Origin: Rebecca billardiae RCC1528 | Lineage: Eukaryota > Protista > Haptophyta | Direction: 5' to 3' | Assembly (NCBI GenBank): GCA_965240325.2 | Contig: OZ251226.1 | Location: 1-64,000, forward strand | DNA: 64,000 nucleotides | Part shown: positions 1-64,000 of the stretch, piece after piece | Layout of the letters: every line of letters begins with the position of its first letter | Position numbering within the stretch: position 1 is the stretch's first letter | Notes under the pieces: generated by a model | The model's input: the letters and a program-made list of their open reading frames with translations, nothing else | Told to the model about the DNA's origin: nothing | Database searches by the model: none | Made by a program: the position numbers and the translations under genes

Positions 1-12560: not shown

Positions 12561-12685
12561 GCCCGGGCTCGCTCGGGCGGCTAGCGGCCGCCATGGATTT
12601 TCCGTGCTCTGACCCCCCCAGAACAAAAACTCACCGGTGCCGTACTGCCGTCGCCCGTCAGGCGCCGCCGCTTGGCGCCCGCCGC

Positions 12686-13601
12686 ATGGCGTCCGCCGAG
12701 GCGGGCGGGCCGGGCGCGGAGAAGCGCGGCGGCACGTGCGCCGAGCGCTGCGGCCTCGGGTTCCCGCCACTCACCAAGTACCGTACGTCGCGCGCCGCGC
12801 GCGCGCCGCGGACCGCCGCGCTGGCGCGCGCGAGCGCAGCCGACACGCCTGCCCGCCGGCCCGCGCGCGCGCGCGCGCGCTCGCAGAGCGGCGGGTGGTG
12901 CGCCGGCACTGCACGGCGCTGGCGCTGTCCTCGGGCGTCATCACGCTCGAGGCGTTCGTTCGCGACGACGTCTACGGCACGGTCGCCGCGGTGCTGGTGC
13001 GATCCGCGTGGCGCGCGCGCGCGCGCGCGCGCCGCGACGCCGCGCCCGACCGCCGCGGCCGGCGCGCGCGCGCGCCTTTGCGCGCGCGGCGCAGGCGGGG
13101 GCGATCAACGTGGTGGGCGTCTTCGCCGGGCTCGCGCCGCAGCACGCCATGCCCTTCCTCCGGCTCGCGCCGTGGTTCATCGCGCTCGTCTGCGCGTCCG
13201 TGTTTGGCGACTACGTGTACTGCGCCGAGTCGATCGACCTCGACCACCGCGCGCACGAGGACCTGCTCGAGCTGGTGGTCGAGTCGGACTCGAAGAAGCG
13301 CTCGCTGCTCACGCTGATCATGCTGCTGCAGCTCGCGACGATGGTCGTGCTCTTCTTCTGCGCGCGCGCGGACGTGAAGCTGCGCGAGCACGTGCTCGAG
13401 GGCGCGGTCGACGTCGAGAGCGACGCCGGCTCGGACGACGAGGGCCTCAGCCCGCGGCCGTGGGTCCCCGGCGCGGCCGGCGACGACGAGAGCAGGCGGC
13501 GCGTCACGTGGGCCGACGAGTCGCCGCGCAACTCCAGCGGCGGCCGGCCGGCGCGGCTGCAGCGCTCGCCGCCGACCATGTCGCAGCTGTGGCTCTTCTG
13601 A
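12686..13601 (+). CDS. Hypothetical multi-pass membrane protein (3 exons)
   Basis: ATG 12686; introns ~12783-12887 and ~12997-13094; hydrophobic segments such as FLRLAPWFIALVCASVFG and LLTLIMLLQLATMVVLFFC; acidic tail; TGA 13601. Confidence 0.7.
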
Positions 13602-13834
13602 TGAATATGATGCGCGCTGCTGAATAGCGACGACTGTCGTTCTGATTCTGGTGTCTGTAGCAGCTCATCGTCAAACGAGGCTGCCCAGGCCGGTACTGGC
13701 GGGTAGGCCCGTAGGCGGGTAGATTCCTATCGATTCCTTCCAGATACAAGTAGCTTTACCCGGCAGGGGGGAGAGTGGGCGGAAGCAGAGCAGCGGGCGG
13801 CGCACGAGCAGGCCCCGCCTTGAGTTGCGCGGCC

Positions 13835-14739
13835 ATGTCGCTCGAGACGGCGCTGGTGAAGGCGAACAGCACGGACGTGCACTACCAGGCGTTCATGAGC
13901 GAGCTGCTCCAGGTCGACGACTTTGCGCACGAGCACCTGCCCATGCCGACGGGCGAGGCGGCCGTGTCTCGGCTGCACCGGCCGGGCTCGGAGTACCTCA
14001 ACATGAACCCGTACTACGTGCTGCTGCTCGACCCGGGCTGCACGCTCGACGAGGTGAAGGCGCAGTACCGCAAGATGTCGCTGCAGGTCCACCCGGACAA
14101 GCACGGCAACGACCCGCGCGCCTCGGCTGCCTTTGAGATTGTGCGCAAGGCGTACGACAAGGTGCGCGCGCACGCCCACGCCCGACGCTCACCAGAGAGC
14201 GAGGCGCGCGCGCGGCACGCGCGCGGCGCGCGCGCTCACGCGCGGCGCCTCCGCGCGCGCGCGCGCGCGCGCGCCAGATGGACGCGCCGGAGAAGCTCGA
14301 CCTGTGCAACCGCATCTGCGAGGGCGCGCGCAAGCGGCTGGACGAGCAGGCCAAGCACAGGCGGCGCGCGGCCAAGAAGGACGGCAAGGAGCCCGAGCCC
14401 GACGACCCCGCGCAGTACCGCACGAGCCTGCGCCAGTTCATCTCGAAGATGTTCGTCGAGTTCGAGCAGCGGCGCAAGCAGCTCGCCGAGCGCGACGCCG
14501 CCGAGCGCAAGCGCAAGGCGGACGAGGCGCAGCTCGAGGCGGCGGAGCAGCGGCTGAGCGCCAAGGAGGAGCAGGCGTGGGAGCGCTCGCGCCAGAAGCG
14601 CGTCGCCGGCTGGCGCGCGTGGGCGGGCGGCTCGGGGAAGGGGATGCGCCGGCCGCCGCCGGTGAAGGCCGAGGCGGCGACCGAGCGCGACGCCAACTTT
14701 GACTCGCGCGGCGTCGACTGGCGGCGCGACTGGCGGTAG
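13835..14739 (+). CDS. DNAJC8: DnaJ homolog subfamily C member 8 (SPF31-like)
   Basis: RLHRPGSEYLNMNPYYVL...YRKMSLQVHPDKH J-domain with HPD; intron 14162-14277; coiled coil and WERSRQKRVAGWR typical of DNAJC8. Confidence 0.9.
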
Positions 14740-15097
14740 CAGCGCGCGCCCTCGGACTCCTGAGCCGCGGCAGCGCGCGTCGGCGTCGCTCGGTCAGTCT
14801 CGCATCTCGCAGCGTCGCACTACGGTATCAGACTCAGCACTACGTCATGGCGGTCCCTAATAGTATCGTCTGCTGCGCGCTGCTGTAGCTTGTATATGAC
14901 GATGAATAATGTGTATCAGATGCGACTATTACTGACAACTTTGATGCCAGGGCTCCGACGGTGACAAAGCCTCGGCTGACGGCCGCAGCGGCAGCAGCGG
15001 CGCTTGCTGGCTCGTCATCATGATCATCTTTGCTGACGGCGCCGCCTCAACGCAGTGCGGCGACGACAGCAGCATATGCTAGGGCACGGCGTCGGGC

Positions 15098-16419
15098 CTA
15101 CGCGGCCGTGGCGAGCTTGCGGATCTCCCCGGCGATCGCCGCCTGCTTCGCGTCCGTCGCCTTGAGCGCGCCCTCCGCCTTGCTGAGCGCGTCCGCCTTG
15201 GCGGCGCGCTCCTTCTCCGCCTGCACGCGGCCGGGCAGACGGACGGAGCGGCGCCGCGCTCACGCACACGCTCGCGCACACGCTCGCGCACGGGAGGGCG
15301 CGCGGCGGGGCGAGGGGCGCGCGCGCACCTTGGCGACGCGCGCCTGCGCGGCGGCGACGGCCTTCTCCCCGTCCTTCTGCGCCTTGGCCACCGCCTCCTT
15401 GCCCGCCTTCTCGACGGCGCCCACCTTGGCCGCGCCCTCCTTGTCCGCCTTGGCTGCGGCCGCGGCCGCCTCCTTTGCGCGCTTGGCCTCCTTGCTCTCG
15501 CCCGCGGGCTTGGGCTTGGCGGCCTTCGCGCCCTTCGCGCCCTTCGCGTCGGCGGGCGCCGCCGGCTTGGGCTTCGCCGCGTCCGCTTGCCGCTGCCGCG
15601 TGAGCGCGAGCTGCTTGGCGCTCTCGGCGGTGCGCTTGGCGGCCGCGTTGGCGGCCGCCAGCTGCTTGGAGGCGCTCGCCTGCGCGCCCTTGGCGCTCAG
15701 CGACGAGGAGGCCTTGGCGCTCACGAGCGCGCCGCGCGCGGCGGACTCCTCGCGCTTGGCCGCGGCGAAGGCGGACGCCGCCTTGCGCTTCGCCTCCGCC
15801 TGCGTGCCCCGCGTGCTCTCGAGGCCGTCGTACTGGGCCTGCGGCGCACGCCGACGCGCGCGGCGGCGGCGGCGGCGGCGGCGGCGCCGGCGTCGGCGCG
15901 GGCGCGGCGCGGCGCGAGGGGCTCGGCGCACGCGCGCACCTGGAGCTGCTCCTTGCGCTTGAGGTTGGCGACGCGCTCCCTCGCCAGCTGCTTGGGCGAC
16001 TTCTTCGGCGGCGGCGGCGGCGGCGGCGGCGGCTTGGTCGGGCCGACGATGGCGAGCGGCTCGGGCGGCGGCGCGGGCGCCGCCTCCTTCGCCTTCTCCG
16101 CCGGCTTCACCTTGCCCTTGGGCGCGGCGCCGAGCGCGCTCGAGGGCAGCGCGTCGAGGCGGACGAGCGACGCCGCGTCCGCCGGCGCGAGCGCGCCCGC
16201 GGGCGCCGGCGCCGACGGCGCGCCGAGCAGCGCCGAGAGCGCGACCGCGCACGCCGCCGCGCGCTCCCGCGCGCCGCCCGCGCCCATGCGCGCCGAGGCG
16301 GCGGCGCGCGCGGTGGCGGCGCGGCGGAGGGTGGATTGCCGCGCGAGCGAGGCGCCCTCCGCGCCCAGCGCGAGCGCGAGCGCGCAGATCGCGCCGAGCA
16401 CCGCGCGCGAGGGCAGCAT
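15098..16419 (-). CDS. Ala/Lys-rich coiled-coil protein with putative plastid (thylakoid) targeting (3 exons)
   Basis: Signal peptide MLPSRAVLGAICALALALGAEG, an Arg/Ala transit-like stretch, a second hydrophobic segment with AxA motifs; K/A/E-rich helical C-terminus; two GTGCGC...CAG introns. Confidence 0.7.
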
Positions 16420-16622
16420 GGTGGCGGTCGTCGCGAGCTGGCTGATGACGAGCACGAGCGGCCGATGAGGATCCCGCCGAGACCGCGGCCAGGCGGCCAC
16501 AGCACCGGTCCAGCAGCGGTGGGGAGTCGCCGGACCGCACAGGGCGAGGAACGTCCGGCCGCCGCGTCTGGACGTGAGATCTTTGCGCCGCCTGCTCGCT
16601 TGCCGCTCGCGAGCACCACCTC

Positions 16623-18163
16623 ATGGCGACGCGCGGCGCGACGCGGCGGCCGCCGCTGCTGCTGCTGCTCGGGCTGCTGGCGCGCGCGCGCGCGGAGGAG
16701 GCGGCGGCGGAGGCGACGCTGGACTCGCCGCCGGTGTGCGCCGAGGGCTCGCACGCGGCGTGCGGCGGCGCCGCGCGCGGCAAGTGCGTGAGCACCAACG
16801 AGGTGGACGCGTGCGACTGCGGCGGCACGCGCACCGAGCGCTTCGTCGGCCGCTTCTGCGAGCGCACGCTGGGCGTGGGCCGGGCGTGCCCCGAGGGGTG
16901 CGAGGCGCACGGCGAGTGCGTCCACGGCTGGTGCGAGTGCGAGCCCGGCTGGTCGGGCGTCGCGTGCGAGCTGCCGTCGTGGGGCGAGACGCCGTCGTCG
17001 CCCTTCCTCACGCAGCAAGCCGTGCGCGCGGCGCTGGACGACGACTCGACGTGCGCGGCGCCGCCGGAGGGGGCGGCGGGCGGGGACGGGCTGCCGCCGT
17101 GCTGCAGGCCGCACCCCGACTACCGCGTGCAGATCTACCGCCGGCTCGGCGGCAAGACGGAGCACGCGCGGCTGCTCGCCTCGCTGCCGCCCGAGCTGCC
17201 GCCGCGGCCCGCGCCGCCCGACCAGCCGCGGCACGGCAGCTGCGCGATCGTGGGCAGCTCGAGCGTGCTGCTCGAGAAGGAGGCGGGCGCGGAGATCGAC
17301 GCGCACGACGTCGTCTTCCGCATAAACCGCGCGCCCACCAAGGGCTTCGAGAAGCACGTGGGCGCCAAGACGACGTACGACTGGCTCAACTCGGGTGAGG
17401 CCGCGTGCAGGCCGCACGCTGCGCGCCCCGCTGCGCGCGCGTGGCTCACGCGGCCCACGCGGCGGCGCGCGCGCGCGCGCGCACGCAGGCCCGCACACGC
17501 GCTCGAAGGGCGCGGAGGCCATCCTGCCGCGGCTGGACACCATCCTGCTGCACGGCACCACCACGCCGCTGCTCGAGAACGGCGGTGCGCGCGCACCACA
17601 CGCGCGCACCACACGCGCGCACCACACGCGCGCACCACACGCGCGCACCACACGCGCGTGAGACAGAGAGACAGCGAGACCGGGTCCTGGCCAGCCGACG
17701 GCGTCGCCCCCGCCGCCGCCGCGCCGCGCGCGGCGCAGGGTACAAGCGGTACCTCGAGTGGGTGCCGGGCCACGTCGAGTACGCCGGCTTCCACCCGCAC
17801 AAGGCGCACTCGCACACGCGGCTCGTCTCGCTCGACTTCCTGCACGGCTCGTGGGAGGCGTTCCACGCGTACACCGCACGGCACATCCCCGGGCACCAGA
17901 AGGCGGCGCGCCCGTCGAGCGGCTGGCACGTCGCGCGGCTGGCGCTCGGGCTGTGCGCGAACGTGAGCCTGTACGGCTTCTCGCTGCACTCGGCGTCGGA
18001 CAAGTTCCACTACTACGACTCGCTCGTGCAGTCGACCATCACGCCGGGCATGAAGGACGCGGCCGCGGGCGGCACGCACCGCTTCCAGCTCGAGCACGAC
18101 ATCTTCGCGCAGTGGGCGGCGTCGGAGGGCGCGCTCAGGGGGAGGCTCGTCGTCAGGACGTAG
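16623..18163 (+). CDS. GT29 sialyltransferase-family protein with N-terminal EGF-like repeats (3 exons)
   Basis: Sialylmotif L (CAIVGSSSVLL...IDAHDVVFRINRAPTKGFEKHVGAKT), S (PSSG...LGLCANVSLYGF), III (HYYD) and VS (HRFQLEH); EGF CPEGCEAHGECVHGWCECEPGWSGVAC; signal peptide. Confidence 0.92.
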
Positions 18164-18330
18164 CGAGGCCCGCGCCTGCCGCCAGCGCGTGCCGAGTGCC
18201 GCCTGCGGGCTGCGAGCGCACGCCGGGGTGAGAGGGGCGGGAGTGCCCAATGCGCGCATATATTATATTATCCGCCGACGAGCATAACCGTCGATCGACG
18301 ACGACGCATCACGATTCGACTGCGATGATT

Positions 18331-18450
18331 GATATATATACATATATATATATATATGTATATATATACTTATAATATATTATTAAATATATATATTATT
18401 ATAACGATGACGTTATGGTACTCTTGTCTCTTGCAACGGGCAGGCTGACG
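18331..18450 (-). mobile_element. (TA)-rich tract abutting a degenerate 3' end of the CRE-like element seen at 58.5 kb
   Basis: TAACGAtgaCGTtaTGGTA...TGCAACGGGCAGGC matches the reverse complement of the 58560-58586 terminus, with short insertions. Confidence 0.55.
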
Positions 18451-19237
18451 TCGTCCGCGATCGATCGACTACGTACTCTGCTGTCGGCGATGAGTCCGTC
18501 AGATCCGCCGCCGGACGGCCCGGAAGCTGTACTGCTACTATACTCGGGCTGCGCTAGCTAACCGCCTGCTGGGTTCGCCGGCAGCGGCCGGCCGCGGCCG
18601 CCGCGCACGTCCGTGGCGCCGGCTCGGCGCTGCACTTGCAGCGCCGCGGAACGGGTAATAATTCCGCGTAGTAGCGGCGACGTCGAGTACGCGAGCATCG
18701 TCACAGCCGCAGTCGTACCGTACGAGTCACTACGACTACGCGACGCTACCGGCGCACGGGGCGCTCAACAGTGCCACTCGGGCCCGGCCAGGCGGCCCCG
18801 GGGTATCATCACGTCGGCTGCCAGCCCGCAGCGGGCCGGCAGGCCCTAAGGGGCGGCACCGGCGGCCCGGCGCCCGGCCGCCGGCGGCACTCTGTCGATC
18901 TGGCCGCCGCCGGGGCGCTGCATGCCGCTGTCACAGTTATATAGGCCCGGGCAGCAGCAGGCAGTCTCAACTCACTTGTCCGTCGGTCTCGTGACGGGGC
19001 GGCTACTATATGCTCCCGGCAGTCAGGCGCACACCGAGCCTGCGGAATCTGACAGTGACTGTGACACGGCGGGGCGCCGGCGCCTGCCGGCCGGAGTGTC
19101 AGACGACGTATATCATATCGTCGTCATCACATGATGGCGGCATTCGATCTGCAGCGTGCAGACACACGTCTCTTAGTAGAGCACGAACTCGTCGTCGTCG
19201 TAACAATCATCTGACGTCCGGAGTCAGCCGAGACTCA

Positions 19238-20540
19238 TCACTGGCACACGCAGCAGCTCGCCGGCCCGGCCGAGCGGCGGCGCGCCTCGGCGTCCGCCGC
19301 GCCGGGCGGCGGCGGGCGCTCGTCCGAGGCGGGCGCGCCGCCGCCGCGCAGCGGCGCGCCGCCCTCGTCCGCGCCGCGCGCGCGCGCCCAGAGCAGCAGC
19401 GCGCACGGCAGCGCGAGCGCGGCCGCGCCCAGCCACGCGAGCGCGGCCAGCCAGAGCGCGCCGCCGCACGTGCGCGCCCACGCGCGCCGCACGAGGACGC
19501 ACGAGCCGCGCGGCTCGGCGCCGCCGCCCGCCGCCGCCGGGTCGGCCTCGGGCGCGAGGAAGTACGAGCCCGCCGTGCCGCACGCCATCGTGGGGAAGGC
19601 GGGCGGCAGGGCGCCTCCGGCCGCGCGGTGCGTGATGCCGTCCTGCTCGCACGCGCGCTCGCCGCTGCGCTCGAAGAAGCAGCCCGCGACGCCGGCGCCG
19701 TCGCACTCGAGGAGGGTGGGCGGCGCGTGCTCGGCGGGCGGCCCGGGCGTGCGCAGCGCGAGCACGTCGCCGCCCGCCGCGTCGCCCGGCCCGAGCGCGA
19801 GCTGCGCGCCCTCCGGCGGCGCGCGGGCCGCGGTGGGCTGCTGCCTGCTGACGCCACTCGTGAAGCCTGCGCGCGCGCACCGCGGCGGGGAGGGCGCGGC
19901 AAGGGCGCGCGTCGGCGCGAGGCGGGCGCGCGCGCGCGCGCGCGCGCGCGCGCGCGCGCGCACCGAGCCGCTCGCACACGCGGAGCGCGGTGGCGTTGGA
20001 GAGAGTGCCGCGCGCGCCAGCCCACGCGCCGTCCGCGTACACGCGCAGCCGGCCCGCGACGCCGCGGCCGTACGCGTCGAGGCGCACGTCGCCCTCGCGC
20101 GGCGCGCGGCAGCTCGCGCCGTCCTCCAGGCAGCCGCTCGCCGCCGCCAGCTCCGGGTACGTCCGCCCGAGCGCCATCATCGTCCACACGTACCCGGCGG
20201 GCGTGGCGCGGTGCGAGCGGTACTGGTCGTAGTCGCACAGGCAGCCCGCGTCGTACCAGCGGCCGCGCGCCTCGGGGCAGCCGGCGTGGTGCAGCCCGAA
20301 CATGCACGGCATCAGCCCCGTCCACTCCGCCTTGCCGCAGCGCGACGGCCACGTGAGCTGCGCGCCGAGCCGGCGGCCGCGGCGCGGCGGCGCCGCCGGC
20401 GCGCACACCGTGTCGCGCGCGCCGAAGAAGCAGTGGAGCGTCGAGCCGCCGAAGGCGACGAGGGCGCAGGCGACGAGCGCCACGCCGAGCGCGCTCGCGA
20501 GCCGCGCGCGCGCGCGCGCCGGCGGCGTCGGCGAGCCCAT
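19238..20540 (-). CDS. Membrane protein with an SRCR-like domain (2 exons)
   Basis: N-terminal hydrophobic anchor; EGDVRL...AGRLRVYADGAW...ALRVCERLG/F (SRCR hallmark); Cys-rich region; C-terminal TM segment. Confidence 0.7.
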
Positions 20541-20808
20541 CGCCGCGCGCGCGCCCAAAGTCGAGCGCGCGTTCGATGGCCGGCCGGCGGCGGGTCGCCG
20601 ACGACAAGCTCCCGGACCCCCGTGGACGCCGCAGCAGGACGCGCGGCGGCGCAGCAAACAGCAGCAAGGCGGGCGGCTCGTCGCGCGCCGCCGGACACGT
20701 CCCCGGCAGGGACGTCGGCGGGCGGGCCGTGTGAGCCGCGGCCCCGCCGCGTGGGCGCCCGGCGCGCGGGCTCGCGACGCGCCGCGTCGGCCGCGCACGC
20801 CCGCGCCC

Positions 20809-23289
20809 ATGCCGCGCAAGCGCAAGCCGCCGCTGCAGGGCGGCGGCGGCGCGGCGAGCGCGCTCGCCGCGGTCGGCTCGCCGCTCACGCCGGAGCAGCC
20901 GGCCGCGCTGGGCGGCGACGGCGGCGGCGGCGGCGTGGTGCTCGAGGTGACCGACTACACCGTCCCCGTCGCCGAGGCCGCCGCCGCCTGCCGCGACGAG
21001 TACGGCCGGTGCGACGAGTTGAGCATGGAGGAGGTGCTGTTCAGGGCGACGCCGCCGCCCAGCCCGACGCACGCCGAGCGCGCGGAGGCGGAGGGCGGCT
21101 CGCCGTTCACGCTGGTCGGCCGGCGCCGCCGGCCCGCGCCCCCCGCCGCCGACGCCGAGCCGCGCCTCGAGCTGCCGCGCGCGCTGCTGCCGCCGGGCGA
21201 GTGCGTGCCGTCAGAGCCGGACGACCTGTGGCTCTCGCCCAGCTCCGCCTCCGCCTCCGACGACGACGAGGGCGGGGACGAGGGCGGCGCCGTGCAGCGC
21301 GCGAGCGTCTCGAGGCGCGAGATGCTCCGCTCGCGCCCCGTGCGCGTGCCCGCGGGCGGCGCGCACGGCGGCCACGGCGGCCACGCGCAGCCGGCGGCGC
21401 GCTGGGCGGCGGCGGCGGCGCGCGCGCCGCGCGGCGGCGCGCAGCAGCACCCGCCCGCGCCGGCCGCGGCGACGCAGCCGCTCGCGCGCGAGGCCGGCGG
21501 CGAGGCGGACGGCGGCGGCGAGGCGGACGCGGCCGCGCGCGGCCGCGCCGGCTCGCTCGGCGTCTCGCCGCGCGGCGGCGGCGGTGCCTCTGAGCTGTCG
21601 CGGCCGCGCGGCCCCGCGCTGTGCGAGGCGCTGTCGCGGCTGCTGCCGCAGCTGCTGCCCGGCTGGACCGAGCCCGCGCCGTGGCCGCAGCCGCCCGGCG
21701 CGGCGGACGTGCCGACCGACCTGCAGCTCGCGGCGGGCACCGCGGCCGACGCGGCGGGCGCGAACGACTGCGCGCGCGCGCGCGCGTGGGCGTCCGAGCT
21801 GGCGTTGTACCGCGCGCGCGTGGACGCGTACGTGGGCGCGCAGCTGGACGCGCTCGAGCGCTTCGTGCGCACCAGGGAGGAGGCGGCGCGCGCAGCCAGC
21901 CAGGGGGCGGCGCCCGCGGCGGCGGCGGCGGCGGCGGCGCCGGCGTGCGCGCCGGCCGACGAGGGCCCGCCGCTGCGCGTCGCGGCGATGGTGGGCGAGG
22001 TGCGCGACGAGGCGGAGGCGGAGGACGAGCGGCAGCACCCGATGCCCACGCCGGGCACAAACACGGCGCAGATGGCGGGGGGCGAGCTCGGCGAGGCGCG
22101 CGGCCGCTCCTCGCTCGCCGACTACGAGCTCGTCCGACAGATCGGCCGCGGCGGGTTCGGCAAGGTGTACGAGGTCGCGCGCATCGCCGACGGCTCGCGC
22201 TTCGCGATGAAGGTGCTGGACAAGGCCCGGCTGGCGAAGAAGAAGTCCGCCCTCTCGGACGTGGCTGCCGAGCACGCCATCCTCACCTCGTACGCGGAGG
22301 CGTCGCACCCCTTCATCATCTCGCTGGCGTGCACCTTCCAGACGACGTCCAAGCTGTTCCTCGTGATGGAGCTGCTCACGGGCGGGCAGCTGTTCGCGCT
22401 GCTGCAGCGCGAGGCCTTCTTCTCCGAGGCGCAGGCGGCCTTCTACGCGGCGGAGCTCGCGCTCGCGGTCGAGCACCTGCACGCGCGCCACGTCTGCCAC
22501 CGGTGAGCGCGCGGCGCGCGCAGAGCGGAGCGGGCCACAGCGGGGCGCAGCGCAGCGCAGCGGCCGCGCGCGCCGCGCCGCGCGCGCTCACGCGCCTTCC
22601 TTCCTTCCGCCGCGCCTTCCTTCCGCCGCATGGGTGTGCCGCAGCGACCTCAAGCCGGAGAACATCCTGCTGCGCTCGGACGGCCACCTGTGCATCACCG
22701 ACTTTGGGCTGGCCAAGCGCGGGGTGACGCACTCGGCGTGCGGCGCCAACTCCTTCTGCGGCACGGTCGAGTACATGGCGCCCGAGATGCTGACCGAGGC
22801 CAAGGCGCAGCGCCAGTACGGGCTGGGCGTGGACGTGTGGGCGCTCGGCGTGTGCCTCTACCAGATGCTCACCGGCGAGGTGCCGTTCGCCGCGCCCTCG
22901 CAGGTTGCGCTCGTGAAGAAGGTGTGCGCGGCCAAGCTGCGCTTCCCGCCGACGATGAGCGGGCACGCCAAGGGGCTGCTGCGCGGCACGCTCGCCCGGG
23001 ACGTGGCGCAGCGCCTCTCCATCGACGCGGTCAAGGTGCGCGCACGCGCGAGCGCGAGCGCGCGGACCGGCCGCTGCGGCGCGCCCCGACGCAGCGCCGC
23101 CCCGCCGCTCACCGCCCCGCCCCGCCCCGCCCGCCCCCTCCGCAGGCGCACCCCTTCTTCGCGCACCTCACGTGGGCGCAGGTGCTCTCGCGCGCGGTGC
23201 CGCCGCCCATGCTGCCGCCGCCCGACGCGCTCGCGGCCGCGAGCGCCGCCGCGCGCCGCGAGGCCGCGCAGCAGCGCGCCGCCAAGAAG

Positions 23290-23331
<42 letters not shown>

Positions 23332-23826
23332 AAGGGCGGCAGCGGCGAGGCCGCCGCCGGCGCCAACGGCGCCGCCGATGCCGCCGCGAACGGCGCCGCG
23401 AACGGCGCCGCCCGTCGGCGCGGCGGCGGCGCCGAGCGCGCCGCGCCCGTGTTCAGCCCGCTCGCGTCGCCGCGCGGGCTCGAGCCGCTGCCCGACGAGT
23501 TCACGTCCGCGCTGCAGCAGATAGCGTTCAGCTACGAGGGGCCGCAGAGCCACTGGCACCCGCGCGCGCGCGCGCGCACCTTCGCGCCGCCCGACGGCTC
23601 GCCCGCCGCCTCGCCGACGGCGCGCTCGTCGCTGTCCGCGCAGCTCGCGGCCGCGTCGCTGCGCGCCGAGCTGCAGCAGCCGCCCGCGCCCGGCGGCGGC
23701 AGCGCGGACGGCGGCGCGCAGCCGGGCGGCCCGCGGCGCCTCGGCGGCGCGGCGCCCGACGGCGCGAGGGGCGCGCACGCGCGCGGCGCGCCGCCGCCCA
23801 TCAACCTCAGCGTCGCCGACACCTGA
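20809..23826 (+). CDS. AGC-family Ser/Thr kinase (S6K/RSK-like) with a long N-terminal extension (3 exons)
   Basis: IGRGGFGKV, FAMKVL, HR/DLKPEN, DFG, SFCGTVEYMAPE, DVWALG; hydrophobic-motif-like AFSY; introns ~22503-22644 and ~23036-23145. Confidence 0.92.
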
Positions 23827-24057
23827 GGCGGAGTAGGCTGCGTGCGCTGTGACCGTCGACATCATTCTCATTCGGCTCGCGGGCGGGTGTACTAACAGTC
23901 CTACCTGTGTCGTTAAATCATAGAATGAGTATGATGAAACGATAGCGCACGTAACGTCTACAGTAACGACTACTACCGTCGTCAAGACTCAAGAAGTCAG
24001 CGCGCGGTGCGGATCGCGTGAGCCGCTGAGGGCTGAGAGCGCATCCCGACGCGCCGC

Positions 24058-24933
24058 ATGGCCCACCCCCCGCCCGCCGCGCGCCGAGAACGACGCGCTC
24101 GCGCGCTGCTCGCGGCGGCGGCGCTGCTCGCGGCGGCGCCGCTGGACGCGCTGCGCGACAAGGTCTTCTGCCTCGGCCCGGGCAAGACCGGCACCTCCTC
24201 GCTCGAGCGCATCTTCCGCGTGCGCGGGTACACGCCGTGCCACGGCGCGTGCTCGGGCATGGCCAACTGGGCGACGGCGACGAAGAAGCACGACAGGGCG
24301 CTGCTCGCGAAGAACGACGCGTTCATGGACCACGGCACGCAGGCGGACTTTGAGTGGCTCGCCGGCGCGTACCCCCGCGCGCGCTTCCTCCTCAACACGC
24401 GCGCGCTGCACACGTGGCTCGTCTCGAAGAGCGACCACGTCGGCCGCAAGCGCGAGCAGGCGGGGTGCGCGTTCGTCGGCACGGCGGCGAGCTGCCCCGC
24501 CGCGGGCACGGGCGGGCAGAACTCGAACGGCACGCTCGCCGAGTGGGTCCTCAGCGCCGCGCGCTCGCAGGAGCGCGCCCTCGCCTTCTTCAACCGCAGC
24601 GCCGCGCTGCGCAACCGGTTTGCGGCGATGGACGTCGAGGGCTGGGCGGACGCGGACGTGAACCGCGCGATCGACTGGCTCACGCGCGGCAGCCCGGAGG
24701 CGGCGCGGCACAGCGTGCGCCGGCTCGTGCTCTCGCCCGCCGACGTGCCGCTCCAGCGCCACGCGCACTCCGAGGTGCCCGACGCGAACACGCACACGCA
24801 CCCGCGGCAGACGGCCGCGCGCGTGGCCGAGCTGCTCGCGCGCCTCGGCTGCGCCGGCGCGCCCGGCCGCAGCATCTTCTACAGCGAGTGCGCGCGGCGC
24901 GCGGCGAAGCACGTCGCCGAGGTGGGCGACTGA
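24058..24933 (+). CDS. Sulfotransferase-family P-loop protein
   Basis: Signal anchor followed by KVFCLGPGKTGTSSL (5'-PSB-like loop) and YPRARFLLNTR...WLVS (3'-PB-like); single exon. Confidence 0.75.
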   Translation: MAHPPPAARRERRARALLAAAALLAAAPLDALRDKVFCLGPGKTGTSSLERIFRVRGYTPCHGACSGMANWATATKKHDRALLAKNDAFMDHGTQADFEWLAGAYPRARFLLNTRALHTWLVSKSDHVGRKREQAGCAFVGTAASCPAAGTGGQNSNGTLAEWVLSAARSQERALAFFNRSAALRNRFAAMDVEGWADADVNRAIDWLTRGSPEAARHSVRRLVLSPADVPLQRHAHSEVPDANTHTHPRQTAARVAELLARLGCAGAPGRSIFYSECARRAAKHVAEVGD

Positions 24934-25522
24934 GGCGGACGCCGCGCGCGCGGGAGGAGGCGCCCGACGATCCGTGACGGTCGGGGCGCGTCGCTGCCGC
25001 CGCGCGTCAGACAGTGCAGCGCGCTGCGCGCTGACGAGTGGTCGTGGCGGCGAGCTTTGCTCACTACTGCTCAGCTGACGGGCTCTGACGCGCGACGGAT
25101 GCATCATATCGCGTCGTCGTATATGTAGTCAGCGCGCATGTGACGAGCAGCAACGGTGTACATGCGGAGCAGTCGTATCACTCATATGATGCAGCGCCGC
25201 TGAGTCCGGAGTCGGCGGACTGAATCAGACGACGAATGTAGCAGTAGCAGTATAAACTCGTCATGCGCCATGATTATCACTGATCCACTGACAGTGCGGT
25301 GCTGATGCTGCCGATGCCGACGATCGCGCGATATATCGGCGACGGCACGGACCTGCGTCGCGATACGAGTCTCTCGGTCGGTCCCACACCCTTGCGGAGC
25401 CCTGGACGGCGGCTCACCGGACGACGAGCGGACTCGGCCGCCAGCCATCGTCATCCGTCGCCACGGCCGCACGGCGACGCGCGCGCGCGCGCCCTGTGCC
25501 GCGCCGCGCTCAGCAGCAGGGC

Positions 25523-28500
25523 TCAGGCGTTGCACCGCGGCCGCGGCTCCGCGCCCGCCGCCGCCGCCTCGTCCGAATCGTCGCCGGCCGGCGCGTGCGC
25601 GGCTTGGCGCACGCGGACGCTGCGCATGTCCACGAGCTGGAAGGCCGCGCCGGCCGACGCGGCCCCGGACGACGCGGGGCTCGGCGCGGGCTCGCCCTCG
25701 TCCGCCAGGCTCTCGACGGTGGAGCGCGGCGTGTGCCGCACGCTCGCCCGCTCGACGGGTCCAATGTACGCGCGCACGGTGCTGTTGAAGCCGCCCACGG
25801 TCGCGAGCTCGGCCGCGAGCTTGGCGCGGTCGCGCACGGTGCTGGGCGGCGCGCTGCCCACGGCGAACATCACGTGGAAGGCTGCGTGCGCGGAGGAGGG
25901 GTGGGCGGGGGGCCACGGGCGGCGCGCGTGAGCGTGCGCGTCGCGCGAGCGCGCTCGGCGCGCGTCGCGCTTGCCGCGTGCCGCGCGCGCGCGCGTGCGC
26001 CCTCACCCTCGAGCGCGCCCACAAGCTCCCTGCGCGCGCGCGCGCTCGGCTGCGTGAGCTCGACCTCGACGTCGGCGAGCTGGCCGCCCGTGGCGAGCCA
26101 CGTGTGCAGCTGCAGCACGCACGTGAGGCAGTCGGGCGTGCGCGCCGAGCACACGAGCAGCAGCGAGCGGCAGCGCGCCATGTAGGCGGGCACGTGCTCG
26201 AGCAGCTCCCTCGGCGTGAGCGACACGTCCGCGCACGCGACGTCCAGCCACACGCGCGGCGCCACCCCGCGCGCGGCCTCGAAGCGCTCGGCCCAGCGGC
26301 CGATCGCGGCGGCGCGCGCGGCGGCGCCGTCGTCGGCGCAGTGCACGCAGAACGCGTCGGCGGGCTGCGCGTCGGCGGGCGCGCGCTGCGCCGCGGGCTG
26401 CGTGGAGAAGGGGCGGCGCGGCAGCGGCGGCCGCGAGCGCCGCGCCGCGCGCCTGCCGCCGTCCGCGCTCGGCGCGGTCTGCGCGCTCGACGCGTGGCTC
26501 GAGGTGAAGGAGCCGTGGCCCGCGCCCGCGGGCACGATCGACGAGCGCTTCGAGCTCTCCGACGCCGCGGCGGAGGCGGAGGCGAACGAGCCGAGCGAGG
26601 CGAGCGAGGCGAGCGAGGTGAGCGAGGCGAGCGAGGGCGTGCGCACTGCGGACGCAGCCCACGTGGAGCGCACCGCGCCACCGCCACCGCCACCGCCGCC
26701 CGCGCCGCCGCCCGCGCCAGCCTTGGCGCACGCGCCACCCGACGCGCCGACGGCCTCGGCCGGCGCGACGGCGGCGCGGCTGCGGCCGGCGCGCGGCGGG
26801 CGCGGCGGCGCGTGCGCGCCGTCGGCGGCGCGCCACTCCGCCGCGTCCAGCCCCGCCGCCGCGCCGAGCGTGGGGCGCAGCCAGAACTCGAGCGACGCGC
26901 GCGCCGGCCCGTCCAGCGGCAGCGGCGCAAACGCGCCCAGCGCCTCGCGCGCCAGCGCGACGGCGTCGCGCTCGTCGTGCTGCGCGCAGCCGAAGCCGAG
27001 GAGCGGCGCGATCGAGGCGAGCGTGCCGTGCGTCGAGAGCGCGCGCGAGATGCGCGCGCGCAGCTGCAGCCGCAGCCGCGCCGAGAGCTGCACGCGCGCG
27101 GTGCAAAGCATCTGCGCGATCAGCAGCGCGCGCACCACCGAGAACCACGGCCGCACGCGCACCGCGGCCTGGCACTCGACGCACCACATGCGCGCGAGGC
27201 CGAAGAGGGCGAGGTCGAAGGCGAGGTACGTGGCGATGAACGAGGCGGAGAGCAGGTTGAACAGGCCGAGGAAGCTCCACAGCGCACCGTGCACGCGCGC
27301 CAGCCCTCGGCTGCCCGCGCGCGCCGTCAGCCCCACCGCCGCGATCGGCAGCAGCGGCAGCAGCATGTACGACACGAAGATGGACAGCACGAGCCACATC
27401 CGGCGGAAGCGGCCGAGCTCGGGGTGCTCGGGGATGTGCGCGGCGGTGAACGCGTCGGCGTAGGGCCGCGCCGTGAGCGTCCGGCCCAGCAGGCCGAGCA
27501 GGTACGTCCCCGGCAGCAGCGCGTTGGTGAGCACGAGCTGCGCGGCCGGGAAGAGCAGCGCCACCGTGCGCAGCCGCACCGCGTGCGCGCGCACGGGCCG
27601 GAGCGAGAGCGCGAGGCAGCTCAGCGCGAGGCCGTACCCCAGCGGGTAGAGCATCACGTCGCCCAGCGTCACGCGCACGTCGTGCGGCAGGAACGCGAGC
27701 GCCGGCGTGTACGCGAGCGCGAAGACGAGCAGCGCCACCAGCCCCGTGCACTGCGCGCTCACGATCAGCAGCCGAGAGCCGCGCGCCGTCTGCGCCGCGC
27801 ACGCACACGCCGCACGCACGAGAGGCGGCGGAGGGGAGGGCGGGGGGCGCGCTCAGCCAGAGGCGCGGACGGCGCGCGCGGGCGGGCGTCGCGCGCGCGC
27901 GGCGCTCACGTGCCGCCGCGCCTCGTCCGACGCCTTCTGCAGCATCGACGCGATCTCGGCGGGCTCGAGCGGCACGCCGCGCAGCGCCCCGCTGGCGGCG
28001 TCGGGCAGCACGCAGCGCCCCCACGCGCCCGCGACCTCGGCGCGCGCGGCGGAGGGCGCGGCGGCGTCCGGCATCACGTGCGGGGAGCGGCGCGCGCCGT
28101 CCGCGGCCGGCGGCTCCGCCGCGCTCGCGGCGCGCGCGCCGCCGCCCGAGCGCGACGAGCGGGACGACTCCTCGAGCGCCTTGCGCCGCAGCGACGCGTC
28201 GGCGAGCAGGCTGCTGCCGCGCACGGTGCCGCCCACGGCGCGCGGCAGCGACGTGTGCGCGTTGCGCATGCGCCACAGCCCCATGCGCCCGCCGGCGCCG
28301 CCGGCCGCGCCGCCGCCGCCGCCGCCGCCGGCCGCGCCCGCCACGCCGCCCGCGTCCGCCGCGTCCGCGTCGGCCGCGCCGGCGGCGCCGCCGCCGCTCG
28401 CGTGGTGCTGCGCGGTGCGCAGCGCGGCCTCGTGGTAGGCGTGGCGCAGCAGCGCGAGCACGGGCGCGAGGCCGACCGCGTGGCCGCGCTCGAGCAGCAG

Positions 28501-29865
28501 GCGGTGCGCGGCGGGCGCGCCCTCGTCGCGCTGCGGCGCGGTCGCGAACGCGTGCTGCGCGCTCGGCAGCGCGGCCATCAGCGCCAGCACGGCGCTGGGC
28601 CGCACGTGGCCGCTCAGCGCGTCGGTGATCTCGGCGGGGAGCGAGGGCGCGGGCGCGGCGCCGTCGTCGGCGCGGCAGAAGGTGGCGCAGAACCACTCGC
28701 GCGTGCACCGCTCCGGCAGCCGCCCCGGCTGCGCCAGCCGCTCCCACAGCGCCTGCAGCCCGCGCCACTGCGCGTCGGCCAGGTAGCCGAGCAGCGCGGA
28801 GCCCGAGCGGTGCGCAAACGAGCGCGTGAGCTGCATCGGCAGCAGCGGCACGGCGTCGCGCGAGACGACGGACATGGGCACGCCCTTGGCGAAGCAGAAG
28901 CCGTACACCGCCTCCGCCGCGCCCATGTCCAGCCCTGCGCCCGCCACGGCACCAGCGGCGCAGCGGCGCAGCGGCGCGCGGGGGAGAAGGCGCACGCGCA
29001 CGCAACCTCAGCACGCAACCTCAGTCGGCCCCGCGCGCGCGCGCGCGCGCGCGCGCGGCGGCGGCGGCGGCGGCGGCGGGGCGCGGCGCGCGCGCGCGCA
29101 CAGTTGTTGACCGCGCTGTCCGGCACCCACGCCGAGCCGCCCACGCCCGGCCGCTGCCCCTGCGCGCGCGCCAGCCCGCCCACCAGCGCGAGCGAGTGCG
29201 TGCGCGCCAGCAGCAGCGCCGGGCAGCGCTCGACCAGCGCCGCGACGTCGGCCATGGAGGAGAGGAGGACGAGGCGGCAGGCCTTGTGCCCGCAGCGCCG
29301 CAGCGAGCGCTCGAGCAGCGCCTGCCCGTCCTCGTGCAGCCGCGCGTCGTCCACCCGCTCCAGCCCCGGCAGCGCGTACTCGTACGGCGCGGGCGCGTGC
29401 ACGTCCAGCCCGGCGCTGCCCACGCCCACCGGCACGTCCAGCACGCCCACGTGGTCGAGGAGGCAGCGGGCGAGGCGCGCGCGCTCGCGCGCCTGCTGCC
29501 CGCCGTTGGTCACCACGGCGCGCAGCCGCACGTGCCGCTGCGCGTGCAGCACCGCCGCGATCAGGATGGCTGCGGCCGGGCGCGCGGGCGCGCGGGCGGG
29601 CGGGCACGCCGCGCGCGCGGCGGCGGGAAGGGGGCGCGCGGGCTCAGCCCGAGCTCGCGGGGCGGACGGCGGCGCGCGCGCGCGCGCGCGAGGCGCGGGG
29701 CGCGGGGCTGCACGCGCTCGCGCCGGCGCCGGCAGAGCGCCGCGCGCGGCGGGCGCCCCGCGCGCGCGCCGCGGCGCCGCAGCGCGCACCCTTGGCGCTA
29801 TCCGGGTCTGGGCCGGGGCTGGCGACGATGATGAGGTCGGTGCGCGCGGGCAGGCGGTGGAACAT
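25523..29865 (-). CDS. Fusion protein: nucleoside-hydrolase-like domain, multi-TM block and TIR-like domain (5 exons)
   Basis: Phase-compatible GT-AG introns join DLIIVASPGPDPDSAK/AILI...LRAVVTNGG...VPVGVG...NN/WLDMGAAEAVY (IU-NH fold), several TM helices, and DAFCVH...PRVWLDVAC...PAYMARCRSLLLV...TPDCLTCVLQL...GGFNSTVR. Confidence 0.7.
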
Positions 29866-31136
29866 GGCGCACGTGCCGTGGCTCGCCGCCCAACCGGTCG
29901 CTGTCCAGCGCGGTGCCCCTCGTTCGCACGCGCTTCGGCGCGGCCGTGCGTGCGCGTGAGAGCCCCCCGCCCAAGCGCAAAGTGCCAAAGTACTCCACGT
30001 CGGTGGGTGCACCGAAGGCTTGGCAATCATCTTGGTGCGTTGCGTTGCAGGGATATCCTCGATGGAACGACTCATCAGAAGAACCCCCAACTGCCGCCCC
30101 AAACCCCAGCAACGAACTACTACTAAACTTTAAAGGGAGGCAGGGAGCTGTGTATCTCCCTCCCGGTCGACCTGCGCTCCGGGCCAAGCGGCCCTAAAAT
30201 AGCGTCAGCCACCAACCTTCAACGAAGGCCCGGGCTTGAACCGCCAACTGCCGAATGGCTTTAGCCAATCAGAGCAAAGCAATCGGGCCGACGGCGAAAC
30301 GATTGAAGATAGGCGGCTCTCGCTTGAGAACTTGATCAGAATGATCGGGGGCAATCTGCCAGCAATCTCCCCTGGCCTGGCACCCGGGGCCGGTGCCTGT
30401 CAAGGTGCGGGCGCCCGGCCAAAACTCGACCGGCCCGCGCCTGTACCGCGCGCGCATGTCGCACCGGCGGCAAGCACTGAGCGGGTCGACCGCAGGCCAC
30501 CGGCGTACCGTGATAGAGTCCGACACAGCCGACCACAGTCCCTGCCGGGCCCAGCGGGCCCGCCGGGCCTCGGCGGCGAAGTCAGCTGCGGACTGGCAGC
30601 GCCCGGCGGTGCCGTCGGCTGCGCGGGGCCGCGGTCCGGCGGGGAGCCGCAAGGAAGCCCTCTGCCTCGGATTGGGGCGCGGGGCTCGGGCTGCTTACTG
30701 GAGCAGTGCATCCCAGGCCGGGAGACTCGGGAGACTGGCGGCGTGCAGCAGCCCGCCGGGAGCGCGCGCTCGCGCCGCGGTGCGGTCCGCCGCCGCGTAC
30801 GGCGTAGCTGACGCGTCGTCCGCGGGCTGTGACACGGCTCGGCAAGCGGCATGGCGCGCCGCGGACAGAATGGGGCATGCACGGTCATCTGATGCTCGCC
30901 AATGCTCACATGCGAGGGGTGCGCTGCCCTTCCAGGCCCGTGGGGGCGGCTGCGCACGCGCGCGAGCAAGGCTGCCCCGCCGTCCTGGCCGTGGGGCAGC
31001 CGTCCATCGCTCCCGCCTCCGCGCCTAACCGGACGGGAGGAATCCGGCGCCCGGACCCGGGCGGCGGCGGCAGGAGGGCTGACGCGCGTCGACTTCCTCG
31101 CTGGCCAACGTCAACGCCCTTTGGCGCCCTCCCGCC

Positions 31137-32659
31137 ATGGCCCGCGGCGCGCGCGCGGTGCTCGCGGCGGCGCTGTGCGCGCTGTGCGGCGGCGTGGCCA
31201 GCCCGCCGCCGCCCTCGCCCAGCCCGCCGCCGCCCTCGCCCAGCCCGCCGCCCGGCCCCTCGCCCGAGTGCGGCAACATCTTCGACCTCGAGTGGGTGAT
31301 CCAGAACAGCACGCCCTGGCACGACTTTGCGGGCTGCGAGCACGAGGACCGCGCGGAGTGCGAGGTGAACGAGCGGCTCGCCGTCGGCTGCGCCTGCTTC
31401 TGCGAGCGCTGCCACGCCACGGCGTGCGAGGCCTTCCAGAACCTCACCGACACGACCGAGCGGCCGCCGCCGTCCGCGGACGCTCCGCCGCACGCCTCTG
31501 ACCACGCGGGCGCGGCCGCCGACGCGGCGCGCGGCGGCGGCGCGGGCGCCGATGCGGAGAGCGCGCCAGCCGCACACCCCGGCGCCGACGCCGCCGGCGC
31601 CGCTGCGGACGCCGACGGCGCGGGCGCCGATCCGCACGGCGCAGCCGACGCCACCGCCGACGCCGACGCTGAGAGCGGCGGTGCGGACGGCGTGGGCGGA
31701 GACGCCGCTGCCAGCCATGGCGCGCCTTCCGACGCCGATCCCTCCTCGGCCCACCCGGCCGACCCGCAAGCCGACGCCGACGCCGCTGGCACCGACAACT
31801 CACACAGCGCCGACGCCGCCGACGCCGCCGACGTCGCTGGCACCGCCGACGCTGATGGCGCGCGGGCGGCCGGCGCCGCTCCCGCCGACGCCGACGCCGA
31901 CGCTGACGCCGACAGCGCGGATGGCGCGGACGCGACGGGCGCCGCGCCCGCTGACGCCGACGCCGCTGGCACCGCCGACGCCGACAGCGCTGATGACGCT
32001 GGCACCGACGCCGCTGGCAGCGCGCGCGGGGGCAGCGCCGACGCCGGCAGCGGCGCGCGCGGCGCTGCGGATGGCGGCGGTGTGGATGACGCCGACGGCG
32101 ACTTCTTCGGCGCGGGCGCCGACAGTGCCGCCGATGCGCGCGCCGACGATGCGGCGGACAGCGCGCGCGAGGCCGCGCCTGACGAGGCAGCAGGCCGCGC
32201 GCCGCCGCCGGGCGCCGCGCCGCGCGAGCCAGCGGGCGGCGCGGGCGGCGGCGCGGGCGGCGGCGCGCGCGCGGGCGCGGGCACGGGCGCGGGTGCGGGA
32301 TCGCCGGCGCCCCACGGCACGGCCGGCGGCGGGGGCACGCCGCACCCCGGCGGGCACGCGCCCTCGGCCCGGGAGCCCGCGCGCGGCGGCGCGGGAGGCG
32401 CGCACCACGCGCCAGCCGCGGGCGCTGGCAGCGGGCGCGACTACTACGCAGCGGACGTGGCGGGCGCGGGCGGCGTGGCGCTGCAGCAGCCGCGGCTCGC
32501 GCAGGCGCTGCCCGAGGCGGCGACCGCGGGCGCGGTGCTGCTCACCCTCGTGCTCGTCGGCGCGATCGCCGTGCGCGCGCGCTCGCGGCTGCACCCCGCC
32601 CCCTCCGCGCCCGGCGCGCTGCCCTTCCCGCGCAAGCCGCGCGCCGCCTCCGCGCACAC

Positions 32660-32690
<31 letters not shown>

Positions 32691-33173
32691 TTTGGCAATG
32701 CGGAGGAGGCGGGGCGCTGGCGCGGCACGGCGGGGGCGCGAGCCGACGGCCGCGCGGACGGCGACCTCGGCGCGGGCGAGGACGGCGAGCTCGACGGAGA
32801 CCTCGAGATGGCGACCCTGCGCACCGCGCGCGCCGTGCGGCACAGCGGCGGCGGCGGCGGCGGCGCCGACGACGTCTGGGCGGCCGGCGGGTGCGCGGGG
32901 CGGCCACCCGTGCGCGCGAGCGTGGCGGGGGGCGCGTTCGAGCCGCGCGGCGCGCGCCGCTCGGCGGGCGCGGCCGGCGCGGACGCCGACGGCTTTGGGT
33001 GCGGCGGCCGCGGAGACGAGTGGGCGCAGCGCGCGGCGCGCGGCGGCGGCGGCTTTGCCGCGGACGGCCGGCCGCGCTTTGGCGGCGGCGAGGGCGGCGC
33101 GCGCGGCGTGGGCGGGCGGTACGGCGCGCTGCCGACGCGCGAGGCGGAGGAGGAGGAGGACGAGATGCTCTGA
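31137..33173 (+). CDS. Type I membrane protein with Pro-rich, Cys-rich and very acidic Asp/Ala-repeat ectodomain
   Basis: 678-aa single-exon ORF; signal peptide; (SPPPP)n; small Cys-rich module; ADADA repeats; TM AVLLTLVLVGAIAV; Gly-rich tail. Confidence 0.8.
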
Positions 33174-33505
33174 GCACGCGCTCTGATCGCGCCGTGGAGC
33201 CGGCCGCAGGCGCAGCGCCCCACGCCCGTCGGCCCGTGCACGCCAACGTGACGGTCTGCTCCGGGCGACCTCGAACCGCCTCATCAAATTCATCTGCTGA
33301 CTTCCCTCGTGACATCGTACACGGTGTCGTCGTTGCGCGCCGCGCTGTCGGCGTCACCATCGTGACGACATCGTCACGCTCACGCCAGTGTCAGTCGGCA
33401 GTGATCGTGATCGTCGCGTCGTCTATTATATATACTGACGAGATCGATACGGATCGTCGGTACTACGTATATATCGCGCGGTAGTCCGACCTATAATCTA
33501 TATAG

Positions 33506-35442
33506 TAGCCTGGTCCAAACGCACTGGAGCACTTTCGGGGATTTTATCGCCAAATGAACGCGGGCCCCTAGGCACGCGCTCACACCCGGAAACAGCGTAA
33601 CAAATGGGCCCAGCCCGGGCGCAGCAAAAGTTTCGGCCTAAAAATCGCATCCGTGGCCCGTCGTGAGCGTGCGCGCGCGCGCCGCGGACAACTACGGACA
33701 CATAGAGAATCGTCAGCCCGAATGTGGGTAAGTACTTAGCCTAAATGAGCCCAAACGCACGAACTTACTTATTGGCGTACGTCGAGGCGAGCATGAACCC
33801 TGGTACAGGCCATTAGGATGGGCTGTGGTCTGTGCGCAAGTGGCCGTACTCAACTACTGCAAGATCGACTATATTACCCATTTATACCCGCATATTATGG
33901 GCAATGTACCCGCATACGTATGAGTTCTGGACCTGTATAATTGAAATACCACTATGTCGTTACATATTCGCCATAGGTGGGTAGCTGTCCCAGGCTGCAC
34001 GATTAGTGCGGCGCTCGGGGTGCAGTGGTCGGACGAGGCTCCGCCTGGCCTTCCGCGCACTCCTGCAGACAAGAAGAGGGCCGGACTCCCACCCGGCCAG
34101 GCGTGCGGCAGTCGGTCAGGTGCTGGACCTGGTCTGGAGACCATCTCCTGCGTGGCAACTGGCCGATCTGCGGCACAACGCGCGCCGCCGTGAGCCACAC
34201 GGCAGGTTCGCAATGGATCCGGATCGCGTGTCCATGGCGGCGTGCATCGAGTATTTCAAGCTGTCAAGTCGCGTGCCACGCCCGCCCTTTCACTTGGGGC
34301 ATCAGTACTGCCTACAACGACGACATGTGCGTCCTTAGATGAGGCATAATCGCGATTCTAGCTGCCCGTCCAAGGGTCAGATCGCACGTCTTTGCTCGCC
34401 CGACAGCCTCAACGGCGGACTGATGTGATCCGCGGGTGACGATGCGACCGCTTCGAGTGCGCCTACGGCCACCACCGGGGTGGGGATCGTTCATGGGCAC
34501 CCTCTGCGTGCCATGACATGCTCTGGCCTTGCGTGGTGACTTGGCCCACCGCGCGTAAACGGGAAAGACACCCGAGCACGTGCTTCCGAGCCACCCGAAT
34601 GGCACAATGTGCCACCCATGGACACCAAACACGTGCCAGAGCGCGAGCCTTGCGTGCTGGAGTAGCCGCACGACACCAAGGAAGACGTATGAGCGCTCTC
34701 AACCATCTTCAAGCGACGACTCCGTCGACTCTGCCTCGCAGACCGCGGTACGATCCTCGACCTTGTGCTCGCAGCAAAGGCCATGACGGTAAAGCAGCAC
34801 CCAGGCGATGGGAGTCAGCCGGCAGCCACTACACTGCGACTGTACACACCCAGCCCCGCAAGGCGAGCCATCCTGCTCGCCACCAGCCCGTCATACAGCT
34901 CCACGAGGAGCACAAATCGACAGCCGCCGCTCAGGACGACCCATGCGCAAACGTGACGGGACTGGCCGGATGAAGCGTTGGCGATGCGCAGCGCGCCCAA
35001 CGCTGGTGGTGGCATCGAGTACATGCTAGGGGTAGGCGGTGGCCCACACGAGCCGTCGCGTGGCCCGCATATTACCCGAGGTGGCCCGTCTCGAAGGCGC
35101 CGCGCAACCCAGCAGGTGAGCGTTCGACGCGCGCCGTCAGGCGAGAAGTCGACCTGGCGACGGACCGCGGGCGGCGGAAGCAACGCAGACATGTCGCTCA
35201 AGGTGTGCACGCACACCACCGGGGCACCCGAACGATGTGTCCAGCACTACACCTGACATGAGCGGCGCAGTCGTCCAGTCGAGGCTCTCGAGCCCCTTCC
35301 CGACCTTCGTCGCGGCGAGCCGTCGGACGGCCGGTGGCGATTTTTGACGAGCGCGACGAGCGACCGGAAAAATCGGGAGAAATCAGGCGCCCAAAATCCG
35401 AAAAGGCTTTTTCACTGGCGAAAATCGGGATGGACCAGGCTA
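33506..35442. mobile_element. Non-autonomous or decayed TIR DNA transposon with TAG...CTA termini
   Basis: 12-bp TIR TAGCCTGGTCCA (33506-33517) / TGGACCAGGCTA (35431-35442); flanking direct repeat TATATAG; lower GC; no recognisable transposase. Confidence 0.7.
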
Positions 35443-35747
35443 TATATAGACTATACAGGCGGTGTCTGCCGCGTGTAATCAGCTCGGTAGGGTACGGCAG
35501 TAGACGGCAGGCCCGGCGCGGCGCGCGGACGGACGACCACGTAAGCCGGGGCACTGAAGACCGCCTGATGGAGGGAGCCCTGGTGCTCAGCCGCTCAGCC
35601 AGTACAGACAGTAGTCAGCTCGCGTCACCATTGATCAATCACGTGAGCCGTGCGGCGTGCCCGCCGCAGGCCGGACTCGGACTCGAGCGCGGCGGCCGGG
35701 TCACGCTGGAGCGGTGTCGTGCCGACGGCGGCGGCGCCGCCCCGCGA

Positions 35748-36900
35748 TCAGCCCGGCGCGCCCCACGCCGCCGACGGCGCGCTGCCCGTGCGGAGTATCG
35801 GCTCGTCGTCCGTCGTCTCCTCGTCCTCGAGCGAGTCGTCAGGCAGCGAGTGTGCGCCCGCGCCGCCCTCGCTGAGCAGCTCCGAGTCGGACTCGTCCTC
35901 GGGCGGAGGCGCGAGCGTGCCGAGGTGCTCGTGCAGGAAGGCGGCGAGCCGCGCCCACGCGTACCCCTTGGCGAGCTCCTCGCACCCGTCGGGCAGCAGC
36001 GCGAAGCAGCCCGCGCACCCGCCGCCGCCGCCGCGCAGCGCGCCCTGCGCCGCGCCGTGCGCCGCGCCCCCGCGCCCGCCCCGCCCGCCCCCCCCCAGTC
36101 CGTACACGAAGAGACGCGACGCGCCCGGCGGCGGCGGCGGGCGCGCGGCGGGGTCGGCGCCCTCGGCGAGCGCGGGCGTGAGCCCGGCCGCCGCGGCGCG
36201 CAGCACCCGCGCCGCCGCGGCGCGCGCCTCCACCTCCGCCTCCGCCCCCGCCTCCGCCGGCTCCGCGCGCGCGTCCACGAGCCCGGCCGCGTGCGCGTGC
36301 AGCTGGCACGGCAGCGGCGGCGCGGCGCCGGCCGCGCGCGCGGCCGCGTGCGCGTCGGCGAGCGCGCGCACGGCGCGCTCGGTCGCCGAGAGCGACGCCA
36401 CCGCGCCGGGCGCCTCGCTCAGCCCGAGCGCCGCCGCGCACGCCAGCGCGCCGCCGCCGCTCGCCTCGCCCAGCCCGGCGGCGCGCGCGCTCGTGCGCGC
36501 GGCGAGCGCGGCGGCGAGCGCGCCGCCCTCGCCCAGGCCGAGCACGCCCACGCGGCGCGGCCGCGGCACGCAGCCCGCGGGCAGGCGCTCGGCGGCGGTG
36601 CCCGCGGCGGGCGCGGCCTCGGGGGGCAGCGCGGCGTCCGCCGCGTCCGACGCGAGCCACGCCGCCGCGCGCCGCGCGCGCTCCACCGCCGCGTCCGCCG
36701 GGTGCCGGCCGGCGGGCGCCGCGGCCGCGGGCGCCAGCAGCAGCAGCGTGCGGTACCCGCGGCGGGCGACGCGCTCCGCAAACGAGAGCAGCGCGGCGCG
36801 CGCGCGGCCCTCGGCGGCGGAGCCCGGCTCGGGCGCGCGCGCGAGCAGCAGCACGGCGGGCAGCCCGCGCGCCGGCGCGCGCAGCGTCGCCTCGTACTCC

Positions 36901-36935
<35 letters not shown>

Positions 36936-37667
36936 CTGCGGCAGCCGCACGCTCACGGCGCGCAGCGCGGCGCGGAGGCGCGCGGCGCGGCGCGCGCGCG
37001 GGCGGATGCCGAGGACGTACAGCGCAGCCGCGCCCGCGCCGAGCGCGGAGACGCACGCCAGCGCGGCGAACGCGAGGAACGCGCGCGTGCGCAGCAGCGC
37101 CCACGCGCCGCCGCCGGCCGCGTCCGCGGGCGTCGCGCGCGCGCCGTCGGCCGCGCGCGCCGCCGCCGCGTCGGGCGCGACGCCGGCGTCGGCGGCGCGC
37201 TGGGCGAGCTTGCGCCGCAGGAAAGACGCGAGCGCCTGCGCGTCGTGCGCGCCCGTGTACCGCGTGAACCGTCCGGCGCTCCACAGCTTGAACGCGGGCG
37301 TCGAGCTCACCAGCCGCGCGGCGCACACGCTCGGCGTGCGCTCGCAGTCGACGGCGGCGACGAGGCCGCGGAACGCCGAGGCGAGGCGCGCGACGCCCGT
37401 CGCCAGCTGCGCCGTCTCCTCCTCGGCGCGGCGGTAGAAGAAGAGCAGCAGGAACGGCGCGCGCTGCGTCGCCCTCTCAAAGTCGAGCTCGCTGCCGAGC
37501 ACGGGCAGCCGCGCGGACGCGGCGGCGGAGGAGGAGGGCGGCTCGGCGGCGGCGGGCGGGCGCGCGGTGGCGGCGGGCTCGGACTCGGGCGCGCCGCTGG
37601 AGGACGCGCGCGCCGCCGCCGCCAGCGCGAGCAGCGCGAGCGCGCCGCGCGCCGCGACGTGGCGCAT
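35748..37667 (-). CDS. Signal peptide, thioredoxin-like domain (no CXXC), TM and dienelactone-hydrolase-like alpha/beta hydrolase
   Basis: FLLLFFY...VAAVDCERTPSVC...STPAFKLW...RYTGAHDAQALASF (PDI-like); ERVARRGY...RVGVLGLGEGGALA...LFVYG...HG...AWARLAAFLHEHL (DLH-like). Confidence 0.72.
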
Positions 37668-37857
37668 CGTGCCCCGCTGCGAAGCCTGGCTTCCGACGCG
37701 GCGGCCCACCCGCCCGGCGCGGTCGTCGATGAGATCTTCGTCCGGAGCGGGATGCAGCACAGCGGAGCAGCGGAGGGCGGACCAGGGCGCAGGCTGATCC
37801 GGACGCTGCTGCCCGCGAGCGGCGCAAGGACGGCCCGTGCGGGCGGCGGCGGGCGCC

Positions 37858-39192
37858 ATGCCGCAGCACGACGGCCGCGCGCGCGCGGGCGCGGGGCTCG
37901 CGCGCGCTGCCGCACCTCTCGCGCGCCCCGCGGCCGCGCGGCTCGCGCTGCTCGCGCTCGCGCGCGCGTCGCGGCGGCCGCCCGGCGCGCGCGGCGCGCT
38001 TTGCGCCGAGGTGCGCGCGCGAGGAGCGCGTGGACCGGCGCGCGGCGCGCCCCGCCGCGCTTGGCAGCACTCGCCCGCGCACGGGCGGCGCCGCGCCGCC
38101 GCGCGCGCCGCCGTGGCGGCGGCGGCGCTCCTCGCGGCCGCGTGGGCGCGCGGCGCGTCGGCGCTCGAGCCGGCGTCGGGCGCGCGCGCGGCGGCGCTGC
38201 TGCGCGCGCAGGCGGGCGACGTGCCGCGGCCGCTCGGCGCGCACTACTGGCGGCTGCACCACGCCTCGCTCGCCGCGCGCGCCGCCAACCTCTCCGCCTC
38301 CACCGCCGTGCTCGCGTACGGCTGCCTCGAGTGGTGCGACAAGTTTGGGCGCGCGTACCTGTGCGGCGGCTACCGCAAGGCGGCGCGCGGCGCGCTGGGC
38401 GGGCTGGCGGCCGAGCTGGGCGGCGCGTACGAGGGGCTGTGCTGCTCGGGCGACTCGACGCACGGCCAGCTCTGGGGCCTGCTCCGCAACGCCGAGCTGC
38501 CGCCGCGCCGCGCCCGAGGCCCCTCGGTGAGCCCCCTTCTCGTGCTGCTCGTCGTCTCCCCGTGGAACCTCTGGGTGCCGCCCGCCTCGGCGCACGAGCT
38601 GGCGGACGCGCGCCGCGCGACGGCGGGCGGCGCGGACGTCGCCGGCGGCGGCCCGGCCCACGGCGCCCGCCGCCGGCTCGGCGCGTACCCGCGCAGCACG
38701 CCCTCGCTCGCCAACCTGCTGGCGAACGGCACGGCGCACCTCGCGCCCGCGGCCGCGGCGTGGGTGGCGGGGATCGCACAGCTGGCGCGCGTGCTCGGCG
38801 CGCGCTTCGCCGGCGCGCGCGTGCTCGTGCTCGGGCCGATGCCCGTCGACCAGCCCGGCACGGCCGAGCGCCGGCTCATCGCCGCGGCCAACGCGGGCGC
38901 GGCGCGCGCGCTCGCGCGCGCGCGCCGCACGTCGTTTGTGCAGTGCGGCGGGCTGGTGCAGCGGCAGCCGGCGCGCGGCACGCCCGTCGGCCCGGACGCG
39001 CGGGGCGACATCGACTGCGCGCTCCTCGACTGCGAGCACGGCTACATCCTGCGCGTGCGCGCCGTGAAGCGCGTGCTCGCCGAGTGCGTCGTGCCGGCCG
39101 CGCGCGCGGCGCTGCGCGGCGAGCCGGTGCGCGACTTCCCCGAGGTGGCGCCGGCCGAGCCGCGCGGCACGGCGGCGTGGGCGCGCGGCTGA
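37858..39192 (+). CDS. SGNH/GDSL (PAF-acetylhydrolase-1B-like) fold protein, divergent
   Basis: CSGDSTHGQLWGLLRNAEL, LLVLLVVSPWNL, GIAQLARVLGARFAGARVLVLGPMP and LDCEH resemble PAF-AH1B blocks II, III and V; the start codon may lie further downstream. Confidence 0.55.
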   Translation: MPQHDGRARAGAGLARAAAPLARPAAARLALLALARASRRPPGARGALCAEVRARGARGPARGAPRRAWQHSPAHGRRRAAARAAVAAAALLAAAWARGASALEPASGARAAALLRAQAGDVPRPLGAHYWRLHHASLAARAANLSASTAVLAYGCLEWCDKFGRAYLCGGYRKAARGALGGLAAELGGAYEGLCCSGDSTHGQLWGLLRNAELPPRRARGPSVSPLLVLLVVSPWNLWVPPASAHELADARRATAGGADVAGGGPAHGARRRLGAYPRSTPSLANLLANGTAHLAPAAAAWVAGIAQLARVLGARFAGARVLVLGPMPVDQPGTAERRLIAAANAGAARALARARRTSFVQCGGLVQRQPARGTPVGPDARGDIDCALLDCEHGYILRVRAVKRVLAECVVPAARAALRGEPVRDFPEVAPAEPRGTAAWARG

Positions 39193-39692
39193 TGGGGTAG
39201 GTCGGCGTGCGCGCGCCGCGCGGCCTCGGCACTCGTAGGAGGCTCCCTCTTCACTGTGGCGCGTCGCGCACGGCCTCGCGCACGGCCGGCCGCCATCGCT
39301 GCTCGATGAACTGCGATCTAGGATGATCGAGGAGAGGTTCTCAATTGCATGCATAGTAGGAATAACGGCAAATTAAGCCCCGTAATCAGCCCGCGGCGAA
39401 GCGGCACTCGCCCTATGCCGTTGCGGGCTATCGCGGTTGCCGCTTGGGGCGCGCGAGCGCTGCTCACGTAGCTTTGACCATTTGCTTTTGACGCGCGTTT
39501 GAACCAGTGCGCACCGGCGAGTTGCGGCCACGTGCGGACGCGACTGAGATTCGAGAATCCCGCGCTGCTTTGGAGAGCGCTGCTGCGCACCCGGCGGCTT
39601 GCACGCAGGAGCCACCGCCCGCCCACCGGCAAGCCCTCCCCCGCCCTCCGGCAGGCGGCGCTCCGAGCCGGCGCAGCGCTCGAGGGTCGTCG

Positions 39693-41631
39693 ATGGCTCC
39701 CGCGTGCGCGCTCGTCGTCGGCGCCGCTTTCGCCCTCCTCCTCGCCGCCGAGCGCGCGCACGGCGCGGCGCCGTCCGCGTACACCGCGCGCCGCGGCGCG
39801 CACCTCGGCGGCGGCGTGCGCGCGCGGCGCGCGTCCGCGCTGCGCGCGACGACGACGGTGCCGCCGCCCGCCACCTCGCCCTCCGCCGACGACGACGACG
39901 TCGCGGCCATGCTCCCGCTCGACGCGGCCGAGCCGATGCGCGTCGGGCTGATCGTCGAGCCCACGCCGTTCACGCACATCTCGGGGTACGCCAACCGCTT
40001 CAACGAGATGCTGCGCTTCCTGCGCCGCGCGGGCGACGACGTGTCGATCGTGACGCCGGACGACACGTCGGAGGCGCCGGAGGAGGCGCACGGCTACAAG
40101 ATCACCACCGTCTCGGGCTTCCGCTTCCCGCTGTACCCCATCTGCCTGAGCGTCGACCCGGACTGCGGCGCGAAGCGGATGGTGGAGACGCACCGGCCGA
40201 CGATCCTGCACTCGTCCTCGCCCTCGTTCCTGATGAGCGTGTCGATCGCGCTCTCGTGGCTGTACCGGCTGCCGCTCATGCTCTCGTACCACACGCACCT
40301 GCCCGTGTACGCGCGCGAGTACCTGCGCCCGATCAACTGGTTCGGCTGGCTGGAGAAGGCGGCGTGGGCGTTCATCCGGTGGCAGCACAACCAGGCGGAC
40401 CTCACGCTCACCACCTCGCCGCAGCTGGCGCAGGAGCTGCGGGAGAACGGCGTGCGCAACGTGGAGGTGTGGCCCAAGGGCGTCGACACCATCAAGTTCT
40501 CGCCCGAGTACCGCTCCGCCGCGATGCGCGAGCGGCTGGGCGGCGTGGACGCGGCCACTGGCGCGGAGGTGCCGCTGCTGCTGTACGTGGGGCGCGTGTG
40601 CGAGAGCAAGCGCATCCAGCAGCTCAAGGCCACGCTCAGGGACGTGCCCAACGCGCGGCTCGCGATCGTCGGCGGCGGGCCCTCGCTCCCGCGCATGGAG
40701 GAGACCTTCGCCGCCGAGGTCGGCGCGGGCCGCGTGCGCTTCCTCGGCATCATGCGCGGCGCCGAGCTCAGCGCCGCGTTCGCCTCTGCGGACGTGTTTG
40801 TGCTGCCCTCCGACTCGGAGACGCTCGGCTTTGTCGTGCTCGAGAGCATGGTCAGCGCACGCGCACATGCGCGCGCGGCGCCCGGCGTGCGGCGCCGCGC
40901 CGCGCTCACCGCCGCGCCCCCTCCCTCCGCCCCGGCCCCGCGTCCGCAGGCGTCGGGCGTGCCGCCGGTGGGCGTGCGCGCGGGCGGCGTGCCCGGCCTG
41001 GTCTCGCACGGCGAGACGGGCCTGCTGGCCGCGCCCGGCGACGAGGGCGCGGCCGAGTTCACCGAGCACGTGCGCACGCTGCTGCAGGACCGGCCGCTGC
41101 GCGAGGCGATGGGCAAGGCCGCCCGCGCCGAGGCGGAGCGCTGGTCCTGGGAGGCCGCCACCGCCAAGCTGCGCAACGACAAATACACAAAAGCCATCGC
41201 GCGGCACCGCAAGGCGATGGAGGCGGCCGGCATCGAGTCCGGGCTGGTGCGGCCGCGCACGTGGCCGAGGCCGGTGGTGTGGGCGGTCACGGGGTACATC
41301 CTGCTGCGGGTGCGCGCGCGGCCGCGACCGCCGCGCGACGGCGCGCACGCCGCGCGCCGCTCGCCGCGCCGGCCGCTCCCTCGCGCGCGCACGCGCCCGC
41401 CCGCTCACGGCCGTCCCCCCTCCCCCCGTCTGTCTCCCGCCCACCCGCCCGCCCGCCCGCCCTCGCGCGCGCGCTCAGACATACTTCAACATGATCACCG
41501 AGGGCCTGCTGCAGCACCTGCCCGTGGCGATGGCGCGCTCCGCGTTCAACTGCGCGCGCGCGGCCGTGCGCGGCGTGTGCTCGCCGCTCGGGCGCATCTT
41601 TGCGCCCTCGCGCCGCCTCAGCCCCGGCTGA
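39693..41631 (+). CDS. SQD2: Sulfoquinovosyltransferase (sulfolipid synthase, GT4), plastid-targeted (3 exons)
   Basis: MRVGLIVEPTPFTHISGYANRF, SYHTHLPVY, WPKGVDT, LLYVGR, DVFVLPSDSETLGFVVLESM/ASGVP; signal plus transit-like N-terminus. Confidence 0.92.
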
Positions 41632-42212
41632 GACCGGCCGCGGCACGCGCGCCCGTCGCGCGTCGCGTCGGCGCGCGTCGGCGATCCGGCCCCCTCCTCA
41701 GCGCCCCCGAGCTCTCGCCCCGCTCTCGGACACTCTCTCGACGCGGCTTGCCCGGGCGCGGGCAGGTTGCACGCATCGGCGGTGGCCGCCCGCTCACCCA
41801 GGCTCCAAGATCGCGCGCCCGCGGCGCGCGGAGTCTCGGTCTCGGGCCGCGCCGTGGCGGCGACACCGGCTCCGTTCCGACGGCAGTTGTCGCGGCACTA
41901 GCTAGCACGACGGTTCGGAGCGGCAGCCGTAGTTGCTCATCATCATCACTCATCAAGTCATCAGAGGCGCGGCTCGTCATATCACGACCATCGTCAGTGC
42001 CTTGTCGCTCAGGTTAGCATCAGCCTCCGCAGCGCTCCCAGTTGAAGCGCCCGAGGCGCCTTAGTCGACGTCAGAGTAGCTAGCAGTCGTCGTTTACTCT
42101 CATCAGGCTGCGGATCTACTAGTAGCCGTAGGCTGCCGCGCAAAAATCAGGGCAAATGCATACAAAGCGCTGCTTTCATATACGCTAAATTTGGCTTTCG
42201 CTGGGTGAAACG

Positions 42213-42286
42213 GCACATGTGGCGTAGTTGGTTAACGCATCGGTCCTATGAGCCGGAGATCGTGGGTTCGAGACCCTCCATGTGCA
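42213..42286 (+). tRNA. tRNA-Ile (anticodon UAU), intronless
   Basis: Cloverleaf: acceptor GCACATG/CATGTGC, D-arm GCGT/ACGC, anticodon arm TCGGT-CCTATGA-GCCGG, T-arm GTGGG-TTCGAGA-CCCTC; TTTTT at 42296-42300. Confidence 0.85.
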
Positions 42287-43197
42287 AAAAGGTGGTTTTT
42301 CTCCTCACTCGCGTGCCGTGCCGTCCACTGTGCGCTCGGGCGGCCGCCGCCCGTGCCGCGCGCCGTCGCCTCTCCGCACGTCTCCCCATCGGAGGCACGA
42401 GGTAGGTAGATGCGCCCCTCAGCGCCGCGGGCTCTCAGAGCCGGCCCGGCCGCGGCGAGCGGCGGCGGCGCCAGTCTTGGGCCGCGCTGCGCACTCTCGC
42501 TGACCCTCTGACGGTCCGCTCGATTCCGCGCGTGGTGCGCAGTGACGCATCGTACTGGCGTGCCCCGCCCATGACGTTGCGTTCGACAGTGGAGCCACCC
42601 CGGGCCAGCGGCGGGGCGCGTAGTGCGTCGCACATCCAGGCGTGGGTCTGTGAACTGCTGTGGGAGACTGCATCGCGCTCGGTCGGCAGCGCCGGCTGCG
42701 CCGAGCTGCGCCGATGCGAGGCAGGGGCCGAGCGCACACGGCAAGCCCCGCTTGAATATAGGCGGAGACGTGCTCGCAACCTGCAGGATAGCTGGCTTCG
42801 TTCAGGCCAGTGGCGCCAGGCTCCACCGCTCAGGCGCTGCTCGGCCTGGCGGCACACGGTCGGCCGCCACCGCTGCCCGGGGCGTGGTTGCACGCACAGT
42901 GTTTGCGACGGTCGCGCAGGCGCCGCAGCAGGCCGTCGCCTAGTGGGCGATGCGTGGCCACTGCTTGTCCCCGGGGCCGCTAGCCGCCGCGATGGCCCGA
43001 TCAAGCAGGCCTGATTGCTCATCGAGGCGCGCTCGCCGCCATCGTGCAGTGGAATGATCGCTCGCGGAGTCGCGCAGAGACGCGGGACCTCGCCGTCCCG
43101 GTCGGGCCTCGGCCGATTTGCATTTATTTTGCCGCCGGCGGCAATAAATGACGGGCAAGCCCGCTGCCCGCACCAAAAGCCGCAAGACGCAGTGCTC

Positions 43198-43848
43198 ATG
43201 GCGGCGCGTCCGAGACGGCGGCGGGAAGGGCGCGGCGCGCTCGCGCTCGCGCTGCTCGCCGCGACGCTGGTGGGCCCGGGCGCGCGCGGGCTGCACCACG
43301 AGGTGACGCACGACCTAGGCCACGGCGCGAGCGTGACGCACGAGCCCATCGAGGTGCTGCCGCGCCTGTACATCTCGGGCGCGCTGCCGGCGGCCAACGC
43401 GTCCGTAATCGCGCGGCTCTCGATCAAGGCGGTGGTGAACGCGGCGGTGGTGGACGGCGCGCCGTCGCCGTTCCGGGGAGGCGCGCTGGAGTACCTCGAG
43501 CTGCAGCTCATCGACGCGGACTGCCCGCTCCCCACCTGCCAGCTCACGCCCGAGCAGCTGAGCGAGGTGTCGGCCTTCATCTCGCGCGGCCTCGCGGCCG
43601 CGCCCGGCGCGGGCGTGCTCGTGCACTGCCTGCGCGGGCAGAGCCGATCGGCGTCGCTGGTGCTCGCGTACCTGGTGCACGCGCTCAAGTACACCCTGGT
43701 CGACGCGATCCGCACGCTCTCCTCCGCCCACCCGTCCGCGCGCCCCAACCACGGGCTGATGCGCGCGCTGATTGCTCTCGAGGAGCGCACGCACGGCGGC
43801 GCCACGCTCGACCGCGCCGACTTCCCGCCGCCCATCTTGCTGGGCTGA
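43198..43848 (+). CDS. Dual-specificity protein phosphatase with an N-terminal signal or anchor
   Basis: PIEVLPRLYISG, VLVHCLRGQSRSASLVLAYL (HCx5R), ARPNHGLMRAL. Confidence 0.9.
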   Translation: MAARPRRRREGRGALALALLAATLVGPGARGLHHEVTHDLGHGASVTHEPIEVLPRLYISGALPAANASVIARLSIKAVVNAAVVDGAPSPFRGGALEYLELQLIDADCPLPTCQLTPEQLSEVSAFISRGLAAAPGAGVLVHCLRGQSRSASLVLAYLVHALKYTLVDAIRTLSSAHPSARPNHGLMRALIALEERTHGGATLDRADFPPPILLG

Positions 43849-44356
43849 GCGGGGCGAGGCGCGGCTGGCGGCGCGGCTGGCTGGCCTGCGTGGCTGGCTC
43901 GGCGCCAGTGCGCCCGCCGCGGCGTCGCGGCCGAGGGCCGTCGCCCGGCGGGCACGCAGCACTGCGCGCCACCCGCACTCGAGCCACAGCGTCAGCAGCA
44001 GCGGGTGCAGCGTGCGCGCTGGCCCATGTCGCGCCGCGTCTGCTGAGGCGGTCTGCGGCTCGTCGATCGCGGCGGCGCGAGCCGCGATGCGACGGCGGCA
44101 TCACTGCCGTCGTCCGCGTGGCCTCACAGCCGCTGGCAGTGTAGCTGAGCGCGATCACGACCCGCCTTCTGGACGCTGCCTGACTGCCTCCTCACGCCCG
44201 GCACGCGGACCATACAGCTCGTCAGCACTCATGACTCAGCACTCGTCAGCAGACAGCAGTGCCGCGAGCCAGCATGCCAGACAGCCAATCAAAGTGTCAT
44301 CAGTTTATTATTCGGCATGAATGCTGCTGAGGCAGTTATGCACCGTCTACGTATGA

Positions 44357-47300
44357 GACAGGTTGCACGGAAAAATGACCGCTCGCGACTGACAGATGTT
44401 ACATTCACAGTGGACGCGACCTGTCCACCCGTCTTTCGGTACATCACGCCCGTCCCATGGCGGCCGGCGCGTGGCGCGAGTGCTTGGAAACGGAGGAGCA
44501 CACGAAGGTCGTCCGTTTCCGACCTTCGCCGCCACGGCCCGCCTCTTCGTTCGCGCGCAATCGGTACCACAGTCTGGTGCCCAGAATTCCTCTCACTCCC
44601 GCGTTGGCAGTGGCGCGAAGCCGAAGCGCATCGGGAAGAAGCACGAGGTGACCTGGATACAGGTGGTATATAGAGCCTTCAAGGAGGCTGCCGTCGCGAA
44701 CGATCAGGATGCACCGGTTGCCGTATGCGCGTGCACCCTTGCACGAACGTGTGCTGGTCTCCTGCTGCACTGCTCATACCGTACGCACGAGCGCGCAAGC
44801 GTGCGCACGCGCTCAGGTGGCTCGGACCACACGCGCGAGTGCTTGTGAAGCTCGCCTCACGAGGCCTTCGTGGAAGAAGGCGGGCAAGCGGAGCGCGCTA
44901 AGGAAGCAGAAGAAGATGCTCGCCAAACGCGTCCAGCGCGCGAGGGTGAAGCTTGCTACGGCGCGCGTGGCCTCTGCTGTTGCAGCTCAGGCCGCTGCTC
45001 CGGCCGTGCAGGCGTCTGGCGCGGGGTCCTCGGACAAGCAGGCGAACGCTGGGCAGTCTGCCTTTGCCGCCGGAAAGAAGTATCGGAAACGCACACATTT
45101 GGTCGTGCGCGTGGTGCGCTCGCGCGCCGTGACGCAGCAAGCAGGCGATCCTTGCGCCTCGCTGACGCTCGCTCAGCAGGCCGAGGCGACGAGCGCGGCG
45201 CTCGACCACGCCGACAGGCACGCCCTGAGCGAGGGGGAAGGCACCTTTGGAGACAGCACTAGGCACTCGACGTTGAGTATGCCATTGATCGCGCGCGCGT
45301 GTGATCACGGCAGCAAGACTAAGTCGCGCGAGGTGGAGTAGGCGGTAGCGCGCCTCTTCGCCGCATCATCTGCAGCTGACTGGCGTGCACCCACCAGCTC
45401 GCTCACCGGCTCACGTGGCGCGCGGCAGCCGGTCGGCTTCCACCCTGTTCGCACAGCGCGGCGCCGGCTGCACCGCCCGTTCCGCTGGACGCCGGCTCGC
45501 TCGTCGTTGACGACTTCTTCTTCAATCCGGTCGCGCGGGCGCGGTGATGGTACACTCCGGCAGGCAGAGTGCGGCGCACTATCTGATGCTCTATGCGTGC
45601 GCGTGGCTTTCTGCACGACGTCGACTCAGGCTGCTACGTGTGCTGGCAGTCCAGCTCGAGGCGGAGGTTGCCAGGGCTCGCCCAAGGTCGAGACTGTCTT
45701 GCGTGTGATAGATCGCCGAGGTGCGGCCGCAGGGTGCTCGCTGGCTGATTCCTGACGATGACGAGGAGTTGCGCGCCGTCGCAACCTCTCGCACGCCATG
45801 ACAGTCACTACTACACTAGCCTCAGTGCGGTGCCGCGAGTGACCGAGTCGAGCGGATGACGCTCGTGGCGGCTGTTCTTCAAATGACGCGGTCGGGCCCT
45901 TGGCGAGCTCGGGAAGAGGGCTCGGCCTGCTACATGTGCCGTCAGTAGTCACGCACAAACCGTGCGCAAGACCAGTTGCTGAGTCGTCCATGGCGCGGCA
46001 GCAACCGGGCCGCACCCGCGAGGGCACCGTGGGCGGGCAGCCATGCTCCGAAGTAGGGGGGCCAAACCGCCCATTTAAAAATGAAAAGCAAAGTCGCGTC
46101 GCATTTTCGCTCCGCCCTCGGCCTTTTAGGGTGGCGCGGAGCCTTTTTCTCGGACCTCGCTCGAAAATCGAGCTCCGACGCCTTCGGGCGCTCAGAGCTC
46201 GGTTCCGCTCCAGCACGAGCGGCCGGAGGCAGTGGACCGCCGCGCGCTCGCGACCTTTGAGACGCCGAGATGGTCTCGGGTGCGCGCGCGCGTGACGCTG
46301 GTGGGCGCTACTGACCCGTGCCTTTGCGCCACCAGCGGCTCACCACCCGCTTCTTGGCCACCTCGCGCCGTGCGCGGCGCGCGTCGGCCGGCTTGAATTG
46401 GTGCGCTGCGTACGCCCGCTACGCTACCGCACGGTGTGGCGCATGATCAACTCGGACCAATGAGATCGATGCTCGGACCAATCGTCCATGTATGTCTGTG
46501 AATGCCCAGCTCGCCTAACCTGCCCTACTGCGCCGGAATCGCCGTCAGCAGACCGGCGCGAGCTCGCGCACAGCACCTCCGCGGAGCTCGCAAGTGTCAT
46601 GTTCCGCTTGTAGGGCCCGTGTTTGCACCTGCCGTGGCACTTGCGATGGTCAGTACGTTGGGTATGGGTCACGTGTGCCCTCTGATGGCGTCTGGGCGCC
46701 TCCCATTCGCCTCTCAGGACGTCGCGGACGTGCTCGCAGGCAGCGGTTGGCTCATTCGACAGGTCCGACGTGCACTCGACCGTGCCTGCAAGCGCGCCCC
46801 TGTGACGCTCATGCCTGCAGAAGCAGATGCAGATGGGCCCTCATGCACCCTGGTGCGCCCAAGACCGGCGGGAGCGTCAGAGACCGTCTCAATCTTGACA
46901 CCTTGCACACGCCGGCGCTTGCCGTTGGGCTCCGCGCAGCCAGCCAGGAGCGCCGAACAACGCCGGATCAGCCTCTGTAGGCCGAATATCCGCCCCTAAG
47001 CCCAGAAATAGCGCGGAACAGGGTAGTGCGTACCTATGTGGACCAATCCCATCCAGCCTGGTTTGGTGCAGACACGCCAGCCACCGCCTGGAGCAGACGT
47101 TTGCTGCCGAATCGCATGCTCGGCACTGTGCCGCACTGCGACGACGACAGATTTGACCTGCCTCGTAGGTCTCGGCCAGGGAGCGGTGACGGTTGGCTCG
47201 AGTGACTTTAAACCGTGACTATGACCGAGAGCACTCCCGGGCTGAGGACGTGGGGCCGGTGCTTTGGGTCTAATATGTCTGCAATACGCCGTACGCGTGG

Positions 47301-47839
47301 CCGTATACACAGTCTGAAAACGTATCTCGCAGCTCGAGATCAGATGAGGCTGTATTCATCAGCATGGCGCCTATATACACAGTGGGTATGTAACGATCGG
47401 TGGCTTCTAGGAAACTACATATTTGACAGCCTGCCAGTACACAGCCTATATCGCATGTTGGGACCTGCTGCTGCTGGGGACTCAGAACGATCTCGCTGAG
47501 ATGCTCTAACAAAGTGAGGTCGACATGGTCTATATGTCACATATAGGACGACCGTTACATGCCGTTTCCAATAAGTTCAGGCTCATTCTAATAAGTAAAT
47601 ATGCTAGCCGTTACGCCCTATATTCAGGGTATGTGCACCTGATTTTTTTTACATGGCCGGCCCAGACCCCTCCAGAGGGCAAATGATCCAGCCCGAAATC
47701 AGCTCTAAACACTCGCTAGGACCCGCGCTCGTGGCCGTCAGTAACGCTACAGTGCCACTTTGGCCCCCCTATCCGAAGGGCCGAAATGTAACCGAACGTC
47801 GAACGAACACCAAGGAGTCACTTTCCCGTGCAACCTGTC
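44357..47839. mobile_element. 3.48-kb TIR DNA transposon with a 4-bp TSD (ATGA), internally degenerate
   Basis: GACAGGTTGCACGGAAAAATGAC (44357-44379) versus the reverse complement of 47817-47839, GACAGGTTGCACGGGAAAGTGAC (21/23); ATGA at 44353-44356 and 47840-47843; subterminal GTTACATT at both ends. Confidence 0.82.
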
Positions 47840-47894
47840 ATGACTACATATGTGGCAGCACACATCAGCATATATCATATTATATGATGCCGCG

Positions 47895-48040
<146 letters not shown>

Positions 48041-48834
48041 CGCTACTCGTACTATAAGTTCGACGAGTACTCGGCCATCCCCGATCCCGGTCCGAGACTC
48101 AGCGGCGCAGCGCCTGGGCCGCCTGTGGCGGCCCGTCGCGGCGGGCGAGTCCCCGACGCAGCGGCGGCGGCATCGGGCGGACGGCGGCCGGTCAGGCCCG
48201 GACGAGGCCCGCGGCCGGGCGGGGCCGGCGGGCGGCGGCAGCCGCGAGTGCAGCCGCCGAGCCGGAGCCGGAGGCGTGGTGCGTGGCGCGAGTCGCGTCG
48301 GCGCCGCACACCGCGCACACGGCGCACCCGGACGCACGCTCTCGGCCTCGCCTGCACTTGTTCATGTTGGCGTTCACGCCGCACTCGGCATGTCAATGTG
48401 CTGGGAGTGAGGCCTGCTCGACGCCGGGCGCCAATTGCCAGTTGTCCGCCGCCAACTCGCCGCCGCAGCGGCTCCGGCAAGCGCCCGGCGTGAGCGGGGC
48501 TGACGGGGCAGCCCGGCAACTCACCGCCTCACTCCGACTGCTTGAGTTAGGATGGACCGAATCCGCATCGTCACGATTCACACGGCAGGCAGCAGTGAGC
48601 CCACGAGGGCGCGGCGGCACGCCGCACACCGGGGCGGAGCCGGCGGCCTCTGGCAGAGGCCCCGGCTGCCAGCCCTCACAGCAGCCCTCACTGACACAGA
48701 CAGACAGTAGACAGACACAGTCACGCAGTCACTCACCTGACACCTCCGCGGTCCTTCCTTCAGTGCAGACAGTGGGCGGGGCTCCCCCACCCACCCGCTC
48801 ACACGGTGCGTCACACGGTGCGTCACACGCTGAG

Positions 48835-49518
48835 TCACACCTCCTTGGCGACGGGGATGGCCTCGACGGCGTCGCAGGGCTCGCGCGCGATGGTGGCCTC
48901 GACGACGGCCGTCGCCGCCGCGCGCGCCTCCTCGTGCTCCACCTGGCGCCACTCCTGCGCCAGCGCGCAGCACGTGCACCACAGCATCGCGCACGCGTCC
49001 GACAGCCAGCTGCCGCCGATCCCAAACCGCGAGCGGAGCGCGCCGCGGCGGTAGGCGAAGATGGCGACGAAGGCGACGGCGGAGTAGAAGGCGAGGCGCG
49101 CGCGGATCACGTCGAACGCCATCGGGTCCTCGCGCTCGTAGTACCGCGCCATCGCCTCCGGGTGCGTGAAGAAGGGCGCGAAGACGCACAGCTTGACGAG
49201 CAGCAGCACGCAGAACCAGCCGCCGCAGCCGAGGCGCTCCTCGGGGAAGGCGCGGCCCTGGGTCAGGCTGAACTGGACGGCGGGGCAGCACCACGAGAGC
49301 AGGCACGACTGCGCGTGCGTGTGGCAGTCGAAGAGGCCCGAGCTCCACGGCTTGGGACCCTCGGCGGGCGGCAGCAGCCGCGCGCCGTCGCTCGGCGCGA
49401 GCGCGGCGGTTGGCGGCGGGTGCGCCGACTCGGTGGCGTCGAGGCACGCGCTGGCGTGCGCCTCGAGCTCATCCGCCGGCACCGGCGCGTTGCACACGGG
49501 GCAGATGGCCTTCGTCAT
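48835..49518 (-). CDS. PLAC8-family Cys-rich membrane protein with an N-terminal UBZ-type zinc finger
   Basis: CPVCNAPVPADELEAHASACL (UBZ4-like); WSSGLFDC...CLLSWCCP...RGALRSRFGIGGS...DACAMLWCTCCALAQE (PLAC8). Confidence 0.85.
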   Translation of the reverse strand: MTKAICPVCNAPVPADELEAHASACLDATESAHPPPTAALAPSDGARLLPPAEGPKPWSSGLFDCHTHAQSCLLSWCCPAVQFSLTQGRAFPEERLGCGGWFCVLLLVKLCVFAPFFTHPEAMARYYEREDPMAFDVIRARLAFYSAVAFVAIFAYRRGALRSRFGIGGSWLSDACAMLWCTCCALAQEWRQVEHEEARAAATAVVEATIAREPCDAVEAIPVAKEV

Positions 49519-49829
49519 CGCGGCGATGCGGCGGGCGGGTGCGCTCTCGGGAGTTGTGAAGGGGGGGGGGGCGCGGGGGGCGGGCCCGGCTACCAAGCAG
49601 ACGCCTCCTGGAGACTTCGCGGCCTGCTTTCTCCTAACTAACTTTTCACGGGCTGGGGGGAGCGCGCTATTTTTACTTTTGGCTGGGCCGGACGGTCGGC
49701 AACTCGGGCGCTGCGCAAGAAACCCCGGACGCGCAGCTTGGGACTCGCTGAAGAACTTCCGAGTTCCGATGGGGGGCGTGCGTCGGGCTCGCGCCCACGG
49801 CCGGCGGCCTGACTCAGCGGCACGCTCGC

Positions 49830-52800
49830 TCAGTTCGCGCCCGCCTCCGCCGCCTCGGCCGCGTCGAACTCCTCGGCGCTCACGTACTCGTCCGTCGGCT
49901 CGCGCAGCTCGGCGAGCAGCGCGACAATCACCGTCGCGTCGTCGAGCGTGCCGCGCTTGTGCAGCTCGCGCATCAGCTCGTTGCACGCGCGGCCCGGCTG
50001 CTTGGCGTGCGAGACGATCTTGGCGACGGCGCGATTGCTGAGCACGTCGAACACGCCGTCCGAGCCGATGACCAGGTACCGGTCCTCGGGGCGCAGCTCG
50101 TACCTGCGCGCCGGCAGAGGCGCTCGCGCGTGAGCCGTGCGCGCGCCGCGCGGAGGCGCATCGGAGGCGCATGCGCGCGCCGGGCGCGCCGCGCGCGCGC
50201 ACTTGAGCACGGTTGGCTCCATCAGCACGGCCTGGGCGTTCTTCGCCTTGACGGGGAAGTCGCCGAGCGTGCGCGACGGGATCAGGTTGCCCATCGCGCG
50301 CCCGTCCACCACCTGCGCGCGCGCGCGGCGGCGGGAGCGGGGGGCGCGGGCTCGGCGGCGGGAGCGGGCGCGCGGCGGCGGCGTTGGGCGCGGGCGGCGC
50401 GCACCGTGCCGCCCGCCTTCTCGATGCGCGCGCGCTCGGCGGCGTCGGTGGCTCGGTGCTCCGTCGACAGCTGCGTCGCGACGGGCGCGCCCCGCTCGTC
50501 CACGCGCACCAGCAGCACGCGCGAGTCCCCGACCGAGGCGGCCAGCAGCCTGCCCCCGCGCAGCAGCACCACGGCCGCGCACGTGCCGCACGGGTCTGCG
50601 GACTTGTCGTAGTAGCGGCGGAGGTCGTCCTCGGTGCGCTCGAAGGCGGAGTGCAGCGCGGCCTCGGGGTCGAGGCGGAACTGGCACGCGCCCTCCGCGC
50701 CGCCCTCCACGCCGCCGCTCCCGCCGCCGCCGCCCGCCTCCGCCGCCGCCGCCCCGCCGGGCAGCAGCAGGTGGCGATGCAGCATGGCCGCCGCGTGCGT
50801 CGACATGGCGGCGCCGCCGTGCCCGTCGTACACGGCGAAGAGGGCGTGCGGCGGCGGGGCGGAGGCGGGGTGCGCGCGGCCGCCGCACAGGTCGGGCGGC
50901 AGGCCCAGCGTGCTCAGCGCGTACTCGTTCAGGTCGGGGCTGCGCGGCGCGGCGGCGTGGCGCGCACGGCGGCGCGCGGCGCGCGGCGCGCGATGAGCGG
51001 CGGGGCGGCGCGGCGCGGCGCGGCGCGGAGACGTGCGCGCGCACAGGCACGCCACGCGGTCCTCGTTGTCGCGGTGCGCCGAGCCCTTCCTCGTCATGTG
51101 GTGCGAGCTCACGCTCAGCTGCCAGGGCGGGGGCGCGCCGGCGAGCGCGCGCGTGAGTGCGCGCGCGTGAGTGCACACGCACACATGCACACACACGCGC
51201 ACACACACGCACACGCACGCGCGCACTCACGCGAGGCGCGCGCGCGGGGATGGTGCGAGGCATGGCGGCGGCGGCGGCGAAGTGGGCGTCGGGCGCGCGC
51301 GCGGGGGCGCGCACCGTGCGTCTCGCCGCCATATCCGTCGCGTCGGAGCCCCAGGGCACGCGGCGGCGCGGGTGCTGCGGGCGCGCATCTGAGGGCTGCG
51401 CTGCGCCGTGCGCGCTGCCGTAGTCTGAGCCTCCGCCTGCGCACGCGCCCCCCCCAGCGCCGCCCCCGGCGCCCTTGTCGCGGCCGGAGGGGGTGGCGCC
51501 GCGACCGTCGTCGTCGTCGTCGTCGTCGTCGTCCTCCTCCTCCTCCTCCTCCTCCTCCTCCTCGTCCTCCTCGTCGCCGAACACAAAGCGGTTGGAGCCG
51601 AGCGGCGGGCGGGGCCGCGCGCGCGCCTGCGCCGGCCGCGGCGCGCCGCCGCGGCCGGCCAAAGCCGCGGCCGCGGGCGGCGGTCGCTTTGGCGGCGGCG
51701 CCGCCTCCGTTGGCGTAGCGGCGGCCTCAGCTGCAGCCGGGGCCGCCACCACCGCGGGCGCCGCCGCAACGCCCGCGTCCGCGCCACCCCGGCCCGCAGC
51801 CCGCCCGCCGCGCGCCGCGCCGCGCCCGCCGCCGCGCGCGCCGCCACCCTCGCGCCCGCCGCCGCGCGCGCCGCGGCCGCCCCGCCCCGCGCCCTGCGGC
51901 GCGGGCGGCACGGCGGCAAGCCCAGCGCCCGCCGAGGCGGCGGCGTCGGCGGCGGCGTGGTCGGCGCCGCGCTCCACGCCTACGCCGCGCCCGCCTCCGC
52001 GCCCGCCGCCCACGCCCGCCGCCGCCGCGTCCGCGCCGCCCCGCCCGGCCGCGGCCGCGCGGCCGCCGCCGCGCGCGCGCGCCGGCTGCACGCCGCCGGT
52101 GCCGCGACCGCGGCCGCCACCGCGCGGCGCCGGCGCGCCCGGCGAGAGCGAGGCTGAGGCGAGCAGCGCGTCGAGGTCAGGCGCGGCGCGCGCGGCGTCG
52201 GGAGCGACGCCGCCGCCCTGCGCCACCGGCGCGGCGGGCGGCGCCGCCCGCTGCGCCACCGCGCCGCGCGCCGAGGGCCGCGGCGCCGGCGGCGCTGCGG
52301 CGGCGGCCCCCTCAGGCTGAGCGCGGCCGGGCGGCGGCTGCTGGCGGCCGGCGCCACGCCCGCCGCGGCCGCGCCCGCGCGCCGCGTGCGGCGGCGGCTG
52401 CGGCTGCCCCGCCCCGCCCGTCGCCAGCAGATCGTCCAGAGACGGCTGCTGCTGCTGCTGCTGCTGCTGCCGCGGCTGCGGCTGCGGCCGCGGCTGCGGC
52501 TGCGGCTGCGGCTGCGGCTGCGGCGGCCGAGCAGGCCTGGGCGCCGCGGGCGCGGGCGCGGCCGGCTGCGGCGCGGGCGCGTGGTGGTGGGGGTGCTGCG
52601 CGTACGCCGCGGCCGGCTGCGCGTGCGGCTGCGCGTGCGCCACGGGCGCGGGGCCCGCGCCGCCGCGCCCTCGGCCGCCCGCCGCCGCGCTCGACGGCGC
52701 CAGCCAGTCGGCCGGCCCGCGCGCGGGCGGCGCGGCCGGCGGCGCGGGTGGCAGCGGCGGCGGCGCGGCCGCCTCCGCCTCCGCCGTGCCGAACGAGCCG

Positions 52801-53453
52801 AAGCAGCAGCGGCAGCGCGGCGCGCCCGGCTGCGCGTGCGCCGCGCCCAGCCCCATCAGCGGCGCCGCGTGCGCGTGCGGCGCGTGCGGCGCGTGCGGCT
52901 GCGGCGCGCCGTGGCCGTGCGCGCCGCCGCCGTCGTCGATGAAGGCGGAGACGATGGATGGGTCGGCGAGGATGGCGTGCGCGCCCGGCTGCGCGGGCGC
53001 GGGGAGCACGGCCGCCACCGCCGCCACCGCCGCCGGCTGCGGCGGAGGCAGCGGCGGCGGCGCGGTGGCGGCCGCAGCGGCCGGCACCGCGGGCGCGGCC
53101 GGCACCGCCGTGGGCTCCGTGCCCCAGCCGTGGTCGGCGGCGGCCGGCTGCGCGTACTCGCCGGCCGGCACGTCCCAGCCGTTCGCGCCAGCGTCGTCCG
53201 GCGCGCCGGGCGCCGCCCCCGCCGGCTTGCGCGCCGCGTGCAGTCCGCGGCCGCGGCTCGCGCCGCCGCGCCCGCGCGCGCCGCGCGCGCCGCCACCGCG
53301 GTGGTGCGCGTCGGCCTCGGCGCCGCCCGGCGCGGGCGGCAAGGGCGTGGGTCGCGCGCCCTCCGCGTGCCGCGCCGCGCCGCGCCGCCCGCCGGCCCCG
53401 CGGCCGCGGCCTCGGCCCGCGCCTTGTCGCCCTGCCTCGTCCGGTGCGGCCAT
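49830..53453 (-). CDS. PP2C (PPM) phosphatase with a long low-complexity, RGG-rich N-terminus (5 exons)
   Basis: NEDR, FAVYDGHGG, CGTCA, SVGDSR, LSTEH...ERARIEKAGG, SRTLGD, LVIGSDGVFD, DDATVIV; four GTGCGC/GTGCGCG-type GT-AG introns. Confidence 0.9.
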   Translation of the reverse strand: MAAPDEAGRQGAGRGRGRGAGGRRGAARHAEGARPTPLPPAPGGAEADAHHRGGGARGARGRGGASRGRGLHAARKPAGAAPGAPDDAGANGWDVPAGEYAQPAAADHGWGTEPTAVPAAPAVPAAAAATAPPPLPPPQPAAVAAVAAVLPAPAQPGAHAILADPSIVSAFIDDGGGAHGHGAPQPHAPHAPHAHAAPLMGLGAAHAQPGAPRCRCCFGSFGTAEAEAAAPPPLPPAPPAAPPARGPADWLAPSSAAAGGRGRGGAGPAPVAHAQPHAQPAAAYAQHPHHHAPAPQPAAPAPAAPRPARPPQPQPQPQPQPRPQPQPRQQQQQQQQPSLDDLLATGGAGQPQPPPHAARGRGRGGRGAGRQQPPPGRAQPEGAAAAAPPAPRPSARGAVAQRAAPPAAPVAQGGGVAPDAARAAPDLDALLASASLSPGAPAPRGGGRGRGTGGVQPARARGGGRAAAAGRGGADAAAAGVGGGRGGGRGVGVERGADHAAADAAASAGAGLAAVPPAPQGAGRGGRGARGGGREGGGARGGGRGAARGGRAAGRGGADAGVAAAPAVVAAPAAAEAAATPTEAAPPPKRPPPAAAALAGRGGAPRPAQARARPRPPLGSNRFVFGDEEDEEEEEEEEEEDDDDDDDDDGRGATPSGRDKGAGGGAGGGACAGGGSDYGSAHGAAQPSDARPQHPRRRVPWGSDATDMAARRTVRAPARAPDAHFAAAAAMPRTIPARAPRVSARVRVRVCARVCACVRVHSRARTHARARRRAPALAAERELAPHDEEGLGAPRQRGPRGVPVRAHVSAPRRAAPPRRSSRAARRAPPCAPRRRAAQPRPERVRAEHAGPAARPVRRPRAPRLRPAAARPLRRVRRARRRRHVDARGGHAASPPAAARRGGGGGGGRRRRERRRGGRRGGRVPVPPRPRGRAALRLRAHRGRPPPLLRQVRRPVRHVRGRGAAARGQAAGRLGRGLARAAGARGRAGRARRDAAVDGAPSHRRRRARAHREGGRHGARRPRPTPPPRARSRRRARAPRSRRRARAQVVDGRAMGNLIPSRTLGDFPVKAKNAQAVLMEPTVLKCARAARPARACASDAPPRGARTAHARAPLPARRYELRPEDRYLVIGSDGVFDVLSNRAVAKIVSHAKQPGRACNELMRELHKRGTLDDATVIVALLAELREPTDEYVSAEEFDAAEAAEAGAN

Positions 53454-53597
53454 GGCTGCTCTCAAGCGCGCTGCGCCCGCGAGACTCGCGGCCGCAAGCG
53501 GCGGTTCGTCACAAACGTCGTCGGGGCAAGGGCCCTTGGTCGGGGCCTGAGCCGCGCCGCAAGCCGAAATCCCGAAACCCAATTTCCCCTCCCCTGG

Positions 53598-54681
53598 CAA
53601 GGGTGGTCAGGGTCGCCGACTCCAGCGGAGTCCGGCGCCGGAGCTTCGCTTACAGATTTTTGCAGCGGAGCGGCGCGCGCGGCCGCCGCCGCTGCGGCGG
53701 GCCGCTCGGGACGTGCACGGCGTGGGCTCGTGCGGCCGCTGCCGCGCACGCCGAGCGATCTGGCGCGGTGTCGCGGCTGGTTGATGGCCTCGCGCGCCCC
53801 AGCGCGCCGCGCGCCTTGCCTGACTTCGCCTGTCTCGCGCCTTGGCCGCCGTGCACTCATGCGCCGCCAAACCGCAAGCTCGGCATACCTCTCAGCCGAG
53901 CGTGCACGTGCCTTGCGCGACGCGACGCGGGCATTGCCGCCGGGCGATGTAGGCGTAGTGTGAGCGCGCGCCGTGAAGCCTCGGCGCGGATCGAGAACAA
54001 TGAAATGATGCCGCGTACGCGCGTGGACCGTCTGTTCGTTGAGCAGTGCAGAAAGCTGCACGACTGACTCTCTTGCCGGGGCGATCGTCACGTCGCATCG
54101 TCACGCAAGGCTCACACACACGTCATAGTGGCCTTCGTCGTTTTGGCTACAACGCTCGACTAGAGTTCACGAGTCGCAGCGTCGCGATATCCCATCGTTT
54201 AACGGAGGACCGTGGTGATGTCCATTCAGGTGGTTGATGCGTCAGCAGTTGTCGACCGAGCTGACCGAGACGTTGAAGACACTCTCGATCCGCGCCGAGG
54301 CTTCACGGCGCGCGCTCACACTACGCCTACATCGCCCGGCGGCAATGCCCGCGTCGCGTCGCGCAAGGCACGTGCACGCTCGGCTGAGAGGTATGCCGAG
54401 CTTGCGGTTTGGCGGCGCATGAGTGCACGGCGGCCAAGGCGCGAGACAGGCGAAGTCAGGCAAGGCGCGCGGCGCGCTGGGGCGCGCGAGGCCATCAACC
54501 AGCAGCGACACCGCGCCAGATCGCTCGGCGTGCGCGGCAGCGGCCGCACGAGCCCACGCCGTGCACGTCCCGAGCGGCCCGCCGCAGCGGCGGCGGCCGC
54601 GCGCGCCGCTCCGCTGCAAAAATCTGTAAGCGAAGCTCCGGCGCCGGACTCCGCTGGAGTCGGCGACCCTGACCACCCTTG
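53598..54681. mobile_element. Foldback non-autonomous element, P/Galileo-like: 399-bp TIRs, CA...TG ends, 7-bp TSD CCCCTGG
   Basis: 53598-53996 is the reverse complement of 54283-54681 (one mismatch seen); 286-bp spacer; CCCCTGG at 53591-53597 and 54682-54688. Confidence 0.88.
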
Positions 54682-54704
54682 CCCCTGGTTGCCGCGAGCC
54701 CACG

Positions 54705-55197
54705 ATGGCGGCCGCGCCCGCGGTGGCACCGGGCCTGCCCTCGCTGGCCATGGCCGAGCACGAGCTGGCGGAGCTGCAGACCCGTGCGCACGCGCTCGCG
54801 GTGGCGCGTGCCGAGTTGGACGCGCTGCCCGCCGGCCGCGCGACCTACGTGCGCTCGGGCGAGGCCGCCATCCTCTTCCGCACGCCGCGCGCGACCACAG
54901 TCGCCGCCGTCGATGGTCCGCAGCGCGCGGCGCCGCGGCCCGGCACGCCGGTTGGCCCGCGCACATGTCTCAACCACGCCCGCCTTCGCGCGCGCGTCTC
55001 TGCCCTCGCGCCCCGCAGGCCGCGCGCGCGCCGTGCGCGAGCGGACGGACGCGCTCCGGGCGGAGGCGGAGCGCACGCGGCTTGAACGGCACCTCGCGCG
55101 CACCAAGCTCGAGGAGGAGCTCGACGGCGCCGACGGGCGGAGCGACGGGAGCGACGAGGCGGACGGCGTGGCGGAGGTTGGCGGCGCCGTGCGGTGA
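54705..55197 (+). CDS. Small prefoldin-beta-like (ASDURF-like) coiled-coil protein (2 exons)
   Basis: Helix, then LDALPAGRATYVRSGEAAILF hairpin, then helix; intron ~54917-55018 restores the frame; acidic tail. Confidence 0.55.
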
Positions 55198-56490
55198 CCT
55201 CGGCTGACTGCCGCGCTACGGGTATGAGGATAGAAGGAGTGACTCACAGTGAGCCGAGTGCGTGACGCTCGGTCGACCGTGATGACGCGCCAGAGCACGC
55301 AACTTTGGTGGTCTTCAACCCATCTCGCCCGCTCGTGGAGCGCGCGTCACGGCTTCAACTGGCGCCTTGGCCGCTCCGTGCGGGCCCCATGCTGAAGCTG
55401 GCGGGTGCGTGCATGCTCCCGTGTGCTTCCCGAGCTCAGAGTGCGTGTTGAGCAGCTGGCAGTCGCCGAGACGGCGGACGACTATCTAATCCAGCAGTCA
55501 CAGTTGACGAAGCTCAAGCTGCTGCAGTGATTAAGGTAGCCTGCCGGTCTGGCGGCGGGCCTGATTGTCATCAGAGCTGCTGCAATACTGATATGCTACG
55601 AATGCGCGCTACTCAGAACTGGCGCGCGGCAATTTATTTATTCTTGTAATAAATCCTATATTATTATTATGATATTATTATAATATATAAACGGTTAAGA
55701 CTGAGTAATTATTATTTTTAAATACTCTATATTATTTCATATTGTCATCGATATCGATCATATCGTCGCGTCTGATAATTTCTGCTACTAGCAGCTGTAG
55801 CAGCAGACTGACGCGGAATGGAATCGAACTACCGCGTGATGTGAATCGGGCAGGCCGCAGGGCGCTGGGTGATGATGGGGCGGACGTGACGGCCGCACCG
55901 CCGCCAGGCGCCGGCGGCTAGCCGTCGCCGGGCCGTCTGACGTCTGAGATCCACCAGGCGCCACGCGGCACTCGCGGAGCCCGGCGTCTCTGCCCGGCCA
56001 TCGGACCGGCGAGCCGGACCCGGCCTTGGCCTATGAAGCTCGCGGTGGCGACGGCGGGCAGATCTTGATTGATGCGGCCGCCGGGCCGAGCGCCTTCCAG
56101 TTCCGGAGCACTTGGACGAGGGCAGTGTGAGTGAGGACTGAGGTCCGGATCGTAGTCGATGTCACCGTCTACCGACCCGAGCGACGAGCCGTGAGCAGAG
56201 TGCCGGATTAGCGACAGCCGCGGCTGTCGCCCCCCGGCCGCCACAGCCTGGCGGCGGCCCGCGTCCGTCAGGGCTGTCGCCTGTCGGGCCCCGGGCCGCT
56301 CAGCGATGCGGATGCCGGGAAGTGCCCTGATTCTCGGGCCGTGGCTTTGAATACAGTTCGACTACGGCTCATGGCGCGCCGATGAGTCGCCGCCGGGACT
56401 CTCACGCCCGAACTGTAGTAGAATGTTCGTCTATAAATCAGCATCAGTGGACATCATGCAGTGGCGGCCCGATAGTCGCCGACTGCCGAG

Positions 56491-56538
<48 letters not shown>

Positions 56539-56546
56539 CCCCCCCC
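56491..56546. repeat. Poly(C) homopolymer, about 56 bp
   Basis: Direct reading; a single T at 56536. Confidence 0.95.
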
Positions 56547-56759
56547 GACACGGCCACAGGCACCCGACCACCGTGTCGCCCCGGTAGTTATGACGGACCG
56601 CCGGGTCAGACCTGGCAGCCGCGCGCCGGCACGAGTGTGCAATGAGCGGCGGTGCAGCGGGCGCGCCCCCGCCGGCTGTTCCGGGCGTACTGACTGTAGT
56701 AGACCGCTGGGAGTTTTCCATGGCTCACACCCACGGTCACGCGCTGCGGAAGTGCACCT

Positions 56760-57393
56760 CATCGGACCTCCGACATCGGCCGCATCGTCGTGCCTGAAGC
56801 AACAGATCGACTGGCGTCGTGAGCCGTCGTCGATGCCGTCCTCGCCATCGGCGATTCGGCGTCGGCGCCGTCGTCCACTGATGGACGCGCACCGTACGAG
56901 TCGAGTCGTCCACCATGCGCGCGGTGTGTGCCAGCGCGCGCGCACTGAAGAGGGGCGGGCCGTCATCAGTCCGTCACTGGAGGGCCGCGCCGACGGACGC
57001 CGGGACGCGTCCGCGCTGGCCGGGTGCGACCGGACCTGACGGCGTCGGGCACCTCGACGACAGCGGAGGGGTCGCGCGGAAGCGCACTCGCCGGCGCGGC
57101 CATGATGTCGGCGGACGAGACGCTCTTCCACTCCGGCGGCAGCGCGTGCGACTTGCGGCGGCAGTGGCGCACGAGCATCTCGCGCGAGCCCAGCTTGACG
57201 CCGCACGTCGTGCACGGCAGGGACGAGACGCCGCACAACTTGAGGTGCGCGGTGAGGTCATCGAGCGTGGCGTACGCCTTGACGCCGCAGCGCGTGCAGC
57301 GGTGGCGCCGGATACCCGCGTAGTGCGTGCGCATGTAGTGCTTCTTCGCCTGGTACTTGGACGGGCATTCGCGCGCAGACGGGGCAGGGCATG
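56760..57393 (-). pseudogene. Inverted, truncated and frameshifted paralog of the zinc-finger gene at 58799
   Basis: Near-identical KYQAKKHYMRTHYAGIRRHRCTRCGVKAYA coding sequence; 2-bp deletion (TGCGCGCGAATG versus TGCGCGCGCGAATG) in the first finger; 5' third missing. Confidence 0.75.
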
Positions 57394-57649
57394 ATCTTGG
57401 AGGCGGAAGCCAAAGTGAAAGATCGTCGCGCGCAGTTCTGTCGCTGGCTCGGAGAATTCCAACTCACGAGCTCACTGCTTCCCTCGCGCCAAGAATCTGC
57501 TTTGTGAGTATGAAGCGGATGAGCGACCTAATGAGTGATGGTTCGTCACACACTGATCGATGAGAACCTCGGGGTAAATTTCACATCTGCGCGCAATCAT
57601 CGATATGGTTTTCAACCGCGACAGCCTGAAATGGATCGCAGGTACGACC

Positions 57650-57802
57650 TACAGTTTACTATGTCTTAACGTGCACACTTGGTTAAAACATAGTAAAGGG
57701 GGGCAAGGGGGCTGGCCACTGCTTGGCCAGGGTAGGGCTGGAGGCTTCGGCCGCCAGTCTGACACCCGGAGCCCGTTATTATTATTATTATATATATATA
57801 TA
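57650..57802 (+). mobile_element. Short structured repeat with a (TTA)n/(TA)n tail; SINE-like or a retroelement 3' end
   Basis: 16-bp hairpin 57655-57670/57682-57697, nested stems with a C(UUCG)G loop, tail (TTA)5(TA)6; the first 37 bp recur at 7497-7533. Confidence 0.55.
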
Positions 57803-57934
57803 GCTCCCGTAGGGGGGCAGGGCTGCGGGTGGCGCACTGTCTGACCTGGACGGAAGGCGCGGACGCATTCTATGTGTCTGTTGCACTCTGAGCCTGACGC
57901 TTGTCCGATGCTGCCACGTCGTTAAATATATATA
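57803..57934 (+). mobile_element. 5'-truncated 3' end of a related CRE-like subfamily, bounded by (TA)n
   Basis: Ends CTGACGCTTGTCCGATGCTGCCACGTCGTTAAATATATATA, similar to the 58555-58592 terminus. Confidence 0.6.
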
Positions 57935-58592
57935 GGGTGAGCGACGGCCGCAACGGTGCGGTGCGCCACCGCGCGGAACTCGTCCCGCGCGAGCGGCGCA
58001 AGCAGCTGCAGCTCCTCGACCGCGAGGTCTACGGCACGCTTGAGGGCCAGGTGGGCCCATACGAGGCGCGGCTCGACACCTTCCCCGCGATCGTCCCGAT
58101 TGTCGTGGGGGCGTTCGGCGAGTGGAGCGCGGAGGTGGACCTCACCCTCAAGAAGATCGCCAAGATGGGGCGGGACACGTGGCGCGCGCGCCTCAGCGCG
58201 CCCTCGCGCCCCGCCGCCGAGCGCGCGCTGCTCGGCACCATGCGGCGCGAGCTGGGCATGCGCTGCCTGCGTGGCCAGGCCAAGATGCTCATCGCCCGCG
58301 CGCGCATGGCGCACGTGCGCCCGGGGGCACGCGCCCGCGGGGGCGCTGCATACGACGACTACTTCGAGACGACGGCTGACGACGCGTGGCACCGCGACCA
58401 CCGCGGTGGCGCGTGCGCGTCGACGCCAGACGGTGCGTCGAGCTTCCGCTCGGCGATGGAGTGATGGGCGACTATGAGGGGGGGGACGACGGCGAGGAGC
58501 GCTGATCCTGGTGTTTGTCTCTGCTGCTCGATCTGCTGCTACAGCTTGCTGACTCTGACGCCTGCCCGTTGCATACCACGTCGTTAATATAT
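57935..58592 (+). mobile_element. 5'-truncated CRE-like (RLE-type) non-LTR retrotransposon: C-terminal ORF fragment plus 3' UTR
   Basis: AVRHRAELVP...LLDREVYGT...QVGPYEARL...PIVVGAFGEWSAEV...RRELGMRCLRGQAKML resembles the region C-terminal to the RLE core of CRE-clade ORFs; starts abruptly after (TA)n; stop at 58464. Confidence 0.7.
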
Positions 58593-58798
58593 TAATAACG
58601 ACGTGGTATGCAACGGGCAAGGGGAATTTATTACAGACTTTGAAATTTGGGTCGCAAGCTCGTCGCAATTTTGATGAGATCGAGATATCATACCAATCTT
58701 GAGCCGGGTATTTACCGCCCGCATTCCCGGCCGAACCGCGAAACCTCGGCATCATCGACCTCCTCCTTGCCTCAGTCGTCGTCGAGACCCAAACATCG

Positions 58799-59761
58799 AT
58801 GAACCTCGCGACTCTGCACATCCTCGAAGAGGAGGCGCGGCACGGGCAGGCGCTGCGCCAGACTGCCGCGTACTTCGAAGCGGCCCTCGCCCTCTGTCGA
58901 CGGGCGCCGAGCGTCGGCCTCATGGGCGCGCCTGCCGGTGCCGCACCCTCGCTGGCCGCGCTCTTCTTCGAGTTTGCGAATGCGGAGCCCGCCCCTTGGC
59001 TCCCGCTGGGCACCTTCGCCACCCAGCCCCCGACGCCGGCGCCGCCCTCGGCGCCCGCCGTGCGCTACTTGGCGCCGGTGCCGATCGCCACGCCCATCGA
59101 CGAGCCCGTGCCCCCGCCTACCGTCGGCCAGCTCTCGCCGCTCGAGTTTGAGGAGTTTGCAAGCACGGCCGGGACGCGCTGGGACGAGCCGACGCCCTGC
59201 CCCCTCTGCGCGCGCGAATGCCCGTCCAAGTACCAGGCGAAGAAGCACTACATGCGCACGCACTACGCGGGCATCCGGCGCCACCGCTGCACGCGCTGCG
59301 GCGTCAAGGCGTACGCCATGCGCGAGGACCTCACCACGCACCTCAAGTCGTGCGGCGTCGTGTACCCGTGCGAGACGTGCGGCGCCAAGCTGGGCTCGCG
59401 CGAGACGCTCGTGCGCCACTGCCGGCGCACGTCGCACGCGCTGCCGCCGAAGCCGGCGCGCGCCTCGCCTGCCGCCGTCACGCGCGCGACGACGAGCACG
59501 CCGGCGCGCGACGCCTCGTCGGTCGTCGAGGTGCCCGCCGCCGGCCCGCTTGCGCGCACCGGCCTTGGCGCGGACGCGTCCGTCGGCGCGGCCCTCCTCT
59601 GTGACGGCGCGCCGGCGCACGCTGCGCGCACGGCGGACGAGTCGCACGGCGCTCTGCCGTCGACAGCCGATGGCGCCGAGGCCGATGACGAGGATGGCCA
59701 CGACGACGAGGACGGCTTCTGGGCGTCGCTCGAGGAGTCGCTCTTCTGCTTCAGCCGTTGA
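58799..59761 (+). CDS. C2H2/C2HC zinc-finger protein (STOP1/IDD/ATMIN-type finger array)
   Basis: CPLC...KHYMRTH, CTRC...YAMREDLTTHLKSCG, CETC...LVRHCRRTSH; acidic C-terminus. Confidence 0.82.
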   Translation: MNLATLHILEEEARHGQALRQTAAYFEAALALCRRAPSVGLMGAPAGAAPSLAALFFEFANAEPAPWLPLGTFATQPPTPAPPSAPAVRYLAPVPIATPIDEPVPPPTVGQLSPLEFEEFASTAGTRWDEPTPCPLCARECPSKYQAKKHYMRTHYAGIRRHRCTRCGVKAYAMREDLTTHLKSCGVVYPCETCGAKLGSRETLVRHCRRTSHALPPKPARASPAAVTRATTSTPARDASSVVEVPAAGPLARTGLGADASVGAALLCDGAPAHAARTADESHGALPSTADGAEADDEDGHDDEDGFWASLEESLFCFSR

Positions 59762-60345
59762 TGATGATGATGGTAGTGATGATGATTGGCGCGGCGATGT
59801 CGGCGGCGCGCCTCGGCGGCGTGCGAGCCTTGCGGCCGCACGAGCGCGGCGGCGCACGCCGGGGCCCGACAGCCCACGTCGGCCTGATCCCGCCGGCCCT
59901 GTGCTCGAGGAGAGCATGAGAATTGGTCGCGATGGAACCGAGCGGCCGGCCGCGCCCCGCGGCCGCCTAGTGCCGCGGGCAGGTGCGGAGTGAGAGACTG
60001 CCGAGTCCGGATGAACCGCGTGCGAGGCATGCGCGTGTGCCTGCTCCGACCGGCGGCTTAGACCGGCAGCATCCCTGTCGTGAGCCGGCGGCGCCAACTC
60101 GCGCGGGCGCATCAGCCCGCTTGGCTACTGGAGCCACGTGTGACCGGCATCGCCATTGAGTGAGTCACAGACACCGCTTCGTCAGCCGTGCGTGATGCGT
60201 CGCCGGCGGCGGCTGCTCCGCCCTCGTCGCGCAGCGGCCCGATCTCGGCCGCGCCTCGCGCGCTGCTCGACGGCGGCGGCCTCGGCGGCCGCGGGGGCGC
60301 CCCGGGGGTCGCGGCGTGCGCGGCTGCGCGCGCGCGCCTCGCGCG

Positions 60346-63300
60346 ATGGCCGTCCTGCTCGCGATGGCGGTCACCTCGGCCCTCTCCTTCGGCGCGTGCG
60401 CCTTCATCGTGCTCTCGTACTGCGCGGCGCCCGCGCTCCGGCGCGACCCGGCGACGATGCTGATGTGGTGGTCGCTGAGCGACGGGCTGGTGGCGTCGCT
60501 GTGGGTGGCGCAGTACGTCTGGCCGCCCGCGCACTGCGGCGCGTACGCCTTCGCCACGCAGACGCTCATGCTCTCCTCGCAGTCGTTCTTTGCGATGTTC
60601 TGCGTCGACCTCGTGCACACGGTGCGGCAGCCGTTCGAGACGATCCACCGCGCGGCGTACCACGCGACGGCGTGGGGGCTCGGCTTCGGCTCGGCGTGCG
60701 TGCTCGCCGCGGCGCGCGTCTCCGGCGTCTCCATCTTCGGCTTCTGCTGGGTCGCCGAGCTGAGCGCGGGCGCCGCGTTCAACTGGTGGGCGTGGGGGCT
60801 GCTCTACATCCCCACGTTCGGCTTCTTCACGCTCGCGTGGTACGCGTCGCTGTTCGGCGTGGTGCGGCTGCGGCAGGGGCTGCCGCGCAGCTTCGGCGCG
60901 CGCGTGCGCTCCGCGCGCGCCATGCAGCTCGTCGTGTGCGCCAACTTTGGCTTCTTTGCGCTCTGGGGGCTCGGCTACGTGGTCGACCTGCGGTGTGCGC
61001 CGCTGCGTGCTGCGTGCTGCGTGCTGCGGCTGTGGACTGCGGCGGGTGGGCGCCCCTCGTGCGCGCGGCTGGTCGCCGCCGCCAGCGCTGCGCCGGCTCA
61101 CGCCACGCACCACCCGCGCGCGCCCCGCGCCCCCGCCACGCGCGCGCGCGCAGCTGGGCGCGCGGGCGCTGGCCCGCGTTCACGGGCGCCGTGTTCGCGC
61201 TCTTCACCGGGAAGGGCGTGGTGGACCTGGGGCTGTGGCTCGCGGTGCACGGGGAGGCGCTCGGGCCGCCGGGGAGGGCGTGCGCGCGCGCGCTGGCCGT
61301 GCTCGCGCGCGCGCCCACGCCGGCGGCGCCGCCGGCGCTCCACGCGGCGGCGGCGCCGCCCGCGCGCGCCGAGCCGCGCGCGCGCGCGGGCCGGCTGGGG
61401 GGCGGCGGCCGCTCGAGCGCGGCCGGCGCGCCCGCGGACGGCAGCGCGCCCGCCGCCGCCGCCGCCTCCGCGCCGGCTGCGCCGTGGCGCGAGCAGGACG
61501 CGCTCGGCCACGCGCTGCGGCACGAGGTGCTCGAGGTCACGCTCAAGGTGCAATGGAGCCCAGACGCACATGCCAGCCGGGCGGCGCGGGGGCGCTGCGG
61601 CGCTGCGGCGCCGCGGCGCGGGGCGCGTGCGCGCGAGGCACACTGACGCGCCCGCGCGCGTCGCGCCTCGCGTCGCGTGTGTGCGCGCAGGGGATCCGCA
61701 CGGGCGTGCGCCGCGCGGCGCGCGCGGCGGACGACGGCGCGCGGCTGCACCACTCCGACCAGTACGCGGTGGCGGGCGAGGGCCTCGACCACTTTCCATT
61801 CTTCGACTTCTGCCCGCACGAGTTTGCGGAGCTGCGCGCCCTCGCCGGCGTCTCGGCGCGCGAGTACCTCGCCTCGCTCGCCGACCGGCCCGACCCGCGC
61901 GCCAAGCCGGGCGGCAAGTCGGGCGCCTTCCTCTACCCCACGCGGGACGGCCGGTTCGTCCTCAAGACGTGCACGCGCGCCGAGTGCGAGACGCTGCAGC
62001 GCGTGCTGCCCTCCTACCTCGCGTACGTGCGCGCGCAGCCCGCCTCGCTGCTGGTGCGGTACATGGGCTGCTACGGCGTCGAGATGTACGGCAAGCGCGT
62101 GCACTTCCTCGTGATGCAGAGCGTCTTCCACGCGCTGGGGGGCCGGCAGCCGCACTACACGTACGACCTCAAGGTGGGGCCTCACGGGGGGGCCTCACGG
62201 GGGGAGGCGGGAGGAGGAGGGGGGGCGGCAACGGCCACGCGCGCCGCGCGCCGCGCCCCTCGGCCCTCGGCCCACACGCCGCGCCCCTCCCCCCTCCTGT
62301 GCCGCAGGGTTCGTACGTGGACCGCTCGACCGCCTCGCGCGGCGCTTGCCCCTCCGTGCGGCTGGACAACGACATGGCGCACACCCTCTTCCTGCACCCC
62401 GAGCACGCGCGAGCTGGCCGCGCAGCTCGAGCGCGACACGGCGTGGCTCACGTCCAACGGGCTGCTGGACTACTCGCTGCTGCTCGGGCTGGTGAACAAG
62501 CGCTACTTCCCCACGGACGCGCCGCACTCGGCGCAGCCGCAGCCAGCGCAGCCGCAGCCGCAGCCGCAGGGGGCGCGCGGCGCGGCGGACGGCGGCCCGC
62601 GCGCGGCCGCGGCCGGCAGCGCCGCCGAGTGGCGCGGGTGCGCCGATGGCGGCTGCCCCGAGTGCGCCGACGGCGGCTGCCTCGACGGCGGCGGCTGCGC
62701 CGCGCCGGAGCTCGACGCGTCGACGAGCGCGGCCCCTGCGCCCAGCCGGGGCGCGAGCAGCGCGCGCGCGCCGTGCGGCTGCGGCCGCGCCGCCGCACGG
62801 CGCGTCTCCTCCGCCTGCTCGCGCTCCTCGGCCGGCCAGTCTTTGCCGGGGGCGGGGCGCTCGGTGCCGTCCACCCCGTCCACGCCGTCCGACCCGTCCA
62901 GCTCGCGCAGGGGCAGCGCCGAGGGAAAGGGGCGGGGCGAGGCGGAGGCGGAGGCGGAGGCGGAGGCGGAGGGCGCGGAGGCGGCGCGTGGCGCGGGCGC
63001 GGGCGGTGCGCGCACCGAGGCGCGGCTGCCCAGCGTGCGCGCGCGCGAGGGCGGCGCGCCGCCGCTGCCGCGCTCGCGCTCGGCGGGCGCGACGCTGCGG
63101 CGCGCGTGCCCGCCGCGCGCGCTCTCCGCCGCGCGCTCGGGCTTCGGCTCGCTCTACTCGCTGGCGGAGGGCGGCAGCGCCGGCAGCGCCGGCAGCAGCG
63201 CGGCGGGCTCGGAGCGCGGCTGCGGCCACGACGGCGCGGGCCACGCGCGCGCGGACGAGGAGGCGGGGGGCGCGGGCGCGGGCGGCGGCGGCGCGCGCCA

Positions 63301-64000
63301 GCAGCAGCGCCACCGCCCGGCCGCGCCGCCGCGCGCGCACTCCGCCCCCTCGTGCGGCAGCGAGCGCTCGGCGCTGCCGTGCGCCGCGCCCCCGCCGCCG
63401 CCGTGCGCGCCGCTGCACTCGGCGCGCGCCGTGGTGGTGGAGGGCCCCGGGCTGTTCGTGTTCGGCATCATCGACATCCTGCAGACGTGGACGCTGCGCA
63501 AGCGGTGCGCGTGTGTGCGCGCGTGTGCGCGCGCCCACCCACTGCCGCGCGCGCCTCGGCCCCCGCCCCTGCCGCGCCCACACGCACGCACGCACACACG
63601 CGCACACCCGCGCACACACACGCACAGGCTGGAGTACCTCTTCAAGTCGTACGTGCGGTGCAAGGACAGGCGCGGCTTCAGCGCGGTGCGCCCCGCCGAG
63701 TACGGCGCCCGCTTCCAACGCAACGTGGTGCAGCGGTTGATCCGCGACCAGGCGGCGGCCACAGACGCGCTGCTGCAGCGCACGCGCGGCGCCCTCGAGC
63801 ACAGCGCGCGCCCTGCAGCAGCGCAGCAGCCCGCAGCGCAGCGCGCGCACAGCGCGGAGGGGGAGGGCGCGCAGCTGAGCGCGCTGTGCCGCGTGCGGCC
63901 CGCCTCCGCCTGCGCCGCCGCCTCCCCGCTGCCACCGGACTCGGCACCGGACTCGGCACCGGACGCGCCCCCGCCACCGGCCGGCGCAGGGGGCGCGGGC
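60346..64000 (+). CDS. GPCR-PIP kinase fusion (7TM plus phosphatidylinositol-phosphate kinase); 3' end beyond the window
   Basis: Seven hydrophobic helices (60346-61250); linker ALRHEVLEVTLK/GI; PIPK motifs GGKSGAFLY, FVLKT, YDLK/GS, DYSLLLG, GIIDILQ, SAVRPAEYGARF; four introns; frame open to 64000. Confidence 0.9.
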   Translation, partial: MAVLLAMAVTSALSFGACAFIVLSYCAAPALRRDPATMLMWWSLSDGLVASLWVAQYVWPPAHCGAYAFATQTLMLSSQSFFAMFCVDLVHTVRQPFETIHRAAYHATAWGLGFGSACVLAAARVSGVSIFGFCWVAELSAGAAFNWWAWGLLYIPTFGFFTLAWYASLFGVVRLRQGLPRSFGARVRSARAMQLVVCANFGFFALWGLGYVVDLRCAPLRAACCVLRLWTAAGGRPSCARLVAAASAAPAHATHHPRAPRAPATRARAAGRAGAGPRSRAPCSRSSPGRAWWTWGCGSRCTGRRSGRRGGRARARWPCSRARPRRRRRRRSTRRRRRPRAPSRARARAGWGAAAARARPARPRTAARPPPPPPPRRLRRGASRTRSATRCGTRCSRSRSRCNGAQTHMPAGRRGGAAALRRRGAGRVRARHTDAPARVAPRVACVRAGDPHGRAPRGARGGRRRAAAPLRPVRGGGRGPRPLSILRLLPARVCGAARPRRRLGARVPRLARRPARPARQAGRQVGRLPLPHAGRPVRPQDVHARRVRDAAARAALLPRVRARAARLAAGAVHGLLRRRDVRQARALPRDAERLPRAGGPAAALHVRPQGGASRGGLTGGGGRRRGGGNGHARRAPRPSALGPHAAPLPPPVPQGSYVDRSTASRGACPSVRLDNDMAHTLFLHPEHARAGRAARARHGVAHVQRAAGLLAAARAGEQALLPHGRAALGAAAASAAAAAAAGGARRGGRRPARGRGRQRRRVARVRRWRLPRVRRRRLPRRRRLRRAGARRVDERGPCAQPGREQRARAVRLRPRRRTARLLRLLALLGRPVFAGGGALGAVHPVHAVRPVQLAQGQRRGKGAGRGGGGGGGGGGGRGGGAWRGRGRCAHRGAAAQRARARGRRAAAAALALGGRDAAARVPAARALRRALGLRLALLAGGGRQRRQRRQQRGGLGARLRPRRRGPRARGRGGGGRGRGRRRRAPAAAPPPGRAAARALRPLVRQRALGAAVRRAPAAAVRAAALGARRGGGGPRAVRVRHHRHPADVDAAQAVRVCARVCARPPTAARASAPAPAAPTRTHAHTRTPAHTHAQAGVPLQVVRAVQGQARLQRGAPRRVRRPLPTQRGAAVDPRPGGGHRRAAAAHARRPRAQRAPCSSAAARSAARAQRGGGGRAAERAVPRAARLRLRRRLPAATGLGTGLGTGRAPATGRRRGRG

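What the first reader, a model, noticed from the sequence alone, without database searches (positions are those of the whole stretch)
57776..58620. Stacked CRE-like retroelement ends suggest a (TA)n-microsatellite-targeting retrotransposon system
Seen: consecutive modules each end in CGTTA plus a TA-rich tail, and the next begins right after it. The ends at 57934 and 58592 share CTGACGC.TG.CCG.TGC...CCACGTCGTTA, and the longer module encodes a CRE-like C-terminus. A relic at 18.4 kb also abuts (TA)n. Known: RLE-type non-LTR elements are often sequence-specific and 5'-truncated. Inference: several subfamilies home to the rare (TA)n tracts of this GC-rich, gene-dense genome, re-creating their target and using it as a safe harbour. 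This is the best candidate for an undescribed system in the window.
Basis: partly seen in the sequence, partly recalled or inferred. Interest (0 to 1): 0.75.

Follow-up and report, generated by a model that had tools for sequence, protein, structure and literature searches.

The report
TA-repeat-homing LINE and its passenger
This stretch is a pile-up of dead tail fragments left by a still-active jumping gene (a non-LTR retrotransposon with a restriction-enzyme-like nuclease) and by a short non-coding passenger element that shares its tail; both insert almost only into (TA)n microsatellites of a very GC-rich alga.

Summary
57724-58619 is a stack of repeat ends, each followed by a TA-rich tract.

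- **Long module (57935-58586).** This is the last 652 nt of a 4,692-nt element with one 1,518-aa ORF encoding a reverse transcriptase and a C-terminal R2-type nuclease. The genome holds 462 exact 3' ends but only 7 heads. The four full-length copies I read all have intact ORFs and are 99.6-100% identical.
- **122-nt module (57803-57924).** This is not a coding subfamily. It is a truncated copy of a ~600-nt non-coding element (233 exact ends) that shares only the last 38 nt with the long element, as a SINE shares its tail with a LINE.
- **Third module (57724-57775).** It belongs to another family of unknown class.
- **TA targeting.** It is real: 25 of 29 mapped 5' junctions abut TA repeats, against a 0.5% background.
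- **"CRE-like".** This holds only in the broad sense. The element lacks the CCHC knuckle and N-terminal zinc-finger/Myb domains, and its clade is undetermined.

Microsatellite-specific elements of this class are known for (TAA)n and (TG)n, and TA targeting is known for DNA transposons. This is therefore a new variant of a known kind. The scan already found the same element elsewhere in this genome (s1-357922, s1-338783).

The parts
57724..57775 (+). 52-nt end fragment of a third, unrelated high-copy repeat family (class unknown)
   Evidence: 800 first-look candidates. The 40 scored hits include about 40 matches at 96-98% that all begin at this point; the surrounding 57700-57775 folds strongly (-42.8 kcal/mol, z -2.1). 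No similarity to families A or B.
57776..57802 (.). (TTA)4(TA)n tract between module 1 and module 2
   Evidence: Read directly; listed as a TA tract.
57803..57924 (+). 122-nt 5'-truncated copy of family B, a ~600-nt non-coding passenger element ending ...GCTGCCACGTCGTTA
   Evidence: at least 42 matches at 100% identity; 36 of 39 other copies start at the same 5' end (L019:808), length about 600 nt; 233 exact 3' ends in the genome; no RNA-gene head, no tRNA, no credible ORF.
57925..57934 (.). AATATATATA tract: tail of B and landing site of the next insertion
   Evidence: Read directly. The junction with the next module has a TA(T/C)AG microhomology.
57935..58586 (+). 652-nt 5'-truncated copy of family A, the autonomous 4,692-nt RT + RLE element (element positions about 4041-4692)
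   Evidence: 99.8-100% identical to at least 43 other copies; full-length copies share 4.7-4.85 kb. The copy starts just after the nuclease's catalytic E-V-K motif, so it is a dead fragment.
57937..58464 (+). Remnant of the last 175 codons plus stop of the 1,518-aa ORF (C-terminal part of the nuclease domain)
   Evidence: The ORF 57901..58464 is identical to the C-terminus of L039 5031..9587.
58465..58586 (+). 122-nt 3' UTR of family A. Its last 38 nt is the tail motif shared with family B.
   Evidence: 3' UTR length; 38 nt, 81.6% identity; no significant fold (z +1.3).
58587..58595 (.). ATATATTAA spacer (residual TA tract)
   Evidence: Read directly.
58596..58619 (-). 24-nt ultra-short copy of the family A 3' end in inverted orientation (tail-to-tail), forming a 27-bp palindrome with the preceding copy
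   Evidence: I16, 96% complementary; last row; C8:58590-58612 minus strand.
18399..18460 (-). Possible old relic of a related tail abutting the TA-rich tract at 18332-18396
   Evidence: sequence. It shares GCCTGCCCGTTGCA and ...CGTTATA with the family A tail; single copy in the genome, so unconfirmed.

Best explanation
The region is a nest built by repeated target-primed reverse transcription into one (TA)n microsatellite.

Family A is an autonomous non-LTR retrotransposon of 4,692 nt. It has a 13-nt 5' UTR, one ORF of 1,518 aa and a 122-nt 3' UTR. The ORF reads: a poorly conserved N-terminus with an RGG-rich stretch, a conserved helical pre-RT domain, a LINE-type reverse transcriptase, and an R2-type PD-(D/E)xK nuclease.

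Inferred mechanism: the protein binds its RNA through the conserved 3' tail (...CTGACGCCTGCCCGTTGCATACCACGTCGTTA). It nicks a (TA)n tract, and the freed TA 3' end anneals to the (UA)n run at the RNA's end and primes cDNA synthesis. Synthesis usually aborts, which gives 5'-truncated copies from 4.7 kb down to about 20 nt.

Because (TA)n reads the same on both strands, insertions go in either orientation. Because each copy keeps a TA tract on both sides, the site stays a target and fills up with head-to-tail and tail-to-tail fragments.

Family B is a ~600-nt non-coding element that carries the same 38-nt tail. It is mobilised in trans by the family A protein, in the way a SINE is mobilised by a LINE.

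Shown: element structure, protein domains, copy numbers, youth, 5' truncation, TA on both flanks, and the shared tail. Inferred: cleavage specificity, priming by TA/UA annealing, trans-mobilisation of B, and any benefit of TA tracts as a harmless landing site.
For: - Structure and youth. Four full-length copies share 4.7-4.85 kb at 99.6-100% identity. All four have an intact 1,518-aa ORF with 0-2 differences.
- Heavy 5' truncation. 25 different truncation points occur among 30 loci. Genome-wide there are 462 exact 3' ends against 7 heads.
- Reverse transcriptase. A family profile hits R2 proteins at E 2e-11 and LINE-1 ORF2p at 3e-7. RVT_1 matches 13 of 20 relatives.
- Nuclease. The model (pLDDT 75) matches the C-terminal linker plus nuclease region of R2Tg, R2Pm and R2Bm at Z 12.4-15.1 over 204-214 residues, rmsd 3.8-4.1. 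The next fold, influenza PA endonuclease, reaches Z 7.1. The E...PD...(E/D)xK residues are conserved.
- Target. 25 of 29 5' junctions abut TA repeats against a 0.53% background. 369 of 462 3' ends are followed by at least 6 A/T bases. 3' A/T runs range from 7 to 179 nt, and the junction register varies between TTA|ATATAT, TTA|AATATA and TTA|TATATA.
- Passenger. It has a fixed 5' end, is about 600 nt and lies in TA tracts. It shares only the last 38 nt with A.
- Orientation. Among the first 100 listed ends, 8 neighbouring pairs lie under 100 nt apart: 2 (+,+), 2 (-,-), 3 (+,-) and 1 (-,+).
Against: - No empty (pre-insertion) allele was available, so the exact cut site and any target-site duplication or deletion cannot be read inside a repeat.
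- About 20% of 3' ends have fewer than 6 A/T bases after CGTTA. 2 of 29 5' junctions have no TA and 2 have only two units.
- No DNA-binding module that could read (TA)n was identified. There is no zinc finger, Myb domain or CCHC knuckle, and the pre-RT helical domain matches nothing significantly (best Z 5.0).
- The shared tail does not fold better than shuffled sequence, so what the protein recognises in it is unknown.
- Trans-mobilisation of B rests on the shared tail and target alone.
- No promoter or 5' ribozyme was found, and the 13-nt 5' UTR leaves transcription unexplained.
Confidence: 0.85

Rival explanations
1. The target is chosen by DNA structure or fragility and not by sequence-specific cleavage. 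Long (TA)n tracts extrude cruciforms and break easily, so the element may use pre-existing breaks or recognise the cruciform, with the nuclease playing a minor or structure-specific role.
For: No sequence-reading DNA-binding domain was found. The nuclease belongs to a fold shared with junction-resolving and structure-specific enzymes (one search lists only generic PD-(D/E)xK folds after R2). Unrelated element classes in this genome also sit in TA tracts: other repeat ends abut TA, and other agents' notes say the same. A property of the site would explain that shared habit. TA repeats are documented break sites in another system (title of PMC13645644; not read).
Against: The nuclease catalytic residues are conserved across the whole lineage and all full-length copies keep an intact ORF, which argues that the nuclease is used. 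Junctions also occur at very short TA runs of 3-5 units, too short to extrude cruciforms.
Confidence: 0.1
2. The TA run is only the element's own templated tail. Insertion is random, and the 5' TA seen in stacks is merely the tail of an earlier copy.
For: In the window every 5' TA tract is indeed the tail of the preceding module. Tails are always present at the 3' end.
Against: The four full-length copies I read, and most truncated copies, have 5' TA tracts bordered upstream by non-repeat sequence with no element end. 25 of 29 junctions against a 0.53% background gives P about 3e-53. 5' TA tracts of 40 nt or more occur with no upstream element.
Confidence: 0.03
3. The modules are ends of a TA-targeting DNA transposon or Helitron-like element, as with Micron, TAFT or MuTAnT in plants, and not of a retrotransposon.
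For: TA-microsatellite targeting is documented for DNA transposons (PMC4486113).
Against: There are no terminal inverted repeats. All copies share the 3' end while the 5' end varies over 25 positions. The only ORF is a reverse transcriptase plus R2-type nuclease.
Confidence: 0.01

Closest known systems
R2 (28S rDNA-specific RLE non-LTR retrotransposon; solved structures 8GH6, 9DOU, 9NL2, 9NL3)
   Same: Single ORF with the reverse transcriptase followed by a C-terminal PD-(D/E)xK nuclease. Best sequence-profile hit among solved structures (E 2e-11) and best fold match of the C-terminal domain (Z 12.4-15.1). Site-specific, with 5'-truncated copies.
   Different: No N-terminal zinc finger or Myb domain was detected. 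The CCHC knuckle positions are substituted. The catalytic lysine lies in a classical (E/D)xK motif where canonical elements read D-x-T. The target is (TA)n, not 28S rDNA. The tail is a TA run. No 5' HDV-like ribozyme was found.
Dong (R4 clade, (TAA)n), Togen ((TG)n) and microsatellite-specific HERO families
   Same: RLE-type non-LTR retrotransposons that insert specifically into microsatellites (PMC4640811, PMC3636483).
   Different: The repeat unit differs: (TA)n is self-complementary, so insertions go in both orientations. Those elements come from animals and this one from a haptophyte-type alga. Phylogenetic relation could not be tested because no reference sequences were available in the tools.
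   Same: General layout of a reverse transcriptase followed by a restriction-like nuclease, with strict site specificity.
   Different: From established knowledge, CRE elements target spliced-leader genes, carry zinc-finger motifs and end in poly(A). None of these is seen here. RT phylogeny was not tested.
LINE/SINE partnerships that share a 3' tail
   Same: Family B is short and non-coding, has its own fixed 5' end, and shares only the 38-nt 3' tail and the target with the autonomous family A.
   Different: No tRNA, 5S, 7SL or snRNA-derived head was detected, so it is not a SINE in the strict sense.
MuTAnT, TAFT and Micron (DNA transposons targeting (TA)n in plants)
   Same: Same target and the same proposed 'safe haven' logic (PMC4486113).
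   Different: Those are cut-and-paste DNA transposons with terminal inverted repeats. This is a retrotransposon.

Membership tests
RLE-type (early-branching) non-LTR retrotransposons | LINE-type reverse transcriptase domain | tested here: met
   Profile A2 against PDB: R2 proteins E 2.3e-11, LINE-1 ORF2p 2.8e-7, group II and retron RTs weaker. RVT_1 matches 13 of 20 relatives, best 5e-15; the query itself scores only E 0.014, below the Pfam cutoff. Motifs D..NAFN, SEEGVQQG and DD are invariant.
RLE-type (early-branching) non-LTR retrotransposons | PD-(D/E)xK restriction-like nuclease C-terminal to the RT | tested here: met
   The model matches R2Tg, R2Pm and R2Bm residues about 881-1167 at Z 12.4-15.1, with the next fold at Z 7.1. 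D and K are invariant, and E...PD...(E/D)xK is conserved.
RLE-type (early-branching) non-LTR retrotransposons | CCHC zinc knuckle between RT and nuclease | tested here: not met
   Aligned with two canonical elements from metagenomes (L124, L090) that have C-x2-C-x8-9-H-x4-C, this lineage keeps the flanking LGLPSP motif and one Cys only. No Cys or His is invariant there.
RLE-type (early-branching) non-LTR retrotransposons | No LTRs or TIRs; common 3' end with variable 5' truncation | tested here: met
   25 truncation points; 462 exact 3' ends against 7 heads.
R2 clade | N-terminal zinc finger(s) and Myb DNA-binding domain; 28S rDNA target | tested here: not met
   No Pfam domain lies N-terminal of the RT. 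The pre-RT model (pLDDT 86) has no significant fold match; the best is LINE-1 ORF2p at Z 5.0. The target is (TA)n. Residues 1-380 were not modelled.
CRE clade | Insertion into spliced-leader RNA genes; placement in the RT phylogeny | tested here: not met
   All mapped insertions are in TA tracts. The phylogeny could not be tested because no CRE reference sequences were available.
Microsatellite-specific non-LTR retrotransposons (functional group) | The same simple repeat on both flanks of independent copies | tested here: met
   25 of 29 5' junctions and 369 of 462 3' ends.
SINE (for the 122-nt module's family B) | Head derived from a Pol III-transcribed RNA gene | tested here: not met
   No Rfam match at E of 0.1 or lower, and no tRNA.
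SINE (for the 122-nt module's family B) | Non-coding, with a 3' tail shared with a partner LINE | tested here: met
   The 38-nt tail is 81.6% identical to family A and nothing else is shared. Only ATG-less, Arg/Ala-rich ORFs are present.

The most novel reading that the evidence does not exclude
Target choice may be guided by RNA or DNA pairing and not by a protein reading head. The protein lacks every DNA-binding module known from site-specific relatives (zinc finger, Myb, CCHC). The self-complementary (TA)n target would then be selected through pairing of the nicked TA end, or an extruded TA hairpin, with the (UA)n end of the template. The same TA tract, a run of TATA boxes directly upstream of a 13-nt 5' UTR, may also supply the promoter of full-length copies. 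If so, this large unnamed lineage of marine-protist retrotransposons would be a minimal, re-targetable R2-like insertion machine.
Probability: 0.15. Interest if true: 0.75.

Novelty: new variant of a known kind. Interest (0 to 1): 0.5.

Why it matters
This is a clean, currently active example of a site-specific retrotransposon with a non-coding passenger in a haptophyte-type alga, a group whose mobile elements are barely described. The target is a palindromic dinucleotide repeat, and I found no report of that target for this class of element.

The protein belongs to a large unnamed lineage: 635 cluster representatives at E below 1e-30, with the ten clusters inspected all from unnamed metagenome assemblies. 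It has shed the DNA-binding modules that R2 uses, so it raises a testable question of how such an enzyme finds its site. That question bears on current efforts to turn R2-type proteins into insertion tools.

For genome annotation, it explains most TA-flanked repeats and the many 20-50-nt palindromic scraps in TA tracts of this genome.

Tried and rejected
- **Pfam and PDB sequence searches of the single protein.** Only a sub-threshold RVT_1 hit and nothing in PDB. A profile was needed.
- **Pfam on the window fragment alone.** Nothing.
- **ESM Atlas look-up.** Uninformative unnamed clusters.
- **Conserved fold in the shared 3' tail.** A and B tails fold no better than shuffles (z +1.3 and -0.6), so I dropped the idea of a conserved hairpin signal.
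- **Ribozyme or known RNA at the element ends.** Only sub-threshold hairpin or TA artefacts.
- **tRNA or small-RNA head in family B.** None.
- **Diverged protein-coding paralogues of family A in the DNA held.** None.
The one metagenome scan returned mostly distant RT relatives, and only one locus matched the nuclease profile. One canonical CCHC-bearing element (L124) is flanked by TA repeats, but it lies in an AT-rich contig and is an anecdote.
- **Twin priming as the cause of tail-to-tail pairs.** Orientations of close pairs look random, so independent insertions suffice.
- **The 18.4-kb relic.** Single copy, left unconfirmed.
- **Clade placement by RT phylogeny.** Not done, because no reference sequences of CRE, NeSL, R4 or HERO were available without typing them from memory.

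Full report
**Setting**

The window is the first 64 kb of contig 8 of a 72-Mb, 41-contig genome. It begins with about 1.7 kb of (CCCTAA)n telomere and is 70-88% G+C almost throughout. It is therefore a eukaryotic chromosome end and is not human-like. Other agents' notes call the organism a pavlovophyte (haptophyte) alga. I did not test that.

**What is at 57.7-58.6 kb**

Read directly, the region is a stack of modules in this order:
- 57724-57775, an end reading ...CTGACACCCGGAGCCCG.
- 57776-57802, (TTA)4(TA)n.
- 57803-57924, ending ...GATGCTGCCACGTCGTTA.
- 57925-57934, AATATATATA.
- 57935-58586, ending ...GCATACCACGTCGTTA.
- 58587-58595, ATATATTAA.
- 58596-58619, the last 24 nt of the previous module in inverted orientation. 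This gives a 27-bp palindrome (I16).

The stack lies between two divergent paralogous C2H2 zinc-finger genes, about 180 bp upstream of the start codon at 58799.

**The long module belongs to an autonomous element (family A)**

A genome search with 57936-58592 gave at least 43 matches at 98-100% identity, from 580 first-look candidates. In other copies the similarity continues upstream of the window copy's start, so the window copy is 5'-truncated.

Four of twelve extended loci share 4.7-4.85 kb, and the others stop at various points. The full element is 4,692 nt. It has a 13-nt leader, one ORF of 1,518 aa (L039 5031..9587) and a 122-nt 3' UTR.

All four full-length copies that I could read have the ORF intact, with 0-2 amino-acid differences. 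Genome-wide there are 462 exact copies of the 17-mer 3' end but only 7 copies of the 5' head. Among 30 loci I found 25 different truncation points. This is the signature of a young, active non-LTR retrotransposon.

The window copy holds only the last 175 codons and the 3' UTR. It begins just after the nuclease's catalytic E-V-K motif and is dead.

**The protein**

- Alone, the ORF gives only a sub-threshold RVT_1 hit (E 0.014) and nothing in the PDB.
- Close relatives are rare in the word-indexed search: four metagenome proteins at 30-45% identity.
- A profile search of 1.84 billion representatives found 635 proteins at E below 1e-30 and 5,882 at E below 1e-10. The ten clusters I inspected come from ENA, JGI and Logan assemblies, mostly on 4-7-kb contigs. 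None carries a name beyond 'hypothetical protein'.
- A 20-sequence profile hits R2 retrotransposon proteins best among solved structures (E 2.3e-11), then LINE-1 ORF2p (2.8e-7), then group II intron and retron RTs. RVT_1 matches 13 of the 20 members.
- The RT motifs D..NAFN, SEEGVQQG and DD are invariant among the closest five sequences. So is a D...E.K triad near the C-terminus.
- An AlphaFold model of the last 340 residues (pLDDT 75) matches the C-terminal linker-plus-nuclease part of R2Tg, R2Pm and R2Bm. The scores are Z 12.4-15.1 over 204-214 residues at rmsd 3.8-4.1. The next fold, influenza PA endonuclease, reaches Z 7.1.

The element is therefore an RLE-type non-LTR retrotransposon.

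**How it departs from canonical members**

I aligned it with two canonical elements recovered from metagenomes (L124 and L090), which have the C-x2-C...H-x4-C knuckle and the RPD...D-x-T nuclease motif.
- This lineage keeps the flanking LGLPSP motif but only one cysteine.
- It uses a classical PD...(E/D)-x-K arrangement.
- No zinc finger or Myb domain is detectable N-terminal of the RT.
- Residues 290-345 are RGG-rich.
- The conserved helical domain before the RT (model pLDDT 86) has no significant structural match. The best is the corresponding part of LINE-1 ORF2p at Z 5.0, which is within noise.
- No ribozyme or other Rfam family was found in the element.

"CRE-like" is thus right only for the overall layout. 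The clade cannot be named without reference sequences.

**The 122-nt module belongs to a non-coding passenger (family B)**

It has at least 42 matches at 100% identity and 233 exact 3' ends in the genome. A search with 1.4 kb from L019 showed that 36 of the 39 other copies begin at the same point (L019:808), and all 39 end at the CGTTA end. The element is therefore about 600 nt long with a fixed 5' end. In L019 that end directly follows a TA run.

Family B has no credible ORF, no tRNA and no Rfam head. It shares with family A only the last 38 nt, at 81.6% identity and E 2e-4. That is the relation of a SINE to its LINE, except that no Pol III-type head is visible.

The generic end CCACGTCGTTA followed by six A/T bases occurs 739 times. 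That is more than A's 369 such ends plus all 233 exact B ends, so further tail-sharing families or variants probably exist.

**The first module is something else**

Its last 52 nt match about 40 scored places at 96-98%, out of 800 candidates. It shares nothing with A or B, and the surrounding 76 nt fold strongly (z -2.1).

Other agents report tyrosine-recombinase retrotransposons with folded end signals that also sit in TA tracts of this genome. The module may belong to those elements, but I could not test it. Its "CGTTA" is only CCCG followed by a TTA repeat.

**Is (TA)n the target or only a tail?**

- 3' side. Every copy has an A/T run of 7 to 179 nt after CGTTA. Genome-wide, 369 of 462 family A ends are followed by at least six A/T bases. 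The register varies (TTA|ATATAT is commonest, also TTA|AATATA and TTA|TATATA), as expected if priming occurs by annealing within a repeat.
- 5' side, which is decisive. Of 29 copies whose 5' junction I could map, 25 have at least three TA units within 12 nt upstream, two have two units and two have none. Only 0.53% of window positions meet that criterion (P about 3e-53).
- All four full-length copies I read start a few untemplated bases after a TA tract that is itself bordered by non-repeat sequence. So the 5' TA is not merely an earlier copy's tail.
- Family B copies truncated at three different points are likewise preceded by TA runs.

The "tail only" reading is therefore rejected.

**Stacks and palindromes**

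The held loci show head-to-tail A-A, A-B and tail-to-tail A-B arrangements. Among the first 100 generic ends listed, eight neighbouring pairs lie under 100 nt apart, in all four orientation classes: 2 (+,+), 2 (-,-), 3 (+,-) and 1 (-,+). One 140-nt stretch on contig 1 holds five ends.

Random orientation is what a self-complementary target predicts. The many 20-50-nt scraps point to frequent abortive reverse transcription. The window's 24-nt inverted fragment is one such scrap, and no special mechanism is needed for it.

**The 18.4-kb relic**

On the minus strand at 18399-18460, a sequence shares a 14-mer and a CGTTATA end with the family A tail and abuts a TA-rich tract. It has no other copy in the genome. 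It is plausible as an old relative but unproven.

**Comparison with what is known**

- RLE-type non-LTR retrotransposons are typically site-specific, and microsatellite targets are documented. These include Dong elements (microsatellite repeats; (TAA)n from my own knowledge), Togen for (TG)n, and some HERO families (PMC4640811, PMC3636483).
- (TA)n targeting and the "safe haven" argument are documented for the DNA transposons MuTAnT, TAFT and Micron (PMC4486113).
- Penelope-like elements of green algae also target microsatellites (PMC9977147).
- My full-text searches found no (TA)n-specific non-LTR retrotransposon. The Diacronema genome paper gives only bulk repeat percentages (PMC8379373).
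- Absence from the searched library is not proof of absence, and Repbase could not be consulted.
- The scan itself has already reported this element from other parts of the same genome (s1-357922, s1-338783). My analysis was done independently and agrees.

**Verdict**

I would correct it in three ways: one autonomous element plus a passenger in place of "subfamilies", R2-type and not specifically CRE-like, and a third unrelated family. It is a new variant of a known kind. Interest is moderate. The main open question is how a protein without the usual DNA-binding modules finds (TA)n.

**Limits**

Families B and C and the foreign relatives' flanks were therefore only partly examined.

Noticed in passing
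window 1-1800: The chromosome end has about 1.69 kb of (CCCTAA)n. It is followed by six copies of an 18-nt unit (AGGTAAGGGTTAGGGCGC) that carry the telomere motif in the opposite orientation, then repeated ~180-nt subtelomeric units from about 1970.
   Followed up: no
window 57023-57376 and 59210-59560: An inverted duplication (79-94% complementary) of part of a C2H2 zinc-finger gene brackets the retroelement stack. The left copy lacks the N-terminal 140 codons that the right gene (58799-59761) has.
   Followed up: partly
window 57649-57686; also window 7497-7533, L004 1323-1359, L030 about 2540-2580: A small hairpin-forming repeat (TTTACTATGTCTTAACGTGCACACTTGGTTAAAACATAGTAAA) recurs directly abutting TA tracts. 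It co-occurs within a few hundred nt of the 52-nt family C end at other loci. It may be the folded end signal of the tyrosine-recombinase retrotransposons noted by other agents.
   Followed up: partly
L008, L010, L011, L022 (flanks of family A copies): Yet another repeat end, ...GGTGCGCTATCCTCAGAAAAGTTTAATC, abuts TA tracts in both orientations next to family A copies. At least four or five repeat families therefore share TA tracts as landing sites.
   Followed up: no
L040 about 4800-5015 and L014 about 2170-2260 (contig 7, same locus): One full-length family A copy sits in a TA tract at the centre of an inverted repeat (GGCACGGCCCGCCGACCCCCCCGCCCGCCAGGGCA.AGTTTA ... and its reverse complement). 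The TA tract was itself the middle of a foldback-type element.
   Followed up: no
L124 (soil metagenome contig Ga0137413_10010080), 488-4589: A canonical RLE non-LTR retrotransposon has an N-terminal Cys/His motif, RT, CCHC knuckle and RPD...D-x-T nuclease, with its frame broken into three ORFs. It is flanked by (TA)n on both sides in an AT-rich contig. This hints that TA targeting may occur in other RLE lineages.
   Followed up: partly
genome contig 1, 431124-431264 (coordinates only): Five CCACGTCGTTA ends in alternating orientation lie within 140 nt. This is a nest of ultra-short (about 15-50 nt) abortive insertions.
   Followed up: no
window 47895-48036: A 142-nt (TA)n tract has no family A or B end on either side. 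Long unoccupied targets therefore exist.
   Followed up: no
alignment A2 members: Some metagenomic relatives of the ORF additionally carry RNase H (RVT_3 or RNase_H, 3 and 2 of 20) or an OTU-like cysteine protease domain (1 of 20). The domain content of the lineage varies.
   Followed up: no
L038 5624-5923 and 7691-7990: A 300-nt direct repeat (89% identity, 2,067 nt apart) lies upstream of a family A copy. It may be part of a split-direct-repeat element.
   Followed up: no
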